From the NCBI RefSeq assembly GCF_003334335.1, contig NZ_QOWQ01000021.1: a DNA stretch of 64,000 nt. One strand, 5' to 3'. The notes beneath the pieces are model-generated. The model was not told the origin of the DNA. It did not search any database and saw only the letters and a program-made list of their open reading frames with translations. Position 1 is the first letter of the stretch. Each line of letters opens with the position of its first letter. Positions 1 to 64,000 of this stretch are shown here, piece by piece. The stretch comes from Escherichia coli. Lineage in GTDB: Bacteria > Pseudomonadota > Gammaproteobacteria > Enterobacterales > Enterobacteriaceae. A program made the position numbers and the translations under genes.

Positions 1-9160: not shown

Positions 9161-9290
9161 GGCTTACTCTTCCCGCTTCGCTATGAGGTTATAAACCCCG
9201 CTGATCGGGTCATACCATATGCTGCGTGGCAGCAGCTTCTGGAAGTAGCGCGGATCTGGCATTACGGTTGACTGTTGTGACATGTCACAC

Positions 9291-9491
9291 CTAACTATTT
9301 GTTTTCCGTAATGGAGAAAAAATGAGGCTCTCTTTAGATAATTTGAGGGTTGGTGAAACTTTAGATACCGCTTCCTCAATTCTTTCAGCCATTGCAACTG
9401 AGGGGCGCCTAAAACCCAGAGCCATCTGGTTCAGGTATGCAACGCTAGTCCCAGATAACTGTGCCAGCCGCCTCCATTCATCCGCGCTCAT
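9291..9491 (-). CDS. Cro-like HTH regulator (start taken at the internal Met, MSADEW...)
   Basis: HTH-like segment LAQLSGTSVAYLNQMALGFRRPS; divergent from the cI-like gene across a 138-bp operator region. Confidence 0.6.
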   Translation of the reverse strand: MSADEWRRLAQLSGTSVAYLNQMALGFRRPSVAMAERIEEAVSKVSPTLKLSKESLIFSPLRKTNS

Positions 9492-9549
9492 GACTCCTCT
9501 GATTGAGAGCAATACACTGGACATAAAAAACCCCATACTGTATTGGTTA

Positions 9550-9572
9550 TTAGCAACGTGCTAACATTAGCA
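9550..9572. promoter_or_regulatory. Candidate operator: overlapping inverted repeats TTAGCA-acg-TGCTAA-ca-TTAGCA in the cro/cI divergent region
   Basis: Perfect 6-bp half-sites in inverted orientation; a related site TTAGCA-ttt-TGCTAt lies at 10118-10136 upstream of the next HTH gene. Confidence 0.55.
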
Positions 9573-9629
9573 CATGAGATCACAATACAGCAATACGCTG
9601 TAAAGCATTTAGCTAACAATGAGACAAGC

Positions 9630-10085
9630 ATGGAAATCAAAGATATTCGCTTAAAAAATCTACAGACGGTAATCCAACGCAGCGGCTTAACCCAGACAGA
9701 TCTGGCGTTAAAATGTGAGATATCACCCTCACTTATAAGCCAAATAATGACTAAGCGCAGAAATATGGGAACTGCTCTCGCTAGAAAACTCGAGGGGCGA
9801 CTGAGCCTATCAGAAGGATGGTTTGACATCCCCCACTCATTGCTGGATTCCCCATGGCATCTAGCTAAAATGAGGGAAAAGACTGGTGAGACCACTATTG
9901 ATGAACAGCAACTAACTAAAAGAGAGACTCGACTTATTGAGTTATTCAGACAAATGCCTGAAAGCGAAAAAGACAGGATAATCAGTGAGTTATCTGAAAA
10001 GAAACGTAATTTTGACAAACTACTTGATGAGCTAATGGCTGTTAAAGCATCAAGAATGCCGATCGACAAAGACGAAAATGAATAA
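9630..10085 (+). CDS. cI-like immunity repressor (XRE-family HTH, no S24 peptidase domain)
   Basis: HTH LTQTDLALKCEISPSLISQIM; C-terminal half is acidic/coiled and lacks the Ser-Lys autocleavage motifs; start at ATG 9630 (the track ORF begins upstream at 9543). Confidence 0.7.
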   Translation: MEIKDIRLKNLQTVIQRSGLTQTDLALKCEISPSLISQIMTKRRNMGTALARKLEGRLSLSEGWFDIPHSLLDSPWHLAKMREKTGETTIDEQQLTKRETRLIELFRQMPESEKDRIISELSEKKRNFDKLLDELMAVKASRMPIDKDENE

Positions 10086-10188
10086 TAAATACAACGCACT
10101 ATAAAAAAAACAGCAAACATTAGCATTTTGCTATTGTCAAGAATAACGCATAGCGCTACATTCACCTCAGCAAGTAAAAACAAGTGAG

Positions 10189-10641
10189 GTGAATGTAATG
10201 TTAAATGATAAACATGACTCTTATTCCGTAAACTCTCTGTTGATTTGTGCTCAAGCGGCACTATTAGGCGGTACCGCTTCAAACCATGACGTCATCAACC
10301 TCTTAGATGTTGCACAAGACATCATCTCTTCAACTATGAATTCCTTTACAGATAGTAGCGCTCCCGGCGCTAATGTTGATTTATTTACCAAAGAAGTTAG
10401 CGCTAGTAATTCCCCAGCATTATCTTTCGGTCAACGTATTCTCCAAGCGCGTAAATCAGCAAGTCTTCAACAACATCATATTGCCAGCGGTGCTGGAGTG
10501 ACTGTTCAGGCTGTTTCGTTATGGGAAAATGACTCAGCAATTCCTACTTGCGACAAAATTATCCCATTGGCAAATCTTCTTGGCTGCGATCCAATGTGGT
10601 TACTGACTGGTGCTTATAAACAAAATCAGGAGGAAGCATAA
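10189..10641 (+). CDS. Second HTH (XRE-family) protein with an N-terminal domain of unknown function
   Basis: C-terminal HTH FGQRILQARKSASLQQHHIASGAGVTVQAVSLWE; exact start uncertain. Confidence 0.55.
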   Translation: MNVMLNDKHDSYSVNSLLICAQAALLGGTASNHDVINLLDVAQDIISSTMNSFTDSSAPGANVDLFTKEVSASNSPALSFGQRILQARKSASLQQHHIASGAGVTVQAVSLWENDSAIPTCDKIIPLANLLGCDPMWLLTGAYKQNQEEA

Positions 10642-10642
10642 G

Positions 10643-10834
10643 ATGAAAATGTTCAAAGGCCTCACCAACGAACCGGAGACAGCTTTTCATCACATTGCCG
10701 TACTGCTTGAAGCGGGGTTAATCATTTCGGCTTCCGGTGATGAAGAATGTGATGAACTTTCGGATGATATCTTTTTACTGGCACAACAATACGCCAGAAG
10801 CGCATGCGATGCATTTAAGGAGCAAAGAACATGA
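10643..10834 (+). CDS. Small hypothetical protein (63 aa)
   Basis: AGGAGG 7 nt upstream of the ATG; stop overlaps the next start. Confidence 0.5.
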   Translation: MKMFKGLTNEPETAFHHIAVLLEAGLIISASGDEECDELSDDIFLLAQQYARSACDAFKEQRT

Positions 10835-11022
10835 TAACTCCATTAAATATTCTTGAGGAAGTGGCGGCACAAATAAAAGAGAATACATCAATGCTTGAAT
10901 TTATATTTAAGAATTCGCCCGACCAAGGAGAGACAGACGATTATTTATGCTGTCTCATTCGCTCCATGAATAAGACCTGTGAAATGGCTTACGAGTATAT
11001 AGAAACACTACGCAACGAATAA
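10831..11022 (+). CDS. Small hypothetical protein (63 aa)
   Basis: Start overlaps the stop of the upstream gene. Confidence 0.45.
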   Translation: MITPLNILEEVAAQIKENTSMLEFIFKNSPDQGETDDYLCCLIRSMNKTCEMAYEYIETLRNE

Positions 11023-11206
11023 AGAACACTCAGTAAAAAATCACACATAAAAACATGACGGCCTCTGGTCGTGGATTTCCACAACCAGAAAATAATGGTG
11101 ATGCATGAAAAATAGAAACGCTTATAAAACCGCATTATTAATGGCTAATGCAGGATACTGGTCAGTTGCAATACTGTTTCTCAGAAAAGCATACGGGAAA
11201 TAACAA

Positions 11207-11566
11207 ATGGCATGTACAACCATTTATAAAGATCGTCGCCGCATGGTAACAGCGGCACTCCGGCGGATGCAACGTAAAACAGGTAGTAATCTGCTCGTCG
11301 TTGACCTCCCGGACGGAGAAATAACAACGATAGAAATAACTGAACAGTTCATGAACCAGTTGTTATTACGATTTGAGGGTCTTACCCGTGTTGAATATGG
11401 ACGGACGGAAGGAGAAGCAACAATCCGTACCGCATACCAGAATGCCATCGGTATTAATCAACACACGGAATATCTCACTGAATCAGGGAAACTGATAGTG
11501 GACGGCCTTTTAAAAGAGGTTGTTGACTACGTAAAAGAGAAATATATCAGTGGAGGAATTAACTGA
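11207..11566 (+). CDS. Hypothetical phage protein (119 aa)
   Basis: ORF in the plus-strand accessory operon. Confidence 0.5.
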   Translation: MACTTIYKDRRRMVTAALRRMQRKTGSNLLVVDLPDGEITTIEITEQFMNQLLLRFEGLTRVEYGRTEGEATIRTAYQNAIGINQHTEYLTESGKLIVDGLLKEVVDYVKEKYISGGIN

Positions 11567-11746
11567 TGTCTGATTTATCCCCTCTTATACACGAAAAAGT
11601 ACAGATCATTATGACGATTGAAAATGGCCAAGTCACAGGTGTCTGCAAAGTCCGCGATGGCTAGCTGATTGCCAGCATGGATACATTCATACGGCTGGCA
11701 GAAAGAGCGGGGTATCAGATAACAGCACCAGCTCAGGAGGAAACCA

Positions 11747-11965
11747 GTGGCATTAACAGCAACACGCATTCCTGAGCGGATCCACCGGCAGGCATTGCAG
11801 GTCCTGTTGTTGTACCGATGCCGACGGATATTTCCGCATCGGATACAGCGCACCGGATATCTCAGTCTGAAGGTTAACCGTCGCTGGCGGCTGTTATCGA
11901 AAGACGACGGCCGGAACTGGGAAGTAATGAGTCATGAACGTTATTCGGGAGAAATAAAGAAATGA
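11747..11965 (+). CDS. DUF4222-like small phage protein (GTG start)
   Basis: RWRLLSKDDGRNWEVMSHERY motif, also present in a paralog in the second prophage (61966-62193); AGGAGG upstream. Confidence 0.55.
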   Translation: MALTATRIPERIHRQALQVLLLYRCRRIFPHRIQRTGYLSLKVNRRWRLLSKDDGRNWEVMSHERYSGEIKK

Positions 11966-12360
11966 TCGACAACCGCACCGCCAGCGCCAGCGCCATTAAC
12001 CAGGCATTACAGAAACATGATACACCCGTCGGCCCGTTATTTTTTGTAACACGCCACGGAAGAACAAAAAAATGCCTCACTCGAAAAACGGCAATTCGTT
12101 ACCTGGCCTTCTTTATGACCACCCGCGCTTTTGAACGTTCAGGATTCCGACAACGCCATCCTGACAAGCGTTTTATCTTCAACGGGAATGAAATATGGAA
12201 ACGTGGAGAATCAACCACAGAGTATACCCGCGCACACCAGCGAACAATCAGACGACTGCGCAGACTCATCGCCAGGAAACAGTATACAGAAAAATGGTTC
12301 AGAAAATATGACACATGGAGCGCCGGATATTACGAACTGATGGCAACAAAACCATTCTGA
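11962..12360 (+). CDS. Hypothetical basic phage protein (132 aa)
   Basis: Start overlaps the upstream stop; Arg/Lys-rich. Confidence 0.5.
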   Translation: MIDNRTASASAINQALQKHDTPVGPLFFVTRHGRTKKCLTRKTAIRYLAFFMTTRAFERSGFRQRHPDKRFIFNGNEIWKRGESTTEYTRAHQRTIRRLRRLIARKQYTEKWFRKYDTWSAGYYELMATKPF

Positions 12361-12420
12361 CGTAAACGAAATTAACCATGACGCAATTAAATAAGGCAAG
12401 CCGAATACATCAGGAGGACC

Positions 12421-12609
12421 ATGAACATTTATTTCAGAATAGTTATATCACTGGCAATTATCACATGTATTTACGGATTAATCGTTCCGGCCCTCATATC
12501 AATGAAGGATACGGTAGCAGTGATTTCTGGCTTTGCTCTGGCGTGTCTGACCCCGCCCTGCATTTATGCCATTTATAAGGGTCTTTCTTTTTCTAAGGAT
12601 AAAAGATGA
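12421..12609 (+). CDS. Small two-helix membrane protein (62 aa), translationally coupled to the SPFH gene
   Basis: Two hydrophobic segments; its stop overlaps the SPFH start (ATGA). Confidence 0.55.
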   Translation: MNIYFRIVISLAIITCIYGLIVPALISMKDTVAVISGFALACLTPPCIYAIYKGLSFSKDKR

Positions 12610-13433
12610 AAAAATTACTTTTTGCTTTAGCCCTTGTTCTGCCGACCATTGGCCTTGTCGGTTGCGATCGCGTTGAGCCTGGTAATGTGGGCATCAAAGT
12701 AAACAAACTGGGCGACGATAAAGGCGTCGGTGAAGTGGTCGGTGTTGGGCGCTACTGGACGGGATGGAACACTGAGGTTTACATCTTCCCGACCTTTAAG
12801 CAGATGAAGACCTACGATGATCCATTCAGTTTCCAGATGAGTGACGGTACAACCATCGGCTATCACATCGGCGTGGCCTACAAAGTTGATCCATCCAAAG
12901 TTACCACAGTCTTTCAGACCTACCGCAAAGGCGTGGACGACATTACCGACACCGACCTGCGCCAGAAGATAGCCGACGCACTCAACCGACTGGCCAGCAA
13001 AATGACCACCGACAAATTTATCGACGGCGGCAAGTCTGAGCTGCTGGATGCAGCTCTTAAAGACATTCAGGAAGAAATGACGCCCATCGGTATTCAGGTA
13101 ATGAGCCTCTCATATGTGGGTAAGCCGGAGTACCCGCCTACTGTTATCGACAGCATTAATGCCAAAGTCACGGCGAACCAGAAAACCCTGCAACGCGAGC
13201 AGGAAGTAAAACAGCGCGAAGCGGAAGCCAACATGTTGCGCGCGGAAGCTGCCGGACAGGCAGATGCGATTCGCACAAAAGCCCAGGCCGAAGCCGATGC
13301 TATTCGTTTACGCGGTGAAGCTCTGCGCCAGAACCCCGGTGTTATGGAGCTGGAAGCCATCAACAAGTGGAACGGTACACTGCCGCAATACATGACCAGC
13401 GGTGCCAACACACCATTTATTCAGGTTAAGTAA
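12606..13433 (+). CDS. SPFH/band-7 (prohibitin/HflKC-like) lipoprotein with C-terminal coiled coil
   Basis: Signal peptide with lipobox LVGC; SPFH-like core; Ala/Glu/Arg-rich heptad region QREAEANMLRAEAAGQADAIR. Confidence 0.7.
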   Translation: MKKLLFALALVLPTIGLVGCDRVEPGNVGIKVNKLGDDKGVGEVVGVGRYWTGWNTEVYIFPTFKQMKTYDDPFSFQMSDGTTIGYHIGVAYKVDPSKVTTVFQTYRKGVDDITDTDLRQKIADALNRLASKMTTDKFIDGGKSELLDAALKDIQEEMTPIGIQVMSLSYVGKPEYPPTVIDSINAKVTANQKTLQREQEVKQREAEANMLRAEAAGQADAIRTKAQAEADAIRLRGEALRQNPGVMELEAINKWNGTLPQYMTSGANTPFIQVK

Positions 13434-13476
13434 TACATATGCCCGGTATTACACGCCGGGCTGTCTGGAGATAAAA

Positions 13477-14226
13477 ATGAATATTGTAACCATCAACAAC
13501 AAACAGTTTCCGGTAATCGAATATCGCGGTCAGCGTGTTGTGACATTTGCAATGATTGATGACGTCCACCAGCGCCCGGAAGGTACCGCCCGTGCTGCGT
13601 TTAACCGCAACCGTTCTCACTTTATCGAAGGGGTGGATTTTCTTGAAATGACTGCGGACGTAATACGTACGGAGTCACTTTCTGATGCCTTTGCCGCGCG
13701 AACTGCCAAAGGGATCATTCTTTTCGAGTCTGGTTACCTGATGTTGACGAAGCCTTTTAACGATGCTCTTGCATGGCAGGTTCAGCGCGAACTGGTTAAC
13801 AGCTATTTCCGAACTCATGCGCCGCTGACGGAAATGGAGATGATCGCTGCAATGGCCGCCGATGCCGTTCGCCAGCAGAAGCGCCTGAGTCATGTTGAAG
13901 AGAAGATCGAAACGGTCACCAAAGCTGTGGAGAACATCAAACGCGGCACAATGCGCACTGGATATGTCGGTTACCGCCAGGTGGTAGCCAAAAGCGGAAT
14001 GAGTGACGCCAAGTGTCGGAATCTGGTCAACGCCTACCACATCCCTACCGACACGCACGAATTTATGACTCCGGACGGTCTGTTGTCTCGCAGGGCTGTC
14101 GTCGAGCTTGAGACATTTATGGCGGCGTTCCACCAAATGATGTCAGAGGCTGAACCACGCGGCACACGCTGGTATCACCCGAAGATGGGGCTTTTCCAGG
14201 TAATCGGATGGGAGGATAAAGCATGA
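13477..14226 (+). CDS. Bro-N/ORF6N-domain protein (antirepressor-like)
   Basis: N-terminus INNKQFPVIEYRGQRVVTFAMIDDVHQRPEGTARAAFNRN resembles the Bro-N/ORF6N family; start taken at ATG 13477. Confidence 0.55.
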   Translation: MNIVTINNKQFPVIEYRGQRVVTFAMIDDVHQRPEGTARAAFNRNRSHFIEGVDFLEMTADVIRTESLSDAFAARTAKGIILFESGYLMLTKPFNDALAWQVQRELVNSYFRTHAPLTEMEMIAAMAADAVRQQKRLSHVEEKIETVTKAVENIKRGTMRTGYVGYRQVVAKSGMSDAKCRNLVNAYHIPTDTHEFMTPDGLLSRRAVVELETFMAAFHQMMSEAEPRGTRWYHPKMGLFQVIGWEDKA

Positions 14227-14792
14227 TCATCCAGTCAAAACTTATTCGCGCCGCTCTGGTGTGCGCTGCTAAAAACGACGTTCGTTATTACCTGAACGGT
14301 CTTCACATCACGCCAAAACATATTGAGGCAACCAATGGTTCCGTGGCACTGCGCATGACTCACGGCATCCGGACGAAGAAAAACATCATTGTCCAGTTCG
14401 AAGGTGGCGTCCCGGCCAAAGCCGAAACGACAGAGCTGATTTTTAGTAAAGAGCCGATCGCTGTTCATCGCGACCAGTTTCAGCGCCGACTGTCCATTAC
14501 CGGCATTAAATTGGTGGACGGTTGTTTTCCGGATTTGGAACGCATCATTCCGAAAAAATTTGACCTCTGTACACACCCGGTGATCCAGGCGGGTTACCTG
14601 AGTTATCCAGAGAAGATGTTTGGTCGTGAGCGTAAATTTATTCCCGTCCAGTTACGTCCCTCCGGTGACGGGCAAGCGGTCAGAATTCAGTTTGATTCCA
14701 TCATCAACTCAATGTATGGCAATCCTGAATTTGTTGTGATGCCTTGTCGTGATCATGGCGATTTCAATGTGGCTCAGGAGCATCCGGAATGA
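14223..14792 (+). CDS. Hypothetical phage protein (189 aa)
   Basis: ORF with start overlapping the upstream stop. Confidence 0.5.
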   Translation: MIIQSKLIRAALVCAAKNDVRYYLNGLHITPKHIEATNGSVALRMTHGIRTKKNIIVQFEGGVPAKAETTELIFSKEPIAVHRDQFQRRLSITGIKLVDGCFPDLERIIPKKFDLCTHPVIQAGYLSYPEKMFGRERKFIPVQLRPSGDGQAVRIQFDSIINSMYGNPEFVVMPCRDHGDFNVAQEHPE

Positions 14793-14824
14793 AAATCGAA
14801 TACCAGGACGCCGCAGGAGGTGAA

Positions 14825-14911
14825 TCAATGAGCTGGCCTGATGCAATCGTAACTCTGGGGATGGTATTCGCAGTAGCGTTTGTTGTGTACTCGATTTGTC
14901 GATGGGGATAA
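14825..14911 (+). CDS. Candidate small single-TM peptide (27 aa, MSWPDAIVTLGMVFAVAFVVYSICRWG)
   Basis: AGGAGG 7 nt upstream of the ATG; hydrophobic core; below the ORF-track size cut-off. Confidence 0.35.
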   Translation, partial: SMSWPDAIVTLGMVFAVAFVVYSICRWG

Positions 14912-14915
14912 CCAC

Positions 14916-15158
14916 ATGTTCGCTTTGATTCAACGCGGGCAGATATACACCGATAGTGCTGGCTACCCGATAAAAATTGTTCGCTGCATAAACAACACTG
15001 TGTTGTACAGAAGAATGGATGGGCGAACACAGTCAGTAAAAATAAACGATTTCAATGAACTGTTTGAACGGATTGATCACCAGGAATACCGACAAATTCT
15101 GGCAGAAACAGAGCAGGAAGCTCATCTGAAAAAATTACGGGCCATGAAAAGGAAGTAA
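14916..15158 (+). CDS. Hypothetical small phage protein (80 aa)
   Basis: ORF from MFALIQRGQIY. Confidence 0.45.
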   Translation: MFALIQRGQIYTDSAGYPIKIVRCINNTVLYRRMDGRTQSVKINDFNELFERIDHQEYRQILAETEQEAHLKKLRAMKRK

Positions 15159-15316
15159 AGAATGAATAAAGCATTTGAACAATGGGTCCACCAGCGTTAC
15201 GGCAATCGCTATGACCTGACACGAGATGTTGACGGTTTCTACTGTCGTGAAATTGTGAAACGAATGTTTGAAGTGTGGTGCCACTGCCGTGGGCTGAGTG
15301 TTGTGTGAGGTAATGC

Positions 15317-15553
15317 ATGGGCAATGTGATTCAACTGGCTCCCAATGAATGGGTTTGTGAAAGCGTTCTAATCGCAATTACCGGGCTCAAACCAGGCACA
15401 ATTCTTCGGGCCCGGAAAGAATGCTGGATGGTTGGAAGAGAGTATATTCACGTATCACCAGACGGTAATCCAAAGCCTTCCAGTGAATGTATGTATAACA
15501 GAAAAGCAATAGATGCCTGGGTCGCTTCAATGAAAAACAAACAACCTGGGTGA
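15317..15553 (+). CDS. xis: Excisionase-like DNA-binding protein
   Basis: 78-aa ORF directly upstream of the integrase on the same strand. Confidence 0.55.
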   Translation: MGNVIQLAPNEWVCESVLIAITGLKPGTILRARKECWMVGREYIHVSPDGNPKPSSECMYNRKAIDAWVASMKNKQPG

Positions 15554-15608
15554 TTTAATGCCATGAAGTATGTAAGCTCGTATCGCTCTTGGGCGTCTGG
15601 AGGTATCA

Positions 15609-16922
15609 ATGGATAAAGTCAAATATCCAACAGGCGTCGAAAACCACGGCGGCACATTACGCATCTGGTTTAATTTTAAAGGTAAACGTGTCAGGGAAAA
15701 TCTTGGTGTCCCTGACACTGCCAAGAACAGGAAGATCGCCGGGGAACTGCGGACATCGGTATGTTTTGCCATCCGCACAGGAAGCTTTGATTATGCTGCA
15801 CAGTTCCCTGACTCCCCCAACCTTCAGGCTTTTGGGGTAAGTAAAAAAGAAATTACGGTGAAGGAACTTGAAGAAAAGTGGCTGGATCTGAAACGAATGG
15901 AAATCTCTGCAAATGCATTCAATCGCTATGAATCCGTTGCAAGAACGATGGTTTCGAAAATTGGAGGCAGTAGACTGGTGTCATCGGTAACCAAAGAGGA
16001 ATTGCTGTATATCAGGAAAGATTTGCTAACCGGGTATCAGAATTCAACGAAAAACAAAGCAGCAGCAAAAGGACGGAGCGTCGTTACTGTAAATTATTAC
16101 ATGACGACAATCGCTGGAATGTTTCAGTTTGCTGCAGATCACGGTTACTTAGAAGCAAATCCCTTCCAGGGAATTAAGCCTCTTAAAAGAGCCAGGGCAG
16201 AGCCAGATCCGCTAACTCGTGACGAATTTATTCGCCTGATAGATGCTTGCCGACATCAGCAGACGAAAAACCTGTGGTCATTGGCTGTGTACACAGGAAT
16301 GCGTCACGGTGAACTGGTCTCCCTGGCCTGGGAAGATATCGATCTGAAGGCAGGAACAATTACCATCAGGCGCAATTATACGAAACTTGGTGAGTTCACT
16401 CTACCGAAAACTGAAGCAAGCACAAACAGGGTTGTGCACCTTATCCAGCCCGCTATCAGTGTCCTGAAAAATCAGGCTGAAATGACAAGACTGGGTAAGC
16501 AGTACAACATCAAGGTGCAACTACGTGAATATGGACGTTCAGTGAACCATGAATGTACTTTCGTGTTTAACCCTCAAGTGGTTAGAAAAAGCGAACAGGT
16601 AGGTTTTGTCTACAAAGTCGATTCTGTAGGTGACTCATGGGAAACAGCCATTAAGCGTGCAGGGATCAGGCATCGAAAGGCATACCAGTCACGACACACT
16701 TATGCGTGCTGGTCATTATCTGCCGGAGCAAACCCAAGCTTCATTGCCAGCCAGATGGGCCATGCAAGTGCCCAGATGGTATTCAATGTATACGGAGCAT
16801 GGATGACTGACAGCAATGCAGAACAGATCGCAATGCTGAATCAGAAGCTGACAGATTATGTCCCAATGATGCCCCATAGTCACCAAAGTGACACCAGAGG
16901 CTTATTAAAATCAGTAAGTTAA
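15609..16922 (+). CDS. int: Tyrosine-type phage integrase
   Basis: GGAGG RBS; catalytic-region motifs TGMRHGEL, HRKAYQSRHT, VYGAW; ends at the prophage/yecE junction. Confidence 0.85.
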   Translation: MDKVKYPTGVENHGGTLRIWFNFKGKRVRENLGVPDTAKNRKIAGELRTSVCFAIRTGSFDYAAQFPDSPNLQAFGVSKKEITVKELEEKWLDLKRMEISANAFNRYESVARTMVSKIGGSRLVSSVTKEELLYIRKDLLTGYQNSTKNKAAAKGRSVVTVNYYMTTIAGMFQFAADHGYLEANPFQGIKPLKRARAEPDPLTRDEFIRLIDACRHQQTKNLWSLAVYTGMRHGELVSLAWEDIDLKAGTITIRRNYTKLGEFTLPKTEASTNRVVHLIQPAISVLKNQAEMTRLGKQYNIKVQLREYGRSVNHECTFVFNPQVVRKSEQVGFVYKVDSVGDSWETAIKRAGIRHRKAYQSRHTYACWSLSAGANPSFIASQMGHASAQMVFNVYGAWMTDSNAEQIAMLNQKLTDYVPMMPHSHQSDTRGLLKSVS

Positions 16923-16939
16923 TCCTTAATACCCGTCAT

Positions 16940-17674
16940 GTTAACTGCGTGGAGGGCAACACCACGCTTTACGCCCTGCCGAAACCCGAGGTTGTCCTGC
17001 GCTGGCGTGAACAGACCACAGATGACTTCCGCTTCTGTTTTAAGTTTCCGGCGACCATTTCGCATCAGGCAGCATTACGGCATTGCGATGATTTAGTGAC
17101 TGAATTTTTGACCCGCATGTCACCGTTGGCTCCGCGCATTGGGCAATACTGGCTGCAACTGCCTGCCACATTCGGCCCACGGGAGCTGCCTGCGCTTTGG
17201 CATTTTCTCGATTCTCTCCCTGGCGAATTTAATTATGGTGTGGAAGTCCGCCATCCACAGTTTTTCGCCAAAGGGGAAGAGGAACAAACGCTTAATCGCG
17301 GTTTACATCAGCGCGGCGTTAATCGGGTGATTTTAGACAGCCGCCCGGTTCATGCAGCATGTCCACACAGTGAAGCTATTCGCGACGCTCAACGAAAAAA
17401 ACCTAAAGTTCCGGTACATGCTGTACTGACGGAGACAAATCCGCTGATCCGTTTTATCGGTAGTGATGATATGACGCAAAACCGGGAATTATTTCAGGTC
17501 TGGTTACAGAAATTAGCGCAGTGGCATCAGACCACTACGCCTTATCTTTTTTTACATACGCCAGACATTGCCCTGGCCCCGGAACTGGTACATACCCTGT
17601 GGGAAGACTTACGTAAAACGCTTCCAGAGATCGGAGCAGTTCCGGCTATTCCACAGCAATCTTCTCTTTTCTGA
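16940..17674 (+). pseudogene. yecE: yecE (DUF72) 3' portion; first ~30 codons displaced by the prophage junction
   Basis: Translation from ...NCVEGNTTLYALPKPEVV matches YecE from about residue 30; no native 5' end in this window. Confidence 0.7.
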
Positions 17675-17727
17675 ATTTGCCACCTATCATAGACAGGTGC
17701 CATCGGCCATTTTAAAGGGAGTTTGTA

Positions 17728-19874
<2,147 letters not shown>

Positions 19875-19890
19875 AGGTCTGGTATTACTG

Positions 19891-19990
19891 CCGGATGCGG
19901 CGTGAATGCCTTATCCGGCCTACAAACCCTTGCTAATTCAATCTATTGCAGGGACTATGTAGGCCTGATAAGCATAGCGCATCAGGCAGT
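19891..19990. repeat. REP/BIME palindromic elements (two inverted REP units)
   Basis: tgccggatgcggcgtgaatgccttatccggcctaca and inverted gtaggcctgataagcatagcgcatcaggc. Confidence 0.8.
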
Positions 19991-20038
19991 TTTACGTTTG
20001 CATAACCTCAGCGCCCGTTTCCGGGCGCTATTCACTTC

Positions 20039-22468
20039 TTACGCCTGAACAGCAGGCTTATCAAATGCCGTTAACTTCGGTGCGTTACCCGTATATTTTT
20101 CGATATACACCAGCGCAGAGTTACCGGCACAGGCATTTGCCAGCTGCGAGCTGGGGATATCCGCCGTTAACACGTTCGCACTGCCGTTTTTACATAAGCC
20201 ATTTTCCAGATCTGGCCATGCACCTTCATGCACGCATACCACGCCTTTTTTGATCCCGTCAGTCACCACCGCGCCTGTCAAAATCTGACCACGTTTGTTC
20301 CAGACACGCACCAGATCGCCATTCGCAATACCAAATCGAGCAGCATCTTCGGTGTGAATAGTGATCGGTTCACGATCGGCAACCGCATATTTTTTACGCA
20401 GTTCCGCATAGTTAAGCTGACTGTGTAAACGGTGTGCCGGATGTGCGGTCAGAAGCTGCAACTGCTTCTCGTCGGCGGTACCCTTCCACTCATCAGGCGC
20501 AAGCCAGGTTGGGTGTGCCGGGCAATCCTTATAGCCAAATTTTTCCAACGTTTTGGAGTAAATCTCAATTTTGCCACTTGGCGTACCCAGCGCATTTTTC
20601 ACCGGATCGGCGCGGAAATCACCATAACGAACGTACTGTTCGTTCTTCTCGCTGCGGCGCATTTCGATCAGTTTATTTTGCTGCCAGAAGACATTAAACA
20701 TTGGCATAATGACGCGTTGCGCACGGGCCCCTTTCTGAGCGGCATCATAGAAAAATTTCAGCCACGCCATTTCATCTTTACCTTCGGTATAGATCTCTTT
20801 TCCGCCAGGTTTGAGTAATTCCGCAAGATCGGCAAACACATCAAAATCGTTTCGCGCTTCAAATTGCGGAGCAACAGCCTGCTTCATCGGCACAATATGC
20901 TGGTTGCTGTAATCACCGGTCATCGTCAAGTCATTGCGCTCAAACGATGTGGTGATCGGTAATACGATATCTGCATGTTTAGCAGCTGCGGTCCAGTAGC
21001 ATTCAGAAACGACGATCATCTCCGGTTTCTGCCATGCTTTAATCAGACGATTAGTATCCTGGTGATGGGTAAAGTTACCGCCACCCGCCCACCAGATCAT
21101 TTTGATATTCGGATACGTTTGCTCTTTACCGTTATGCTGATATTTGCCGCCAGGATTTTCCAGCGCATCGACGATACGGGCAACAGGAATCGCCCTCATT
21201 CCGCCATCATCAGCGGCCTCGCTGGCCTGTCCGGCAATCGCCGCAGACATTTCCGGCAGCACGCCGCCAACACGTGTCGGGTTGCCACCATTTGAGTAAT
21301 GATAAGAGAAACCAAAACCGCCGCCCGGTGTACCAATCTGCCCTAACATCGCCGCCAGCGTCACCAGCATCCAGTGTTTCTGTTCACCATATTGCTGGCG
21401 CTGAATTCCCCAGCCTGCCATCAGCATTGTGCGATTCGCCGCCATCAGTTCAGCGAGTTTGACTATCTGCGCTTCCGGTACGCCAGTAATTTCCGCCGCC
21501 CAGGCCGCGCTCTTCGGCGTATTATCGCTCTTACCTCTCAGATACTCTTCAAACTGCGGATACCCGGTAGTGTATTTTTCAAGGAACACTTTATCGTGTT
21601 TGCCTTGTGTCATCAGGGTATGCGCAATCCCTAACATCAGTGCCACGTCGGTGCCCATATTCGGCGCGATCCAGGTGGCATTATCGCCAAAGAAGTCGAT
21701 GGTTTCGGAGCGGATAGGATCAATGGCAATCACTGGTTTGCCAGATTTTTTCAGCTGATGGAAGTATTCCAGCCCTTGCTCATCGGTACTGCTCCAGGCA
21801 ATTTTTAAGGTATTCAGCGGGTTCATCCCCCACAGCACCACAACCTGGCTGTTTTCCAGAATCAGCGGCCAGGAGGTCTGCTGTTCATACACCTCTACAG
21901 AACCGACCACATGCGGCATGATCACCTGTGCCGCCCCGGTTGAATAATCGCCGCTATGCCCGGAATAACCGCCCGCCAGGTTCATATAACGTTGCAGTAA
22001 GGTTTGCGCTTTATGCAACACGCCAGAAGAGCGCCAGCCGTATGATCCGGCAAAAATAGCCGATGGTCCGTTAGCTTTGCGAATGCGATCGTGTTGCTCA
22101 TGAATCAGTTTTAATGCTTGTTCCCAGCTCACCTGTACATAGGTATCTTCGCCACGACCTTTCGTCGGTTGCAGTGGATTATCGAGATAGCTTTTTCTCA
22201 CCATCGGATGCTGAATACGCGTCGTGGTGTGTACCTGATCCGCCGCCGTAGACTGTAAGGAATTCGGTATGGTTTTCGCCAGCGCGCCTGTTGAAGAAAC
22301 AATCTTGCCGTCCTTCACTTCTACGTTCATCGCTCCCCAACGTCCCGCGGTGAGGATTTTACCGCCCTTCTCTTCTGCCCATGCGGGGAGCGGTGCTGCC
22401 GATGTCACCACCAGCGCTCCAGCGGCAATACCGCTGTGTTTAATAAATTCACGTCTTGTTAATGTCAT
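20039..22468 (-). CDS. torZ: Trimethylamine-N-oxide reductase 2, molybdopterin catalytic subunit
   Basis: Tat signal [10 protein letters not shown]; large molybdopterin oxidoreductase; upstream of torY. Confidence 0.93.
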
Positions 22469-22492
22469 AACTTCCTCCCTGATCAACGAGGA

Positions 22493-23593
22493 TCACTGTT
22501 TCTCGGTAATATCTTTGGCGTTGTACTGGAAATACCGCGTTAAAATGTCCAGTTCGTTTTCGCTCATGCTGGTTCGTGCCCCCATTCCTTTGGCAATGGA
22601 CGGCCACGCATTGACGGTGTAATGGTCGGCGGCAATAGGGGCATGACAACCAGCGCAATAGGTATCGTCAAGTTTTTCAGCGTATTGCCATAGCGGTTTA
22701 CGGTCCGCTAATGCGGGGACGGTAAGCGCACCCTGTAAAGACGCCTGACGCCATTGATTGCCGTATTCGTCAGCCTGCCATTCCCCGTTTACCGTGAGCG
22801 CCTTGATACCTTCTTCACTTAATGTGGCTAGCGCCAGCCGTTGACCTGCCGCCAGGTAGAGCGTGTTTTCACTGCCCTGCATTTGATAACCCTGCAACAG
22901 AACGATCGGCTGTTTGCCACTGGCATCAACGACGGTGAGATCGGTACCAGGATTCACGGTAGCCAGCTCGCCTATGCGAGAAGTTTTGAAAGGATAAATA
23001 TGTGCGCCATTAGTCACTGAAGTAGCGGCCTGACTTTCCAGCTCATGCGCCGCGTTGTCATCCATTTTTATTTCTGGCGGAAAATGGGCAATGCCTTTAT
23101 GACAATCGATACAGGTTTCGCCGCCCTTTTGTGCTTTGTTATGCATTTTCTGCGCAGATTCACTTTGCGAGGCAATATCCATGGCATCAAAAGAATGGCA
23201 ACTACGGCACGTTGCAGAGTCAGTTGCTTTTAATTCTTTCCATACTGTTTCGGCCATTTCCTGGCGATGAGTTTCGAACTTATCGTCACTGTCTATTTTG
23301 CCGCTAACAAATTCATGATAAATATCTTTAGATGCTTTTAATTTAGCAAATAAATAATCCATCCCTGACTTTGGAATATGGCAATCTGCACATTCCGCAC
23401 GTATCCCTTTCTGGTTCGAAAAGTGGACAGTTCCCTGATATACCTCAAAAGGTTTACTCATCGAGTGGCAGGAAAGGCAAAATGCTGTATCCGACGTTTT
23501 ATGTAAGGCTTTTTGCGCCAGCAATAACCCGCCGCCACCAACCACAACCGCTATCAGCAAAAACAATAACCCAATGCGTTTTTTCCCTCGCAT
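22493..23593 (-). CDS. torY: NapC/NirT-family pentahaem c-type cytochrome
   Basis: Multiple CxxCH haem motifs; N-terminal membrane anchor. Confidence 0.92.
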
Positions 23594-23980
23594 AGATTCC
23601 TCTAAATAAATTCCAGAACACCGAAATCATTGTATAATTAAATACACAACGAATTAACCGCTTGCATAACTCGGCACAACACTGCCTGAAATAATCGATA
23701 AAGAATATGATTTATTACAATGTAATCATTAATTGCTAAGGAATAACCCAGTTGCTATTTAGAATATATATTTATCAGTTTTAGCAATTTAAATCCCATA
23801 ATCAATGTGAATATAAAAAATATTATTAGCACAACGCTATGTTCACTGTCACCCGCTCAACAGATCACGGTTATCGTTCGTTTTTTATACTGCTCAGGGA
23901 TAAAAAAAGGCCCCTGTTGAAATTGCAGGGGCCTGGTACGAGCAAGCATCATATTGGGCGACATGATGCAACGGTAAAAA

Positions 23981-24736
<756 letters not shown>

Positions 24737-24740
24737 TTAA

Positions 24741-25307
24741 TTACGCTGACTGCTCGCTGGCAACGATCTCTTCAATGGACCACGGATGAAACTTAATAGT
24801 TGTTTTGCCATCGGTGACCGCCAGCGTCGGATTCGGTAATCGCTCATGCTCACCTTTTGGTGAACTGGTTTTAACTGAGATCCCCGGTAGGCTGAGTCCT
24901 TCATCAGAAAGCAATGCCAGCGCACGGGCATTCAGCGTTTCTGGATCACCCGGCAGAACGATTTCAATATGTTCCCAACCTTCGTGTGGGTAACGTTTTT
25001 CCCCGGGCCACGGTAGCTCCACAATAGAAAACTGCCAGTGCGCAACCTGTACCGGTTCATGCAATTTAAACAGACAAATCGGTCTGCCATTGATCATATT
25101 TTCTGACAAAAGCTCGCCACACTGTTCAAACCCGCGACGCCAGCGTTCAGCAGTGGCGTTTTGATGGCAACGCAAAGAAATGTGATCGGCAGTCAGCGGA
25201 GTGATATTCAACCCCAGACGGAGGGAAAGTTCATCTAATGCGTGGGTAAATCGCGGTAAATCCGATGCAATATCCTGCAGCTCGTCGATAGATTGCCAGT
25301 TCGCCAT
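24741..25307 (-). CDS. yecM: YecM (VOC-family) protein
   Basis: Conserved position between cutC and argS. Confidence 0.88.
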   Translation of the reverse strand: MANWQSIDELQDIASDLPRFTHALDELSLRLGLNITPLTADHISLRCHQNATAERWRRGFEQCGELLSENMINGRPICLFKLHEPVQVAHWQFSIVELPWPGEKRYPHEGWEHIEIVLPGDPETLNARALALLSDEGLSLPGISVKTSSPKGEHERLPNPTLAVTDGKTTIKFHPWSIEEIVASEQSA

Positions 25308-25522
25308 AATCACTCTTCGTCTTTCAGTAAAAGCGTTAATTTACCCTGTTGCCCTGCGCCAACCAACCGCTGATTTCACGCCGCTTCTGATGCAATAGTG
25401 AAAACGGCAATACGCCACGCGCACGTTGCTGACGAAAACAGCCATTTGCAGTATACTCCCGCCCTAATTTCTTTAACTGGTGCGGGCAATTTTTGCTCGC
25501 TTCATCAATGTAAGGTATTCCG

Positions 25523-27256
25523 GTGAATATTCAGGCTCTTCTCTCAGAAAAAGTCCGTCAGGCCATGATTGCGGCAGGCGCGCCTGCGGATTGCGAACCG
25601 CAGGTTCGTCAGTCAGCAAAAGTTCAGTTCGGCGACTATCAGGCTAACGGCATGATGGCAGTTGCTAAAAAACTGGGTATGGCACCGCGACAATTAGCAG
25701 AGCAGGTGCTGACTCATCTGGATCTTAACGGTATCGCCAGCAAAGTTGAGATCGCCGGTCCAGGCTTTATCAACATTTTCCTTGATCCGGCATTCCTGGC
25801 TGAACATGTTCAGCAGGCGCTGGCGTCCGATCGTCTCGGTGTTTCTACGCCAGAAAAACAGACCATTGTGGTTGACTACTCTGCGCCAAACGTGGCGAAA
25901 GAGATGCATGTCGGTCACCTGCGCTCTACCATTATTGGTGACGCAGCAGTGCGTACTCTGGAGTTCCTCGGTCACAAAGTGATTCGCGCAAACCACGTCG
26001 GCGACTGGGGCACTCAGTTCGGTATGCTGATTGCATGGCTGGAAAAGCAGCAGCAGGAAAACGCCGGTGAAATGGAGCTGGCTGACCTTGAAGGTTTCTA
26101 CCGCGATGCGAAAAAGCATTACGACGAAGATGAAGAGTTTGCCGAGCGTGCACGTAACTACGTGGTAAAACTGCAAAGCGGTGACGAATATTTCCGCGAG
26201 ATGTGGCGCAAACTGGTCGACATCACCATGACGCAGAACCAGATCACCTACGATCGTCTCAACGTGACGCTGACCCGTGATGACGTGATGGGCGAAAGCC
26301 TCTACAACCCAATGCTGCCAGGAATTGTGGCGGATCTCAAAGCCAAAGGTCTGGCAGTAGAAAGCGAAGGGGCGACCGTCGTATTCCTTGATGAGTTTAA
26401 AAACAAGGAAGGCGAACCGATGGGCGTGATCATTCAGAAGAAAGATGGCGGCTATCTCTACACCACCACTGATATCGCCTGTGCGAAATATCGTTATGAA
26501 ACACTGCATGCCGATCGCGTGCTGTATTACATCGACTCCCGTCAGCATCAACACCTGATGCAGGCATGGGCGATCGTCCGTAAAGCAGGCTATGTACCGG
26601 AATCCGTACCGCTGGAACACCACATGTTCGGCATGATGCTGGGTAAAGACGGCAAACCGTTCAAAACCCGCGCGGGTGGTACAGTGAAACTGGCCGATCT
26701 GCTGGATGAAGCCCTGGAACGTGCACGCCGTCTGGTGGCAGAAAAGAACCCGGATATGCCAGCTGACGAGCTGGAAAAACTGGCTAACGCGGTTGGTATT
26801 GGTGCGGTGAAATATGCGGATCTCTCCAAAAACCGCACCACGGACTACATCTTCGACTGGGACAACATGCTGGCGTTTGAGGGTAATACCGCGCCATACA
26901 TGCAGTATGCTTACACGCGTGTATTGTCCGTGTTCCGTAAGGCAGAAATTAACGAAGAGCAACTGGCTGCAGCTCCGGTAATCATCCGTGAAGATCGTGA
27001 AGCGCAACTGGCAGCTCGCCTGCTGCAGTTTGAAGAAACCCTCACCGTGGTTGCCCGTGAAGGCACGCCGCATGTGATGTGTGCTTACCTGTACGATCTG
27101 GCTGGTCTGTTCTCTGGCTTCTACGAGCACTGCCCGATCCTCAGCGCAGAAAACGAAGAAGTGCGTAACAGCCGTCTGAAACTGGCACAACTGACAGCGA
27201 AGACGCTAAAGCTGGGTCTGGATACGCTGGGTATTGAGACAGTAGAGCGTATGTAA
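25523..27256 (+). CDS. argS: Arginine--tRNA ligase
   Basis: 577 aa, GTG start; class I synthetase motifs (HVGH-like HVGHLRS). Confidence 0.95.
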
Positions 27257-27275
27257 TCGATTTTTCGTGAGAGTA

Positions 27276-27309
27276 AAGCCTGATCAGGGTTACCTGATCA
27301 GGCTTTTTT
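27276..27309 (+). terminator. argS rho-independent terminator
   Basis: 13-bp stem AAGCCTGATCAGG/CCTGATCAGGCTT followed by T6. Confidence 0.8.
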
Positions 27310-27411
27310 ATTGCCATCTAAATGTATTCTGAAAATGGACATGCCATTGTTTTCTGACTGTTGGATAAGAGGCCAGAAGCGTAATATCCGGCCCCAGGGA
27401 AACGATAACGG

Positions 27412-27921
27412 TTGAATTTAAGGAATACCGCAGTGTTTAAATTTCTTGTATTAACATTAGGCATTATCTCTTGCCAGGCTTACGCAGAAGATACGGTTAT
27501 AGTAAACGACCATGACATTTCAGCCATCAAAGATTGTTGGCAAAAAAATTCAGATGATGATACTGACATTAACGTGATCAAATCATGCCTGCGACAAGAA
27601 TACAATCTCGTCGATGCGCAATTAAATAAAGCCTATGGTGAAGCTTATCGTTATATAGAACAAGTGCCACGCACAGGTGTAAAAAAACCTGATACCGAAC
27701 AACTTAACTTGCTTAAAAAATCACAGCGAGCCTGGCTGGATTTTAGGGACAAAGAATGTGAATTAATCCTTTCAAATGAGGACGTTCAGGATTTAAGTGA
27801 CCCTTATTCTGAATCAGAATGGCTCTCATGTATGATCATACAGACCAATACGCGAACTCGCCAGTTGCAGCTATACCATAACTCTGAAGATTTTTATCCA
27901 AGCCCTTTGACAAGAGGATAA
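27412..27921 (+). CDS. yecT: Periplasmic protein YecT
   Basis: Signal peptide; conserved position between argS and flhE. Confidence 0.8.
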   Translation: MNLRNTAVFKFLVLTLGIISCQAYAEDTVIVNDHDISAIKDCWQKNSDDDTDINVIKSCLRQEYNLVDAQLNKAYGEAYRYIEQVPRTGVKKPDTEQLNLLKKSQRAWLDFRDKECELILSNEDVQDLSDPYSESEWLSCMIIQTNTRTRQLQLYHNSEDFYPSPLTRG

Positions 27922-28040
27922 TTCACATCTTTTTGGCATGTTTTGTTGCAAGCTATTCCTGATAAATAATTGCAACAAGACATCGAGCCTTTTTCACTGA
28001 GTTATTAAACATACTCGCGAGCGCGTAATTTTTTTGTCCT

Positions 28041-28433
28041 TCAGCGATAATTCACAATCACTTCATTACGTTGTACCTTTAGCGGTGGAATTAACCGCCC
28101 ACCGCCTGGCACTTCCCAGATAAATCGCAACGGTTCTGCTGCCGCTATACCGGAAAAGGCCACGGTGGTTCCGCTCTGCCCCTCTAATTCGACACAACGA
28201 GATTGCGAACACAAGCGAACCCGCAGTCCTGAAGGTGTCGGGCCGATAAGCTGATAACGCCACGCTACCAGCGTCATCAATCCTGAAGCAGGTTGTCGCG
28301 TAGAAAGAGGCGCAGACGACATCGACTCACCGCGATGATTTAGCGTAATTCCTACACTACTTGCCTGCCACATCCCCTCCCCGGCGGCTTGCACCAGCAG
28401 CGGAAACAATAATATTGCTAATAAGGTTCTCAT
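28041..28433 (-). CDS. flhE: Flagellar protein FlhE
   Basis: 130 aa with signal peptide; end of flhBAE operon. Confidence 0.9.
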   Translation of the reverse strand: MRTLLAILLFPLLVQAAGEGMWQASSVGITLNHRGESMSSAPLSTRQPASGLMTLVAWRYQLIGPTPSGLRVRLCSQSRCVELEGQSGTTVAFSGIAAAEPLRFIWEVPGGGRLIPPLKVQRNEVIVNYR

Positions 28434-30511
28434 TATTTGCCGCCAATTGTCGCCGTCATGCGGATATGTCGGTTATCAGACAGTTCCAGATTCGACAGGA
28501 CCACTAACTGCGGCAAGCTGCGGCGCAGGAAGCGAGACAATAATGGTCGCAGCGCGTGGTTCACCAACAATACTGGCGGCGCACCCAGCATCTCCTGACG
28601 GGATAGCGCTTCCTGAGTTTGCGCCAGTAAACGATCCGCCAGCCCTGGCTCCAGTCCTCCCCCGCCCTGCAGCGCCTGTAGTAACAAACGTTCCAGCGGT
28701 GTATCGAGGCCAATAACATGGACTTCATCTTTGCCAGGAAACCACTGCTGGGTAATCGCCCGTCCCAACGCCACGCGCACGACGGCGGTTAATTCATGTG
28801 GATCGCTTTGGATGGGCGCATGTTCCGCCAGCGTTTCGAGAATGGTGCGCATATCGCGAATCGGTACTTTTTCATCGAGGAGATTTTGCAGCACTTTATG
28901 CAGTGTGGTGAGCGTGACGACGCCAGGAACGAGATCTTCCGTCAGCTTTGGCATCTCCTGGGCGACGCGATCCAACAGCTGTTGCGCCTCCTGACGACCA
29001 AACAGCTCTGCGGCATGCTGGCTAATGAGGTGGTTAAGATGCGTTGCTACCACCGTGCTGGCCTCAACCACTGTGTACCCCTGAATCTGCGCCTGTTCTT
29101 TTAGCGCACTTTCAATCCAGATAGCATTCAGGCCAAATGCCGGATCGACGGTCGCCTCACCAGGTAACGTCCCGGCAGCGGTTCCAGGGTTAATCGCCAG
29201 CCAGCGCCCCGGATAAGCATCACCACTGCCAATCTCCACGCCTTTCATCAAAATGCGATAGCGGGCAGGTTGCAGATCCATATTGTCGCGAATGTGCACC
29301 ACTGGCGGCAGAAATCCCATCTCCTGGGCAAATTTCTTGCGGATACTGCGTATACGGCCCAACAACTCACCATCCTGCTGGAAATCGACCATCGGGATCA
29401 GTCGATAACCCACTTCCATTCCCAGAGAATCTTCCAGTTGTACATCGTTCCACGTCGCTTCGACAACGGTATTATTCTCTGCCATTTTTACCGGTTTGGG
29501 TTCGGCAGGCGCTTTTTGTTCGCGTCCGCGTATCCACCAGGCCAGCCCCAGCAATCCGGCAGTGAACAGCAAAAATACCAGGTTCGGCATTCCAGGCACC
29601 AGGCCGAGTAAACCGAGCACGGCGGCGCTTAACAACATAACGCTTGGGTTACTGAAAAGCTGATTCACCATCTGCTCGCCAACATCCTGATCGGTGCTGA
29701 CACGCGTAACGATGACCCCCGCGGCGGTAGAAATCACCAGCGCCGGAATTTGTGCCACCAGACCGTCGCCAATGGTCAATAGCGTATAACTTTCCGCCGC
29801 GTGTCCCATGCTCATGCCATGTTGCAGCACGCCGACCAGCAACCCGCCGACAACGTTAATGACCATGATGAGGATCCCGGCGATGGCATCGCCGCGAACA
29901 AACTTACTTGCCCCGTCCATTGAGCCGTAAAAATCGGCTTCCTGAGTCACTTCGGAGCGGCGTTTTTTCGCCTCATCTTCACCAATCAATCCAGCGTTAA
30001 GGTCGGCGTCAATCGCCATCTGCTTACCCGGCATACCATCGAGAACAAAGCGCGCACCCACTTCTGCGATACGCCCGGCACCTTTGGTAATGACCATAAA
30101 GTTGATGATCACGAGAATGACAAACACCACGATACCGATAGCGAAATTGCCACCAACGAGGAAGTGACCGAACGCTTCGACCACCTTCCCAGCCGCCGCC
30201 GCGCCGGTATGCCCTTCCATCAAAATGATACGGGTTGAAGCCACGTTAAGTGCCAGACGCAACAACGTAGTAAACAACAGAATGGTCGGAAACGCAGCAA
30301 ACTCAAGCGTGCGCTGGGTAAACATCGCCACCAGCAACACCATGATCGACAAGGCAATATTGAAGGTAAACAACAGGTCGAGTATGAATGCGGGCAGTGG
30401 CAGCACCATCATCGACAAGATCAACAGGATCAAAATCGGTCCGGCAAGGATCTGCCATTGTGTCGATTTCAGGTTTGCGGGCAGGCGCAGCATCGCGGCC
30501 AGATTACTCAT
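28433..30511 (-). CDS. flhA: Flagellar export apparatus protein FlhA
   Basis: 692 aa from MSNLAAMLRLPANLK; multi-TM N-terminus. Confidence 0.95.
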   Translation of the reverse strand: MSNLAAMLRLPANLKSTQWQILAGPILILLILSMMVLPLPAFILDLLFTFNIALSIMVLLVAMFTQRTLEFAAFPTILLFTTLLRLALNVASTRIILMEGHTGAAAAGKVVEAFGHFLVGGNFAIGIVVFVILVIINFMVITKGAGRIAEVGARFVLDGMPGKQMAIDADLNAGLIGEDEAKKRRSEVTQEADFYGSMDGASKFVRGDAIAGILIMVINVVGGLLVGVLQHGMSMGHAAESYTLLTIGDGLVAQIPALVISTAAGVIVTRVSTDQDVGEQMVNQLFSNPSVMLLSAAVLGLLGLVPGMPNLVFLLFTAGLLGLAWWIRGREQKAPAEPKPVKMAENNTVVEATWNDVQLEDSLGMEVGYRLIPMVDFQQDGELLGRIRSIRKKFAQEMGFLPPVVHIRDNMDLQPARYRILMKGVEIGSGDAYPGRWLAINPGTAAGTLPGEATVDPAFGLNAIWIESALKEQAQIQGYTVVEASTVVATHLNHLISQHAAELFGRQEAQQLLDRVAQEMPKLTEDLVPGVVTLTTLHKVLQNLLDEKVPIRDMRTILETLAEHAPIQSDPHELTAVVRVALGRAITQQWFPGKDEVHVIGLDTPLERLLLQALQGGGGLEPGLADRLLAQTQEALSRQEMLGAPPVLLVNHALRPLLSRFLRRSLPQLVVLSNLELSDNRHIRMTATIGGK

Positions 30512-31652
30512 GGGTCGGTTTCTCGTTAATAAAATCCAGGGCTTCCGGCACCGGAAGATGAGTAGGTTGTACAGGGCGCTGTCCACCAGCCAGACGCCAG
30601 CGTTTCAGTTGCCAGACCCAGGCCAGCACTTCCGCCACCGCGGCGTACAGTTGACCCGGGATTTGTTGACCAATCTCCGCATGTCGATACAGCGCTCGCG
30701 CCAGCGGCGGCGCTTCAAGCGTCGGGACGTTATTTTCAGCGCCAATTTCACGAATGCGCAGCGCGACCAGCCCTGCACCTTTAGCGACCACTTTCGGTGC
30801 GCTCATTTTGTTTTCGTCATACTGCAACGCTACCGAATAGTGGGTCGGGTTATTGACAATGACATCCGCTTTCGGCACATCGGCCATCATCCGACGCCGT
30901 GCGGCAGCTCGCTGCATCTGACGGATCCGTCCTTTAACATGGGGGTCGCCTTCGCTTTGTTTGAACTCATCACGAATATCCTGCCGCGACATTCGCAGCT
31001 TTTTCAGGTGGCTGAATATTTGGAAAAAGACGTCAAATCCCACCATTGGAATGACACCAAGCACCACCAGCAGTGCGCATAGCCCTACCAAATCCATCGC
31101 ATTACCCATGGCGGTAATCGGAGACTCGGCCATTAAGCGCATCATCTGCGGCCAGTGATGCCAGAGATAAAACCCCGTCACGCTGCCAACCAGGATGTTT
31201 TTCAAAATTGCTTTAAGCAACTCCGCGCCAGTCTGAGCCGAGAACATCCGTTTAATGCCCGGTAGCGGGTTGAGTTTGGAAAACTTCGGCTGCAAGGATT
31301 TGCCGCTAAATACCAGCCCTCCCAGCATGACCGGAGAAATGAGCGCCACCAGCACCACGCCGCTAATCAGCGGCAGCAGCGCCAGCATGGCTTCTCTGAT
31401 CAGCAGAATAATCTGCCCGAGGATCAGATTCGGGTCATTGATAATACTGTGATCAAAATGCAGCCCAGCGGAGAGCATGCCCGACAATCGACGGGCCAGC
31501 GACACACCGCCAAACCAGATAACACTAACGCCCACCAGCAAAATCAGCAGTGAGGTCAGTTCACGGGAACGCGGGATTTGCCCCTCTTCCCGCGCTTTTT
31601 CTAGTCGGTGAGGTGTGGGGGCTTCTGTTTTGTCGTCGCTCTCGTCAGACAC
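30504..31652 (-). CDS. flhB: Flagellar export apparatus protein FlhB
   Basis: 382 aa; NPTH autocleavage motif present. Confidence 0.95.
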   Translation of the reverse strand: MSDESDDKTEAPTPHRLEKAREEGQIPRSRELTSLLILLVGVSVIWFGGVSLARRLSGMLSAGLHFDHSIINDPNLILGQIILLIREAMLALLPLISGVVLVALISPVMLGGLVFSGKSLQPKFSKLNPLPGIKRMFSAQTGAELLKAILKNILVGSVTGFYLWHHWPQMMRLMAESPITAMGNAMDLVGLCALLVVLGVIPMVGFDVFFQIFSHLKKLRMSRQDIRDEFKQSEGDPHVKGRIRQMQRAAARRRMMADVPKADVIVNNPTHYSVALQYDENKMSAPKVVAKGAGLVALRIREIGAENNVPTLEAPPLARALYRHAEIGQQIPGQLYAAVAEVLAWVWQLKRWRLAGGQRPVQPTHLPVPEALDFINEKPTHE

Positions 31653-31782
31653 GTCGCCAATCCTGGAAAGAGTATTAAGCGTGAATGATGCCAGAGCGCA
31701 AAGCGTTCAATGGTTTGAGTAAGGGGCAAAACAGGCGGGATTTAGGGCTTTTGCTGCCACACATCAAGCATAGTGTGCGTTT

Positions 31783-31848
31783 GTCGGATGCGGCGTCATC
31801 GCCTTATCAGACCGCCTGATATGACGTGGTCACGCCACATCAGGCAAT
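31783..31848. repeat. REP element between cheZ and flhB
   Basis: gtcggatgcggcgtcatcgccttatcagaccgcctgat... palindromic unit. Confidence 0.7.
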
Positions 31849-31853
31849 ACAAA

Positions 31854-32498
31854 TCAAAATCCAAGACTATCCAACAAATCGTCCACCTGATCCTGACTGG
31901 CTACCACGCCGGCTTTGCTGGTATCGACCTGAGGTCCATTAAGCAAACTCTGGTTTTCACGTTTTGGACGCGACTCCTGTTCCGGGATGTTTTCCAACAG
32001 CACCATCAGCAACTGGCGTTCGATCTCCTGAATGACATCCATCATCCGCTTAATGACCTGCCCGGTGAGATCCTGAAAATCCTGCGCCATCATGATTTCC
32101 AGCAGTTGCGCGTTAGTAAAGCTGGTATGCGCGGGTACATCTGCCAGAAATTGTCGTGTATCTGTTACCAGTTCACGGGCGTCGGCAAGGTCAATCGGAT
32201 CGGCAAACCAGTCATCCCAACGTTGGGTTAACGCTTTTGCTGATTTCTCCATTTGATCCTGATGCGGTTGTGACGCCTCAACACTGTTCAGCGCCCGCTC
32301 CGCAGCCTGGGCGGTCATCTGCACAACATAGTACAAACGATCGCGCGCATCGGGGATGGCTTCCGCCGCTTCGGCAATGGCCTGATCCAGCCCCAGTTCC
32401 CGCAAACTGTCGCGCAGCATACGCGTCAGGCTGCCGATGCGCGCAATGATATCGCCAGCTGAATGCTCGTCAGCAGGTTTGATTGATGGTTGCATCAT
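31854..32498 (-). CDS. cheZ: CheY-P phosphatase CheZ
   Basis: 214 aa from [12 protein letters not shown]. Confidence 0.95.
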
Positions 32499-32508
32499 AG
32501 TCGCATCC

Positions 32509-33962
<1,454 letters not shown>

Positions 33963-33964
33963 CG

Positions 33965-34825
33965 TTAATCCTTACTTAGCGCATACACCGTCTGACCACG
34001 CAGCGTGAAGCGGCGCTCAAGGTGGCTAAAGTTTTCAGAGTGACCCGCAAACAGCAATCCGTCGGGTTTAAGGAGCGGAACAAAGCGGCGCAAAATCTCC
34101 TGCTGGGTATTTTGATCGAAGTAGATCATGACGTTACGACAGAAGATCGCATCAAACGGCCCCGGCACGGTGTACTGTTTCTCCAGTAGATTCAGCGGGG
34201 CAAAATCAACATAGTTCGCCAGCTCCTGACGCACGCGTACCAGCCCTTCATGCGGTCCCGTCCCTCGCATGAAATACCGTTGCAGTTGCTGCGGCGTCAG
34301 GTTTTTCAACTCTTCATGGCGATAAATACCGCTTCTGGCTTTTTCCAGCACTTCGGTGTCGATATCACTGGCAAACACTTTCCAGCGTCCGGGCGCGGTG
34401 CCCAATGTGTCAGCCAGCGTCATCGCAATGCTGTACGGCTCTTCGCCGGTCGAAGCCGCCGCGCTCCATACGCGATACTCGCCAGAACGGCGACGTGCGT
34501 GATCCGCGAGCAGAGGGAAATGGTGTGCCTCACGGAAAAATGCCGTCAGATTCGTGGTCAGCGAATTGATAAACGCCTGCCACTCACCGCTGTGCTGATT
34601 AGATTCCAGCAAGTTCAGATAATGACCGAAATCCGTCAGTCCCAGCGAACGCAAACGACGAACCAGTCGGTTGTAAACCATGTCGCGTTTATGGTCAGCC
34701 AGAACGATCCCGGCTCGTTGATAGATCAATTGACTTATCCGCCGAAAATGCGCGTCGGAAAGCGCCAGGCGCTCGGTCATCTGTAACAATAAAGACGTTT
34801 GCCCACAGGGCAGAGATGAAGTCAT
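33965..34825 (-). CDS. cheR: Chemotaxis methyltransferase CheR
   Basis: 286 aa. Confidence 0.96.
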
Positions 34826-34843
34826 AGCGCCTTCTCAATCACT

Positions 34844-36445
34844 TCAGGATACCACTGGCGCAATTTGTAACTGCGCCGACTCATGTCGTGCTACTTCATG
34901 TTCTTCAAGGGTAAATACCGCCACACGCGACGAAAGATGGTCGGCCTGATTCGCCAGTTGTTCCGTTGCCACCGCCGCTTCTTCTACCAGCGAGGCGTTC
35001 TGCTGAGTCACCTGATCCATCTGGCTGACAGCCTGTGCAACCTGCTCAATCCCCCGCTGTTGTTCTTCCGACGCAGAGGCAATTTCTCCCATAATGTCGT
35101 TCACGCGGGTCACCGAACTGACAATATCGATCATGGTCGCGGCGGCGTTATTCACCAGTTTCGAACCCTGCTGGACACGATTGACTGACTCTTCGATCAG
35201 CCCTTTGATCTCTTTTGCTGCCTGCGCGCTACGGCTGGCAAGATTGCGCACTTCACCTGCCACTACCGCAAAACCACGCCCCTGCTCTCCGGCGCGAGCC
35301 GCTTCCACTGCCGCATTCAGGGCCAGAATATTGGTCTGGAAAGCAATTCCGTCGATAACGCTGATAATGTCGCCAATTTTTTGCGAGCTGGTGGCGATCT
35401 CCTGCATGGTGTGAGTCATGGTACTGACCTGAACACCGCCCGCCTGCGCCGTTGTCGCGGCATTTTTTGCCAGTTCCGACGCCTGTCGTGCGTTATCGGC
35501 GTTTTGCCCTACCGTGGCGGTTAATTGCTCCATACTGGCGGCCGTTTGTGCCAGCGATGCCGCCTGCTGTTCGGTACGACTTGAGAGATCGTTATTGCCT
35601 GCGACAATCTCCGCGATCCCAATGTGCATCTCATGGCTTCCCTTACGCACATCACTCACCGTCCCACGCAAAGCCTGCTGCATGGTCTTCAGGCTGGCAA
35701 AAATGGCGGTGATCTCATTACGACCATATACCGCAATCGGACGCGCCAGATTACCCGCAGCAATGCTGTCAAAATGGCTACCAATAATGGCCAGTGGTTG
35801 AACAATCATCTTGCGCGTCCACCACAGCGCACTGCTGATGTAGATTGCCGCAACAATAATCATGCTGATAAACACCAGCGCCGAAATCTGATAGTTACGC
35901 TGACTTTGCGCACTGGCGGCTTCCAGCACATGGTTGATCTCCAGCTGCCAGGCCTCAAAGTTAACGTCAAACGCATTCTGTGATCCCTGCACCGGCGCAG
36001 TGAGGAAATCCGAAAGTTGATTACTTTCAAGCCAGGTCGCCTGATGTTCGAGATCGTTGTGCCAGCGGGCAAAACTTTTCTCCGTCTCTTTTTGCAATGC
36101 CCTGACGTGCTCGTTGCCCGCAGTCATCGCCATAAAACTTTTAAACAGCGTGGTGGATTGCGTCAGACTGGCGCGCGCCGTCGTCATCAACGTTTTAATG
36201 TCATCCGCCGGATAGCTAAGTGCCGTCAGAGTGCCCGCTTTGTTCAGCGCGGTACTGGCCTGTAACATTACCGCCCGAGTTTGCGCTAATGCCGCACGTT
36301 GCTGATTGCTCTGCTCGACCTGATTCAGTCGTTGCAAATCGTCGCGAAATGCCCAAAAAGACATGCCGTTACTGCCAATCTGCAAGATCCCGCAGAGAAT
36401 CAAAATTAAAAACAGCGTGGTCGAAATTCGAATACGATTAAACAT
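34844..36445 (-). CDS. tap: Methyl-accepting chemotaxis protein IV (dipeptide/pyrimidine sensor)
   Basis: MCP with HAMP and signalling domain; position between tar and cheR. Confidence 0.93.
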   Translation of the reverse strand: MFNRIRISTTLFLILILCGILQIGSNGMSFWAFRDDLQRLNQVEQSNQQRAALAQTRAVMLQASTALNKAGTLTALSYPADDIKTLMTTARASLTQSTTLFKSFMAMTAGNEHVRALQKETEKSFARWHNDLEHQATWLESNQLSDFLTAPVQGSQNAFDVNFEAWQLEINHVLEAASAQSQRNYQISALVFISMIIVAAIYISSALWWTRKMIVQPLAIIGSHFDSIAAGNLARPIAVYGRNEITAIFASLKTMQQALRGTVSDVRKGSHEMHIGIAEIVAGNNDLSSRTEQQAASLAQTAASMEQLTATVGQNADNARQASELAKNAATTAQAGGVQVSTMTHTMQEIATSSQKIGDIISVIDGIAFQTNILALNAAVEAARAGEQGRGFAVVAGEVRNLASRSAQAAKEIKGLIEESVNRVQQGSKLVNNAAATMIDIVSSVTRVNDIMGEIASASEEQQRGIEQVAQAVSQMDQVTQQNASLVEEAAVATEQLANQADHLSSRVAVFTLEEHEVARHESAQLQIAPVVS

Positions 36446-36490
36446 CAACGCTCCCCATCAGGCGGCAATGACCGCGTTAGTAAATACTCG

Positions 36491-38152
36491 TCAAAATGTT
36501 TCCCAGTTTGGATCTTGTTCAGCAATTCGCAGTCGTGGCTGTGCCGGTGGTTGCTCACTGGCAGGACGGGATGGTGTTTGCGGTTTATTGGTGAGTGGGC
36601 TGGCTGCCAGACGGAACGCGGAAACCGCTTGCGTTAAACGACTCGCCTGTTCTTCCAGCGCAGCGGCGGCGGCAGCTGATTCCTGCACCAGCGATGCGTT
36701 CTGTTGCGTGACGCGATCCATTTCCGAAACCGCCAATGCGACTTGATCGATGCCACGGCTCTGTTCATCCGATGCCGATGCAATCTCGCCCATAATGTCA
36801 GTCACGCGAGTGACAGCATTGACGATATTGTTCATTGTTTCCCCGGCGCTTTCGACCAGCACCGAACCGGTATCAACGCGTGAGACGGAGTCTTCAATGA
36901 GGGCTTTGATCTCTTTTGCCGCCTGGGCGCTGCGACTGGCAAGATTACGCACTTCACCCGCCACCACGGCAAAACCACGGCCCTGTTCACCCGCACGCGC
37001 GGCTTCAACCGCGGCATTCAGCGCGAGGATATTAGTCTGGAAGGCAATACCGTCGATAACGCTGATAATGTCGGCAATTTTCTTCGAACTATCGGCGATC
37101 TCATGCATCGTTTTCACTACGCCATCCACCACTTTGCCGCCGTGCTGGGCGGTGTCGGAGGCACTTTGCGCCAGTTGCGAGGCCTGGCGGGCGTTATCGG
37201 CGTTTTGCTTCACTGTCGCGGTGAGCTGCTCCATGCTGGCGGCAGTTTCTTCCAGCGCGGATGCCTGCTGTTCAGTACGGGAGGAAAGATCGGTGTTGCC
37301 CGCCGCAATTTCACGGGTACCGGCATAGATGGCATCTGAACCTTCGCGGACATGAGTGACGGTGTCAGTCAAAGAGCGTTGCATATGTGAAACGCTCTGC
37401 GCCAGGTCGCCCATTTCACTGCGCCCGTCAATGGTCAGGGTATTCGCCAGGTTACCACCGGCGATTTCGCGAATGTGAGCAATAATTTTTGCCAGCGGAG
37501 TAAGCAACATACGGCGAATGCCGTACCACGCCACCAGCAGAATCAATACCACCACCAGCGCGATAACCGCCAGTTGCCACTGGGCAAATCGGTAATCATC
37601 TGCGTTGTCAGTGACGATATCGCGATACAGTTTTTCACTGCTGAGGGCGTACTGAGCAAACGCTTCGCCCATTGCATTTTGCATTCCCTGGGTTGGCTGA
37701 GCGAAATAAGCTCCAGTATTGCCATAATCTAGATAATCAATCAGTTCAGTTAACGCTGTGTAATAGTTTTTATATTTTTCATCAATATTACGACTGGTAG
37801 CGACCATTTCAGGTAACGGTGCCATGCTTTTGAATTTTTTATAATGCGTCGCTGCCTGCGCCAATGTTTTCCTGGCGCTATCGAGCAATTCAACTTTGGC
37901 GTTACTTTGTTGATTGGAGGAATCCATCATCATCCGTACCGCTGAACGACTCAGGTTAATGCGCGTTTGCAGCATTAAATCCCAGGTTGACGTCAGCTCG
38001 CCCTGCTGTTCCCGTAATTGATTGGAAACCACAAAGCTCTTCTGGCTATGGTGAAGGGAAGAAAAAAACAGACTGCCGGAAATAAGCTGTAACAGTGCGA
38101 ATACCCCCAGCACCATTACCAACAGCGTGACTACGCGGATACGGTTAATCAT
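36491..38152 (-). CDS. tar: Methyl-accepting chemotaxis protein II (aspartate/maltose sensor)
   Basis: MCP from [22 protein letters not shown]; conserved position. Confidence 0.93.
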
Positions 38153-38296
38153 AAGGCACCTTCCTGAAAACAAGTTGATCTCGTTATCGGCAAGAAGGGG
38201 GGAAACTTTATTGCTGATGCCACCCGCCGCGAAATTGAAATAAAAAACCCGATGCGCAGATCATCGGGTTCATTTCAATTGAGGAAATCGGGAGAA

Positions 38297-38800
38297 TTAC
38301 GCCACTTCTGACGCCGCGCTATCTAACAGCGCCATCTCTTCGCTGTTCAGCAGTTTTTCGATGTTCACCAGAATCAACATACGGTCGCCCAGTGCGCCCA
38401 GTCCAGTGAGATATTCTGTTGAAAGCGTCACGGCAAATTCTGGTGCCGGACGAATTTGCTCCGCCGTCAATGAAAGCACGTCTGAAACGCCGTCAACCAC
38501 GATGCCAACCACCCGTTGTCCGAGATTCAGGACGATAACTACCGTGTTGTCGTTATAGTCCACATCCACCTGGCTGAACTTAATTCGTAAGTCAACAATC
38601 GGCACAATAACCCCGCGCAGATTCGTGACGCCTTTGATAAACGCTGGCGTGTTCGCAATCCGTGTTACCTGATCGTAGCCACGGATCTCCTGCACTTTCA
38701 GGATATCAATACCGTACTCTTCATCACCAAGGGTAAATACCAGAAATTCCTGGCCTGACGGCTCGCTGGCCAGCTTTGTTACATTCGTCATACCGGTCAT
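38297..38800 (-). CDS. cheW: Chemotaxis coupling protein CheW
   Basis: 167 aa. Confidence 0.96.
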
Positions 38801-38820
38801 ATTGTTACCTTTTTACTCAT

Positions 38821-41712
<2,892 letters not shown>

Positions 41713-41716
<4 letters not shown>

Positions 41717-42600
41717 GCTTCCTCGGTTGTCGTCTGTTGTTGCGGATTTTTCACCGCACGCACATGCTCTTCCAGTTCAATAAACGACGGACGTTCGCTG
41801 GAATAGAGCGTTTTGCGACCAAACTCAACGGCGATAGGCGGTGCGTAACCGTTCAGATTAGAAAGCAGAGTGACTTTGACGCACTGCATCATTTTGCTGG
41901 TTTCGGCGCTTTTCTGACGTAAAACACTCGCTAATGGGGAAATAAATCCGTAAGCCAATAAAATGCCGAGGAAAGTCCCCACCATCGCATGTGCGATAAG
42001 CGCACCCAGCTCGGCGGCAGGACGATCGGCTGAACCTAACGCGTGAACGACCCCCATTACAGCCGCGACAATACCAAACGCCGGAAGTGAGTCCCCGACC
42101 AGCGCCAGACTGTTCGCCGGGACTTCTGCCTCGCTTTCGTGCGTCTCAATCTCTTCATCCATCAGGGCTTCGATTTCGAAGGTGTTCATATGACCGCTGA
42201 TAATCAGACGCAGATAATCGACGATAAAATCAAGCATGACGCTATCCGCGAGGATGCGTGGGTAGCTGGCGAAGATCTCGCTCTCACGGGGATTTTCAAT
42301 ATCACGTTCCAGCGAAAACATCCCCATCTGCCGCGATTTCGCCATCAACCGATAAAGCAGAGCCAGCAGATCCATATACATTGCTTTGGTGTATTTGGAG
42401 CGACGAAACAGCAACGGCAGCGCCTTCAGCGTGCCTTTAATCGCTTTGCCATTATTGCCGACGATAAACGACCCAATCCCTGCACCGGCAATAATCACCA
42501 GTTCAGCGGGTTGATAGAGTGCTCCAAGGCTTCCACCGGTCATCAAATAACCGCCGAAAACTGTACCGAGAACAACCAGGTAACCTAATAAGATAAGCAC
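41713..42600 (-). CDS. motA: Flagellar stator protein MotA
   Basis: 295 aa, four TM helices. Confidence 0.96.
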
Positions 42601-42726
42601 GACATCATCCTTCCACTGTTGACCATGACAGGATGTTCAGTCGTCAGGCGTTAACGCGCGATTGGGGCAAAAAAAAGCAGCGGTACGTCGTTACCGCTGC
42701 TGGAATGTTGCGCCTCACCGTATCAG

Positions 42727-43305
42727 TTAAACAGCCTGTACTCTCTGTTCATCCAGCAGTTGTGGGATAATATCGGCAGGATTCTGGGAAAGTTTACGTC
42801 TTTTTACTGCCCGGGATGGCGGTTGACATAAGCTGCAGGCAAAGCTGCCAACAGGCTGGTGAGCGTGGGTAATAAAATTGCCGCCGCAGCAGTTGCAGCT
42901 GGAAAGTTGCAGTAATCCACTTTCAACAAACCGCACCAATGTCCAGGCACGGGTTAATGCCAGCAGTGGTCCTTCTTCTGCTTGTGGGCACTGTTCAAGG
43001 TATAAACGGTAGGCTTTGATCACCGCATCGACGCCATTACACAAACCGGTTTTCAGTAAAAACTGCCATGCATTACAGAACATCGAAGCATGAACGTTTT
43101 GTTCCCAGGTCATAAACCAGTCGGTTGAGAATGGCAGCATGCCTTTCGGCGGTGGGCTTCCGCGCAGTTCTTTATAAAGTTTTATCAGGCGTCCGCGACT
43201 TAACTGTGTTTCGCTTTCCAGCATCTGCAAACGAGCGCCCAGGGTGATCAATTCCATTGCCAGCTGAATATCCCGCGCTTCCTGAACAATGCTTTTTTCA
43301 CTCAT
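42727..43305 (-). CDS. flhC: Flagellar master regulator subunit FlhC
   Basis: 192 aa, zinc-binding Cys cluster. Confidence 0.96.
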
Positions 43306-43307
43306 GA

Positions 43308-43658
43308 TCAGGCCCTTTTCTTGCGCAGCGCTTCTTCAGGCTGATTAACATCATTCAGCAAGCGTGTTGAGAGCATGATGCCGGTATGAATTTGCTGGAG
43401 ATCGTCAACGCGGGAATCTTGCGTCAACTGAGTAATCGTCTGGTGGCTGTCAAAACGGAAGTGACAAACCAGTTGATTGGTTTCTGCCAGCTTAACCATT
43501 TGCGGAAGAGTCAGTGCCGCTAACGTTGTCGCCATTTCTTCATTTATGCCGAGACGAAACATAGCGGACGCTTTGTCCTGAACAATCAAACGCTGTGCAA
43601 GTAGTAAATATGACAAGTTGATGTCATAAATGTGTTTCAGCAACTCGGAGGTATGCAT
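43308..43658 (-). CDS. flhD: Flagellar master regulator subunit FlhD
   Basis: [26 protein letters not shown]. Confidence 0.96.
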
Positions 43659-43667
43659 TATTCCCAC

Positions 43668-44438
43668 CCAGAATAACCAACTTTATTTTTATGCGGTTTC
43701 ACCGCACCCCGTGATGTCGCCGGGAAGCCCCGGTAAAAAATAATTAGCATTAGAATAGTTGCGATAAGCTGCAATAAGCAGAACCACCTTTTTTGGTTTA
43801 ATATGTCCTTACAAATAGAAATGGGTCTTTACACTTATCTAAGATTTTTCCTAAATCGACGCAACTGTACTCGTCACTACACGCACATACAACGGAGGGG
43901 GGCTGCGATTTTCAATAATGTGTGATGCAGATCACACAAAACACTCAATTACTTAACATAAATGTATAAGTCATACTTTTGTTTTGGGTGTATTTCAATC
44001 TGTTAAAAAGTTTTTCGCTACGCTAGCAAGCAAAAATGAAACAGGAATAATCGAAATGGGATGCTGCGCACAGTTAAAATAACTCACCGTAAATAATCAT
44101 CTGCTATAAATAATCACTTTCATGCAATACCAGATAAGCTATTTTTAAACAGACACTTACCGCACAACAAACTAATTAAATACAAAGAAAGGCAACAATC
44201 AACTTAATGTTAATGAAATGTTTTACATATATTAACCACTTATTTAATGCGGAGAATCAGTACACTATTTTCTTATAATTACATTTGAAATTATATGATC
44301 ACCGGGAGTGATTGATTAATTGTCTTTACTAATAATCAGACTAATATTTACCTGTTTGACCGAGTTGGGATTGCGTCGTTTCTCCATTAGGAGTAAAGCT
44401 TTAATGTCACCTGAAGTTCACAGAATAAGGAACAGGTT
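43668..44438. promoter_or_regulatory. flhDC/uspC divergent intergenic regulatory region (AT-rich, about 770 bp, no IS insertion)
   Basis: Long AT-rich leader upstream of flhD; no transposase ORF present. Confidence 0.7.
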
Positions 44439-44867
44439 ATGAGCTATAGCAATATTCTTGTCGCTGTTGCGGTTACACCGGAAAGTCAGCAACTGCTGGC
44501 AAAAGCGGTATCTATCGCCAGGCCAGTAAAGGGACACATCAGTTTAATTACTCTCGCTTCCGACCCGGAAATGTACAATCAATTAGCCGCGCCGATGCTT
44601 GAAGATTTACGCAGCGTGATGCAAGAAGAAACGCAAAGCTTTCTTGATAAGTTAATTCAGGATGCGGGGTATCCCGTTGACAAGACGTTTATTGCCTACG
44701 GTGAGTTAAGCGAACATATTCTGGAAGTATGTCACAAACATCATTTCGATTTGGTGATTTGCGGTAATCACAATCACAGTTTCTTTTCGCGAGCATCCTG
44801 CTCGGCGAAAAGAGTGATTGCCTCAAGTGAGGTCGATGTGCTGTTAGTTCCACTTACGGGTGATTAA
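44439..44867 (+). CDS. uspC: Universal stress protein C
   Basis: 142 aa Usp domain. Confidence 0.92.
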   Translation: MSYSNILVAVAVTPESQQLLAKAVSIARPVKGHISLITLASDPEMYNQLAAPMLEDLRSVMQEETQSFLDKLIQDAGYPVDKTFIAYGELSEHILEVCHKHHFDLVICGNHNHSFFSRASCSAKRVIASSEVDVLLVPLTGD

Positions 44868-44873
44868 CCGCTC

Positions 44874-48226
<3,353 letters not shown>

Positions 48227-48240
48227 CATACTCTCCTTAC

Positions 48241-49755
48241 TCAGGCAACTGCCTGGCTGACTTTAGGCATCGCAAGGCTCAGTGCCTGACGCTCATCTGC
48301 CTGCTCGTGTAACAATTCACCGGCGATTTCACCTTCCCGCATCACCACAATCCGGTCGGCAACGCCGAGGACTTCAGGTAAGTCGCTGGAGGCAAACAGC
48401 ACCGCCACACCCTGCGCCGCCAGCGCATAAATTACGTTATATATTTCGTGCTTAGCACCAACATCAATGCCGCGCGTAGGTTCATCCAGCAAAATGACCT
48501 TCATCTCTTCCGATAACCAGCGGCCCAGAATGGCTTTTTGCTGATTTCCGCCTGAGAGATTCATGATCAGTTGCTCAGCGCCCGGCGTTTTGATGTTGAG
48601 CGAACGAATGTGGTGATCGGCATTGTTTTCTTCCCAACCGTTGTTGATTACACAACCGCCGAGCACATGTTTACGTCTGGCACTGATGTTGATATTGTCG
48701 CGAACGGAGTGCACGGGAATAATGCCTTCCGCTTTGCGATCTTCCGGGCAGAGCATCATGCCTGCGGCAATGGCGTGGCTCGGTTTACGAATATCGATCG
48801 GCTGTTGGTCGATATAAACCTGACCGGCGGTGATTTGCGTCCCGCCAAACAAGCCTTTCATTAATTCGCTACGCCCCGCCCCTACCAGACCAAACAGCCC
48901 AACAATTTCACCACTGCGAACCGCCAGACTTATTGGCGTACGCACGCCTGGTGCTTTCACAGCATCAAGACGCAGGCGCTCCTCGCCATAACTACGAGGT
49001 TGCCAGCCGTAGATATCGCCAATGTCGCGCCCGACCATCGCCTGCACCAGCGCGTCGTGGTCAACCTGCTGCATATCGGTAAAGGTTTTGACATAACGTC
49101 CATCTTTAAAGACAGTGATGGCATCGCTGAGGGCAAATATTTCTTCCATACGGTGAGAAACGTATAAGATCACCCGCCCCTCTTTTCGCAGTTCACGAAT
49201 AACGCGGAAAAGATTGTCGATTTCGCGGGCAGAAAGGGAGCTGGTTGGCTCATCAAAGGCGATAATTTTAGCGTTACGCGCCAGCGCCTTGGCGATTTCA
49301 ACCATCTGCCACTGACCAATGGAGAGATATTTCAGCGGCGTGTCCGGGTCAATATCCATACCAAGATGTTTAAGTTGTAAACCCGCCTCATAATTCAGCA
49401 ATGAGCGATTCACAATGCCGCCTTTATGCGGCAGCTGGCCGAGATAGATGTTTTCCGCGACGGTCATTTCCGGCACGAGATGCAGTTCCTGGTAAATAAT
49501 CGCCACACCCGCGTTAAGTGCTGCGGTCGTGTCGGAAAAGGACATTTCCTGCCCATTAATCACTACAGAACCCGTGGTTGGCGCATAGTTGCCGCTGAGG
49601 ATTTTTAAGAGAGTTGATTTTCCTGCGCCATTTTCACCCATCAACGCATGAACCTGACCGGCATAGCAGTCAAAACTAATATCCGTCAGCGCCTTAACGC
49701 CGGGAAACGTTTTACCGATGCCGCGAAATGAGAGATACGGGGTAGACTGTTGCAT
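48241..49755 (-). CDS. araG: L-arabinose ABC transporter ATP-binding protein
   Basis: Duplicated ABC ATPase (two Walker A motifs: [16 protein letters not shown]). Confidence 0.95.
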
Positions 49756-49824
49756 AACGTCTCCGTGAATCACTGGTCGTTCACACCCCCTCTGCATCAT
49801 GCAGAGGGGAATTTTTCCGGCAAA

Positions 49825-50814
49825 TTACTTACCGCCTAAACCTTTTTTCTCCAGTTCTTCTTTAAAGTTGTCACGCGTGATCAGCACCACGTCGGTAACT
49901 TCGGTAAATTTTGGCGGTTCAACGTCTTTTGCTACCCAGTTGTAAAGCATTTCGCTGGATTTATAGCCATGTACGTCCGGGCTTGGCAGCAGGGAACCGT
50001 AGAAGCCGGTTGCCTGTGCTTTAGACAGTTCGCTCACCGCATCCACACCGTTAATGCCAATGCCGATGATATCGGCAGCTTTAAAGCCCTGACCTTCCGT
50101 CGCGCGTACGCCGCCCAGCACGGTGCTGTCGTTCATACCGACGATCAGCCAATGTTTAACTTCCGGATGTTGAACCAGCATTGAGTTGGCAGCGTCAAAT
50201 GCCCCCGGGATGTCGTTAGATTTGGTAGGTACCTGATAAATTTGTTTTTCCGGGAATCCGGCCGCTTTCAGCGCATCCATAGAACCCGTTGTACGGCGAC
50301 GTGCCGTATCCAGTTCGTTGGCGGTAATCGCCATCACCGCGCTTTCTTTGACATCCCAGCCACGTTTCTGCATCTCTTTATACAGTTCCTGACCCTGACG
50401 TTCGCCAATTTTAGTCGCCGCCATCATCACCAGCGGAACGGTATCCATTGGCTTACCTTTGGCGTTAACAAACTGGTCATCCACGGCAATGACTTTCATA
50501 TCGTAGCCACGCGCTTTCGCGACGATGGCAGAGCCGAGTTTGGGGTCCGGAGTACAAATAACGAAACCTTTTGCGCCACTGGCAGCCAGGCTGTCGATCG
50601 CGTTCAATGTTTTTTCGCCATCCGGCACGGCAATCTTAATAACCTCAAACCCTAAATCCTTCCCGGCTTTATCGGCAAACTTCCATTCGGTCTGGAACCA
50701 CGGCTCTTCCGGTTGCTTCACCAGGAAACCGAGCTTCAGGTTCTCCGCCATAGCGGATTGTGACATAACGGCTGCCAGACCAATGGCTGCCAGGGCTTTA
50801 GTAAATTTGTGCAT
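49825..50814 (-). CDS. araF: L-arabinose periplasmic binding protein
   Basis: Signal peptide MHKFTKALAAIGLAAVMSQSAMA. Confidence 0.95.
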   Translation of the reverse strand: MHKFTKALAAIGLAAVMSQSAMAENLKLGFLVKQPEEPWFQTEWKFADKAGKDLGFEVIKIAVPDGEKTLNAIDSLAASGAKGFVICTPDPKLGSAIVAKARGYDMKVIAVDDQFVNAKGKPMDTVPLVMMAATKIGERQGQELYKEMQKRGWDVKESAVMAITANELDTARRRTTGSMDALKAAGFPEKQIYQVPTKSNDIPGAFDAANSMLVQHPEVKHWLIVGMNDSTVLGGVRATEGQGFKAADIIGIGINGVDAVSELSKAQATGFYGSLLPSPDVHGYKSSEMLYNWVAKDVEPPKFTEVTDVVLITRDNFKEELEKKGLGGK

Positions 50815-51610
50815 GGTTCTCTCCAGCTTTAGTGTCGTTTTGTGTAGGGCAAAAACGAATGACATTCGTTAAATTAATCGGAAAACAAAGCATTACCTTT
50901 TAACTAAAAGATAAGTGACTGTGTTGACATAGTTTTAGCGAGAAATTAATTCTCCATAGGAGAGCAATATCACATCGCAGAATTACAGTGAGAACGTGCA
51001 TAAATTTAGCGGGAAAAGACATAAGGGAAAGCCAATTTGTCAGACAAATTGTCGAATGCACAGCAGATTAATCCATAAGATTAGCCTGGAAATCCTTGTT
51101 GTCTTTGGTACCCATGCGGGATGTCTTCTTTTTAACCAGTCAATAGGCCGCATTACCTGGCGTTGAGTTTTTGAAATGGTGTAATAACCACAACTCAAAG
51201 ATGTGGAAAATGCGCGTCATTCATTTCGCCATTAATTATCACCGTGCTCATTAATTAACAGAACACGTATAATGAGAGCCATCTCGCAAAAATGAAAAAA
51301 CGTTTTATAAAATCATCATTTCATCATGAATTCAAATTAATCGTTTAATATCAACAAGATACAAAAAGCACTATCATTAAAATTCATTGCAGTTACATTG
51401 ATTTCATCAATGAAATGTAAAAATATATAAACTTGATGATTTAAGCATTTTCTTATACCCGTTCAGACGTTATTCTTATTTCAGATCATCGTCAGAATTG
51501 ACTCCACGATCACATTTCGGACCGGCAGAAAGGAATTATTCTGCAAACAGTAATTATGGTGTTTTGATTTATCTTGCACCTCTCCACTTCTGGATATAAG
51601 GATATTAGGT

Positions 51611-52114
51611 ATGGCAACCGCTGGAATGCTTCTCAAACTCAACTCTCAAATGAACCGCGAGTTTTACGCATCCAATCTCTACCTTCACCTGAGTAACTGG
51701 TGTTCTGAACAGAGTCTGAACGGCACCGCCACTTTCCTTCGCGCCCAGGCACAGAGTAATGTGACCCAAATGATGCGCATGTTTAACTTTATGAAGAGTG
51801 TCGGCGCTACCCCCATCGTTAAAGCCATTGATGTTCCCGGTGAAAAACTGAACTCTCTGGAAGAACTGTTCCAAAAAACGATGGAAGAATACGAGCAACG
51901 TTCAAGCACGCTGGCGCAGTTAGCCGATGAAGCGAAAGAACTGAATGATGATTCAACCGTCAATTTCCTGCGCGATCTTGAAAAAGAACAGCAGCATGAT
52001 GGCCTGTTGCTGCAAACCATTCTTGATGAAGTGCGCAGTGCGAAACTTGCGGGTATGTGCCCTGTGCAGACCGACCAACATGTTCTGAATGTCGTGTCAC
52101 ACCAGCTGCATTGA
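51611..52114 (+). CDS. ftnB: Ferritin-like protein FtnB
   Basis: 167 aa ferritin-like four-helix protein. Confidence 0.9.
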
Positions 52115-52192
52115 TCATCATCGGCGCTAATGCATTGCGCCGATGAAGGTTTTGAGAAACCGCTGCCTCATCTGTTTGAAGCAGCGGTTTTT

Positions 52193-52444
52193 TTAATGGG
52201 ATTCACCCTGTGGGGTAAACTTGAGTTCAATAAGCGCGATGGCTTTTTGGATTGCCCGCATGGTGACCGGGTCTGCGGCGGCGGGATGGTTAGTAAAGTC
52301 GATATTCTTCAGCTGACTGGACATTTTTTCACGAACTTCAACGGGCGCGATTACATCGAGAACATCCAGAATTTGTTTGATAACCAACTGGCAAGCAACC
52401 ACATCAGAAACCAATTCCTGATCGGCATTCAGCGGCTGGGACAT
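52193..52444 (-). CDS. yecJ: YecJ (DUF2766) protein
   Basis: 83-aa ORF in conserved position. Confidence 0.8.
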
Positions 52445-52558
52445 CGTAAACTCCTGATAGCATTTTGAAAGCCGTTATAGTAGCGACTTCACATCTTCAG
52501 CGATAGTCACATCCACCGTCATCAGGACACAAAAAAACCTGCCGGAGCAGGTTTTTTG

Positions 52559-52645
52559 TTATCGGAACATATTGCCTGGCGGTACGTCTTTGAACGTCTT
52601 GCAATAGTTATTGAACATACTTTTCAGGATTTTGCGCAGTTTCAT
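52559..52645 (-). CDS. azuC: Small protein AzuC (28 aa; MKLRKILKSMFNNYCKTFKDVPPGNMFR)
   Basis: Exact small ORF read from the minus strand; below the ORF-track size cut-off. Confidence 0.8.
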   Translation of the reverse strand: MKLRKILKSMFNNYCKTFKDVPPGNMFR

Positions 52646-52907
52646 CGCGGCACTCCGACCATTTGTTATACAGGTGTTATTGTCTTTGCGCTTATAATAT
52701 GACAACCATCACAAAAATCAATCTTTATGTGATACAAATCACATAAATACCCCTTTAATGTTATAAAAATGATAATCAAAAAACAGCCCCCCTATTTCTG
52801 ACACCTACAGATGGCAAGAAATAGCGCCTGCCAGGCGTCTTTTCCGGCCATTGTCGCAGCACTGTAACGCGTAAAATAGTGCTTTCTCTTACTCTTCTGG
52901 CTGGACC

Positions 52908-53231
52908 ATGAGACTTCTGATTCTGACTCTTTCATTAATAACGCTGGCGGGGTGTACGGTTACTCGCCAAGCCCATGTGAGCGAAGTTGACGTGGCAACA
53001 GGTATTGTACGGTTAGTTTATGACCAGGCTTTTTTGCAGCATGCCCATACCGATCGTTATGTCAGTCGCGGGATCGCCGATCGCGCATGCCAGCAGGAAG
53101 GCTATACCCACGCGGTCCCCTTTGGTCAGCCAGTAGGCAACTGTAGCCTTTTTGCGGGTTCCTTATGTTTGAATACGGAATTCACTTTGTCATATCAGTG
53201 CCATCATTCCGCCTTCCCTGTCTTTCTCTAA
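52908..53231 (+). CDS. yecR: Lipoprotein YecR
   Basis: Lipobox LAGC after the signal peptide. Confidence 0.85.
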   Translation: MRLLILTLSLITLAGCTVTRQAHVSEVDVATGIVRLVYDQAFLQHAHTDRYVSRGIADRACQQEGYTHAVPFGQPVGNCSLFAGSLCLNTEFTLSYQCHHSAFPVFL

Positions 53232-53401
53232 ATATTTTAATCAGCGAGGGGATCTTCGCTGATTAAAGAAATAGCGGTAATGCGTTTTATTCCCATTCGT
53301 ATTTTTAATAATTGAAGTTTATATTTTACCTTTTGCAAATAATAAAATAACAAATTATAGTGACGCCACAGCAACAAATATAACCTTTGTGGAGCACTAT
53401 C

Positions 53402-53899
53402 ATGCTGAAACCAGAAATGATTGAAAAACTTAATGAGCAGATGAACCTGGAACTGTACTCTTCACTGCTTTATCAGCAAATGAGCGCCTGGTGCAGCTAT
53501 CATACCTTCGAAGGTGCTGCCGCGTTCCTGCGCCGTCACGCCCAGGAAGAGATGACGCATATGCAGCATCTGTTTGATTACCTGACTGATACCGGCAATT
53601 TACCGCGTATTAATACCGTTGAATCTCCGTTTGCTGAATATTCCTCACTTGATGAATTATTCCAGGAAACCTATAAACACGAACAATTAATCACCCAGAA
53701 AATTAACGAACTGGCTCATGCTGCAATGACCAATCAGGACTACCCAACATTTAATTTCCTGCAATGGTATGTTTCTGAGCAGCATGAAGAAGAGAAACTG
53801 TTCAAATCGATTATTGATAAATTAAGCCTGGCAGGCAAAAGCGGCGAAGGTCTGTATTTTATCGACAAAGAACTCTCTACCCTCGACACACAAAACTAA
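53402..53899 (+). CDS. ftnA: Ferritin FtnA
   Basis: 165 aa from [15 protein letters not shown]. Confidence 0.95.
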
Positions 53900-53936
53900 T
53901 GCTCTCCGGCGGCAGGTTTACTGCCGCCGTTTCAAA

Positions 53937-54176
53937 TCAGTGACGGCAAATCTTACTCTGATCGGTCGAAAAACCGTCTTCCGAAGGTATAAATTTGCCT
54001 TTTGCTGCCAGAAACGCTACCAGCTCTCCCGCAGTCATCCCTTCTGCCGAGCAGGTGTGAAAACGTGCCTGTTCACCAAAACGCGCTTTAATCGCAGCTT
54101 CCAGACTGGCATGCGTATATTGCTCGCCTGATTCAATCATCATATTTAACACTTCATGACCGTGAATAGAGTCCAT
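53937..54176 (-). CDS. yecH: YecH (DUF2492) protein
   Basis: 79-aa ORF in conserved position. Confidence 0.85.
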   Translation of the reverse strand: MDSIHGHEVLNMMIESGEQYTHASLEAAIKARFGEQARFHTCSAEGMTAGELVAFLAAKGKFIPSEDGFSTDQSKICRH

Positions 54177-54366
54177 CGTTCCTCCTCAAAAAAAAGCCTA
54201 GCGTAGCGATTACCGCTTATGAAGACTTTGCGCCAGCGCAGGACTGAATGCTTTTATTGTACATTTATATTTACACCATATGTAACGTCGGTTTGACGAA
54301 GCAGCCGTTATGCCTTAACCTGCGCCGCAGATATCACTCATAAAGATCGTCAGGACAGAAGAAAGC

Positions 54367-55578
54367 GTGAAAAACAGAACCCTGGGAAGTGTTTTTATCG
54401 TGGCGGGAACCACAATTGGCGCAGGCATGCTGGCAATGCCGCTGGCTGCGGCAGGTGTTGGTTTTAGCGTCACGTTAATCTTGTTGATTGGGCTTTGGGC
54501 GTTGATGTGCTACACGGCGCTATTACTGCTGGAGGTGTACCAGCATGTTCCGGCAGATACCGGTCTTGGCACGCTGGCAAAACGCTATCTGGGACGCTAC
54601 GGTCAGTGGCTGACGGGCTTCAGTATGATGTTCTTAATGTATGCTCTGACTGCGGCATACATCAGCGGTGCCGGTGAATTGTTGGCCTCCAGCATCAGCG
54701 ACTGGACAGGTATTTCAATGTCGGCAACCGCTGGCGTGCTGTTGTTCACTTTTGTTGCCGGTGGCGTGGTTTGTGTCGGGACATCGCTGGTCGATTTGTT
54801 TAACCGTTTTCTGTTCAGCGCCAAAATTATTTTTCTGGTGGTGATGCTGGTATTGCTGCTACCGCATATTCACAAAGTGAATCTTTTAACCCTGCCGTTG
54901 CAACAGGGGCTGGCTCTGTCAGCAATCCCGGTGATTTTTACCTCATTTGGTTTTCACGGTAGCGTGCCGAGTATTGTCAGCTATATGGATGGCAACGTTC
55001 GTAAGCTACGCTGGGTGTTTATAACCGGTAGTGCGATCCCCCTGGTGGCATATATTTTCTGGCAGGTGGCAACGCTTGGCAGCATTGATTCAACAACCTT
55101 TATGGGATTGCTGGCTAATCATGCTGGATTAAACGGGCTGTTACAGGCGTTACGCGAAATGGTGGCCTCTCCGCATGTTGAGCTGGCAGTGCATTTATTT
55201 GCTGATTTAGCCCTCGCCACGTCATTTCTCGGCGTTGCGTTAGGCTTATTTGATTATCTGGCTGATTTATTTCAGCGTTCAAATACCGTTGGTGGACGGT
55301 TGCAAACTGGTGCAATTACCTTTCTGCCGCCGTTGGCGTTTGCACTGTTTTATCCACGAGGATTTGTGATGGCGCTGGGTTACGCCGGTGTGGCGCTGGC
55401 GGTACTGGCATTGATTATCCCTTCGCTGTTGACCTGGCAAAGCAGAAAGCACAATCCTCAGGCGGGTTACCGGGTGAAAGGTGGTCGTCCGGCGCTGGTG
55501 GTGGTGTTTCTCTGTGGTATTGCTGTGATTGGCGTGCAATTTTTGATTGCGGCAGGGTTGTTACCAGAAGTGGGGTGA
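54367..55578 (+). CDS. tyrP: Tyrosine-specific transporter
   Basis: 403 aa, GTG start, multi-TM. Confidence 0.95.
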
Positions 55579-55639
55579 TCAGATAGCCTCAAATTCCTTA
55601 TTGGGTGCCAGAATTAACGCTGACACCCAATTTGACCTC

Positions 55640-56305
55640 TTAATGCAGGCAGCACTGCTTAAATTTCTTACCACTACCGCACGGGCAAGGATCGTTACGC
55701 CCCGGTTTCTCTTCTGCTTTGATCGGTTGCTGAACAGCTTTTTCCTGCGGATGCGCCATCCAGTACGCATGTAGATCAAGCGCCGCCAGTCGAATGGCAT
55801 CTACGCTCTCTTCAAACGCTTCTGGCGACATTTTCTCTACCCGCTCGAAGTTTTCCTCAGTACCGTGCAGCGCAATCGCCTCCAGCGCTGGTTTTAACGA
55901 ATCGGGCAACGTTGACCAGTCAGAAAGTGCCACGCCCCGCATATAGCCAAAGCACCACTCCTCAACAATCGTCAGCTCGCTGCCATCAACTTCTCGCAAG
56001 CCGAATAACGGCTCAAACTGCTCCGGGAATTCGTTCAGACGCTCTGCGGTATCGGCCATATGTTGAAAAGCCAGATTCATAAAGCGCGTCATCTCTTTCT
56101 CTGACGCCCAGCGCGGCACATAGTCAGCCCCACCCCACACGGCAACCAGCCACTGTTCCGGTTCAATCTCTTGCGGAGAACTCAACACCGCCGTCAATAA
56201 ACCGTCCAGCTCCGCCACATCAAGGATGGCGTGGTCAGTGTTGTATTTGGTCAGAATATCGTCCAGCCATTCCAACTCACTTTCGTTTAACGGTCCCGTT
56301 TTCAT
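55640..56305 (-). CDS. yecA: SEC-C motif protein YecA
   Basis: C-terminal [13 protein letters not shown]. Confidence 0.93.
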
Positions 56306-56433
56306 ACGCTTTTCCTTGTGGATCTCAACTCGCCAGCACCTATCTTACATGCCGGTCCGTATCAGAGATACTTTTTGAGTGGCTTTGCTGGTGATTAAAA
56401 ATTAGGGAGGGTGTAACGACAAGTTGCAGGCAC

Positions 56434-56458
56434 AAAAAAACCACCCGAAGGTGGTTTC
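56434..56458 (-). terminator. Rho-independent terminator immediately downstream of the tRNA-Leu 3' end
   Basis: AAACCACC-ttcg-GGTGGTTT hairpin followed by a T-run on the minus strand. Confidence 0.75.
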
Positions 56459-56500
56459 ACGACACTGCTTATTGCTTTGATTTTATTCTTATCTTTCCCA

Positions 56501-56552
56501 TGGTACCCGGAGCGGGACTTGAACCCGCACAGCGCGAACGCCGAGGGATTTT
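56501..56552 (-). other. leuZ: 3' fragment (about 50 nt) of a tRNA-Leu gene (leuZ type): T-arm and CCA end only; prophage att core
   Basis: ...aatccctcggcgttcgcgctgtgcgggttcaagtcccgctccgggtacca on the minus strand; the sequence 5' of it is not tRNA-like and the integrase follows. Confidence 0.75.
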
Positions 56553-56661
56553 AAAAACTATCAACCACCATTTATAAATCATAACGTTATGATTTTATTA
56601 AGTATACAGATAAAGCAATATGGCGCTATTTGATGCTTTTGTTACTTTTCATCGCCACTTT

Positions 56662-57663
56662 TTACCCTCTATTGTCAAAGGGATTCAGTTCAACAGCAGC
56701 CTCTAAATGACCCGGCGCAAAGTGTGCATAACGCATAGTCATTTTTATATCGCTATGCCCCAGTATTTTTTGCAACACAAGAATATTTCCTCCCCGCATC
56801 ATAAAATGGCTGGCAAACGTATGACGTAGCACATGAGTTAATTGTCCGTCAGGAAGTTCGATCTTTGCTCTCTTAATAGCGGCGTCAAAAGCCTCATAAC
56901 ATGGTGAAAAAAGCGCCCCGCGTTTTTTAGGAAGCATGGCCTGCAATTGAGGTGAAATAGGTACAGTGCGGTTCTTCTTTCCTTTGGTTTTAACAAATGT
57001 GATTCGTCCAGGCAGTATTTGAGATTGCTTTAATCCCTCTGCTTCACTCCACCTGGCACCAGTCGCAAGCCCAATACGGACGACAACACCCAAATCTTTA
57101 TTCCGTGACTCATCACATGCAATCAGAAGGCGTTCAATCTCATCTGCATACAGAAACGCCTGTTCCTTTTCTTCCTCACGAAACTTGCGAATACCTGTCA
57201 ATGGATTTTCACCAGACCACTCCCCAAGGCGCTTCAGTTCAGCAAAAACAGCATGTAAATATGACTGTTCGCGATTAACGGTTGCTTCACTAAGTTTTTT
57301 CTTCCCCTTTGGATTCCATTCACCTGATAACCGCCGCTCCCTGTAGATGGCAAACATATTTTTATCAAATTGAGAAGCAAACGGATCACCCAACCTAGAA
57401 CAAATCGCCTCAAGTTTAGCCTTGCGCTCTTCACCGGAAGACAACGTTTTACCGTACATTTCAAACCAGCGAGCAACCAACTCGGAAAGACGGGGGCCAG
57501 AACCATCCTGAAACTCGCCCCCTAAATTACCGTTCATTAAACGGCGCTCATAAGAGAGCGCCTCACCTTTAGTAGCAAACTGCTTACGAATGCGTTTTCC
57601 TGCTGCTCCGTAGGGATAGCATTCACAGAGCCATTTACCAGTAGATAGTTTACGAACAGACAT
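56662..57663 (-). CDS. int: Tyrosine-type integrase (P2/186-like N-terminus)
   Basis: MSVRKLSTGKWLCECYPYG... N-terminus; catalytic region LRHTFASHFMMRGG...MRYAHF. Confidence 0.85.
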   Translation of the reverse strand: MSVRKLSTGKWLCECYPYGAAGKRIRKQFATKGEALSYERRLMNGNLGGEFQDGSGPRLSELVARWFEMYGKTLSSGEERKAKLEAICSRLGDPFASQFDKNMFAIYRERRLSGEWNPKGKKKLSEATVNREQSYLHAVFAELKRLGEWSGENPLTGIRKFREEEKEQAFLYADEIERLLIACDESRNKDLGVVVRIGLATGARWSEAEGLKQSQILPGRITFVKTKGKKNRTVPISPQLQAMLPKKRGALFSPCYEAFDAAIKRAKIELPDGQLTHVLRHTFASHFMMRGGNILVLQKILGHSDIKMTMRYAHFAPGHLEAAVELNPFDNRG

Positions 57664-57697
57664 ATTAAAAAGTGCACACCAAGGAAAATTTTCGTGA

Positions 57698-57955
57698 TTA
57701 AGATGGTTGCTCAACCCGCATAAAGAGCTTTTCATCAACTAACTGCTCCCATTCATCGGGATCAAGCTCCCAAGAAGGAGCCGACATATCATCCTCATCC
57801 CCCTCATTTACAAAAGTAACCAAATAGAAAGGAAGATCTCCGGGCTCATCGTCATCGTCCTTGACAATATGAACATTAGTAACAACTATACGATTAGATG
57901 GATTAACTTTAGATACATATAAACCAATTAATGGAATTTGCGGATTAGTTACCAT
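57698..57955 (-). CDS. Small acidic hypothetical protein (85 aa)
   Basis: ORF between the membrane protein gene and int; Asp/Glu-rich. Confidence 0.45.
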   Translation of the reverse strand: MVTNPQIPLIGLYVSKVNPSNRIVVTNVHIVKDDDDEPGDLPFYLVTFVNEGDEDDMSAPSWELDPDEWEQLVDEKLFMRVEQPS

Positions 57956-58153
57956 AATTCATTTACCTCTTTGGACTTCCTCATGAACAAAGACTTACTT
58001 TTCTTTAAGACCATAACAAGTAATTCACACCATTTCTTACATCACTAGTTGCCCCCTCCCACCTTTGTCAGCTCGCTTAATTTATCTTTTTCATTTCTTT
58101 TAAAGTCGGTAAAGCAAGCTTTTGTCACAATATCTTTCTCCAACAACTATCTA

Positions 58154-58798
58154 TCAGAAAAGAACACTGCCTAATAAAACACCAACAACGAAACACATTC
58201 CTGTTTCTTTCGGGTATTTTCTAATTATTTGCTGAAAATTCATCTGTAATTGACTACCGGCAGAATTGTTGGCAGTTAATTTCTTTTCTCCTTCCACTGA
58301 TTGTTGGTCTAACCAGGAAAGAGCCATCTGAAGCTGAGAACGAGTAAGATCGTTTAAGCGACCCGTTCCGAAATTGATATGGCAATAGCGGATAAGTTTT
58401 TGACGAAGCACTCCATCTTCACTATTACGAAGTAAAATACTTACAAGCGCCTTACGCGCATCATGATCTTTACATCGTTCAAGCATCGCACACAGAAAGC
58501 TCTCTGCGGTCTTATATTGATTCATTGTTATATCATCAATACTGTCTACACCAATCTCTGCATGCAATTTTTGCCAAATAATAAACGCCTCGGTATTGCT
58601 GGCATCTACAATAGCAGCAACTAATCTATTTAATGCCTTCCGTTGCCCCTTAAGTAAGGGGCGTGGATCACTGTTATTGCTCGAAGGAATTGCGATATTG
58701 ACGGTATGAGAGCCATCATATCGCCCTATCTGAATATTCTTTTCTTGGTAATCTCGCCCAGCAATACGATTATCTGAACCGTTTGAGTTGACCGTCAT
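58154..58798 (-). CDS. Hypothetical protein with C-terminal TM anchor (214 aa); N-terminal NRIAGRDY motif shared with the upstream repressor
   Basis: Strong RBS AAGGAGGTG; C-terminal hydrophobic segment GMCFVVGVLLGSVLF; motif NGSDNRIAGRDYQE. Confidence 0.6.
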   Translation of the reverse strand: MTVNSNGSDNRIAGRDYQEKNIQIGRYDGSHTVNIAIPSSNNSDPRPLLKGQRKALNRLVAAIVDASNTEAFIIWQKLHAEIGVDSIDDITMNQYKTAESFLCAMLERCKDHDARKALVSILLRNSEDGVLRQKLIRYCHINFGTGRLNDLTRSQLQMALSWLDQQSVEGEKKLTANNSAGSQLQMNFQQIIRKYPKETGMCFVVGVLLGSVLF

Positions 58799-58813
58799 GC
58801 CACCTCCTTGCTA

Positions 58814-59218
58814 TCACTTACCCTTTGTTTCGTTATAGTCACGGCCTGCGATGCGGTTATTCCCGCCAGAGATATTTAACCCTCCCCCTGATGACTGACT
58901 CTCCTTTTCAGTGACTGCACCTTTCAAAGCACCAATCACCGCGTTTTTCACATCTAGTGAGGCACTCCGAAAACGTGTGATCAACTCCTGCTCATCATCG
59001 TTATAAGTTTCAGGTGAATGAATTCCCAACACGACATACTGAACATCAAGGCCAAAACGCGACAACGCTGATAAGTACGCCGCATCAGGAAAGCTATCCC
59101 CTTTCTCATATCTAAGTTGGGTTAACTTTTTAACCCCACCAATATCACTCATAGCGACTTGGCTAAGACCCAGCCGTTCCCTTTCCTCACGCAACCGTTG
59201 GCCAATATCATTTTTCAT
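58814..59218 (-). CDS. XRE-family HTH repressor (immunity repressor candidate) with Gly-rich C-terminal tail
   Basis: HTH LGLSQVAMSDIGGVKKLTQLRYEKG; divergent from the RHH gene; C-terminus ...GGNNRIAGRDYNETKGK. Confidence 0.7.
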   Translation of the reverse strand: MKNDIGQRLREERERLGLSQVAMSDIGGVKKLTQLRYEKGDSFPDAAYLSALSRFGLDVQYVVLGIHSPETYNDDEQELITRFRSASLDVKNAVIGALKGAVTEKESQSSGGGLNISGGNNRIAGRDYNETKGK

Positions 59219-59293
59219 ACAAAAACCTTGACAGGTATCTTTTTTGATACCAAAATACTTTCATGAGCCATTAGATGAACACAATATACCACT

Positions 59294-59512
59294 ATGAAAC
59301 AAGTTGTTCACGACACCAGATCACGGATTCCGCGTAACACAGCTACAGGACCGCGACTGGCACTTCGATTGTCAGCAGAAGAGCGAGCCGTCATTGATGA
59401 AATGGCAACTAAAGAACAGCGCTCATCCTCTAACATGGCACGCATGATCTTCCTTCGTGGCCTTGAGATTATCCAGAAAGAGCAAAACCAATCTTCATGC
59501 TCAGGAGGTTAA
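59294..59512 (+). CDS. Small ribbon-helix-helix/Cox-Apl-like DNA-binding protein
   Basis: 72 aa; RLALRLSAEERAVIDEMA resembles an RHH beta-strand/helix; divergent from the repressor. Confidence 0.5.
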   Translation: MKQVVHDTRSRIPRNTATGPRLALRLSAEERAVIDEMATKEQRSSSNMARMIFLRGLEIIQKEQNQSSCSGG

Positions 59513-59516
59513 CGGG

Positions 59517-59720
59517 ATGCAAGGTATAACAATAAACATCAACGTTAATGCCCCTTACGTATCTCTGAAGAAATACGCCGAGATAACAGGCATTCCTCTT
59601 AACACATGCAAAAAGATGTTGGCTGACGGTCGAATTATTATCCGCCCCAAACGCGCCAAAATGGAAAAACCAGAAGTAAACCTTATAGCTATGTTAAAAG
59701 ACGCAATAGCCAACAGCTAA
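59517..59720 (+). CDS. Small DNA-binding-like protein (67 aa)
   Basis: RBS AGGAGG before the ATG; HTH-like KKYAEITGIPLNTCKKMLADGRI. Confidence 0.5.
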   Translation: MQGITININVNAPYVSLKKYAEITGIPLNTCKKMLADGRIIIRPKRAKMEKPEVNLIAMLKDAIANS

Positions 59721-59787
59721 ACAATGAAGCGAGCATAACTATGAAGAAAACGTTTCATTAAAAACATCAAGATTTGAAGGTGTTGAC

Positions 59788-59982
59788 ATGACTGACTCCA
59801 CTCAAACAAAAGACTTATACAGCGATTTACGATTCATCATCATACAACAGCAATCAGGCAGACTGGATCCAACACGTGCAAGCAAGGCCTGGAAAGAAGC
59901 ACTTACCGATCAGGGGATCGATGTAATTAGCGAAGTCATGGCTGAAGTGATTTTTAAGCTAACAAGAGACGAATCACTGTAA
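59788..59982 (+). CDS. Hypothetical small protein (64 aa)
   Basis: ORF. Confidence 0.4.
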   Translation: MTDSTQTKDLYSDLRFIIIQQQSGRLDPTRASKAWKEALTDQGIDVISEVMAEVIFKLTRDESL

Positions 59983-60007
59983 TCATCGCATAAGGACCGA
60001 GTGAAGA

Positions 60008-60331
60008 ATGAAGCAACAACGAAATGCACGCATCAATAACAACACCGAACGCCACGTTGCACGCCAGCACTTCCGTAAAAATAGTGCGACCGCAACCACT
60101 GAAATCCATACCACACCAGACGGTCATCAGATAAAACAAACCGGAAAGCACACCTGGGCGATTGGCGACACTGGCATCGTTATTCACAAAAGTTTTCGTA
60201 GCCCTGTTACTGGCAGAATTAATTTTACCCTGACTCGCGGAGATGATTACTTCGGACAGGACTTCACATTTTTTGAAGCCTTAAGAACGGTCGATCGGTT
60301 AATGACTGGTCGTAATTTTCACGCTAAATGA
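60008..60331 (+). CDS. Hypothetical protein (107 aa)
   Basis: ORF. Confidence 0.45.
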   Translation: MKQQRNARINNNTERHVARQHFRKNSATATTEIHTTPDGHQIKQTGKHTWAIGDTGIVIHKSFRSPVTGRINFTLTRGDDYFGQDFTFFEALRTVDRLMTGRNFHAK

Positions 60332-60344
60332 TACAGATGAAAAC

Positions 60345-60560
60345 ATGGAAACATACAAAATTAAAGATATTGAACACCATGACGGTTTTTTCAGCGCTGA
60401 ACATGTTGCTTGTGTTGTCAGGATTTTCAATGAAGTAGATGTGATTTTGAAGCAAAACATAAAGCTTGAAATCATCGCAAAAAGCGAAGCAGACGCCATT
60501 GAAATAAAAAAAGCTATTGAACGTCAGATAATACAGTTGACAAGTACCATTGTATTTTAA
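60345..60560 (+). CDS. Hypothetical protein (71 aa)
   Basis: ORF. Confidence 0.4.
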   Translation: METYKIKDIEHHDGFFSAEHVACVVRIFNEVDVILKQNIKLEIIAKSEADAIEIKKAIERQIIQLTSTIVF

Positions 60561-60578
60561 GCAACAGGAAAAATAACC

Positions 60579-60818
60579 ATGACCAGAAATTACAAAGAAA
60601 TCGTCAATCAGATCATTAAGGCTTACAGCCACCGCATTGCAAAATTACCCGAGTTCATACGCATAATGGAGACGCATTCATTAATGCAAGGACTGAACGG
60701 GTTGGCACTGGCCGCATTGGCAGCTAACGATATTGATGCCACCATCGAAATAAACAACCTGTTATTAGACATTGAAAAAGGCGGAAACATAGAACCCTAC
60801 AATCTGGAGGCCGCATGA
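60579..60818 (+). CDS. Hypothetical protein (79 aa)
   Basis: ORF. Confidence 0.4.
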   Translation: MTRNYKEIVNQIIKAYSHRIAKLPEFIRIMETHSLMQGLNGLALAALAANDIDATIEINNLLLDIEKGGNIEPYNLEAA

Positions 60819-60940
60819 GCGTATTTCTTTCATGGCTAATTCTGATTATCTCCGTACTTATGGCAATCGGCATTATGCGAATTATCCACACACTGAAGGA
60901 TATCGAATTATTCTTTACCGGCGATAAACGCCGTAAATAA
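60815..60940 (+). CDS. Small single-TM peptide (41 aa, MSVFLSWLILIISVLMAIGIMRIIH...)
   Basis: Start overlaps the upstream stop; hydrophobic helix followed by a basic tail. Confidence 0.45.
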   Translation: MSVFLSWLILIISVLMAIGIMRIIHTLKDIELFFTGDKRRK

Positions 60941-60952
60941 AGCGAAAACGTT

Positions 60953-61048
60953 ATGAAGAATGTAAAAGCAATACTCACCATTGCCAGTGTGTGGCTGATA
61001 TTTCAGGTGTGTGCGCTTATCTGGTTAGCCCTGAAGATCTGGGAATAA
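60953..61048 (+). CDS. Small single-TM peptide (31 aa, MKNVKAILTIASVWLIFQVCALIWLALKIWE)
   Basis: Tandem to the previous small membrane peptide. Confidence 0.4.
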   Translation: MKNVKAILTIASVWLIFQVCALIWLALKIWE

Positions 61049-61153
61049 CCTTAAGCTTCAAATAAGAACGCAATAACACCAGAAAACATACGAACAATTA
61101 ATTAAGGCATTCATGCCATCGGGTTCCCTTTGTCTTTTTTCAGGAGTCAACAA

Positions 61154-61378
61154 ATGAGAACAGTCGAATCACCCGCAACCGCCAGACCAGTTAACCATCA
61201 TGCACATATCAGCATGGCCGCGAGAAAAGCCGAGCGTGCGCATATCTGCGAATTGCTCCGAGACCTGGTTAACACGGCGAAAGAGAAGCACTCCTCCCCG
61301 CTGGAAACCTGTTCAGCCATTGAACGACTGATTGCAACGCTCACGAACAACACCGAACTGAAGGGGTCAGCGCAATGA
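61154..61378 (+). CDS. Hypothetical protein (74 aa)
   Basis: AGGAG before the ATG; start overlaps the exonuclease gene. Confidence 0.45.
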   Translation: MRTVESPATARPVNHHAHISMAARKAERAHICELLRDLVNTAKEKHSSPLETCSAIERLIATLTNNTELKGSAQ

Positions 61379-61956
61379 ACCATCTCATGATTGACACCGA
61401 AACACTGGGTAACGGACCGGACGCAGCCATATTCGCGATCGGGGCGGTGTTTTTCGACCCGTTCACCGGAAAGCTGGGCAAGCAGTTTGAGAAATTCATC
61501 GACCCGGTAGATTCAGAACGCAACGGCGGAACCGTCAATGCAGCCACCGCTGTATGGTGGGCCGGACAATCCGTGGAGGCCAGATCCTGCCTGCGCAACG
61601 CAGAGGGAACAGAGCTTGCGGCAGTAACCGAATTTCTGGCGTTCATTTCACGCAATATGCATGACGAAAGCACGGGCAATTCACTGACCATATGGTGTAA
61701 GGGCGCATCCTTCGATTTCCCGATCCTGAAATCCGCCATAACACGCACAGCCGGAGAAAAAAGCATCCCCTGGTGCTACTGGAACGAGCGCTGTATGCGC
61801 CCGCTTATCGCCATGGCTGAATCAACTGGATGGAAAATGCCAGGCAGATCAGGAAAAGAGGCCATTGCTCACACCGCGCTGGGCGACGCCATTTACCAGG
61901 CAAAGGTCGTGTCAGAAATCTGGCAGCGCTTCACAACACCATTCCTGAACATATGA
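61375..61956 (+). CDS. DnaQ-like (DEDDh) 3'-5' exonuclease
   Basis: Exo I motif IDTETLG and C-terminal HTALGDA motif. Confidence 0.7.
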   Translation: MNHLMIDTETLGNGPDAAIFAIGAVFFDPFTGKLGKQFEKFIDPVDSERNGGTVNAATAVWWAGQSVEARSCLRNAEGTELAAVTEFLAFISRNMHDESTGNSLTIWCKGASFDFPILKSAITRTAGEKSIPWCYWNERCMRPLIAMAESTGWKMPGRSGKEAIAHTALGDAIYQAKVVSEIWQRFTTPFLNI

Positions 61957-61965
61957 GGTGAAGCC

Positions 61966-62193
61966 ATGGTCGCCATCCTGAATGTGTGTTGCTGCCCCCC
62001 CCTGAACGTGGAAAGAAAAGCCCGCGCATCGCTGCGTTTATTCCGCGACGGCGTGCGGAATTTTTCACGCATAAAACCCCACGACTACCTGGTAATAAGA
62101 ATCGGTTTCCGCTGGCGATTACTGAGCAAAAACAACGGGGCGTCATGGGATTTATTAACGCACGAAACCTATAACAAAGAGGCCGCGTTATGA
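61966..62193 (+). CDS. DUF4222-like small phage protein
   Basis: FRWRLLSKNNGASWDLLTHETYNKEA, paralogous to the 11747-11965 product. Confidence 0.55.
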   Translation: MVAILNVCCCPPLNVERKARASLRLFRDGVRNFSRIKPHDYLVIRIGFRWRLLSKNNGASWDLLTHETYNKEAAL

Positions 62194-63170
62194 GCAAAGA
62201 ACTGTTATCCGGTACGCCACTGAAATGGGTGGGCGGAAAAAGCCGCATCATGAACACACTGAAGGCGCACCTGCCAGAAGCCGACTGTCTGGTTGAGCCG
62301 TTCGTGGGCGGCGCATCGGTATTCATGAACACCAGTTACAAGCGTTACATCCTGGGTGATTCCAATGGTGCGCTGATTAATTTCTACCGGCAAGCTAGGG
62401 ACAACACCGACAGCCTGATCGACGAGGCGAAAACCCTGTTCCTGAACCACAACAACAGGGGTGACTATCTCATCATTCGCGAAACCTTTAACGCAGAGAA
62501 TCATGCCTTCCTGAACAGCAGAACGGGAATAAGCGACCGCCGTGAACTGCGACTGGCCGCCATGTTTTTGTACCTGAACCGACACAGCTTTAACGGTTTG
62601 TTCCGCGTGAACGGAAAAGGCGATTTTAACGTGCCTTTCGGCTGCTACCGCAAGCCCTACTTCCCTGAGCGTGAAATCCGCGCATTTGCAGACAAGGCAA
62701 ACAGCACCCGAACGCTGCTTATCCACGCAGATTTTAAGGATACGCTGAACTCTGCCAGTCACCTGTTCGGCATGGGCAACACGCTTTGCGTGTACTGCGA
62801 TCCCCCTTACCTGCAATTCAGTGGCCGGGACAATTTTACCGCCTACGGAAAACCATTCGATGAAGACGAGCACGTTCGTCTGAGGGCAGCGCTTGACCGC
62901 CTTTCACAGGAAACGGGCGGCATGACCAGCATCACCATCTCCAATTCCGACACACCGGAAACACGACGCATTTATCGGGGTTACCGGATGAACTGCATAC
63001 AGGCACCACGAAGCGTTGGCGCAAGAACCCGGGAATCAGCACCGGAGGTTATCGCCACCCTGAGACAGTGCGACGCCTGCGGTCACCATGGCGGTGGCTA
63101 CTGCCCGGACTGCGGACCTGTAACGGGAGATGCAACTTACAGCGTGATGTTTACCCCTGCCAGTACGTGA
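62190..63170 (+). CDS. Phage DNA adenine methyltransferase (Dam-like) with C-terminal Cys-rich zinc ribbon
   Basis: Motif I PFVGGASVF, motif IV DPPY; C-terminal CDACGHHGGGYCPDCG. Confidence 0.85.
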   Translation: MSKELLSGTPLKWVGGKSRIMNTLKAHLPEADCLVEPFVGGASVFMNTSYKRYILGDSNGALINFYRQARDNTDSLIDEAKTLFLNHNNRGDYLIIRETFNAENHAFLNSRTGISDRRELRLAAMFLYLNRHSFNGLFRVNGKGDFNVPFGCYRKPYFPEREIRAFADKANSTRTLLIHADFKDTLNSASHLFGMGNTLCVYCDPPYLQFSGRDNFTAYGKPFDEDEHVRLRAALDRLSQETGGMTSITISNSDTPETRRIYRGYRMNCIQAPRSVGARTRESAPEVIATLRQCDACGHHGGGYCPDCGPVTGDATYSVMFTPAST

Positions 63171-63205
63171 ATAAACAGATGAATCAGTAACACCGGAGTC
63201 AGGAA

Positions 63206-63442
63206 ATGAATAGCGAAAACAACAAAGAGCTTTTGCGGGAATTGCGTCTCATCGCCCGTGCACATGAGGAAGCAGCAAAAGTTATCGCTGCTGCTGGAAG
63301 ACCAGAGCTCGTTATCGCTTCAGCAATCTCACTGAGGATCACCATGGAAGCAATCCGGGTGATTCAGGATCAGGAAAGTGAAATCGCCACCCTTAAAAAG
63401 CAGCTCAACGAGAAATCTGCCGGGCAAAGGAGTCAGCAATGA
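63206..63442 (+). CDS. Hypothetical protein (78 aa)
   Basis: ORF. Confidence 0.45.
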   Translation: MNSENNKELLRELRLIARAHEEAAKVIAAAGRPELVIASAISLRITMEAIRVIQDQESEIATLKKQLNEKSAGQRSQQ

Positions 63443-63657
63443 TCCAGGAATCAACCGTTATCCGGTTCACAGCCAACGGCCGTCAGTACGAGGTAGACGA
63501 AGCCCTGATTGATTACAGCATGACCCGCCAGAGCTCACGCTTTCAGGACATGTACCACATCCGGCTAATCAACGGTTCGTCTTTCAACGCCACAAACGTG
63601 GAAGAAGTACGCGTGCTGACAGCAACACGCAACACGGGAGGTAAAGCGTGGCAGTGA
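63439..63657 (+). CDS. Hypothetical protein (72 aa)
   Basis: Start overlaps the upstream stop. Confidence 0.45.
   Translation: MIQESTVIRFTANGRQYEVDEALIDYSMTRQSSRFQDMYHIRLINGSSFNATNVEEVRVLTATRNTGGKAWQ

Positions 63658-64000: not shown

Follow-up and report, generated by a model that had tools for sequence, protein, structure and literature searches.

TTAGCA-N3-TGCTAA palindromes flanking a short repressor gene are the probable operators of a lambdoid immunity switch in an Escherichia coli prophage

Introduction

The 64-kb stretch of Escherichia coli DNA analyzed here (hereafter the window) contains a small helix-turn-helix (HTH) gene, HTH1, that is flanked on both sides by TTAGCA/TGCTAA palindromes. 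One group lies between HTH1 and a divergent cro-like gene, and the other precedes a second HTH gene, HTH2. In phage lambda, a second operator set (OL) is located at the leftward early promoter PL. Do the palindromes on the two sides of HTH1 similarly belong to one circuit, and which protein reads them? The initial annotation of the locus had offered two answers: a single repressor that controls both the immunity switch and the downstream gene, or two HTH proteins that compete for the same half-site.

Results

Re-reading of the sequence placed TTAGCA (9550-9555), ACG, TGCTAA (9559-9564), CA, and a further TTAGCA (9567-9572) in the divergent region, and TTAGCA (10120-10125), TTT, and TGCTAT (10129-10134) upstream of HTH2. 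The presence of palindromes at two places was confirmed; the second had been drawn slightly too loosely at 10118-10136, its actual limits being 10120-10134. When every 15-mer of the 64 kb was scored against TTAGCAnnnTGCTAA (12 scored positions), only two sites reached at least 11/12, those at 9550-9564 (12/12) and 10120-10134 (11/12), compared to 0.2 expected from shuffled sequence, and these two best matches flank the repressor-like gene HTH1. The TTAGCA hexamer itself is rarer in the window than shuffles predict (21 copies versus 33 ± 5 expected, counting both strands), and four of the 21 copies fall within 217 bp comprising the two intergenic regions that flank HTH1 (binomial P ∼8e-7). These motif statistics show that the observation is real and rule out chance. 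Three weaker sites, missing from the earlier annotation, are located at 9587-9601, 9602-9616, and 10145-10159. Other TTAGCA pairs in the window (2593/2614, 23734-23831, and 25663/25694) were regarded as chance occurrences because they are incorrectly spaced or belong to host DNA.

The window represents a lambdoid prophage whose insertion site is mlrA/yehV of E. coli. The same prophage is inserted beside mlrA (yehV) in strain VR50, and the prophage region is 99.5 to 99.9% identical in ∼20 of 5,426 complete E. coli genomes. Carriers of this immunity type include O157 and other STEC strains, with related prophages in Enterobacter, Salmonella, and Pantoea. A named-phage database held no close relative of the region, yielding short flank matches only. 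According to the VR50 layout, cro is followed on the minus strand by small ORFs and by genes for a DEAD-box helicase, a toprim primase, a hypothetical protein, and the QuuD antiterminator; on the plus strand, HTH1 is followed by HTH2, ∼10 small ORFs, genes encoding an SPFH protein and an ORF6N protein, and, farther on, xis and int. Because of this gene layout the plus strand corresponds to the lambda "leftward" direction, and because of the gene order the site at 10120 occupies the lambda OL/PL position. HTH2 opens the PL-like leftward early operon, which continues as far as xis and int. For replication the prophage carries helicase and toprim genes of the Eru1 kind, a type described in some Stx phages (PMC8044961). 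Three genes surround the palindromes:

Cro homologue: 9291-9524, minus strand, 77 aa; heads the rightward early operon, which continues into the helicase and primase genes
HTH1: 9630-10085, plus strand, 151 aa, phrog_5736; predicted CI-analogue immunity repressor
HTH2: 10198-10641, plus strand, 147 aa, phrog_4836 ("CII-like regulator"); conserved N-terminal domain of unknown function and C-terminal XRE-type HTH

No gene is annotated by RefSeq between 9160 and 9630. The cro ORF is conserved in all related loci though absent from that annotation, and its product shares 49% identity with Cro of phage H-19B (E 1e-21); the start codon (ATG 9524) and the conserved recognition helix, YLNQMALGFRRPS, were taken from the alignment. 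Since the cro-like gene starts at 9524, the divergent intergenic region comprises 9525-9629. For HTH2, the start formerly assigned to GTG 10189 was corrected to ATG 10198 on the basis of RefSeq and the homologue alignment, and Pfam HTH_3/HTH_19 domains match residues 81-143.

HTH1 possesses an N-terminal HTH, a disordered linker, and a C-terminal helical hairpin. An AlphaFold2 model (mean pLDDT 75) assigned a five-helix HTH to residues 1-66, the linker to 71-92, and the hairpin to 97-142. The only Pfam domain detected was HTH_3; no S24 peptidase domain was found by Pfam, in agreement with the length of 151 aa and the helical C terminus of the model, and the protein is therefore not a member of the S24 CI group. 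The two ends of HTH1 resemble different proteins. At the N terminus, the first 71-77 residues align with the H-19B cI DNA-binding domain at 39% identity, and residues 95-139 are 40% identical to residues 85-129 of DicA (45 aa, E 2e-10). Whole-protein membership of the curated DicA family was not obtained, with model NF007257 scoring 39.8 bits against a cut-off of 101 and matching, through its C-terminal part, only HTH1 residues 85-139. The best match in the PDB, by both sequence and fold, was the Rep protein of Salmonella phage SPC32H (5d50). DicA and the Gifsy repressors GfoR and GftR are short, non-cleavable, and released by antirepressors (PMC10448788, PMC3121763). HTH1 has the form of that class, a short HTH repressor (∼135-160 aa) that lacks a cleavage domain, and by its sequence is predicted to be a CI analogue of the short, non-cleavable DicA/Gifsy class.

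We compared 11 loci, comprising the window plus ten more from Enterobacter, Salmonella, Pantoea, and metagenomes, that were gathered by a protein search (the HTH1 homologue family is small) and exact-protein look-ups. The HTH1 sequences are 52 to 100% identical across the 11 loci (52-85% for the ten added loci), and the homologous loci represent only ∼6-7 independent lineages. The three-gene module of cro diverging from HTH1 and HTH2 is common to all of them. Absence of the palindromes from related prophages would have argued against a regulatory role; instead, they were present at fixed positions in the 11 loci. The right-hand features are as follows:

O-A: 9550-9564, TTAGCAacgTGCTAA, perfect palindrome (12/12); predicted strongest right-hand operator, OR1-like; the site about -80 from the HTH1 ATG (-79 to -83) scores 10-12/12 in all 11 loci
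O-B: 9587-9601, ACAGCAataCGCTGT (7/12 in the window); predicted weak middle operator that overlaps the PR -35; the site about -44 (-43 to -45) scores 9-10/12 in seven of the ten homologous loci
O-C: 9602-9616, AAAGCAtttAGCTAA (9/12); predicted operator closest to HTH1, adjoining O-B and ending 14 nt before the ATG; the site about -29 (-28 to -32) scores 9-10/12 in all 11 loci
PR (cro promoter) extended -10 (putative): 9564-9572, minus strand, TGC-TAATGT with the hexamer reading from 9569 to 9564; matches the consensus
PR -35 (putative): 9588-9593, minus strand, TTGCTG, inside O-B; 18-bp spacer to the -10

Within the locus alignment, the AGCA and TGCTAA cores of O-A, the AGCAA core of O-B, and GCTAA of O-C are invariant. 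O-C is probably an OR3-like autoregulation site, as judged from its position. A minus-strand promoter (-35 TTGCTr, spacer of 17-18 bp, -10 TAAyrT or TAGTAT) occurs at the same offset from O-A in 11/11 loci, where it ranks first among minus-strand promoters in seven and within the top three in the rest. From its hexamers we infer that cro transcription starts near 9557, i.e., at the center of O-A.

These comparisons revised the proposal that 9550-9572 contains three overlapping half-sites to one operator plus a promoter element. The third TTAGCA (9567-9572) coincides with the -10 and TG extension of a promoter that is a leading candidate in 11/11 loci, and when reversed it reads TGCTAA, i.e., the TG-n-TAA of an extended -10. 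Its GCA portion is not conserved (TTAATA, TTAACC, and CTAAAT in homologues); TTA is the only near-invariant part. The upstream TG is carried by loci with the weak TAATGT hexamer, and GCA is lost in three loci (L007, L008, and L010) with the stronger TAATAT or TAGTAT. For HTH1 itself, the promoter scan gave no plus-strand candidate that was position-conserved across the 11 loci. The candidates TGTATT-17-TAACAT and GTGCTA-17-CACAAT, and a TGTAAA/TATAAA box between O-B and O-C, were rejected for lack of conservation in position and quality. The left-hand features are as follows:

O-L1: 10120-10134, TTAGCAtttTGCTAT (11/12); predicted left operator with a one-base overlap with the PL -35; the site 18-39 nt 3' of the HTH1 stop, TTAGCAyTTTGCTAT, scores 11/12 in all 11 loci and is invariant apart from one C/T difference
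O-L2: 10145-10159, AACGCAtagCGCTAC (7/12); possible degenerate second left operator, 25 bp from O-L1
PL-like promoter: 10134-10162, plus strand; -35 TTGTCA (10134-10139), 17-bp spacer, -10 TACATT (10157-10162)

The promoter scan also found the putative PL, whose conserved TTG-17 bp-TACATT arrangement abuts O-L1; the TTG and GCTACATTC are invariant across the loci. Transcription from PL is predicted to start near 10169. At both putative promoters, PR and PL, consensus elements overlap the sites and are position-conserved. O-L2 extends over the PL spacer and three bases into the -10, and the corresponding position scores 10/12 in L007 and 10-11/12 in relatives. Since O-B and O-L2 each score only 7/12 in the window, the number of functional sites there could be two plus one.

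We extended the comparison by scanning IMG/VR for the exact 17-mer TTAGCATTTTGCTATTG, which spans O-L1 and includes TTG, and recovered at least 120 contigs. A handful of these carry HTH1 and HTH2. At least 60 others encode a 250-aa CI of the S24 type, which is 38% identical to HTH1 in the DNA-binding domain, and no HTH2 homologue was found in these S24-CI contigs. At least 14 of the S24-CI contigs encode a Cro that is 48 to 51% identical to that of the window. The S24-CI contigs have a three-plus-two layout, with OR spacings of 33/16 bp; an O-L2 equivalent scoring at least 10/12 is present 25 bp beyond O-L1 in 78 of 96 related viral contigs.

A further conserved feature overlaps the start of HTH2:

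RNA hairpin: 10158-10196, plus strand; 5' arm ACATTCACCTCA (10158-10169), which overlaps the PL -10, and 3' arm TGAGGTGAATGT, which contains the HTH2 Shine-Dalgarno sequence

The folding energy of the window hairpin is -23.1 kcal/mol (z = -7.3), and the structure is stable in all loci (-12 to -20 kcal/mol); RNAs that begin at the predicted PL start are nearly unstructured. RNAalifold returned a weak consensus from a plain MAFFT alignment, in which the 3' arms were out of register, so we used anchored pair counting instead. This approach identified 12 stacked pairs, three with compensatory double changes (A-U/U-A and C-G/U-A) and several with U-G wobbles. In relatives of the "TTTTC" type, the 3' arm includes the AUG as well. 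No Rfam family matched the hairpin; in a Stx2a (yecE) phage and in phage ASU11, an HTH2-like gene located downstream of cI is likewise preceded by an analogous hairpin. We also considered the inverted repeat at 10158-10196 as a DNA operator for HTH2 and rejected it, as arm sequence changes independently of the HTH2 recognition helix: L002 has the arms of the window with a different helix, and L004 and L010 have helices in common with different arms. The U-G wobbles, which fit a plus-strand RNA only, likewise argue against a DNA operator for HTH2.

A scan of the window detected no terminator between HTH1 and HTH2, so that read-through mRNA from the repressor gene would carry the full hairpin and HTH2 would be translationally silent. 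mRNA from the de-repressed PL, with its predicted start near 10169, would lack the 5' arm and HTH2 would be translated. That HTH2 translation depends in this way on which promoter made the mRNA is a tentative proposal, to which we assign somewhat less than even odds.

Regarding the protein that reads the palindromes, we consider it probable (roughly 0.8) that the TTAGCA-N3-TGCTAA sites are operators of HTH1 and form the right and left sets of a lambdoid immunity switch. The locus contains a divergent repressor and cro with three related intergenic sites that are position-conserved in most or all of the 11 loci, and a second operator set at the leftward early promoter, in which O-L1 is strong and O-L2 is degenerate here and strong in relatives. 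Control of both the switch and the downstream gene by one repressor, as suggested in the initial annotation, is strongly supported by sites that keep their positions in the 11 loci and, farther afield, in no fewer than 60 more distant prophages. We give almost no weight to the motifs being chance palindromes or mere promoter hexamers; TTAGCA does match the -35 consensus TTGACA at four of six positions, and the third copy at 9567-9572 has the look of a promoter element, but across the 11 loci four or five fixed positions carry the same 6-3-6 palindrome, the inter-site spacings are kept in the distant prophages, the chance expectation for the best matches is far below one per 64 kb (see above), and conservation extends to both halves, more than a lone promoter hexamer would call for. 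The other suggestion, that the products of 9630-10085 and 10189-10641 compete, was not supported. HTH2 has a clear XRE-type HTH, its gene lies directly downstream of O-L1, and it follows an HTH1 homologue in every locus, all of which would fit a protein that binds the same half-sites, autoregulates its own promoter, and competes with HTH1 at the switch; however, loci whose operators are identical encode very different helix-turn-helix sequences for it (VTVQAVSLWEN in the window versus YSDHISDWECG in others), the identity of HTH2 drops to 62% in contigs whose HTH1 is 97 to 99% identical, and many prophages with the same operators carry no homologue of it. We regard such a role for HTH2 as very unlikely.

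The invariance of the operators and of the HTH1 and Cro helices, set against the variable HTH2 helix, indicates that the operator word goes together with the CI-type DNA-binding domain and with Cro rather than with HTH2, and the Cro homologue is likely to be a better candidate than HTH2 for a competitor at these sites. Could the palindromes be primarily Cro sites, with HTH1 recognizing something else? The Cro helix is as conserved as that of HTH1 (SPSLISQIMTKRRN, near-invariant across the loci), Cro homologues accompany the same operators in the S24-CI prophages noted above, and H-19B also has a Cro. It is textbook knowledge that lambda Cro binds the same operators as CI. Against this possibility, neither intergenic region has another conserved repeat family that could serve HTH1, and a lysogen needs its repressor to keep PL off, where the strongest conserved site is the palindrome. 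To our knowledge, the maintenance repressor binds both OR and OL in every characterized lambdoid phage. The Cro and HTH1 readings are not exclusive and shared use is expected, so we consider exclusive or primary use by Cro to be unlikely. Since HTH1 and Cro are both conserved, the comparative data do not separate their site preferences, and sharing of the operators by the repressor and Cro appears to be the most economical reading.

Discussion

The proposed switch, with HTH1 as the reader of the palindromes, would operate as follows. HTH1 dimers on O-A, O-B, and O-C (9550-9616) would block the cro promoter, whose -10 abuts O-A, whose predicted start lies at the O-A center, and whose -35 is inside O-B; in the lysogen, occupancy of O-A and O-B would silence the cro/replication operon, and HTH1 at O-B and O-C would probably autoregulate its own transcription. 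On the left, HTH1 bound to O-L1 and the degenerate O-L2 (10120-10159), which bracket the -35 and -10 of PL, would silence the operon that extends from HTH2 to xis-int. The Cro homologue would presumably bind these sites too, ranking them differently.

Without an S24 domain, HTH1 cannot be de-repressed by RecA-stimulated autocleavage. By analogy with DicA/Rem, the Gifsy repressors, and the Rep/Ant pair of SPC32H, release is expected to involve an antirepressor. The prophage encodes a protein of the ORF6N antirepressor family (13402-14226, phrog_1726), which by analogy is a candidate antirepressor of HTH1 and whose gene sits inside the operon that HTH1 would repress. No Rem- or GfoA-like antirepressor was detected among the small ORFs of the PL operon, and a search of the prophage for a LexA box (CTGT-N8-ACAG) found none.

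The functional class is that of a lambdoid OR/OL system, and the nearest characterized relatives are H-19B and DicA of Qin. H-19B shares divergent cI-like and cro genes ∼105 bp apart and three 15-bp 6-3-6 sites, of which one is close to cro and the other two adjoin each other on the repressor side; the spacings are 37/15 bp in the window versus 33/16 bp in H-19B, and the sites of the latter have the related form TTAyCAnnnTGATAA, with half-sites TTAyCA/TGATAA rather than TTAGCA. Unlike the H-19B protein, the window repressor lacks the S24 autocleavage domain. The window further differs from lambda-type phages and H-19B in that its OL is only ∼35 bp past the repressor stop and in that the first PL gene encodes an HTH protein rather than an N-type antiterminator.

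The DicA/DicC/dicBp system of the cryptic prophage Qin shares a short repressor without a cleavage domain (135 aa versus 151 aa for HTH1) and a divergent cro-like partner. DicA is thought to act at its divergent region and at a promoter just downstream of its own gene (PMC10448788). By inspection, Qin DNA contains TTAG...CTAA palindromes in both places, having the 14-bp form TTAGT-N4-ACTAA as compared to the 15-bp form found here. The N-terminal DNA-binding domain of the window repressor is nonetheless not DicA-like, and DicC shows no similarity to the window Cro. SPC32H Rep likewise is a non-cleavable phage repressor, with a structure solved together with its antirepressor Ant; its likeness to HTH1 is weak (E 4e-4) and hardly extends beyond the HTH domain, the confidence of the model being too low for a comparison of the C-terminal domains.

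The S24-CI prophages occur in Klebsiella and Enterobacter; among named phages, the uncharacterized Klebsiella phage KO-TP1 comes closest to them. Prophages of the KO-TP1 type share with the window the operator word, the exact PL 17-mer, three OR and two OL sites, and Cro where detected, and they differ in having a LexA-like cleavable 250-aa CI and no HTH2 downstream. One operator specificity therefore appears, from these alignments, to be common to two repressor architectures, the cleavable S24 CI and a short protein with a DicA-like tail.

One repressor acting on two diverging early promoters is the textbook lambdoid arrangement and is not new. The textbook picture of lambdoid regulation is unchanged by our results, which define the operator word TTAGCA-N3-TGCTAA, a site map, and the likely promoters of an uncharacterized immunity type. 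The hairpin is the sole element that perhaps adds a new regulatory idea; if promoter-linked control of HTH2 translation is true, it would place a post-transcriptional lock on top of operator control. The parts that merit experiment are this hairpin and the domain-swapped repressor that shares its operators with cleavable CIs. Such domain swapping would have changed the induction signal and kept the immunity specificity; prophages that otherwise differ would then be predicted to show cross-immunity.

Repressor and Cro homologue

From its sequence, the CI-analogue repressor HTH1 (9630-10085, +) appears to be a domain chimera, with an H-19B-cI-like N-terminus and a C-terminal helical segment (residues 95-139) homologous to the C-terminus of DicA, the short non-cleavable repressor of Qin (40% identity, E 2e-10). 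The RefSeq record of an identical prophage carries no annotation for the Cro homologue, whose start is placed at ATG 9524 by its homologues, whereas the mechanical ORF list gives 9536 or 9491 instead. The replication module is of the Eru1 type, known from certain Stx phages, and differs from that of lambda in having a helicase and a primase in place of O and P.

9291-9524, - strand: homologue of Cro (77 aa), sharing 49% identity with the H-19B protein
5810-8438, - strand: replication module, DEAD-box helicase and toprim primase

Leftward early operon

The ribosome-binding site of HTH2, the first gene of the operon, is predicted to be sequestered by an RNA hairpin that is conserved and co-varying across loci. 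Because the 5' arm of this hairpin overlaps the -10 element of the inferred leftward promoter PL, the full structure would be expected in read-through transcripts only. Similar hairpins were also seen in the Stx2a yecE phage and phage ASU11. The ORF6N/KilA-N gene lies within this operon, which is putatively repressed by HTH1. The LexA box (CTGT-N8-ACAG) has a single match in the window, at 42616, and none within the prophage.

10152-10159: perfect 8-bp palindrome TAGCGCTA, within the PL spacer and part of the degenerate operator O-L2; kept in several homologous loci, not all
10158-10196, + strand: RNA hairpin predicted to sequester the HTH2 ribosome-binding site
13402-14226, + strand: ORF6N/KilA-N antirepressor-family gene

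Operator specificity

Further TTAGCA/TGCTAA pairs occur near one another at three places, and are probably due to chance, given their spacing (≥15 nt) or location in host DNA past the int/mlrA junction.

2593-2619; 23734-23831; 25663-25699: further TTAGCA/TGCTAA pairs

In Qin of E. coli K-12 (L137 1340-1940, dicC-dicA-ydfA), the dicC/dicA region contains TTAGTcataACTAA and TTAGCATTAGCTAA, and dicBp contains GTTAGTCATGGCTAAT; their half-site (TTAG...CTAA) resembles that of the window prophage, with a spacing shorter by 1 bp. The exact 17-mer TTAGCATTTTGCTATTG was found in at least 120 IMG/VR viral contigs (L017-L136), a few of these matches being chance occurrences inside coding sequence (e.g., L029). 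Most of these contigs encode a 250-aa S24 CI whose DNA-binding domain is only 38% identical to HTH1, from which we infer that one operator specificity is common to cleavable and non-cleavable repressors.

Follow-up and report, generated by a model that had tools for sequence, protein, structure and literature searches.

How is a lambdoid prophage released from repression when its repressor carries no domain for self-cleavage? This question is raised by an Escherichia coli prophage, of which only about 17 kb lie within the 64-kb stretch of DNA that we analysed (the window). The first-pass annotation had described a cI-like repressor and suggested that induction may work through an antirepressor, with a Bro-N/ORF6N-domain protein of the same prophage as the candidate. 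Induction of short repressors through antirepressors is an established mechanism for GtgR and GfoR (PMC3121763) and also applies to the short repressor DicA (PMC10448788). Taken as a whole, we consider the following explanation to be probable: a non-cleavable repressor controls a PL-type operon, proteins of the Rem family inactivate repressors of this kind, and the trigger is provided in trans or arises spontaneously. The prophage repressor would join an already known class that is switched off by small antirepressors.

A short repressor without a peptidase domain

The repressor gene (9630-10085, plus strand) encodes 151 amino acids comprising an N-terminal helix-turn-helix (HTH) domain, a linker and a C-terminal helical domain. 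Its start was placed at the ATG at 9630, given that the first methionine is invariant across the family alignment, and in relatives PGAP annotates an identical 456-nt gene. Pfam matches were confined to HTH families (HTH_3, E = 3.4e-5); the profile search for Peptidase_S24, which the first-pass annotation had proposed, detected no such domain in the protein. Direct reading of the 151 residues revealed neither an Ala-Gly nor a Cys-Gly dipeptide at any place, a Ser/Lys dyad was not found in them, and the AlphaFold model consisted of helices throughout with zero beta strand. Full-length homologues (n = 24) are 149-166 amino acids long and carry PF01381 at most. The protein corresponds in role and gene position to repressors of the lambda CI/LexA type, and an S24 repressor occupies the same slot in sister prophages, but it is devoid of their S24 domain, Ala-Gly site and Ser/Lys dyad. 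Since domain, cleavage site and fold are all missing, RecA-stimulated self-cleavage is very unlikely. On this point the first-pass annotation, which had seen an HTH without S24 motifs and had doubted self-cleavage, was confirmed.

Repressors of similar architecture are known from Salmonella, where GtgR of Gifsy-2 is paired with GftA/FsoA and GfoR/GfhR of Gifsy-1/3 with GfoA/GfhA; these repressors are HTH proteins of ~140-150 amino acids that likewise have no cleavage site (Lemire et al. 2011, PMC3121763). An alignment with GtgR spans residues 6-118 at 25% identity. It includes a C-terminal motif of the GtgR/DicA type, E-x-x-L-x-x-LF-x-x-(L/M)-PE-x-E-(K/Q), the portion in common with GtgR being LF-x-Q-(L/M)-PE-x-EK. 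The DicA/DicC and Rem system of Qin in E. coli K-12 (Ragunathan et al. 2023, PMC10448788) provides a second relative: a DicA match (NCBIfam NF007257, E = 3.6e-10) covers 45-55 residues at the C-terminus, with 40% identity over 45 residues of the helical domain in BLASTP. The N-terminal HTH is closer to the H-19B-type cI than to DicA, with 39% identity to the DNA-binding domains of the H-19B and mEp506 cI proteins. That the resemblance to DicA is confined to these C-terminal residues and that GtgR is only 25% identical count against the overall explanation. An acidic C-terminal tail is conserved across the family alignment. Both by sequence and by fold the top PDB match was the Rep protein of SPC32H (5d50), presumably a non-cleavable repressor, whose structure was solved in the Rep-Ant complex with its antirepressor; the sequence match is limited to the N-terminal ~90 residues of our repressor (E = 4e-4). 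The 'Clade VIII' CI of Stx phages is also a protein in CI position without peptidase, found in E. coli lambdoid/Eru-type prophages, and its inactivation has been described as unexplored (Fagerlund et al. 2022, PMC8951638). Compared by description, it differs from our repressor in having an additional HTH rather than one (PMC8951638). As part of the overall explanation, the 151-aa protein is thus probably a prophage immunity repressor of the short, non-cleavable lambdoid GtgR/GfoR/DicA class.

Immunity cassette, operators and the early-left operon

The repressor gene lies in an immunity cassette of 1,425 bp (9134-10558), which is the sole block that differs from near-identical relatives. In a blastn comparison with E. 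coli SCU-106 the flanks (8001-9133 and 10559-17000) were 99.7-99.9% identical with no match in between, and phage phi467 gave the same boundaries. The cassette holds a cro-like gene, the repressor gene, the operators, a PL-type promoter and codons 1-120 of a second HTH gene. The small cro-like HTH gene (9291-9536, minus strand) is an 81-aa ORF that runs divergently from the repressor gene and weakly matches PHROG repressor families; at its place a divergent gene of 76-97 amino acids is annotated in homologous loci. The true start of this ORF may be internal.

Predicted operators with the consensus palindrome TTAGCA-N3-TGCTAA are located on either side of the repressor gene. OR (9550-9564), a perfect palindrome (TTAGCAACGTGCTAA), is located in the spacer that separates the repressor gene from the cro-like gene and is accompanied by a weaker copy with three mismatches at 9602-9616. 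OL (10120-10134, TTAGCATTTTGCTAT) is found 35 bp past the repressor stop, where it overlaps the -35 hexamer of the PL-type promoter. Allowing at most one mismatch, these two flanking sites were the only matches in the 64 kb, at an expectation of 0.13. In every homologous cassette, including those with as little as 52% identity, the OR site recurs ~80 bp ahead of the repressor ATG; this type of palindrome was not found in the S24 cassettes compared. A 15-mer identical to OL is present 16-35 bp past the repressor stop in homologues from E. kobei, Salmonella, Pantoea and a metagenome.

A promoter scan predicted the PL-type promoter at 10134-10162 on the plus strand (TTGTCA, 17 nt, TACATT). Its -10 hexamer and the TTG of the -35 element are invariant in five aligned cassettes, and TACATT was found in all ten cassettes of this repressor's type. 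No terminator-like site was detected between the repressor gene and PL. An RNA hairpin at 10157-10197 (plus strand; dG -23.1 kcal/mol, z -7.3) has its 5' arm starting from the -10 hexamer; the 3' arm, which takes in the Shine-Dalgarno sequence, borders directly on the start codon of the second HTH gene. It is conserved across cassettes with compensatory changes. An RNA starting at 10170 is unstructured.

In the mechanism that we propose, a repressor oligomer would bind the palindromes that flank its gene and thereby silence the rightward cro/replication operon as well as the leftward PL-type operon. The latter would comprise, in this order, the second HTH gene, the Rem-family gene and the genes for the SPFH, ORF6N and clamp-like proteins, followed by xis and int. 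A divergent cro-like gene and a repressor gene co-directional with the repressed operon are also features of DicA/DicC in Qin. Specifically, the second HTH gene (10198-10641, plus strand, 147 aa, phrog_4836), which is specific to the immunity type, is the first early-left gene. All further genes lie on the plus strand as well: a 119-aa early gene (11207-11566, phrog_1737), which precedes the antirepressor-family gene and is homologous and syntenic with Fels-1 STM0898.3n; the accessory genes for a 62-aa membrane protein and an SPFH-domain lipoprotein (12421-13433); the ORF6N gene; the next gene in the operon, encoding a beta-clamp-like protein (14223-14792; 'beta clamp domain-containing protein' according to PGAP in relatives); and, toward the end, the excisionase (15317-15553) and the tyrosine integrase (15609-16922). 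The prophage end adjoins yecE (16949-17674).

The second HTH protein itself could counteract the repressor, by competing for the operators or by forming mixed oligomers. Its gene follows the repressor gene in 16 of 16 homologous loci and is swapped together with it, such that every cassette type carries its own version, and the conserved hairpin appears to gate its translation by blocking read-through transcripts. The HTH resembles the DNA-binding domain of P22 C2. The gene nevertheless also accompanies S24-type repressors, for which such a factor would be needless, and the homologue search returned no characterised protein but records labelled 'transcriptional regulator', 'putative CII repressor' or similar. 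Being located behind a repressed promoter, the gene cannot provide the trigger, and we regard this role as quite improbable.

The ORF6N-domain protein

The 249-aa protein encoded at 13477-14226 (plus strand) combines an N-terminal ORF6N domain (PF10543, E = 5.6e-13, residues 13-92) with a shuffled C-terminal domain (phrog_6610). Pfam gave no match to Bro-N (PF02498), such that from the 'Bro-N/ORF6N' label the second half stands. The assignment of this gene and the repressor gene to one operon was correct in so far as both are on the same strand, but the repressor stop is separated from the next gene by a conserved operator plus a promoter-like site. As the gene sits in a repressor-controlled PL-type operon, its position, previously called unusual, is the ordinary one of an early-left gene as in lambda, P22, Qin and Fels-1.

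The protein was proposed to be an antirepressor, which would bind the non-cleavable repressor, in the manner of P22 Ant and C2, and thereby drive or lock in induction. In agreement with this idea several PHROG families that it matches are labelled 'anti-repressor', among them phrog_1726 (E = 1.3e-70) and phrog_63 ('Ant', E = 1.6e-15). Another one, phrog_4792, joins an ORF6N-like N-terminus to a Rem-like C-terminus, showing that the modules can be linked. Such labels are however annotation and not tests, the C-terminal half of the protein in the window has no Rem-like similarity, the protein has no sequence match among solved structures, and the literature searched contains no ORF6N protein with tested function. 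Moreover, the gene is not tied to this repressor type: a copy with 100% nucleotide identity belongs to the same prophage backbone in SCU-106, where it lies next to a repressor of the LexA family (S24), and in phi467 an 83%-identical copy adjoins an S24 repressor that has a GDSM...K motif. Among 16 loci with repressor homologues, ORF6N is present in eight and absent from seven. The presence beside S24 repressors is not decisive, since the broad-range P22 Ant targets many mutually unrelated repressors, cleavable ones among them (PMC3121763). Lying behind a repressor-controlled promoter, ORF6N cannot start induction in any case. We therefore judge it unlikely to be the antirepressor. Within the overall explanation ORF6N is probably an ordinary repressed gene of the early-left backbone, shared with sister prophages that have LexA-like repressors, rather than a dedicated partner. 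The proposal of antirepressor induction thus holds for the repressor class (PMC3121763, PMC10448788) but not convincingly for ORF6N.

A Rem-family gene and the trigger of induction

A better antirepressor candidate is a small gene of the Rem/GftA/FsoA family at 11566-11781 (plus strand), although the copy present here is broken by a stop codon. Translation and DNA alignment revealed an in-frame TAG at 11662-11664 where relatives have GAG, replacing a nearly invariant glutamate (Glu35). The gene sits inside the interval flagged by the first-pass annotation, which did not remark on it. Its intact orthologue and Rem of E. coli K-12 match one PHROG family, phrog_340 (E = 1.8e-24 and 4.4e-21, respectively), and its close relatives have precomputed matches to PF27490 (Rem). 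With the family profile, the Fels-1 protein encoded within the interval to which fsoA was mapped scored 72.8 bits and GftA gave a weak match; a structural model of the family displayed no fold similarity to PDB chains, including those of 5d50. The family contains proteins with established activity: Rem derepressed dicBp, which is under DicA control, 165-fold (PMC10448788), and GftA, GfoA and FsoA bind the repressors that they act on and detach these from DNA (PMC3121763). By analogy we infer that an intact member would bind the repressor studied here and strip it off the DNA. The gene is also found with S24-type cassettes and is therefore no more specific to the repressor than ORF6N.

The pseudogene might indicate that the prophage is defective and that the repressor merely silences remnant early genes as in Qin or Rac, in which case the question of induction would be moot. 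The element is moreover only partly visible in the window, and the phage collection has no record with a full-length homologue of the repressor. On the other hand, none of the genes for int, xis, repressor, helicase, primase and Q is disrupted in the window, a full-length sister prophage that shares this cassette has complete sets of lysis, head and tail genes, and ten viral contigs in IMG/VR encode the repressor at 82-100% identity. A defective prophage is accordingly very improbable.

The closest counterpart of the Rem-family gene is fsoA of Fels-1, a small early-left gene of the same family right after a homologous 119-aa gene. Both occupy the same position, and STM0898.2n is assigned as fsoA by its position in the mapped interval. 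Located in the left operon, fsoA is regulated by FsoR, the repressor of Fels-1 itself, and not by LexA, and it acts in trans on Gifsy-2 (PMC3121763). Since the gene in the window lies in the left operon like fsoA, it should be under repressor rather than LexA control as well. FsoR differs in being a cleavable S24 repressor and FsoA in targeting the repressor of another prophage (PMC3121763), whereas here the resident repressor itself is non-cleavable and the family gene carries a stop codon. In Qin, rem is located across the immunity region, 3.6 kb from dicBF, and Qin is defective. The Gifsy prophages share the lambdoid layout and a small antirepressor-family gene, but their antirepressor belongs to a dinI-ant-irsA unit that LexA controls and that is located away from the immunity region (PMC3121763). 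In the part of the prophage studied here neither a LexA box nor a dinI unit was found, and the family member is in the left operon and broken. At best, such a gene would amplify a switch already under way, and the nonsense mutation would have destroyed even this function.

The search for LexA boxes, with a matrix built from known boxes, detected none, either in the ~17 kb of prophage within the window or in a complete sister prophage; a LexA-controlled antirepressor could lie in the prophage outside the window. From this result we infer that induction most likely depends on antirepressors of other prophages acting in trans, or else on spontaneous switching. A co-resident prophage would supply the antirepressor, as Fels-1 does for Gifsy-2; alternatively, the trigger would be a rare spontaneous repressor/Cro flip, as reported for DicA/DicC.

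A related view dispenses with antirepressors altogether: The switch would flip spontaneously or under stress, with a repressor that is unstable or degraded by host proteases, as in the Rem-independent behaviour of DicA/DicC. About 1% of cells derepress dicBp spontaneously, and urea and high temperature induce it in a Rem-independent, DicC-dependent manner (PMC10448788). The divergent cro-like gene, the missing LexA box and the broken Rem-family gene are in line with this view, and the acidic C-terminal tail of the repressor could be a degradation signal. We nonetheless consider it rather unlikely. A Rem-family gene occurs in 14 of the 16 loci with repressor homologues, with none within reach in L005 and L023, and it is kept intact in 13 of the 15 loci other than ours, which suggests that antirepression matters in this lineage.

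The repressor and its class

The first ~16,930 nucleotides of the window belong to a lambdoid prophage that is integrated beside yecE, and they make up its regulatory and integration arm. On the minus strand we found genes for a Q-like antiterminator (4138-4953), a toprim primase (5810-6778) and a DEAD-box helicase (6780-8438), a small phrog_852 gene (8852-9160) and a cro-like gene (9291-9536). The plus strand carries the repressor gene (9630-10085), a gene for a second HTH protein of 147 aa (10198-10641) with a run of small genes after it, an SPFH lipoprotein gene (12606-13433), the ORF6N gene (13477-14226) with a clamp-like gene next to it, xis (15317-15553) and int (15609-16922), beyond which lie the host genes yecE and yecN. 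At least 80% of the region 9200-14300 was found in 19 complete E. coli genomes at ~97% identity, which represent sister prophages.

The first-pass annotation had described the 151-aa repressor as an HTH protein without an S24 peptidase domain, and both parts of this description were borne out: A Pfam profile search returned HTH families only, with HTH_3 at residues 16-65 and no match to Peptidase_S24. A cryptic S24 domain was detected neither by Pfam nor in the structure model nor by fold search. Neither AG nor CG dipeptides occur in the sequence and the GDSM motif is absent as well, such that it has no cleavage site or dyad signature of the LexA/lambda CI type. This is unlike the protein in the same slot of the related phage phi467, which reads RGDSMAPT...YVKRL. 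The AlphaFold model, built with 18 homologues, is all-helical with zero strands: five short helices lead into a disordered linker (residues 71-92), beyond which two more span residues 97-142. Its 50 listed fold matches included no S24 structure. The top PDB match, by fold as well as by sequence (E 4.4e-4), were chains of 5d50, the SPC32H Rep-Ant complex. Full-length homologues were uniform in size and domain content, all 24 having 149-166 aa and PF01381 at most. Since M1 is invariant in the family alignment, we take the ATG at 9630 as the start of the repressor.

The two parts of the protein have different relatives. The N-terminal 71 residues share 39% identity with the cI DNA-binding domains of H-19B, mEp506 and many Stx1a phages, and the C-terminal helices carry the strongly conserved motif E-x-RL-x-ELFRQMPESEK...KLLDEL. 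The C-terminal region alone matched the DicA family NF007257 of NCBIfam (E 3.6e-10; 39.8 bits at a cut-off of 101), and BLASTP against DicA gave 40% identity over 45 residues at the C-terminus. In pairwise comparison with GtgR of Gifsy-2 an identity of 25% was obtained over residues 6-118 (E 5e-7); the C-terminal motif is common to both proteins and reads EETLLSLFNQLPEAEKLRVI in GtgR. Judged by these alignments, the repressor is related to DicA and GtgR and is an equivalog of neither. Within the phage collection, no homologue matched over the full length; the matches covered either the N-terminal or the C-terminal part. Membership in Clade VIII of the Stx-phage CI proteins seems unlikely, as the published description, on which this comparison was based, specifies two HTH domains and does not fit.

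Lemire et al. described a class of lambdoid repressors of ~150 aa that includes GfoR, GtgR, DicA and RacR and had homologues in most E. coli genomes of that time (PMC3121763). Its members are not cleaved upon induction; instead, small antirepressors bind them and free them from the DNA (PMC3121763). Rem of the Qin prophage is an antirepressor of this kind with DicA as its target, as reported by Ragunathan et al. (PMC10448788). The repressor of the window has the size of the GtgR/GfoR/DicA class (~135-160 aa), the N-terminal HTH and no cleavage site. Its gene also lies in what appears from the sequence to be the layout of an immunity repressor, with a divergent cro-like gene and putative operators at both early promoters. 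The absence of the S24 domain is real and is accounted for by a known repressor class.

Putative operators, early-left promoter and immunity cassette

A search for TTAGCA-N3-TGCTAA with at most one mismatch found two sites in the 64 kb, where 0.13 were expected. One of these putative operators (9550-9564) lies between the cro-like and the repressor genes and the other (10120-10134) 35 bp past the repressor stop codon; a weaker putative copy with 3 mismatches is located at 9602-9616. The palindrome positions were kept in every locus with a repressor homologue, namely in E. kobei (83% identity), a metagenome (60%), Salmonella (55%) and Pantoea (52%), and the sites were absent from sister prophages with other immunity cassettes. 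According to a promoter scan, the site at 10120-10134 overlaps the -35 hexamer of a promoter-like sequence, TTGTCA-17-TACATT, the predicted early-left promoter PL (10134-10162, plus strand), whose -10 hexamer is invariant across cassettes of this type. Between the end of the repressor gene and PL, the scan gave nothing resembling a terminator. As in lambda, cI and the PL operon are co-directional and PL lies just past the repressor transcription unit.

The region around the repressor is exchanged as a block. In E. coli SCU-106, both flanks (8001-9133 and 10559-17000) match the window at 99.7-99.9% identity, and unrelated DNA takes the place of the block 9134-10558; it codes for a 'LexA family protein', a cro-like gene of its own and a second HTH protein of its own. 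The cassette of phi467 has the same boundaries. Overall, three unrelated cassettes (those of the window, SCU-106 and phi467) interchange at the same two junctions on a backbone that is 94-99.9% identical. The cassette of the window also contains, at 9276-9289 and just behind the end of the cro-like coding sequence, the perfect 14-bp palindrome TGTGACATGTCACA, to which a regulator from the cassette could bind.

The right junction falls inside the gene of the second HTH protein, such that residues 1-120 belong to the swapped block and the last 27 to the conserved backbone. Each cassette type, with cleavable or non-cleavable repressor, has its own version of this gene at the head of the early-left operon. 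The gene followed the repressor gene in all of the 16 loci that have a repressor homologue and enough downstream sequence, several of which are closely related, so that these and the following counts are not independent. The protein has a P22 C2-like HTH and occurs widely among Stx1a/Stx2a phages. It seems to be a third regulator that is specific to the immunity type.

Just upstream of the second HTH gene we found a hairpin (10157-10197) with a 13-bp stem, a dG of -23.1 kcal/mol and a z of -7.3. Its 5' arm begins at the -10 hexamer of PL, and the Shine-Dalgarno sequence of the gene is contained in the 3' arm, which ends directly before the ATG. RNA from 10170 onward was unstructured when folded. 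The stem is kept in 10 of 10 cassettes of this type, including a compensatory variant from ACC/GGT to TTT/AAA, and the S24 cassettes of SCU-106 and phi467 have, as judged by eye, a comparable hairpin before the equivalent gene. On the basis of the predicted folds, read-through RNA from the repressor gene may be translationally silent for the second HTH gene, with mRNA initiated at PL being the only one translated.

Two antirepressor candidates: ORF6N and Rem-family genes

The first-pass annotation had proposed that induction may work through an antirepressor and had named the gene at 13477-14226, labelled Bro-N/ORF6N, for this role. In kind the proposal was right; the gene was the wrong candidate. 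For the 249-aa product Pfam gave ORF6N alone (PF10543, E 5.6e-13) and no match to PF02498, such that the Bro-N label has to be dropped. Nor is the position of the gene unusual, as had been claimed, since a repressed early-left gene has its ordinary place behind PL. The scan found no promoter-like site on the plus strand between PL and 13477, and the genes from 10198 to int are tightly packed. A control region of its own, giving expression independent of the targeted repressor, would be expected for an antirepressor of the P22/P1 Ant type, and this is not the arrangement of the ORF6N gene. Being a repressed early-left gene, it cannot start induction.

The ORF6N gene is not tied to this repressor. 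The SCU-106 prophage at yecE carries a copy that is 100% identical at nucleotide level next to its LexA-family cassette, and phi467 combines an 83%-identical ORF6N protein with a 229-aa repressor bearing the RGDSM...VKRL signature. Of the 16 partly related loci with a repressor homologue, 8 have the gene, 7 lack it and 1 is doubtful. PHROG families that match the protein bear 'anti-repressor' labels, which are names only: the literature searched yielded no tested function for any ORF6N protein, and the PDB sequence search no related solved structure. For annotation in general, 'anti-repressor' on ORF6N, Bro-N and KilA-type proteins should be read as a family name that provides no evidence of function.

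In its C-terminal half (residues 116-246; 13822-14214), the ORF6N protein shares 70-76% identity with the corresponding half of proteins from Stx1a/Stx2a phages, phiP27 and D6. These are annotated as 'DNA-binding protein' or, in phiP27 and D6, as 'anti-repressor Ant'; no P22 or P1 record was among the tblastn matches listed. This reuse is consistent with module shuffling, which Iyer, Koonin and Aravind are said to have described for such modules in 2002.

Using K-12 Rem and a Salmonella Rem-like protein as queries against the prophage, we arrived at a small gene at 11566-11781 (plus strand). Relatives have an intact 69-71-aa protein at this position; WP_000002323.1 is an example of such an intact allele. 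The intact orthologue (E 1.8e-24), K-12 Rem (4.4e-21) and the Salmonella protein (2.1e-17) all match phrog_340. A profile search of the family gave 330 relatives, and some relatives, 82-86% identical to the intact orthologue, hold a precomputed match to PF27490 (Rem). Our own Pfam search gave no match for the protein; as the same Pfam copy also missed K-12 Rem, it does not contain the Rem family and this negative says nothing. The structure model (mean pLDDT 76.7) consists of a beta-hairpin and one helix. It had no significant fold match in the PDB, the chains of the SPC32H complex included, and the PDB sequence search was empty.

The Fels-1 protein STM0898.2n (78 aa), encoded inside the interval where fsoA was mapped, scored 72.8 bits against the family profile. 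The gene is preceded by a 119-aa gene homologous to 11207-11566 of the window, which makes the synteny exact. For GftA, from the Gifsy-2 record where it lies between dinI and an irsA homologue, the profile gave a weak match spanning the conserved core (E 8e-4, with 4 sequences searched), and tblastn with the Fels-1 protein returned no Gifsy records. In the window the Rem-family gene starts at the stop codon of the left-operon gene ahead of it, with which it overlaps, and therefore has no promoter of its own. Fels-1 fsoA is similarly arranged under the phage's own repressor. The Gifsy antirepressors differ in that they belong to a dinI-ant-irsA unit.

The copy of the window is broken. A single G-to-T change turned an in-frame GAG into TAG at 11662-11664, which takes out the nearly invariant Glu35 together with the entire C-terminal helix; an intact ORF of ~60-85 aa, as in Rem, GftA, GfoA and FsoA, is not left. 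The TAG allele also occurs in SCU-106, and the gene is intact in phi467 and the further relatives FDAARGOS_1304 and STEC799. No second Rem-family gene was found elsewhere in the 64-kb window. Among the same related loci the gene is present in 14 of 16 and, like ORF6N, it is a backbone gene that occurs beside S24 cassettes too. We favour it because of the experimental precedent for its family, not because of its distribution. By analogy with this precedent, the Rem-family gene would be the better antirepressor candidate, although broken here.

The last part of the Rem-family gene overlaps a small ORF at 11747-11965 that is named 'ParE family toxin-like protein' in relatives and has no evident antitoxin partner. 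In phrog_4792, a 268-aa 'anti-repressor' family, profile positions 8-124 match the ORF6N protein and positions 198-238 the Rem-family protein, which shows that fusions of the ORF6N and Rem types exist. In the region 12421-13433, the SPFH lipoprotein gene, with 86-91% nucleotide identity to genes of P1-like phage/plasmid-prophage records and of phage P88, adjoins a gene for a 62-aa membrane protein. Both have the look of mobile accessory genes carried by the early-left operon.

Probable routes to induction

An antirepressor under LexA control, as in Gifsy, 186 or N15, was considered as the trigger. No convincing LexA box was found within the prophage sequence of the window, nor in the STEC799 sister prophage, which is complete. 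The pattern CTGT-N8-ACAG occurs once, at 42616, far outside the prophage. With a position-weight matrix trained on 16 boxes of E. coli, the top prophage score of the window was 12.7 (at 16085, inside int), below the 13.3 of the weakest training box. In the STEC799 prophage the top score was 15.0, at an unconvincing site in the accessory region near the far end. Since neither prophage sequence yielded a LexA box that supports it, this trigger was rejected.

Within the window, the repressor is non-cleavable, a LexA-controlled unit is not in view and the antirepressor gene is broken. By analogy with studied prophages, induction would most likely proceed via antirepressors of other prophages in the cell or via a rare spontaneous or stress-driven flipping of the switch. 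FsoA of Fels-1 acts on Gifsy-2 (PMC3121763), and rare flipping, spontaneous or stress-driven, is described for the DicA/DicC switch (PMC10448788). Where the Rem-family gene is intact, its product would reinforce derepression once PL fires.

A more specific reading seems rather unlikely to us in its full form. It makes the prophage a pure 'listener', induced only by a cross-reacting Rem-family antirepressor of a co-resident SOS-inducible prophage, and has the PL hairpin gate the third, immunity-specific HTH regulator. Both known DNA-damage sensors, a self-cleaving repressor and a LexA-controlled antirepressor, would then be missing, and the prophage would have lost its own left-operon antirepressor.

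The induction of lambdoid prophages of E. coli decides on phage release, gene transfer and the toxin output of Stx-carrying relatives. The literature on Stx phages mentions CI proteins that lack the peptidase domain and whose mode of inactivation has yet to be explored (PMC8951638). The present analysis links such a peptidase-less repressor to the antirepression class of Gifsy and DicA, and the component it points to is the small Rem-family gene rather than the bigger one with the 'anti-repressor' label. Cleavable and non-cleavable repressors replace each other, cassette by cassette, on a single backbone, so that close-kin prophages may differ strongly in their response to DNA-damaging antibiotics.

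Outside the window, another antirepressor-labelled gene occurs in the lineage. The STEC799 sister prophage (locus L010, 19480-20049) has a P22_AR_N-type gene, annotated as 'phage antirepressor N-terminal domain', within its lysis cassette between the lysozyme and Rz-like genes. At the E. kobei locus (L006) lysis genes are followed by the 5' end of a P22_AR_N gene.

Follow-up and report, generated by a model that had tools for sequence, protein, structure and literature searches.

What role an SPFH protein plays in a phage is the question raised by a small cassette in a prophage of Escherichia coli. The cassette lies within the window, the whole 64,000-nucleotide stretch of DNA that was analysed, and consists of two genes, one for a 62-aa hairpin protein and one for a 275-aa SPFH protein. 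It sits on the int strand of a lambdoid early-left operon, with repressor-type regulators on one side and int on the other. This is the repressor/int-side position that an earlier note on this DNA had given. A 2026 paper states that the reason for the presence of SPFH proteins in phages "remains unclear". Searches of the literature returned no work on what an SPFH protein does for a phage (the data on the prophage protein PM0222, described below, concern host inflammation and capsule).

The two genes and their products

The two open reading frames (ORFs) and the features within and around them are as follows.

12412..12417, + strand, Shine-Dalgarno sequence AGGAGG of the small ORF, 3 bases 5' of the ATG at 12421 (sequence)
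12417..13462, + strand, mosaic block common to phiP27 and Stx2 phages, containing exactly both genes (megablast)
12421..12609, + strand, gene for the 62-aa two-helix membrane hairpin protein, PHROG 1130 (ORF, hydrophobicity, phrog_1130, pN/pS, AlphaFold)
12606..12609, + strand, ATGA overlap of the small-ORF stop and the SPFH-gene start, 4 bases common to both ORFs
12606..13433, + strand, gene for the 275-aa SPFH/Band_7 lipoprotein, PHROG 200 (Pfam, PHROG, AlphaFold, Foldseek)
12654..12668, + strand, predicted lipobox L17-V18-G19-C20, followed by Asp21 at position +2 (sequence)
12669..13229, + strand, Band_7/SPFH domain, residues 22-208, with a beta-rich SPFH1 followed by an alpha/beta SPFH2
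13137..13331, + strand, predicted single long Ala/Glu/Arg-rich helix, residues 178-242, aligned with the HflK helix (sequence, AlphaFold)
13368..13385, + strand, C-terminal signature K-W-N-G-x-L-P (alignments A1 and A2)
13441..13461, + strand, 7-bp GC-rich hairpin without a U run, just 3' of the stop and at the right edge of the mobile block; not called a terminator

The small ORF is conserved among close relatives of the locus. An intact 62-aa ORF and an identical 4-base overlap are present in 74 of 79 close IMG/VR loci, which come from a 12-sequence alignment and in which the recovered relatives are all 92-100% identical. In the same 79 relatives, the pN/pS of the small ORF is 0.25 in its own frame and approximately 1.5 in the other two frames. 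Together, these values place the two-gene pair far beyond chance. Judged by these measures of sequence conservation, the small ORF at 12421-12609 is a real gene. An overlapping 66-aa ORF at 12378-12578 was considered as a true gene and rejected. Its pN/pS is approximately 1.5, compared with 0.25 in the hairpin frame, and it is therefore only a shadow of the smaller gene.

The geometry of the ATGA at 12606-12609 is compatible with translational coupling of the two genes. Overlaps of 4-20 bases are also found in P88, phiE125, phiEaP8, SPSP, L093, and L094. A -1 frameshift joining both ORFs was rejected, as the SPFH frame contains a TAA at 12600-12602 and no slippery site lies beyond it (by eye). 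In a consensus scan, which weak signals may escape, no promoter-like or terminator-like signal is found around 12361-12420 or 13434-13476. The hairpin at 13441-13461 (-14.4 kcal/mol) has a z of -1.6, which is not significant. There is no Rfam match to a structured RNA in 9000-17000.

The 62-aa protein is predicted to form a two-helix membrane hairpin. Hydrophobic stretches span approximately residues 1-28 and 30-51, and the tail (KGLSFSKDKR) is basic. The AlphaFold model is confident (pLDDT 83-94) and consists of a helix at residues 2-26, a 4-residue loop, and a helix at residues 31-54. A concatenated hairpin and SPFH chain also gives confident helices; these are all single-chain predictions. 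The coordinates, the hydrophobicity, and the modelled hairpin agree with the earlier description of a 62-aa two-helix membrane protein that overlaps the 275-aa ORF. From the positive-inside rule and the basic tail, both termini are predicted to be cytoplasmic and the short loop periplasmic. Pro23 and Ser27, which lie where helix 1 ends and the loop follows, are near-invariant in the alignment of the hairpin family (A4).

The small protein matches phrog_1130 (E 1.5e-23), a family that is annotated merely as "membrane protein". It has no Pfam match even at E <=10. An NfeD-type partner, for which a Pfam check had been proposed, is not found; 31 of 31 family members likewise give no Pfam match, to NfeD or to any other domain. 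In anatomy, the hairpin is of the class II holin type: it is approximately 60 aa long, has two transmembrane helices, and ends in basic residues. Its identity as a class II holin was rejected. The gene is in the early-left operon, the protein is not like the class II holin that this prophage type already has, and its PHROG is not a holin family.

The 275-aa protein is named "SPFH domain-containing protein" by PGAP and matches phrog_200 (E 1e-114). Its Pfam match to Band_7 (PF01145) has an E of 8e-31 and covers residues 22-208 and model positions 2-176 of 176. The AlphaFold model (pLDDT 92.9) contains SPFH1, SPFH2, and a 65-residue helix. The top Foldseek matches are HflK (7vhq_E, 3.9e-14), erlin (9vvj), HflC, prohibitin, stomatin, flotillin, and QmcA-YbbJ, and the alignments span 240-300 columns of these SPFH protomers. 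Structure prediction had been named as a means of refuting the SPFH core; the predicted structure has the SPFH fold.

At the N-terminus, a hydrophobic helix (residues 2-17) precedes a lipobox at Cys20 that fits the pattern [LVI][ASTVI][GAS]C. The protein is a predicted lipoprotein, as had been claimed. Asp at +2 is the inner-membrane retention (Lol-avoidance) residue in E. coli. It is also present in the phiP27, P88, RCS47, phiE125, and phiEaP8 copies. Among the 150 best representatives of the family, 91 contain a lipobox, and in these the +2 residue is S in 20, T in 18, D in 14, and G in 11. Since the +2 residue varies, inner-membrane retention is either not universal in the SPFH family or dependent on the host. 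Some family members instead have a plain N-terminal transmembrane anchor and no Cys, and the cytoplasmic membrane is their only possible site. Taken together, the SPFH fold and the lipid-anchor identity of the 275-aa protein are well supported by its sequence and predicted structure.

The predicted helix at residues 178-242 corresponds to the Ala/Glu/Arg-rich C-terminal coiled coil of the earlier note. In the model, it takes the place of the coiled coil that makes up the wall of SPFH cages. Across 105 sequences, the C-terminal signature has W255 and G257 without exception and P260 in at least 90%. By analogy with other SPFH cages, this tail may be a ring-closing or cap element.

Distribution and genomic setting of the pair

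SPFH homologues are present in 780 of 50,697 phage records. Eighty-five of these are at least 60% identical, N4-like phages among them. Among prophages, the module is found in lambdoid, P2-like, and P1-like types; its virulent carriers are N4-like and rV5-like phages. The SPFH orthologues in the N4-like Schitoviridae, a family known to be strictly lytic, are 60-74% identical. More distant SPFH relatives are found in rV5-like, Felix O1-like, and LUZ24-like phages, and homologues extend to haloarchaeal viruses. Within E. coli, the cassette is present in 535 of 5426 complete genomes (approximately 10%), including Stx2 phages and P1-like phage-plasmids.

In phiP27, P88, RCS47, 4MG, phiEaP8, Gekk3-15, phiE125, SPSP, L093, and L094, the SPFH gene is preceded by a member of the hairpin family or at least by a small two-helix ORF that overlaps it. 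For the distant relatives, this co-occurrence is drawn from approximately 15 hand-checked loci and from fusion proteins and is not a census. In-frame fusions that join the hairpin, a linker, the lipobox, and the SPFH domain make up at least 13 of the 150 best 50%-identity representatives, or about a tenth of the distant relatives. Three assemblies contain one of these fusions in identical form. Fusion in frame with the lipobox kept argues for a 1:1 co-function of the hairpin and the SPFH protein. The partner is not universal. The Felix O1-like phage ST-3 does not contain any small partner, and LUZ24-like, phiCbK-like, and Vi01-like phages contain other small membrane proteins beside the SPFH gene. 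In Staphylococcus Kayviruses, a distant SPFH homologue (approximately 25% identity) is located in the lysis module, which points to a different role there.

The position of the cassette has been followed in several phage types. In P2-like phages, it is in the early operon between cox and A. In an N4-like genome, it is at the left end between gp17 and gp21 homologues, with annotated terminators on both sides. The cassettes of some relatives adjoin recombination genes. Members of the P22 gene-17 family are neighbours in two lytic lineages, and a member of the Acb2/Tad1 family is a neighbour at another locus, so that the cassette keeps company with genes for competition and counter-defence. In PADLOC-DB, no defence model matches either protein or any of four neighbours at E <=0.01.

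The mosaic block common to phiP27 and Stx2 phages corresponds to query positions 118-1163 of a megablast search with positions 12300-13500 of the window. In a sister prophage at yecE, the SPFH gene has decayed to a pseudogene. The edges of the block and this pseudogene indicate that the cassette is accessory. A site in which both flanks are joined directly is found in none of 5426 E. coli genomes. On the evidence of sequence comparison, the pair is a conserved mobile phage module.

Likeness to known SPFH systems

The best solved match of the phage protein is HflK of E. coli, both by sequence (E 2e-4) and by fold (E 3.9e-14). HflK and HflC form an SPFH cage around FtsH on the periplasmic face of the inner membrane (PDB 7vhq, 7vhp, 7wi3, and 9cz2). 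The phage protein shares with them SPFH1, SPFH2, the long helix, and, by prediction, the periplasm-facing orientation. However, identity in the structural alignments is 16-20%, and the phage protein has 275 aa compared with 419 and 334 aa. It is the product of a single SPFH gene with a lipobox, unlike the heteromer of HflK and HflC with its N-terminal helices. HflK and HflC enclose FtsH, whereas nothing ties the phage protein to FtsH. Its scores against the HflK/HflC equivalogs are 25.4 bits for TIGR01932 (cut-off 134.4), 23.4 for TIGR01933 (cut-off 159.4), 20.1 for NF008181 (cut-off 660), and 18.6 for NF008259 (cut-off 427). Orthology to HflK or HflC was rejected on these scores of 18.6-25.4 bits, compared with curated cut-offs of 134 to 660.

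The SPFH-NfeD operons, QmcA-YbbJ and YqiK-YqiJ, combine an SPFH protein with a small multi-helix partner of the same assembly (cryo-EM, PDB 8z5g). The QmcA-YbbJ complex is a Foldseek match to the phage SPFH protein (E 1.8e-8), and, as in these operons, the partner gene is adjacent to and co-oriented with the SPFH gene. In contrast to the NfeD partners, the phage partner is a 62-aa hairpin that does not contain an NfeD/OB domain and is too short to accommodate an OB-fold. The phage SPFH domain is predicted to face the periplasm whereas theirs are cytoplasmic, and the phage module is mobile. Prohibitin and erlin are also top-ranking fold matches, and their SPFH domains face the non-cytosolic side, in mitochondria and the ER, respectively. 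Unlike the phage protein, they are eukaryotic, heteromeric, and helix-anchored, and identity to them is 16-18%.

Two phage-borne proteins are also comparable. PM0222 (Pmorf0222) is an HflK/C-like protein of a Pasteurella multocida prophage; it is 25-35 kDa, is made in the lysogen, and is found in vesicles (PMC9872710). It activates TLR1/2, and its deletion attenuates virulence (PMC9872710). As a prophage SPFH protein of similar size with lipoprotein-like behaviour, it is likened to the phage cassette by description. It is the sole phage-borne SPFH protein found with experimental data, and its phenotype is one of host inflammation and capsule, not of phage biology. MbpS of the Kayviruses belongs to the same PHROG-level family at approximately 25% identity and is also beside a small membrane protein. 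Its gene is part of the lysis module of a myovirus that infects Gram-positive bacteria, and the protein has been proposed to aid secretion of the Tgl lysin (PMC7150955).

Possible role of the cassette in infection

The earlier note had suggested that the pair could act on the lysis-lysogeny decision, with HflKC and FtsH as the model. An SPFH ring that mimics HflK/C would capture or modulate FtsH, shift the stability of a cII-like protein, and so alter this choice. HflK as the nearest solved relative and the shared predicted orientation are consistent with such mimicry. So is the early-left operon, in which lambda encodes its FtsH inhibitor, cIII, and one phage record labels its copy a "putative FtsH membrane protease modulator". 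However, the phage protein scores far below the equivalog cut-offs, is encoded by one gene, and has a lipid anchor. Orthologues at 60-66% identity are present in N4-like phages, which make no lysogeny decision, and distant ones are present in several other lytic families. Homologues reach haloarchaeal viruses, whose hosts are not known to have FtsH. The low scores and the strictly lytic carriers disfavour a role in the decision, and mimicry of HflK/C is unlikely. Modulation of FtsH for a purpose other than lysogeny is possible. It is improbable that the cassette times lysis, with the hairpin as a holin-like or antiholin-like pore former and the SPFH dome sequestering the hairpin, holins, or secreted lysins. 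The class II holin anatomy of the hairpin fits such a role, as does Kayvirus mbpS, which lies between the holin/endolysin genes and tgl and beside a holin-like small membrane protein; eukaryotic SPFH proteins are regulators of channels. But the cassette is early and far from the lysis cassette, both in prophages of this type and in P2-like, N4-like, and rV5-like phages. The lysis cassette has its own class II holin, to which the hairpin is not similar. The label of PHROG 1130 is just "membrane protein", and the Kayvirus protein is only approximately 25% identical.

A scaffold could also shield the membrane from host immunity that acts there, for example through abortive-infection effectors that form pores or systems that sense the envelope, or hide the infection from it. 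The early accessory regions, the neighbours from the P22 gene-17 family and the Acb2/Tad1-hairpin family, and the presence of the cassette in many lytic phages are congruent with counter-defence. This is guilt by association, as such neighbourhoods carry genes of many functions, and the cassette neither matches a known anti-defence family nor is tied to a particular host defence; counter-defence is quite improbable. PM0222, with its vesicles, TLR1/2 activation, and attenuated deletion, sets a precedent for lysogenic conversion, in which a lipoprotein expressed from the prophage would reach outer-membrane vesicles, be sensed by TLR1/2, and affect virulence. Also in its favour, Stx2 phages carry the cassette, as do 535 of 5426 complete E. 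coli genomes. Conversion is nevertheless very unlikely here, as Asp+2 predicts inner-membrane retention and not release in vesicles, the family is common in lytic phages, which are unable to convert hosts, and activation of TLR2 is a generic property of lipoproteins. It is extremely improbable that the cassette is a housekeeping SPFH-NfeD operon that was captured and does nothing specific for the phage. In its two-gene layout, a membrane-protein gene beside an SPFH gene, it resembles qmcA-ybbJ and yqiJ-yqiK (PDB 8z5g). However, none of the 31 partner members contain an NfeD domain, and purifying selection and conservation over very different phage types point to a phage function. QmcA and YqiK are not exported or lipidated, unlike the predicted phage protein.

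The reading that is tentatively preferred over these is that the cassette is a self-contained phage SPFH membrane scaffold, which may insulate the membrane of the infected cell or exclude other phages. Sequence and structure prediction give good support to the structural side of this reading, and the biological role is one that we infer. The 275-aa protein would be exported and lipid-modified at Cys20. Asp+2 would hold it at the outer leaflet of the inner membrane, with the SPFH domain in the periplasm, as in HflK/C. By homology to all solved SPFH proteins, the long helix and the conserved C-terminal tail would build a ring or dome that fences off a patch of the inner membrane. The overlap and the natural fusions suggest that the hairpin is made in an equal amount and sits in the membrane beneath the dome. 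Only its short conserved loop would be exposed to the periplasm, and it may act as a transmembrane anchor or a caged client. From the gene position, the pair would be transcribed with the early-left operon and present soon after infection or induction. It could then keep the cytoplasmic membrane sealed and energised until programmed lysis, or block the entry of rival phages. Orthologues of at least 60% identity in strictly lytic phages suggest a general infection-cycle function rather than a lysogeny-specific one.

A broader form of this scaffold reading is unlikely. In it, the cassette would be a near-universal phage "membrane cage" whose SPFH dome encloses a ring of hairpins that serves as a gated pore or as a plug against incoming DNA. 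If true, bacterial and perhaps archaeal phages would share a common mechanism for control of membrane potential or superinfection, and an SPFH cage would for the first time have a defined minimal client. High-resolution views of SPFH cages (HflK/C, prohibitin, flotillin, stomatin, and erlin) are only recent, and their effect on the enclosed membrane is debated. A minimal system of one lipid-anchored SPFH protein and one 62-aa partner, sometimes fused, is a tractable way into the purpose of these cages. A role in exclusion or in protecting the membrane would make the cassette relevant to phage therapy, as N4-like phages and Kayviruses in therapeutic use carry homologues.

The membrane-based exclusion role proposed in the earlier note is plausible. 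The exclusion proteins Imm and Sp of T4, Llp of T5, Ltp of TP-J34, and gp15 of HK97 are small, are expressed early or from a prophage, and act on the outer side of the cytoplasmic membrane. They include lipoproteins and two-helix proteins, and the analogy with the phage cassette is functional. Their folds are unrelated to it, they have no sequence similarity to it, and they are lineage-specific, whereas phage SPFH proteins span many families. That breadth counts against an exclusion role, since the exclusion proteins known so far tend to have narrow distributions.

The cassette genes and their prophage setting

Both cassette genes are real. All of the features described in the earlier note are present in the sequence, including the two ORFs, the overlap, the two helices, the lipobox, the SPFH domain and the Ala/Glu/Arg-rich end. 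The cassette and its flanks contain the following features.

9543-10641: repressor-type HTH regulators, with the cassette downstream of them
12378-12578, +: shadow ORF of 66 codons in another frame, overlapping the hairpin gene (pN/pS ~1.5)
12412-12417, +: AGGAGG, a strong ribosome site before the hairpin ATG (sequence)
12421-12609, +: hairpin ORF, 62 codons (ORF call)
12606-12609, +: ATGA overlap of the hairpin stop and the SPFH start (sequence)
12606-13433, +: SPFH ORF, 275 codons (ORF call)
13441-13461, +: 7-bp GC-rich hairpin 3' of the SPFH stop codon, without a U run (z -1.6)
15609-16922, same strand as the cassette: integrase (ORF call)
start 16949: yecE (ORF call)

The 62-codon hairpin ORF is intact, with the same 4-base overlap, in 74 of 79 close relatives from IMG/VR. 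Among the variants in these 79 relatives, its pN/pS is 0.25 in its own frame versus approximately 1.5 in both other frames. Because the low value occurs only in the hairpin frame, the 66-codon ORF is a shadow and is rejected as a gene. In identical copies from other E. coli genomes, PGAP annotates the SPFH gene as 'SPFH domain-containing protein' and the hairpin ORF as a hypothetical protein. The hairpin protein matches PHROG 1130 ('membrane protein', E 1.5e-23) and the SPFH protein matches PHROG 200 ('lipoprotein', E 1e-114). No Rfam family matches the cassette region on either strand.

In its left part, the window contains the terminal portion of a lambdoid, phiP27-like prophage inserted beside yecE. 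Since the cassette shares its strand with the integrase and is downstream of the HTH regulators, its context in the sequence places it in a putative early-left operon, which matches the annotated relatives. A consensus scan of the cassette flanks found no promoter-like or terminator-like sites. The GC-rich hairpin is located where the phiP27-shared block ends on the right and is statistically ordinary.

The DNA match to phiP27 and Stx2 phages spans 12417-13462, exactly the two cassette genes. In the P2-like phage P88, the pair is gp11/gp12, overlapping and in the early operon. The P1-like phage-plasmid RCS47 (L003, 3731-4775) carries the cassette, whose 78-aa hairpin ORF is unannotated there, flanked by upl/plp on one side and by tRNA-Met and a DnaB-like helicase (ban) gene on the other. 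P1 itself has tciABC at this position, which would make the site an accessory locus that varies among P1-like elements. The cassette is found in 535 of 5426 complete E. coli genomes, with 198 of its places on plasmids, and no direct junction of its two flanks (an empty site) occurs among the 5426. In a sister prophage at yecE in E. coli 14EC047 (L101, 3495-4010), the hairpin ORF is intact and the SPFH gene is a 331-bp frameshifted pseudogene. This decay indicates that the cassette is dispensable for prophage maintenance. The module is accessory.

The SPFH lipoprotein

The signal peptide of the SPFH protein ends in the lipobox LVGC (Cys20), and the next residue is Asp. Pfam Band_7 matches residues 22-208 (E 8e-31), and the C-terminal part is rich in Ala, Glu and Arg. 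The AlphaFold model, made from an alignment of 105 representatives at 50% identity, has a pLDDT of 92.9 and a pTM of 0.75. It consists of a signal helix, a beta-rich SPFH1 domain (20-94), an alpha/beta SPFH2 domain (96-175), a 65-residue helix (178-242) and, after a further short helix, a flexible tail. In the 105-sequence alignment, W255 and G257 do not vary and conservation of P260 is at least 90%, and this K-W-N-G-x-L-P motif is the C-terminal mark of the family.

A Foldseek search of the PDB with this model returns SPFH cage protomers only, matched almost full-length. These are HflK (3.9e-14), erlin1/2, HflC, prohibitin, stomatin, flotillin, major vault protein and QmcA-YbbJ (1.8e-8). HflK is also the closest PDB entry by sequence (E 2e-4). 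The domain match, the model and the structural matches bear out the SPFH call of the earlier note, which is correct. Orthology to HflK/HflC is rejected, as the scores are 18.6-25.4 bits versus curated cut-offs of 134 to 660. HflK/HflC are anchored by a helix, whereas the cassette SPFH protein is the product of a single gene and has a predicted lipid anchor.

In E. coli, Asp at +2 holds a lipoprotein in the inner membrane. This residue is shared with the copies of phiP27, P88, RCS47, phiE125 and phiEaP8; the N4-like copy has Tyr at +2, and the position is often Ser or Thr across the family. A lipobox is present in 91 of the best 150 family representatives. Several others among these 150 have a plain N-terminal anchor helix and no Cys, so that the cytoplasmic membrane is their only possible place. 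Together, the lipobox with Asp at +2 and the anchor-helix members computationally support an extracytoplasmic SPFH domain, predicted to lie, like that of HflK/C, at the outer surface of the cytoplasmic membrane.

The hairpin partner

Two stretches of the hairpin protein are hydrophobic, and its tail is basic. An AlphaFold prediction, run on a hairpin and SPFH concatenation imitating natural fusions, gives helices at 2-26 and 31-54 joined by a four-residue loop (pLDDT 83-94). The earlier note had suggested a check for an NfeD partner. The hairpin protein is not NfeD, as it has no Pfam match even at E <=10 and NfeD is not matched by any of 31 relatives. In the family alignment (A4), the end of helix 1 and the loop carry the motif G-x-x-x-P-x-L-[IV]-S-x-x-x-[TSD], Pro23 and Ser27 are near-invariant and the tail is basic. 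By the positive-inside rule, both termini are predicted to be cytoplasmic, with the loop at the periplasmic surface beside the lipid-tethered SPFH1 domain.

A hairpin gene directly 5' of the SPFH gene, mostly with a 4-20 base overlap, is found in phiP27, P88, RCS47, phiE125 (Burkholderia), Gekk3-15 (Aeromonas), the N4-like phiEaP8 and vB_Eco_SPSP (PHROG 1130, E 3e-20) and, with one intervening ORF, the rV5-like 4MG. Small overlapping two-helix ORFs are also present in two metagenomic relatives whose SPFH proteins are only 31-36% identical. No hairpin partner is found in the Felix O1-like ST-3, and LUZ24-like, phiCbK-like and Vi01-like phages have different small membrane proteins.

The strongest link between the two proteins, as read from sequence, is their natural in-frame fusion. 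At least 13 fusions (by pattern) or approximately 18 (by eye) occur among the best 150 representatives (P0151, P0157, P0159, P0163, P0169, P0171 and others; loci L097-L100), and one is identical in three assemblies. In the fusions, which are 320-390 aa long, a linker joins the hairpin to a lipobox signal peptide and the SPFH protein behind it. Because the lipobox is retained, signal peptidase II could cleave the fusion back into two chains. The fusions and the ATGA overlap together suggest 1:1 production.

In phiEaP8 (L005, 2307-2516), the 69-aa hairpin gene is missing from the RefSeq annotation. The annotated SPFH start is at 2447; the signal peptide and lipobox need a start at 2501, downstream. 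In PhiSH19 (L095, 2150-1932, minus), an unannotated 72-aa two-helix ORF (PHROG 11680) has a 4-base overlap with the SPFH start. The strongly basic loop between its two helices marks it as a member of another family, probably of opposite topology.

Distribution and possible role

In tblastn searches, SPFH homologues are found in 780 of 50,697 phage records, 85 of them at 60% identity or higher. The latter include N4-like Schitoviridae (phiEaP8, 66%; vB_Eco_SPSP, 62%). Remoter homologues occur in Vequintavirinae, Ounavirinae, Bruynoghevirus, phiCbK-like phages, Staphylococcus Kayviruses, Enterococcus phages, haloarchaeal viruses, crAss-like phages and Lak phages. Most phage families with remote homologues are strictly lytic.

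All inspected Gram-negative cases have the gene in an early or middle region. It is in the early-left operon of lambdoid phages, in the early operon of P2 and at the left end of an N4-like genome, between gp17 and gp21 homologues with annotated terminators on both sides. In other phages it is beside RNA polymerase or recombination genes.

Most likely, the SPFH lipoprotein would assemble on the inner membrane into a ring or dome that faces the periplasm, and the hairpin protein would supply the membrane component in stoichiometric amounts. From gene position, the pair would probably be produced early in infection or induction. Its likely role would be to insulate the membrane of the infected cell, which would be kept sealed and energised until lysis or closed to other phages. 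Identity, orientation and partnership are supported by computation; cage assembly, early timing and biological role we infer. The structural description is very probably correct, and the full reading with timing and role is tentative, falling somewhat short of probable.

The earlier note had proposed action on the lysis-lysogeny decision or membrane exclusion. As lytic phages keep the protein, the decision is not its main purpose, and the same orthologues count against a mimic of FtsH/HflKC that controls lysogeny. For a lysis clock, the remote Kayvirus homologue mbpS lies inside a lysis module, unlike the early or middle Gram-negative copies; in annotated relatives of the prophage, the lysis cassette has its own class II holin and is far off, past the replication and Q genes. 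A captured housekeeping operon is a further rival to membrane insulation, alongside counter-defence and a conversion or virulence lipoprotein. PADLOC gives no match to the cassette. The sole experimental data found concern PM0222, an HflK/C-like protein of a Pasteurella multocida prophage and a possible relative of the cassette protein. It is made in the lysogen, is present in vesicles, activates TLR1/2 and adds to virulence (PMC9872710).

No functional work on phage SPFH proteins was found in the literature, the prokaryotic SPFH surveys examined mention neither phage nor lipoprotein forms, and according to a 2026 phage paper, why phage genomes contain SPFH proteins 'remains unclear' (PMC13239085). 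The SPFH gene is already so annotated in public records. New here are the hairpin partner, which is conserved, sometimes fused and not NfeD, the predicted extracytoplasmic lipid-anchored architecture, and the lytic-phage orthologues. Interest is moderate, as this is a very common phage module without a known function and is tractable by experiment.

A P22 gene-17 family gene (PHROG 1510, 'superinfection exclusion') is directly upstream of the cassette in two unrelated lytic lineages.

L096 1907-2221: gene-17 family gene in the N4-like vB_Eco_SPSP
L095 2458-2138, minus: gene-17 family gene in the Vi01-like PhiSH19

The protein is approximately 105 aa, acidic and without a signal peptide, and is 56% identical between these phages; its family occurs in 326 phage records, P22 included, and the 64-kb window contains no such gene. 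At L100 218-520, a PF24729 Acb2_Tad1_hairpin protein (anti-CBASS/anti-Thoeris sponge family) is encoded two genes upstream of a fused SPFH gene, amid small ORFs. These are typical accessory-gene neighbourhoods and weak functional evidence.

In the window, ORF 11747-11965 (+) is the counterpart of a PGAP 'ParE family toxin-like protein' in identical prophages (L004 5454-5672). The 189-aa ORF 14223-14792 (+) matches PHROG 3007 ('RusA-like Holliday junction resolvase', E 6e-65) and, weakly, beta-clamp/processivity-factor families (PHROG 947, TIGR00663); the PHROG 3007 name may be wrong. The copy in strain E110019 is frameshifted. Directly downstream of the cassette, 13477-14226 (+) encodes an ORF6N/anti-repressor-like protein (PHROG 1726, E 1e-70). 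A gene of an anti-repressor family at this place, within the early-left operon, may be relevant to how induction is controlled.

Follow-up and report, generated by a model that had tools for sequence, protein, structure and literature searches.

Gene layout of the prophage immunity region

The genes described here lie in a P2-like prophage within a 64-kb stretch of Escherichia coli DNA, referred to below as the window. In the ORF list of the window, the genes for a repressor, a 214-aa protein (the partner), an 85-aa acidic protein and the integrase (int) follow one another in that order, all on the minus strand (Table 1). An earlier reading of the letters made without database searches (the sequence-only reading) had given the ORF coordinates, the strand, a 15-nt gap between the repressor and partner genes and a ribosome-binding site, and all were found as claimed. 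The gap reads TGA TAG CAA GGA GGT GGC ATG, in which the tandem stops TGA TAG are followed by the Shine-Dalgarno sequence. No terminator-like site was found on the minus strand in a scan of the gap, and the two genes are therefore likely to be co-transcribed. As promoter counts in the region did not exceed the shuffled expectation, the candidate promoter ahead of this operon and the site facing it are both regarded as putative.

Table 1. Features of the immunity region and its neighbours, with positions in the window
Feature	Position	Strand	Basis or remarks
Immunity repressor, 134 aa	58814..59218	-	XRE-type HTH residues 1-66, conserved helix about 74-105, flexible G/N-rich tail
Repressor C-terminal motif LNISGGNNRIAGRDYNE, residues 114-130	58829..58879	-	
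NRIAGRDY core in repressor, residues 121-128	58835-58858	-	
Shine-Dalgarno AAGGAGGTG of partner gene	58801-58809	-	Read from sequence
Partner protein, 214 aa	58154..58798	-	N-terminal motif region, predicted Flk_N all-alpha domain and C-terminal membrane anchor
Partner N-terminal motif VNSNGSDNRIAGRDYQE, residues 3-19	58742..58792	-	
NRIAGRDY core in partner, residues 10-17	58748-58771	-	
Flk_N helical domain, partner residues about 45-170	58289..58666	-	
C-terminal transmembrane anchor, partner residues 196-214	58157..58213	-	Hydrophobic segment GMCFVVGVLLGSVLF at C-terminal extremity
Candidate promoter TGAACA-16-TATATT with upstream TG, ahead of repressor-partner operon	59283..59310	-	Consensus scan
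Promoter-like site facing the candidate repressor-operon promoter	59228-59256	+	Consensus scan
Arc-like early ORF, divergent	59294-59512	+	PHROG 3431, E 2.2e-28
Cox-like early ORF, divergent	59457/59517-59720	+	PHROG 575, E 5.7e-27
Acidic DUF8087 ORF, 85 aa	57698-57955	-	Context, outside module
Integrase	56662-57663 (RefSeq start)	-	Context, outside module

The 134-aa protein is the predicted XRE-type lysogeny repressor of the prophage. It matched the helix-turn-helix families HTH_31 (E 4.3e-4) and HTH_3 (E 2e-3) in Pfam as well as PHROG 8 (E 3.8e-14), and a profile of the repressor family matched the N-domain of the P22 C2 repressor in the PDB (E 2.8e-5). The gene adjoins int and is transcribed away from the Arc-like and Cox-like early genes, which places the repressor at the immunity switch; the repressor of Mu-like phages holds an equivalent position, opposite ner-like, transposase and MuB genes. 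Pfam gave no LexA-like peptidase domain in the repressor, and 134 aa is too short for one. AlphaFold modelled the repressor helices at the positions given in Table 1, and the tail, which ends in a basic cluster, at pLDDT <50. Relative to the copies in an O157 prophage (dS ~0.8), dN/dS was 0.05 for the repressor and 0.14 for the partner, indicating purifying selection on both.

The family of the 214-aa protein had gone unrecognised in the sequence-only reading, but it is identifiable as a Flk_N-domain tail-anchored protein (PF27202, PHROG 5825). The match to PHROG 5825 was full length (E 5.6e-92), that to the NCBIfam Flk model NF007987 covered residues 38–168 (E 1.1e-15), and PF27202 (Flk_N) was present in the precomputed annotation of all close homologues. 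Searches of Pfam-A, in a copy lacking PF27202, gave no match for the partner; no match was found in Pfam-A for one bitopic partner from another phage, or in the PDB by sequence search with the 214-aa protein. A marginal match to PHROG 245 (Ant; E 3.6e-4, residues 51–132) had no Pfam ANT counterpart. In the AlphaFold model (mean pLDDT 86) a helix at residues 196–213 coincides with the hydrophobic segment, in agreement with the single C-terminal transmembrane helix proposed earlier, and residues 1–44 had pLDDT 53–65. Homologues share the layout, their last 16–19 residues being hydrophobic. Since the anchor lies at the extreme end, the remaining body would be cytoplasmic, and the protein is accordingly described as a predicted tail-anchored inner-membrane protein with a Flk_N domain.

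[quoted passage not shown] Both have a cytoplasmic body, and Flk is a membrane-tethered protein–protein regulator, as the partner may be by analogy. Flk proteins differ in being chromosomal, in their length (326–490 aa), in starting with MQP(L/V)SGP... and in lacking a G/N-rich N-terminal motif. With 57.8 bits against the NF007987 cut-off of 353, a length of 214 aa and a location inside a prophage, the partner falls outside the Flk orthologues, and the two form separate groups. Phage partner proteins were 185–230 aa long and were encoded directly 3' of the repressor wherever context was checked in P2-like and Mu-like loci. An O157 prophage carries a DUF2511 gene at the DUF8087 position and retains the repressor–partner pair. 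The 85-aa acidic protein is thus replaceable cargo. The repressor and partner genes are best read as one immunity module.

Matched motifs in repressors and their partners

The 8-residue peptide NRIAGRDY, reported in the sequence-only reading as common to the two proteins in different codons, was confirmed as having exactly two matches in a six-frame translation of the whole window, with all eight codons differing between the copies, at the third position. The similarity extends over 17 residues (LNISGGNNRIAGRDYNE / VNSNGSDNRIAGRDYQE), with a Smith-Waterman score of 61 against 22.6 +/- 4.5 for shuffled sequences (z = 8.6). The repressor tail pattern '..INVSGxGNR[VI]AGRD[YF]NENKK' was kept in Escherichia, Klebsiella, Salmonella, Yersinia, Serratia, Dickeya and Erwinia. 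The partner pattern 'MxVNSxGxxNRxxGRD[FY]xENxIQIxxFDGxHTxNIAIPS' was kept in 120 homologues from many genera. In comparison with the O157 prophage copy, dN/dS of the motif regions was 0.13–0.21. Homologues of both proteins across the Enterobacterales thus keep the motif, and the earlier view that it is conserved at the protein level rather than being a recent DNA repeat was upheld.

In a wider comparison, 142 loci from P2-like and Mu-like phages were grouped into 22 repressor-tail classes, with sources including E. coli O157, Klebsiella, Pectobacterium, Gilliamella and BcepMu (gp17/gp18). Across these classes the partner N-terminus varied together with the tail. The mean score of repressor tails against partner N-termini over the 22 classes was 38.3 for cognate and 24.0 for non-cognate combinations, and the cognate N-terminus was the best match for 8 of the 22 tails. 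The observed sum was 843 and the best permuted sum 731 (permutation p<=5e-6), although shared ancestry among related sequences leaves the 22 classes partly interdependent; a first data set of 11 classes had given p<=1e-5. Examples of matched pairs were QIFNGDISGQFAGNQIIN / QEFNGTAQGQFSSRDIIN in Pectobacterium, QIAGGNIY / QIAGRDIY and QVSAENIYN / QVAANNIYN in Gilliamella, QVFHGAVSGGVAARDIINNPG / QEFQGNVDGGVAGRDIVNQAPG at locus L070 and QVFHGSVGQAV / QEFNKPVGQAI in BcepMu gp17/gp18. Four of the 22 classes were exceptions: in L140 the next ORF encodes a signal-peptide protein without the motif, and in L092, L165 and L065 the cognate scores were at chance. As controls, a tail-less relative of the repressor (L084) was followed by a protein without any match, and chromosomal Flk was without the motif.

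Among 159 identical aligned residues the same codon was used at 67, against 72.8 expected from codon usage. Codon choice is therefore random at identical residues, indicating that selection acts on the protein; a recent DNA repeat or gene conversion was ruled out by this test. Within the NRxAGRD[YF] class no fine-scale covariation was detected among 26 distinct core pairs (position 3, p=0.54; Y/F, p=0.09), indicating that matching is at the level of the class and that conservative differences are tolerated. The motifs were composed of G (14.5 %), N (10.6 %), V (10.5 %), Q (8.9 %) and I (8.1 %), with L at 1.3 % against 11 % outside the motif in these proteins. Tandem motif copies were seen by eye in the partner N-termini of a few lineages, but a pattern count gave only 3 of 61 family representatives, too few for a general feature. 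The gene pairs are collinear, and the gaps in most are between -4 and +34 nt. Read-through or frameshift fusion was ruled out by the tandem stops and by variable, often out-of-frame gaps. Judged from these alignments, the motif copies of repressor and partner co-evolve as a peptide of about 17–20 residues rich in G, N, Q, V and I.

It was found that the motif is attached to at least five unrelated partner architectures. These comprise the tail-anchored Flk_N type, a bitopic type having a periplasmic domain with two conserved Cys (PHROG 6521 / BcepMu gp18), small proteins with two transmembrane segments (2-TM), a Zn-ribbon plus 2-TM protein and a multi-TM protein of 187 aa. PHROG 6521 is filed under 'moron', and some of the small 2-TM partners (L005, L042, L071 and L203) resemble holins or toxins. 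Nearly every matched partner has membrane segments, and in the layouts examined the motif would be cytoplasmic, as judged from the tail anchor, the positive-inside rule and the two-TM hairpin. Matched peptides that differ in sequence and recur in many unrelated phages point to a previously undescribed physical link from the lysogeny switch to the cell membrane.

Possible roles of the matched motif

We tentatively favour, at somewhat less than an even chance, a reading in which the supply of repressor is controlled by its cognate membrane protein, a sensor or anchor to which the repressor is docked through a homotypic β-type motif. The motif copies would pair directly and homotypically, by beta-strand addition or templated cross-beta stacking, so that the repressor tail would be docked on its cognate membrane protein. 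The latter would be the input, as an anchor or a sensor of the state of the membrane or envelope. A repressor co-expressed with its own sequestering protein requires a trigger; upon such a trigger, for example clustering, the membrane protein would capture or convert the repressor tail, the pool of free repressor would shrink and the switch would tip to induction. In the uninduced lysogen both motifs would be unstructured and the pair silent. We infer both the direction of control, from partner to repressor, and the nature of the signal. The need for a trigger counts against this reading, as do the four exceptional classes, the absence of significant fine-scale covariation within the NRxAGRD[YF] class and the charged R and D of the motif, which are less usual in amyloid cores. 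In an AlphaFold model of a repressor-(GGGGS)6-partner fusion both motifs were disordered (pLDDT <50) and made no contact, the alignment being partly paired: it held 11 true pairs plus unpaired homologues, and MAFFT put the N-motif of the unpaired partners under the repressor tail. The model is taken as giving no information rather than as a negative result.

Collinear gene layouts like that seen here have been reported for amyloid-signalling pairs (10.1101/2020.01.06.895854). In these pairs (fungal HET-S/NWD2, Bell/NLR pairs of BASS1-10 and E. coli Bab/Agp, BASS11), as in the prophage, one protein ends and the product of the following gene begins with a motif of ~20 residues in which G, N, Q and V/I are abundant. 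Both there and here the two genes overlap or have very little DNA between them, diverse motif families are each matched within their pair, and one partner acts at the membrane. The composition found here, with V+I at 18.6 % beside the G (14.5 %), N (10.6 %) and Q (8.9 %) contents and the depletion of L, fits BASS/FASS motifs. Unlike in BASS, the C-terminal motif is on a DNA-binding prophage repressor rather than a Bell/HeLo pore-former, and the N-terminal motif is on a small membrane protein (Flk_N or other) rather than an NLR/STAND or TPR sensor. A further difference is that the E. coli motif contains R and D, and AlphaFold modelled it as low-confidence coil with no strands, where a beta-arch is predicted for BASS motifs. 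HTH, repressor and Flk were not mentioned in the amyloid-signalling literature searched.

A more specific proposal by analogy with these systems is a prion-like induction switch, in which the motif of a sensor clustered by an envelope or membrane cue would nucleate a cross-beta form and template the repressor tail, taking the repressor irreversibly off DNA and leading to lytic growth. We consider this rather unlikely. If true, it would bring the transcriptional control of a viral life-cycle decision, and not just cell-death effectors, within the scope of amyloid signalling; P2-like and BcepMu-like prophages would have a route to induction independent of SOS; and the motif class would set which prophages cross-talk.

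Two further groups of regulators offer partial parallels. Antirepressors such as P22 Ant, 186 Tum, Gifsy GfoA/GfhA, CTX RS1 RstC and VP882 Qtip are small phage proteins that inactivate without cleavage, as would be needed in the favoured model because the repressor has no LexA-like peptidase domain. RstC and Qtip are reported to aggregate or sequester their repressors. The known antirepressors are soluble, are separately transcribed under SOS or quorum control and are not known to have a peptide in common with the repressor, whereas the candidate here is membrane-anchored, probably co-transcribed with the repressor and would recognise it through the matched motif. Membrane sequestration of transcription regulators is known from ECF sigma/anti-sigma pairs and Mlc-PtsG. 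As in those systems, a regulator gene shares its operon with a following gene for a membrane protein, which would hold the regulator by its cytoplasmic N-terminal part, and the periplasmic domain of some partners could sense the envelope. There is no anti-sigma domain homology, a short common peptide taking the place of a folded domain, and, unlike in both systems, the regulator is a repressor, of which a free pool is needed in the resting (lysogenic) state.

The control could also run in the opposite direction, with the membrane protein as an effector (in exclusion, abortive infection or lysis timing) whose motif is capped by the repressor tail, so that it does not self-associate, and which is freed when the repressor is lost or inactivated. 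A homotypic motif permits partner–partner as well as partner–repressor association, and it is the membrane-acting protein that is the effector in known amyloid-signalling pairs. Prophage morons and exclusion genes are often found at this gene position, PHROG 6521 bears the 'moron' label, and the small 2-TM partners that are holin- or toxin-like could act in this way. The sequence-only reading had likewise suggested a rexAB/sieB-like exclusion gene, which followed from position alone: PADLOC returned 0 families for the 214-aa as for the 85-aa protein, and no homology of the partner to known exclusion or defence proteins (RexAB, SieB and similar) was found in PADLOC, PHROG, NCBIfam or Pfam. Further evidence against an effector is that no part of the tail-anchored Flk_N type is obviously membrane-damaging, and that the periplasmic two-Cys domain of bitopic partners seems better suited to an input than to an output. 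BASS effectors carry the motif C-terminally and sensors N-terminally, a rule by which the repressor would be the effector. This reversal is thus judged distinctly unlikely. We find it similarly improbable that the two motifs never touch, the tail instead binding a third phage surface, likeliest the repressor core, in oligomerisation or autoinhibition, for which surface the partner N-terminus would be a tethered competitor. One common binding pocket would explain identical peptides, apart from the motif all pairs have only the repressor core in common, even where the partner lacks Flk_N, and antirepressors acting by repressor binding are well known, for example those of Gifsy (PMC3121763). A conserved pocket should, however, keep its ligand conserved, and the repressor core is highly conserved between classes (RLREERERLGLSQ, APLAVKAAALAALTAG; 40–65 % identity) while the motif is almost wholly different; nor did AlphaFold dock the tail onto the repressor core.

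The sequence-only reading had proposed a shared interaction, cleavage or degron signal. The functional link is supported by the covariation across the 22 tail classes; a signal read by the host, such as a common degron or tag for a membrane protease or chaperone (FtsH, or ClpXP/Lon with an adaptor) giving coupled turnover or making the membrane protein a decoy that shields the repressor, is very unlikely. Both motifs are at free, disordered termini, where processive proteases start, and the membrane location would bring each partner near FtsH, whose substrates include lambda CII. Such a signal should nevertheless be alike among phages of one host group, and the classes differ within host groups: NRxAGRD[YF] or FNGxxxGQFxxxxIIN is found in Enterobacterales phages, and those of Gilliamella have three or more classes, again matched pair by pair. 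If recognition were loose, as it is for FtsH, there would be nothing to hold both copies alike. The remaining alternative, a functionless trace left at the gene junction by an ancient duplication or gene fission, would fit the E. coli type, in which the 15-nt gap keeps both ORFs in one frame. This reading is close to refuted, as there are tandem stops, the gaps of other lineages (-4, 2, 22, 32 and 34 nt) do not always preserve the frame, the peptide is maintained, with the low motif-region dN/dS given above, despite randomised synonymous sites, and the match has survived divergence into at least 18 classes with five partner architectures.

Distribution and biological context

How prophages without LexA-like repressor self-cleavage sense induction is understood in few systems. 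The matched peptide provides a concrete handle on whether lysogeny is wired to the envelope, and on matched-motif (possibly amyloid-like) signalling outside cell-death pathways. The module also gives the phage branch of the Flk_N family its first functional context. No prior description was found in the literature on repressors and amyloid, Flk and prophages, or P2-like repressors and membrane proteins. For BcepMu, the early operon is derepressed by H2O2 through a mechanism that was left unexplained (PMC2830190).

The module was present in 519 of 5,426 complete E. coli genomes, including O157:H7, and in Klebsiella a single partner cluster was found on 754 contigs. It also occurs in Salmonella, Yersinia, Serratia, plant pathogens and the Burkholderia model phage BcepMu. 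Among GenBank phages the E. coli-type pair was found only in phage 520873, whose record carries no information on dispensability because its partner and integrase genes are frameshifted, probably through sequence errors.

Gene order and shared motif in the window

The repressor is an XRE-type helix-turn-helix protein (Pfam HTH_31; PHROG 8; family profile matching the P22 C2 N-domain), encoded at the left end of a P2-like prophage adjoining yecA/tyrP. Its gene is divergent from an Arc-like ORF (PHROG 3431) and a Cox-like ORF (PHROG 575) and ends in TGA TAG, with the partner gene starting 15 bases further in the same orientation, preceded by AAGGAGGTG. Two facing promoter-like sites are putative, and the repressor-partner pair would be co-transcribed. 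The pair was found in 519/5,426 complete E. coli genomes. Both genes are under purifying selection, with dN/dS against the copy in the O157 prophage of 0.05 for the repressor and 0.14 for the partner (dS about 0.8). The acidic DUF8087 gene was placed outside the module because a DUF2511 gene takes its place in the O157 prophage; it is exchangeable cargo.

The peptide that the sequence-only reading had described as identical in both proteins but encoded by different codons was confirmed. The third base differs in 8/8 codons, and translating all 64 kb of the window in six frames gave two copies of NRIAGRDY and no third. The likeness spans 17 residues (LNISGGNNRIAGRDYNE in the repressor, VNSNGSDNRIAGRDYQE in the partner), with an alignment score of 61 vs 22.6 +/- 4.5 for shuffled N-termini.

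In the switch region of the near-identical strain JNEC-KY204, RefSeq replaces the Arc-like ORF by one of 45 aa on the other strand, probably a mis-annotation. The early region of the repressor's own prophage has a ParE-like ORF whose end shares 4 nt with the start of a DNA adenine methylase gene.

Positions of features in the window and, in rows opening with an L handle, in individual compared phage or prophage loci
Feature	Position	Strand	Basis or remark
Gene run repressor, partner, acidic ORF, integrase	56662-59218	-	ORF reading
Acidic ORF, 85 aa (DUF8087 / PHROG 17127)	57698-57955	-	between partner gene and int
Partner ORF, 214 aa	58154-58798	-	ORF reading
NRIAGRDY, partner residues 10-17	58748-58771	-	sequence
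Repressor, 134 aa	58814-59218	-	ORF reading
Lys/Arg cluster of the repressor tail	58817-58828		
NRIAGRDY, repressor residues 121-128	58835-58858	-	sequence
Promoter-like site	59228-59256	+	consensus scan only; faces minus-strand site
Promoter-like site	59283-59310	-	consensus scan only; faces plus-strand site
Arc-like ORF, 72 aa	59294-59512	+	matches PHROG 3431 Arc-like repressor, E 2e-28
ORF, 45 aa (JNEC-KY204)	59308-59445	-	RefSeq call
ORF, 75 aa	61966-62193	+	RefSeq label ParE family toxin-like protein
DNA adenine methylase, 326 aa	62190-63170	+	
L086, Burkholderia phage BcepMu gp17/gp18	3088-4283		bitopic, PHROG 6521
L183	2936-4076	-	partner is a 187-aa multi-TM protein; motif NRVAGRDY
L203	4005-4815	+	partner is a 128-aa Zn-ribbon plus two-TM protein; motif NRVAGRDY

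Conservation and covariation of the two motifs

Across 120 partner homologues from Escherichia, Klebsiella, Serratia, Enterobacter, Erwinia, Kosakonia and others, the N-terminus followed the consensus MxVNSxGxxNRxxGRD[FY]xENxIQIxxFDGxHTxNIAIPS, and the stretch ahead of the anchor was variable. The repressor tail followed ..INVSGxGNR[VI]AGRD[YF]NENKK in Escherichia, Klebsiella, Salmonella, Yersinia, Serratia, Dickeya and Erwinia. The proposed conservation at the protein level is thus borne out by retention in both proteins across genera. More distant repressors retained the HTH and the APLAVKAAALAALTAG helix, with G/N/Q-rich but quite different tails. Among cultured phages, the E. coli-type pair appears in one record only, Escherichia phage 520873 (NC_049344.1); there the partner gene is in three pieces and the integrase in two, for which erroneous frameshifts in the entry are the most likely cause.

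The genomic surroundings of the distant repressors and 160 IMG/VR loci yielded 142 loci with 61 distinct pairs in 23 tail classes. Repressor tail and downstream N-terminus change together between loci.

Examples of repressor tails and the N-termini encoded downstream
Locus	Repressor tail	N-terminus
Pectobacterium Mu-like phage	QIFNGDISGQFAGNQIIN	QEFNGTAQGQFSSRDIIN
Gilliamella	QIAGGNIY	QIAGRDIY
Gilliamella	QVSAENIYN	QVAANNIYN
L070	QVFHGAVSGGVAARDIINNPG	QEFQGNVDGGVAGRDIVNQAPG
L066	LNFNGPVGTAFSGDATI	LNFHAPVEYAAGGDVKI
L148	APGGHAAGRDM	APEGYAAGRDI
BcepMu gp17/gp18	QVFHGSVGQAV	QEFNKPVGQAI

Excluding one locus with a frameshifted repressor gene (L082) and including non-matching controls, 22 classes were scored. 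The mean was 38.3 for cognate vs 24.0 for non-cognate combinations. None of 200,000 permutations reached the observed sum of 843 (highest 731) and the cognate N-terminus was the top match for 8/22 tails (p = 3e-6 under random ranking), although the classes share ancestry and the permutation p-values overstate independence. Within-pair identity of the aligned motif cores was 53 %. The same codon was used at 67/159 identical residues, vs 72.8 expected from codon usage; sameness is therefore held by protein-level selection and not by recent gene conversion, as the sequence-only reading had supposed in setting aside a recent DNA repeat.

Fine-scale covariation inside the NRxAGRD class was not significant; matching is at the level of the motif class, with I/V/A and Y/F exchanges tolerated. 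Three loci (L092, L165, L065) had cognate scores at chance level (L065: 22, z 0.3). In a further exception, L140 (IMG/VR 2579778545_000006), a typical FHGPVGQAAQGDIKN tail is followed by a secreted signal-peptide protein lacking the motif, and the partner may lie elsewhere or have been lost. The negative control L084, a tail-less repressor relative, had a neighbour with no match.

Partner architectures

The window's partner belongs to PHROG 5825 (E 5.6e-92) and carries a Flk_N domain (precomputed PF27202); at residues 38-168 it matches NCBIfam Flk with E 1e-15, far under the equivalog cut-off. AlphaFold, given a 62-sequence alignment, folded residues 45-170 into an all-alpha domain (pLDDT 96-98) and 196-213 into a C-terminal helix, with low confidence at 1-44 (pLDDT 53-65). 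In monomer models the repressor and partner motifs were both disordered. In a set of 1.84 billion proteins, the small Flk_N family counts 90 representatives at 50 % identity; it comprises a phage-type group carrying a motif and the longer chromosomal Flk proteins, which carry none.

Partner bodies vary across loci and belong to several architectures unrelated to one another, a membrane segment and the motif being the constants. Besides tail-anchored Flk_N proteins, there are bitopic PHROG 6521 partners (BcepMu gp18, L061, L065, L066, L070, L075), composed of motif region, Flk_N-like segment, coiled coil, one TM and a periplasmic domain, and small two-TM proteins (L005, L042, L071). The PHROG 6521 periplasmic domain is about 60 aa long and contains two conserved Cys (C.F.G..Y..GS.IDN..A.D..C); it had no Pfam match. 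L203 and L183 are high-GC transposable phages with repressors from a more distant subfamily and unrelated partners. From topology, the N-terminal motif would be cytoplasmic in each layout.

Interpretation and relation to amyloid-signalling pairs

Judged from sequence, the module is real and general: widespread prophages of the P2-like and Mu-like kinds carry, at their immunity switch, a repressor and a membrane protein with matched motifs. No description of the pair turned up in further literature searches. Repressor tail and partner motif may pair directly and homotypically, because the peptide must equal that of its partner yet drifts between lineages, as in-register beta pairing predicts. 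The membrane protein would then be the input setting the amount of free repressor, since the repressor is the conserved output and the partners are diverse, some with a periplasmic domain. H2O2 is reported to derepress the early operon of BcepMu by an unexplained mechanism (PMC2830190), which is a lead and not evidence.

Three alternatives are kept. One is control in the reverse direction, with a membrane effector capped by the repressor tail. Mimicry, with both motifs binding one shared site of the repressor core, is disfavoured, as the core is conserved but the motif is not. The degron suggested earlier, read by the host, is likewise disfavoured, since motif classes differ among phages within one host group. 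A plain evolutionary relic is nearly excluded by the codon test, class covariation and purifying selection.

The gene layout resembles that of amyloid-signalling pairs, which are defined by four features, as in bacterial BASS1-10 (10.1101/2020.01.06.895854): a ~20-residue motif that ends one protein and recurs at the N-terminus of the protein from the next collinear gene, tiny intergenic gaps, G/N/Q/V/I-rich composition, and diverse motif families each matched within its own pair. All four are seen here. Fibrils and templating have been demonstrated for E. coli Bab/Agp (10.1101/2024.11.07.622273). Amyloid-signalling pairs join a pore-former to an NLR-like sensor, whereas here a prophage repressor is joined to a membrane protein, and the amyloid-signalling literature searched nowhere mentions HTH, repressor or Flk. 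The pair shares the gene-pair logic of BASS but was not filed as a member, because of these differing domain partners.

A Lys/Arg cluster closes every motif-bearing repressor tail (TKGK, NENKK, NKKNK, RRRKTK, GKGKKRK), for which roles such as membrane or DNA contact may be considered.

Follow-up and report, generated by a model that had tools for sequence, protein, structure and literature searches.

Two adjacent genes for predicted single-helix membrane peptides in the early region of a P88-like Escherichia coli prophage

The locus

Two short open reading frames, pep1 and pep2, lie back to back on the + strand of the 64,000-nucleotide stretch of Escherichia coli DNA considered here (the window). 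The first, pep1 (60815-60940), encodes a predicted single-pass membrane protein of 41 residues, MSVFLSWLILIISVLMAIGIMRIIHTLKDIELFFTGDKRRK; the second, pep2 (60953-61048), is in the same reading frame and encodes another, of 31 residues, MKNVKAILTIASVWLIFQVCALIWLALKIWE. Both had been reported in an earlier reading made from the sequence alone, and their positions and translations are as given there. That reading also described one hydrophobic helix per peptide, and indeed each contains a single 19-residue segment of membrane-grade hydrophobicity. Kyte-Doolittle means for the best segment are 2.72 (pep1) and 2.30 (pep2), and summed Hessa-scale values are -3.5 and -1.1. AlphaFold2 models each peptide as a continuous helix. 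A charged tail, ascribed to both, is found in pep1, whose helix (approximately residues 3-21) is followed by a basic tail; in pep2 the charge lies instead at the amino terminus (K2 and K5). By the positive-inside rule the two predicted topologies are opposite: N-out/C-in for pep1, and N-in/C-out for pep2.

Across all six frames of the window, 299 ATG-initiated reading frames encode 25-60 residues, and six of these reach a Kyte-Doolittle mean of at least 2.2. Three are the candidates of the sequence-only reading; the remaining three are encoded on the opposite strand from the operon genes. Because only 6 of the 299 are this hydrophobic, the occurrence of two that are adjacent, non-overlapping, and on the same strand is not a pattern expected by chance.

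The third candidate had been placed at 14825-14911. Its reading frame extends farther upstream, to 14789-14911 (+), and so encodes 40 residues, again with one hydrophobic helix. It overlaps the preceding 189-codon gene through an ATGA sequence, has no match in PHROGs, and is already annotated as a hypothetical protein (WP_255625547.1 in strain EC2).

The prophage and its early operon

Searches with tblastn assign the locus to Xuanwuvirus, the genus of P88-like phages within the P2 family, Peduoviridae. The proposed setting, the early operon of a second prophage, is borne out by the gene map. The prophage is inserted beside yecA; the integrase gene adjoins yecA and is followed by the repressor gene, a promoter-like site, and a series of tightly packed rightward genes. 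These encode, in order: an Arc-like protein; a Cox-like protein; DUF4761; a 71-residue protein; DUF4754; Pep1; Pep2; a 74-residue protein; a 3'-5' exonuclease; a ParE-like protein; and Dam methylase. PHROG assignments underlie the Arc-like and Cox-like calls, just 3' of the promoter-like site. Strain EC2 has the same two-prophage layout as the window.

The promoter-like site (TTGACA-17-CAAAAT, 59228-59256, +), identified by consensus scan only, faces the divergent repressor gene (58814-59218, -) and, by analogy with the C/Pe arrangement of the P2 family, is presumed to be the early promoter Pe. The scan found no further + strand promoter-like site between 59256 and 62200, and the closest predicted terminator is at 60292-60312. 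DUF4754 (79 residues) is encoded at 60579-60818 (+), and the 74-residue early protein (phrog_22206) at 61154-61378 (+). DUF4754 is confidently predicted to be a soluble three-helix bundle, for which structural neighbours are generic only.

Two other features of the region deserve mention. The 75-residue "ParE family toxin-like" gene (61966-62193, +) overlaps the start of the Dam methylase gene (62190-63170, +) in the ATGA manner, and this overlap is common to the window and all related prophages; the ParE-like gene has no obvious antitoxin partner and no match in PADLOC. On the other side of the promoter-like site, a 214-codon gene (58154-58798, -) is co-oriented with the repressor gene. Its product matches phrog_5825, contains no Pfam domain, and has a hydrophobic carboxyl-terminal segment; the motif NRIAGRDY is common to its amino terminus (GSDNRIAGRDYQEKN) and to the repressor carboxyl terminus (GGNNRIAGRDYNETKGK).

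pep1, a catalogued family

The pep1 ATG overlaps the DUF4754 TGA stop codon (ATGA) in every lineage examined, and this arrangement is kept even where the DUF4754 proteins are only 25-37% identical (L002, L005, L037, and P88). The pep1 Shine-Dalgarno sequence, GGAGG (60806-60810, +), is situated within the DUF4754 coding sequence; its predicted duplex with the anti-Shine-Dalgarno sequence, -9.3 kcal/mol, is the second strongest among 14 operon starts tested. Diverged peptides of 34-48 residues encoded at the pep1 position align with Pep1 at z = 2.8-6.4 relative to shuffled sequences, and in all of them the helix begins with an invariant S-W motif.

Pep1 had been thought to fall below annotation cut-offs, but it is routinely annotated by the NCBI pipeline: RefSeq lists it as hypothetical in every inspected related record that carries the 41-residue form. 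Orthologues include WP_001537134.1, WP_000021704.1, and WP_062851068.1 (strains EC2, SCU-172, and LZSFT34, respectively). In strain SCU-106 the same pipeline leaves a diverged 34-residue peptide uncalled. The phage P88 homologue, AIZ95115.1 (37 residues), is labelled "membrane protein" and is 68% identical to Pep1 (tblastn, E = 8e-11). This protein and the RefSeq hypotheticals have the same position, early operon, single helix, and S-W motif as Pep1, from which they differ only by an allelic carboxyl-terminal tail (37-48 residues in total, sometimes frame-shifted). Pep1 is thus a member of an already catalogued hypothetical family.

The family is common in E. coli. At least 433 of 5,426 complete genomes (about 8%) carry the pep1 locus, and the exact window sequence has been deposited from 411 contigs. 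Homologues are 78-95% identical, and nearly all of the full-length ones have 41 residues. For all 30 matches sampled down the ranking, the annotation under the match comprises a hypothetical protein and DUF4754; members of the family lie after DUF4754, with the ATGA overlap, in a Cox-DUF4761-DUF4754 early operon. Only 18 clusters at 50% identity emerged when 1.84 billion representatives were searched with a profile, which marks the family as narrow.

Comparison with P88 provides the signal of selection. In the pep1 frame, the window and P88 are separated by 19 synonymous and 15 non-synonymous differences; the corresponding counts are 5/25 and 2/30 in the other two sense frames. (Among close pep1 alleles, pN/pS separates the frames poorly.) The sense reading frame is kept in all lineages, and the long antisense one is broken in P88 and L005. 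By these comparative measures pep1 is under purifying selection.

A frameshift in close homologues, which the sequence-only reading named as telling against the peptides, was in part found. A 1-nt deletion truncates pep1 to a 22-residue, helix-only peptide in three draft or metagenome contigs (L038, L039, and L040, positions 1437-1505); none of the 5,426 complete E. coli genomes carries this allele. The restriction of the truncation to these three contigs indicates that pep1 is dispensable rather than non-coding. DUF4754 is intact in all of them, and pep2 is also intact in L039 and L040; hence neither an obligate Pep1-DUF4754 partnership nor an obligate Pep1-Pep2 partnership is needed for the prophage to persist.

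pep2, a later insertion

Sequence comparison with relatives places pep2 within an insertion cassette of about 132 nt (60941-61072, +). The cassette is missing from a range of related loci (L003, L004, L005, L009-L018, L020, L038, P88, and Shae_phiSM), in which the pep1 stop codon directly abuts the sequence ATAAC. This same junction is shared by pep2-less relatives with two types of downstream gene and by P88, which indicates that the state without pep2 is ancestral. Among 5,426 complete E. coli genomes, 21 carry the cassette. In every recovered pep2-bearing locus with readable upstream sequence (about 30), pep2 is directly 3' of pep1 and separated from it by a constant 12-nt in-frame spacer.

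Here the expectation of a gene below annotation cut-offs was correct. None of the three RefSeq records with pep2 that were inspected annotates it, and only three GenBank records call it (KGM81220.1, DAU42316.1, and DAY48760.1). The window's own allele is absent from a collection of 15 billion proteins. Nevertheless, pep2 is a real, selected gene, as judged from sequence diversity that is small (eight protein alleles). Of the differences between the window and L008, 11 are synonymous and 6 non-synonymous (dN/dS 0.08; binomial p = 2e-4). With seven DNA alleles taken together, summed pN/pS is 0.25 in the coding frame and 0.59-10.3 in the other five; frame-wise pN/pS is the CodingDiv criterion for viral genes (PMC10356776). 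All eight protein alleles keep the reading frame open, with lengths of 31-34 residues: the L046 allele carries an in-frame 3-nt insertion, and a 1-nt indel near the carboxyl terminus swaps only the last residues (KIWE versus KNLGII). Further alleles differ by synonymous changes only. The non-coding spacer beyond the gene has diverged several times as fast as the coding sequence: the window and EC2 (L001) differ at about 10 of the 23 nt past the stop codon, and at 6 of the 96 coding positions. A glutamine in the middle of the predicted membrane segment, Q18, is invariant.

The pep2 start has no Shine-Dalgarno sequence (predicted anti-Shine-Dalgarno duplex, -1.8 kcal/mol) and lies in an A-rich, unstructured region. 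Two other genes in the operon have start regions of this type.

Taken together, pep1 and pep2 are genuine coding genes for predicted single-helix membrane peptides, as the sequence-only reading had proposed: conservation is specific to codon position, the reading frames are kept across alleles, and gene order is conserved. Pep2 in particular is a new and almost unannotated member of the class of predicted small phage membrane proteins.

Comparison of the window with EC2 (L001) over 60935-61160 gives 99-100% identity through DUF4754 and pep1 and only about 90% across the pep2 cassette. This drop points to a recombination breakpoint at the pep1/pep2 junction. The window allele of pep2 recurs in the metagenome contigs L023 and L031. 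Searches of 50,697 phage genomes, by megablast with 60300-61400, by blastn with the cassette, and by tblastn with Pep2, revealed no source for the cassette. Likewise, tblastn gave no match in plasmids, and a pattern scan gave none in 100,044 species-representative genomes; nor did a DUF4754 peptide pattern match any of the representative genomes. Scans of metagenomes and IMG/VR recovered the cassette in the same context only.

Pep2 was also considered as a member of the Pep1 family. Smith-Waterman alignments with Pep1 and with its P88, L005, and L037 counterparts score like shuffled sequences (z = -0.4 to 0.2). By sequence Pep2 lies outside the family, and paralogy with Pep1 is entertained only as a minority hypothesis.

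A conserved non-coding element follows the cassette, at 61073-61153 (+), upstream of the 74-codon gene; it marks the 3' boundary of the pep2 insertion. Its sequence, ATAACACCAGAAAAC...AAGGCATTCATGCC...TTTGTCTTTTTT, includes a short hairpin (AAGGCATTCATGCC) and a T-run, and is 92-94% identical even where the flanking genes of relatives are far more diverged. P88-type relatives have AGAAAAC and another short hairpin (TCCGCATNNGCGGAGG) in its place. The element has no Rfam match, and its fold is not unusually stable. Possible roles are as a hairpin for processing or stability, as a weak terminator, or as a site for protein binding.

Searches for families and RNA elements

Neither peptide matches PHROGs or PADLOC. 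Pep2 has no NCBIfam or Pfam match. Pep1 yields only sub-threshold, chance-level hits: the TatA model of NCBIfam (14.2 bits, where the cut-off is 104), and Fumarate_red_D and DUF6007 of Pfam (E = 0.06-0.07). The literature on DUF4754, Xuanwuvirus, P88, and small membrane proteins of P2-like phages yielded no study of these genes.

Rfam matches in the window are MicL, C0465, and other E. coli sRNAs, in keeping with E. coli chromosomal DNA; for the two genes, a search at E ≤ 10 returned only a spurious snoRNA match. RNA folding of both strands gave z values between 0 and -1.9 relative to shuffled background, and promoter and terminator scans gave site counts at or below the shuffled expectation. 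With these results unremarkable, the ideas of an RNA element and of an antitoxin were set aside. A holin, pinholin, or antiholin was likewise dismissed: the genes lie between DUF4754 and the exonuclease and Dam genes, 1.6 kb from the repressor gene, and not in a late lysis cassette beside an endolysin.

Proposed function and alternatives

The reading favoured here, at somewhat better than an even chance, is that Pep1 and Pep2 are bitopic inner-membrane microproteins that serve as accessory modulators of the host envelope during early lytic growth, and not as autonomous toxins of the toxin-antitoxin type. Their most likely role, as we infer it, would be that of membrane-embedded helpers of early lytic development. 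The genes probably belong to an early, repressor-controlled rightward operon of a P88-like prophage; phage P88 itself is inducible by mitomycin (PMC5285337). Since they lie about 1.6 kb 3' of the repressor-facing promoter with no internal promoter-like site, the regulation known for the P2 family makes their expression in the lysogen unlikely, and the peptides would appear only after infection or induction. Pep1 would be translated by coupling to DUF4754, via the ATGA overlap and the GGAGG sequence, and would insert with its amino terminus out and its carboxyl terminus in. It most likely acts with the soluble DUF4754 protein, or by helix-helix contacts with a host inner-membrane protein. Pep2, presumably a later, lineage-restricted addition of opposite predicted topology, most likely modifies or partners Pep1 in the membrane, or acts on the same target. 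Both peptides may work through transmembrane helix contacts, in the manner of the phage protein Gp11 discussed below. Residues S6-W7, S13, and G19 of Pep1 and the invariant Q18 of Pep2 provide indirect sequence hints of binding to a larger membrane protein. The sequence-only reading had listed depolarising toxins, division or host shut-off factors, and exclusion proteins as possible identities; no result here selects among these.

The least probable of the alternatives is a type I toxin-antitoxin system or autonomous depolarising toxin, in which one or two pore formers, checked by antisense RNA, would stabilize the prophage or bring about abortive infection. TisB, Hok, Ldr, and Zor-type toxins are small proteins with a single hydrophobic helix and charged ends, which Pep1 and Pep2 (31-41 residues) resemble. 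Moreover, prophage-borne type I systems are known (reviewed in PMC12648545). However, pep1 overlaps the DUF4754 stop codon and pep2 starts 12 nt past the pep1 stop codon, leaving no room for a separate promoter or structured leader. Consensus scanning, which cannot rule out a transcript, predicted no antisense promoter or terminator in 60940-61150; the sole minus-strand promoter-like site is inside pep1 (9/12), in a region whose site count is below the shuffle mean. The Rfam and folding results are also contrary, as are the family searches: Pep2 matches no toxin or other family in the libraries searched, and Pep1 approaches only non-toxin models, below threshold, with none in PADLOC. The toxin-like character first suggested for the peptides is thereby disfavoured.

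Exclusion or lysogenic conversion has somewhat more to recommend it, and is still judged unlikely. Small inner-membrane proteins of temperate phages often act in this way, being made in the lysogen and blocking DNA entry or a receptor or transporter used by competitors; HK97 gp15 and T4 Imm and Sp are exclusion examples among small phage inner-membrane proteins. The presence of pep2 in only some relatives is also reminiscent of a moron-type insertion. Against this, the distance from the early promoter and the want of an internal site imply that both genes should be silent in the lysogen, and no exclusion protein in PHROGs or PADLOC has a sequence relationship to either peptide. The repressor-linked 214-codon gene (58154-58798, -) is a better-placed candidate for a membrane or exclusion function expressed in the lysogen. 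Exclusion exerted early in lytic growth, in the style of T4 Imm, may overlap with the favoured reading.

Two further alternatives concern pep2. In one, only Pep1 has a function, that of anchoring DUF4754 to the membrane, and pep2 is a neutral passenger reading frame or owes its conservation to an RNA or DNA element. The missing Shine-Dalgarno sequence, the occurrence in only 21 of 5,426 genomes, the few alleles, the want of relatives elsewhere, and the failure of RefSeq gene callers to recognize it all fit such a passenger. The frame-specific codon pattern does not: 11 versus 6 differences at p = 2e-4, and pN/pS of 0.25 versus at least 0.59. Nor do the intact reading frame in every allele (including those with the 3-nt insertion and the terminal 1-nt indel), the purely synonymous extra alleles, or the much faster divergence of the adjacent non-coding spacer; and several other genes in the operon also are without a Shine-Dalgarno sequence. 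A passenger thus seems rather doubtful, slightly more so than exclusion.

In the other, Pep1 and Pep2 are halves of one two-helix protein, either a split hairpin or an obligate antiparallel heterodimer, with pep2 derived from a diverged allele of the family at the pep1 position and recombined into tandem. This has a low probability, similar to that of exclusion. The shared frame and the constant 12-nt spacer in every readable pep2 locus accord with it, as do the opposite predicted topologies, which would fit a hairpin with a basic cytoplasmic loop. Among readable loci pep2 never occurs without pep1; L005-type peptides and Pep2 share an in-frame TGGGTGATATT stretch at a similar distance from the ATAACACCAG element; and a natural 77-residue fusion occurs where TAA has become TAT. 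Yet most prophages carry pep1 without pep2, pep2 is intact where pep1 is truncated, and Pep2 shows no significant resemblance to the Pep1 family at the protein level (z about 0). The AlphaFold2 model of the fusion has two helices with a pTM of 0.39 and no confident packing, and the fusion itself comes from one short metagenome contig with other odd substitutions. The spacing, the topologies, the dependence on pep1, and the single fusion are compatible with a split hairpin. A related and comparably speculative idea is that pep2 is a micro-gene gained recently, either by birth in place or by insertion of a diverged allele from the same positional family, that makes with pep1 an antiparallel pair endowed with a new early-lytic activity, such as a small pore, an exclusion function, or a host-takeover switch.

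The fusion, P0078, reads pep1-Y-SENL-pep2 and lies at 780-1013 of L042 (ENA contig ERZ27295184 k141_48842). It may be a sequencing error.

Significance and comparison with known systems

The accessory-modulator reading overturns no current view of phage biology, and the finding is a modest and ordinary one; its main value is for annotation and for the choice of experiments. pep2, which RefSeq passes over in the E. coli records inspected, illustrates how small accessory genes slot into phage operons. The strict translational coupling of pep1, a widespread companion gene, to DUF4754 suggests the hypothesis that DUF4754 acts at the inner membrane. Should either peptide prove to have an essential envelope protein as its target, in the way that Gp11 does in Staphylococcus aureus, it would make a useful probe.

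Among known systems, the type I toxins of the Enterobacteria (TisB, Hok/Gef, Ldr, Ibs, ShoB, ZorO, and DinQ) are similar in form: approximately 20-50 residues, with one helix, in the inner membrane. Pep1 and Pep2 differ from them in having no separate promoter or leader, no detected antisense RNA, and no significant family match, and in being encoded inside a polycistronic phage operon. Other small early phage membrane proteins, including YdfD of the Qin prophage, T4 Imm and Sp, and phi29 p16.7, contact host membrane proteins or organize phage functions at the membrane.

Gp11 of the S. aureus phage PhiNM1, a small membrane protein encoded among the early genes, binds MurG and DivIC (PMC11237401). 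Pep1 and Pep2 are like it in kind only, with no sequence relationship. A further parallel is with MgtS, AcrZ, MgrB, PmrR, and KdpF, single-pass peptides of 29-49 residues that work by transmembrane helix contacts (reviewed in PMC12648545). Regulators of the MgtS/AcrZ type are chromosomal and stress-regulated and have known partners, whereas Pep1 and Pep2 are phage-borne and encoded in an operon. In such regulators polar residues in the middle of the helix are often important, and Pep2 has its invariant glutamine, Q18, in just such a position.
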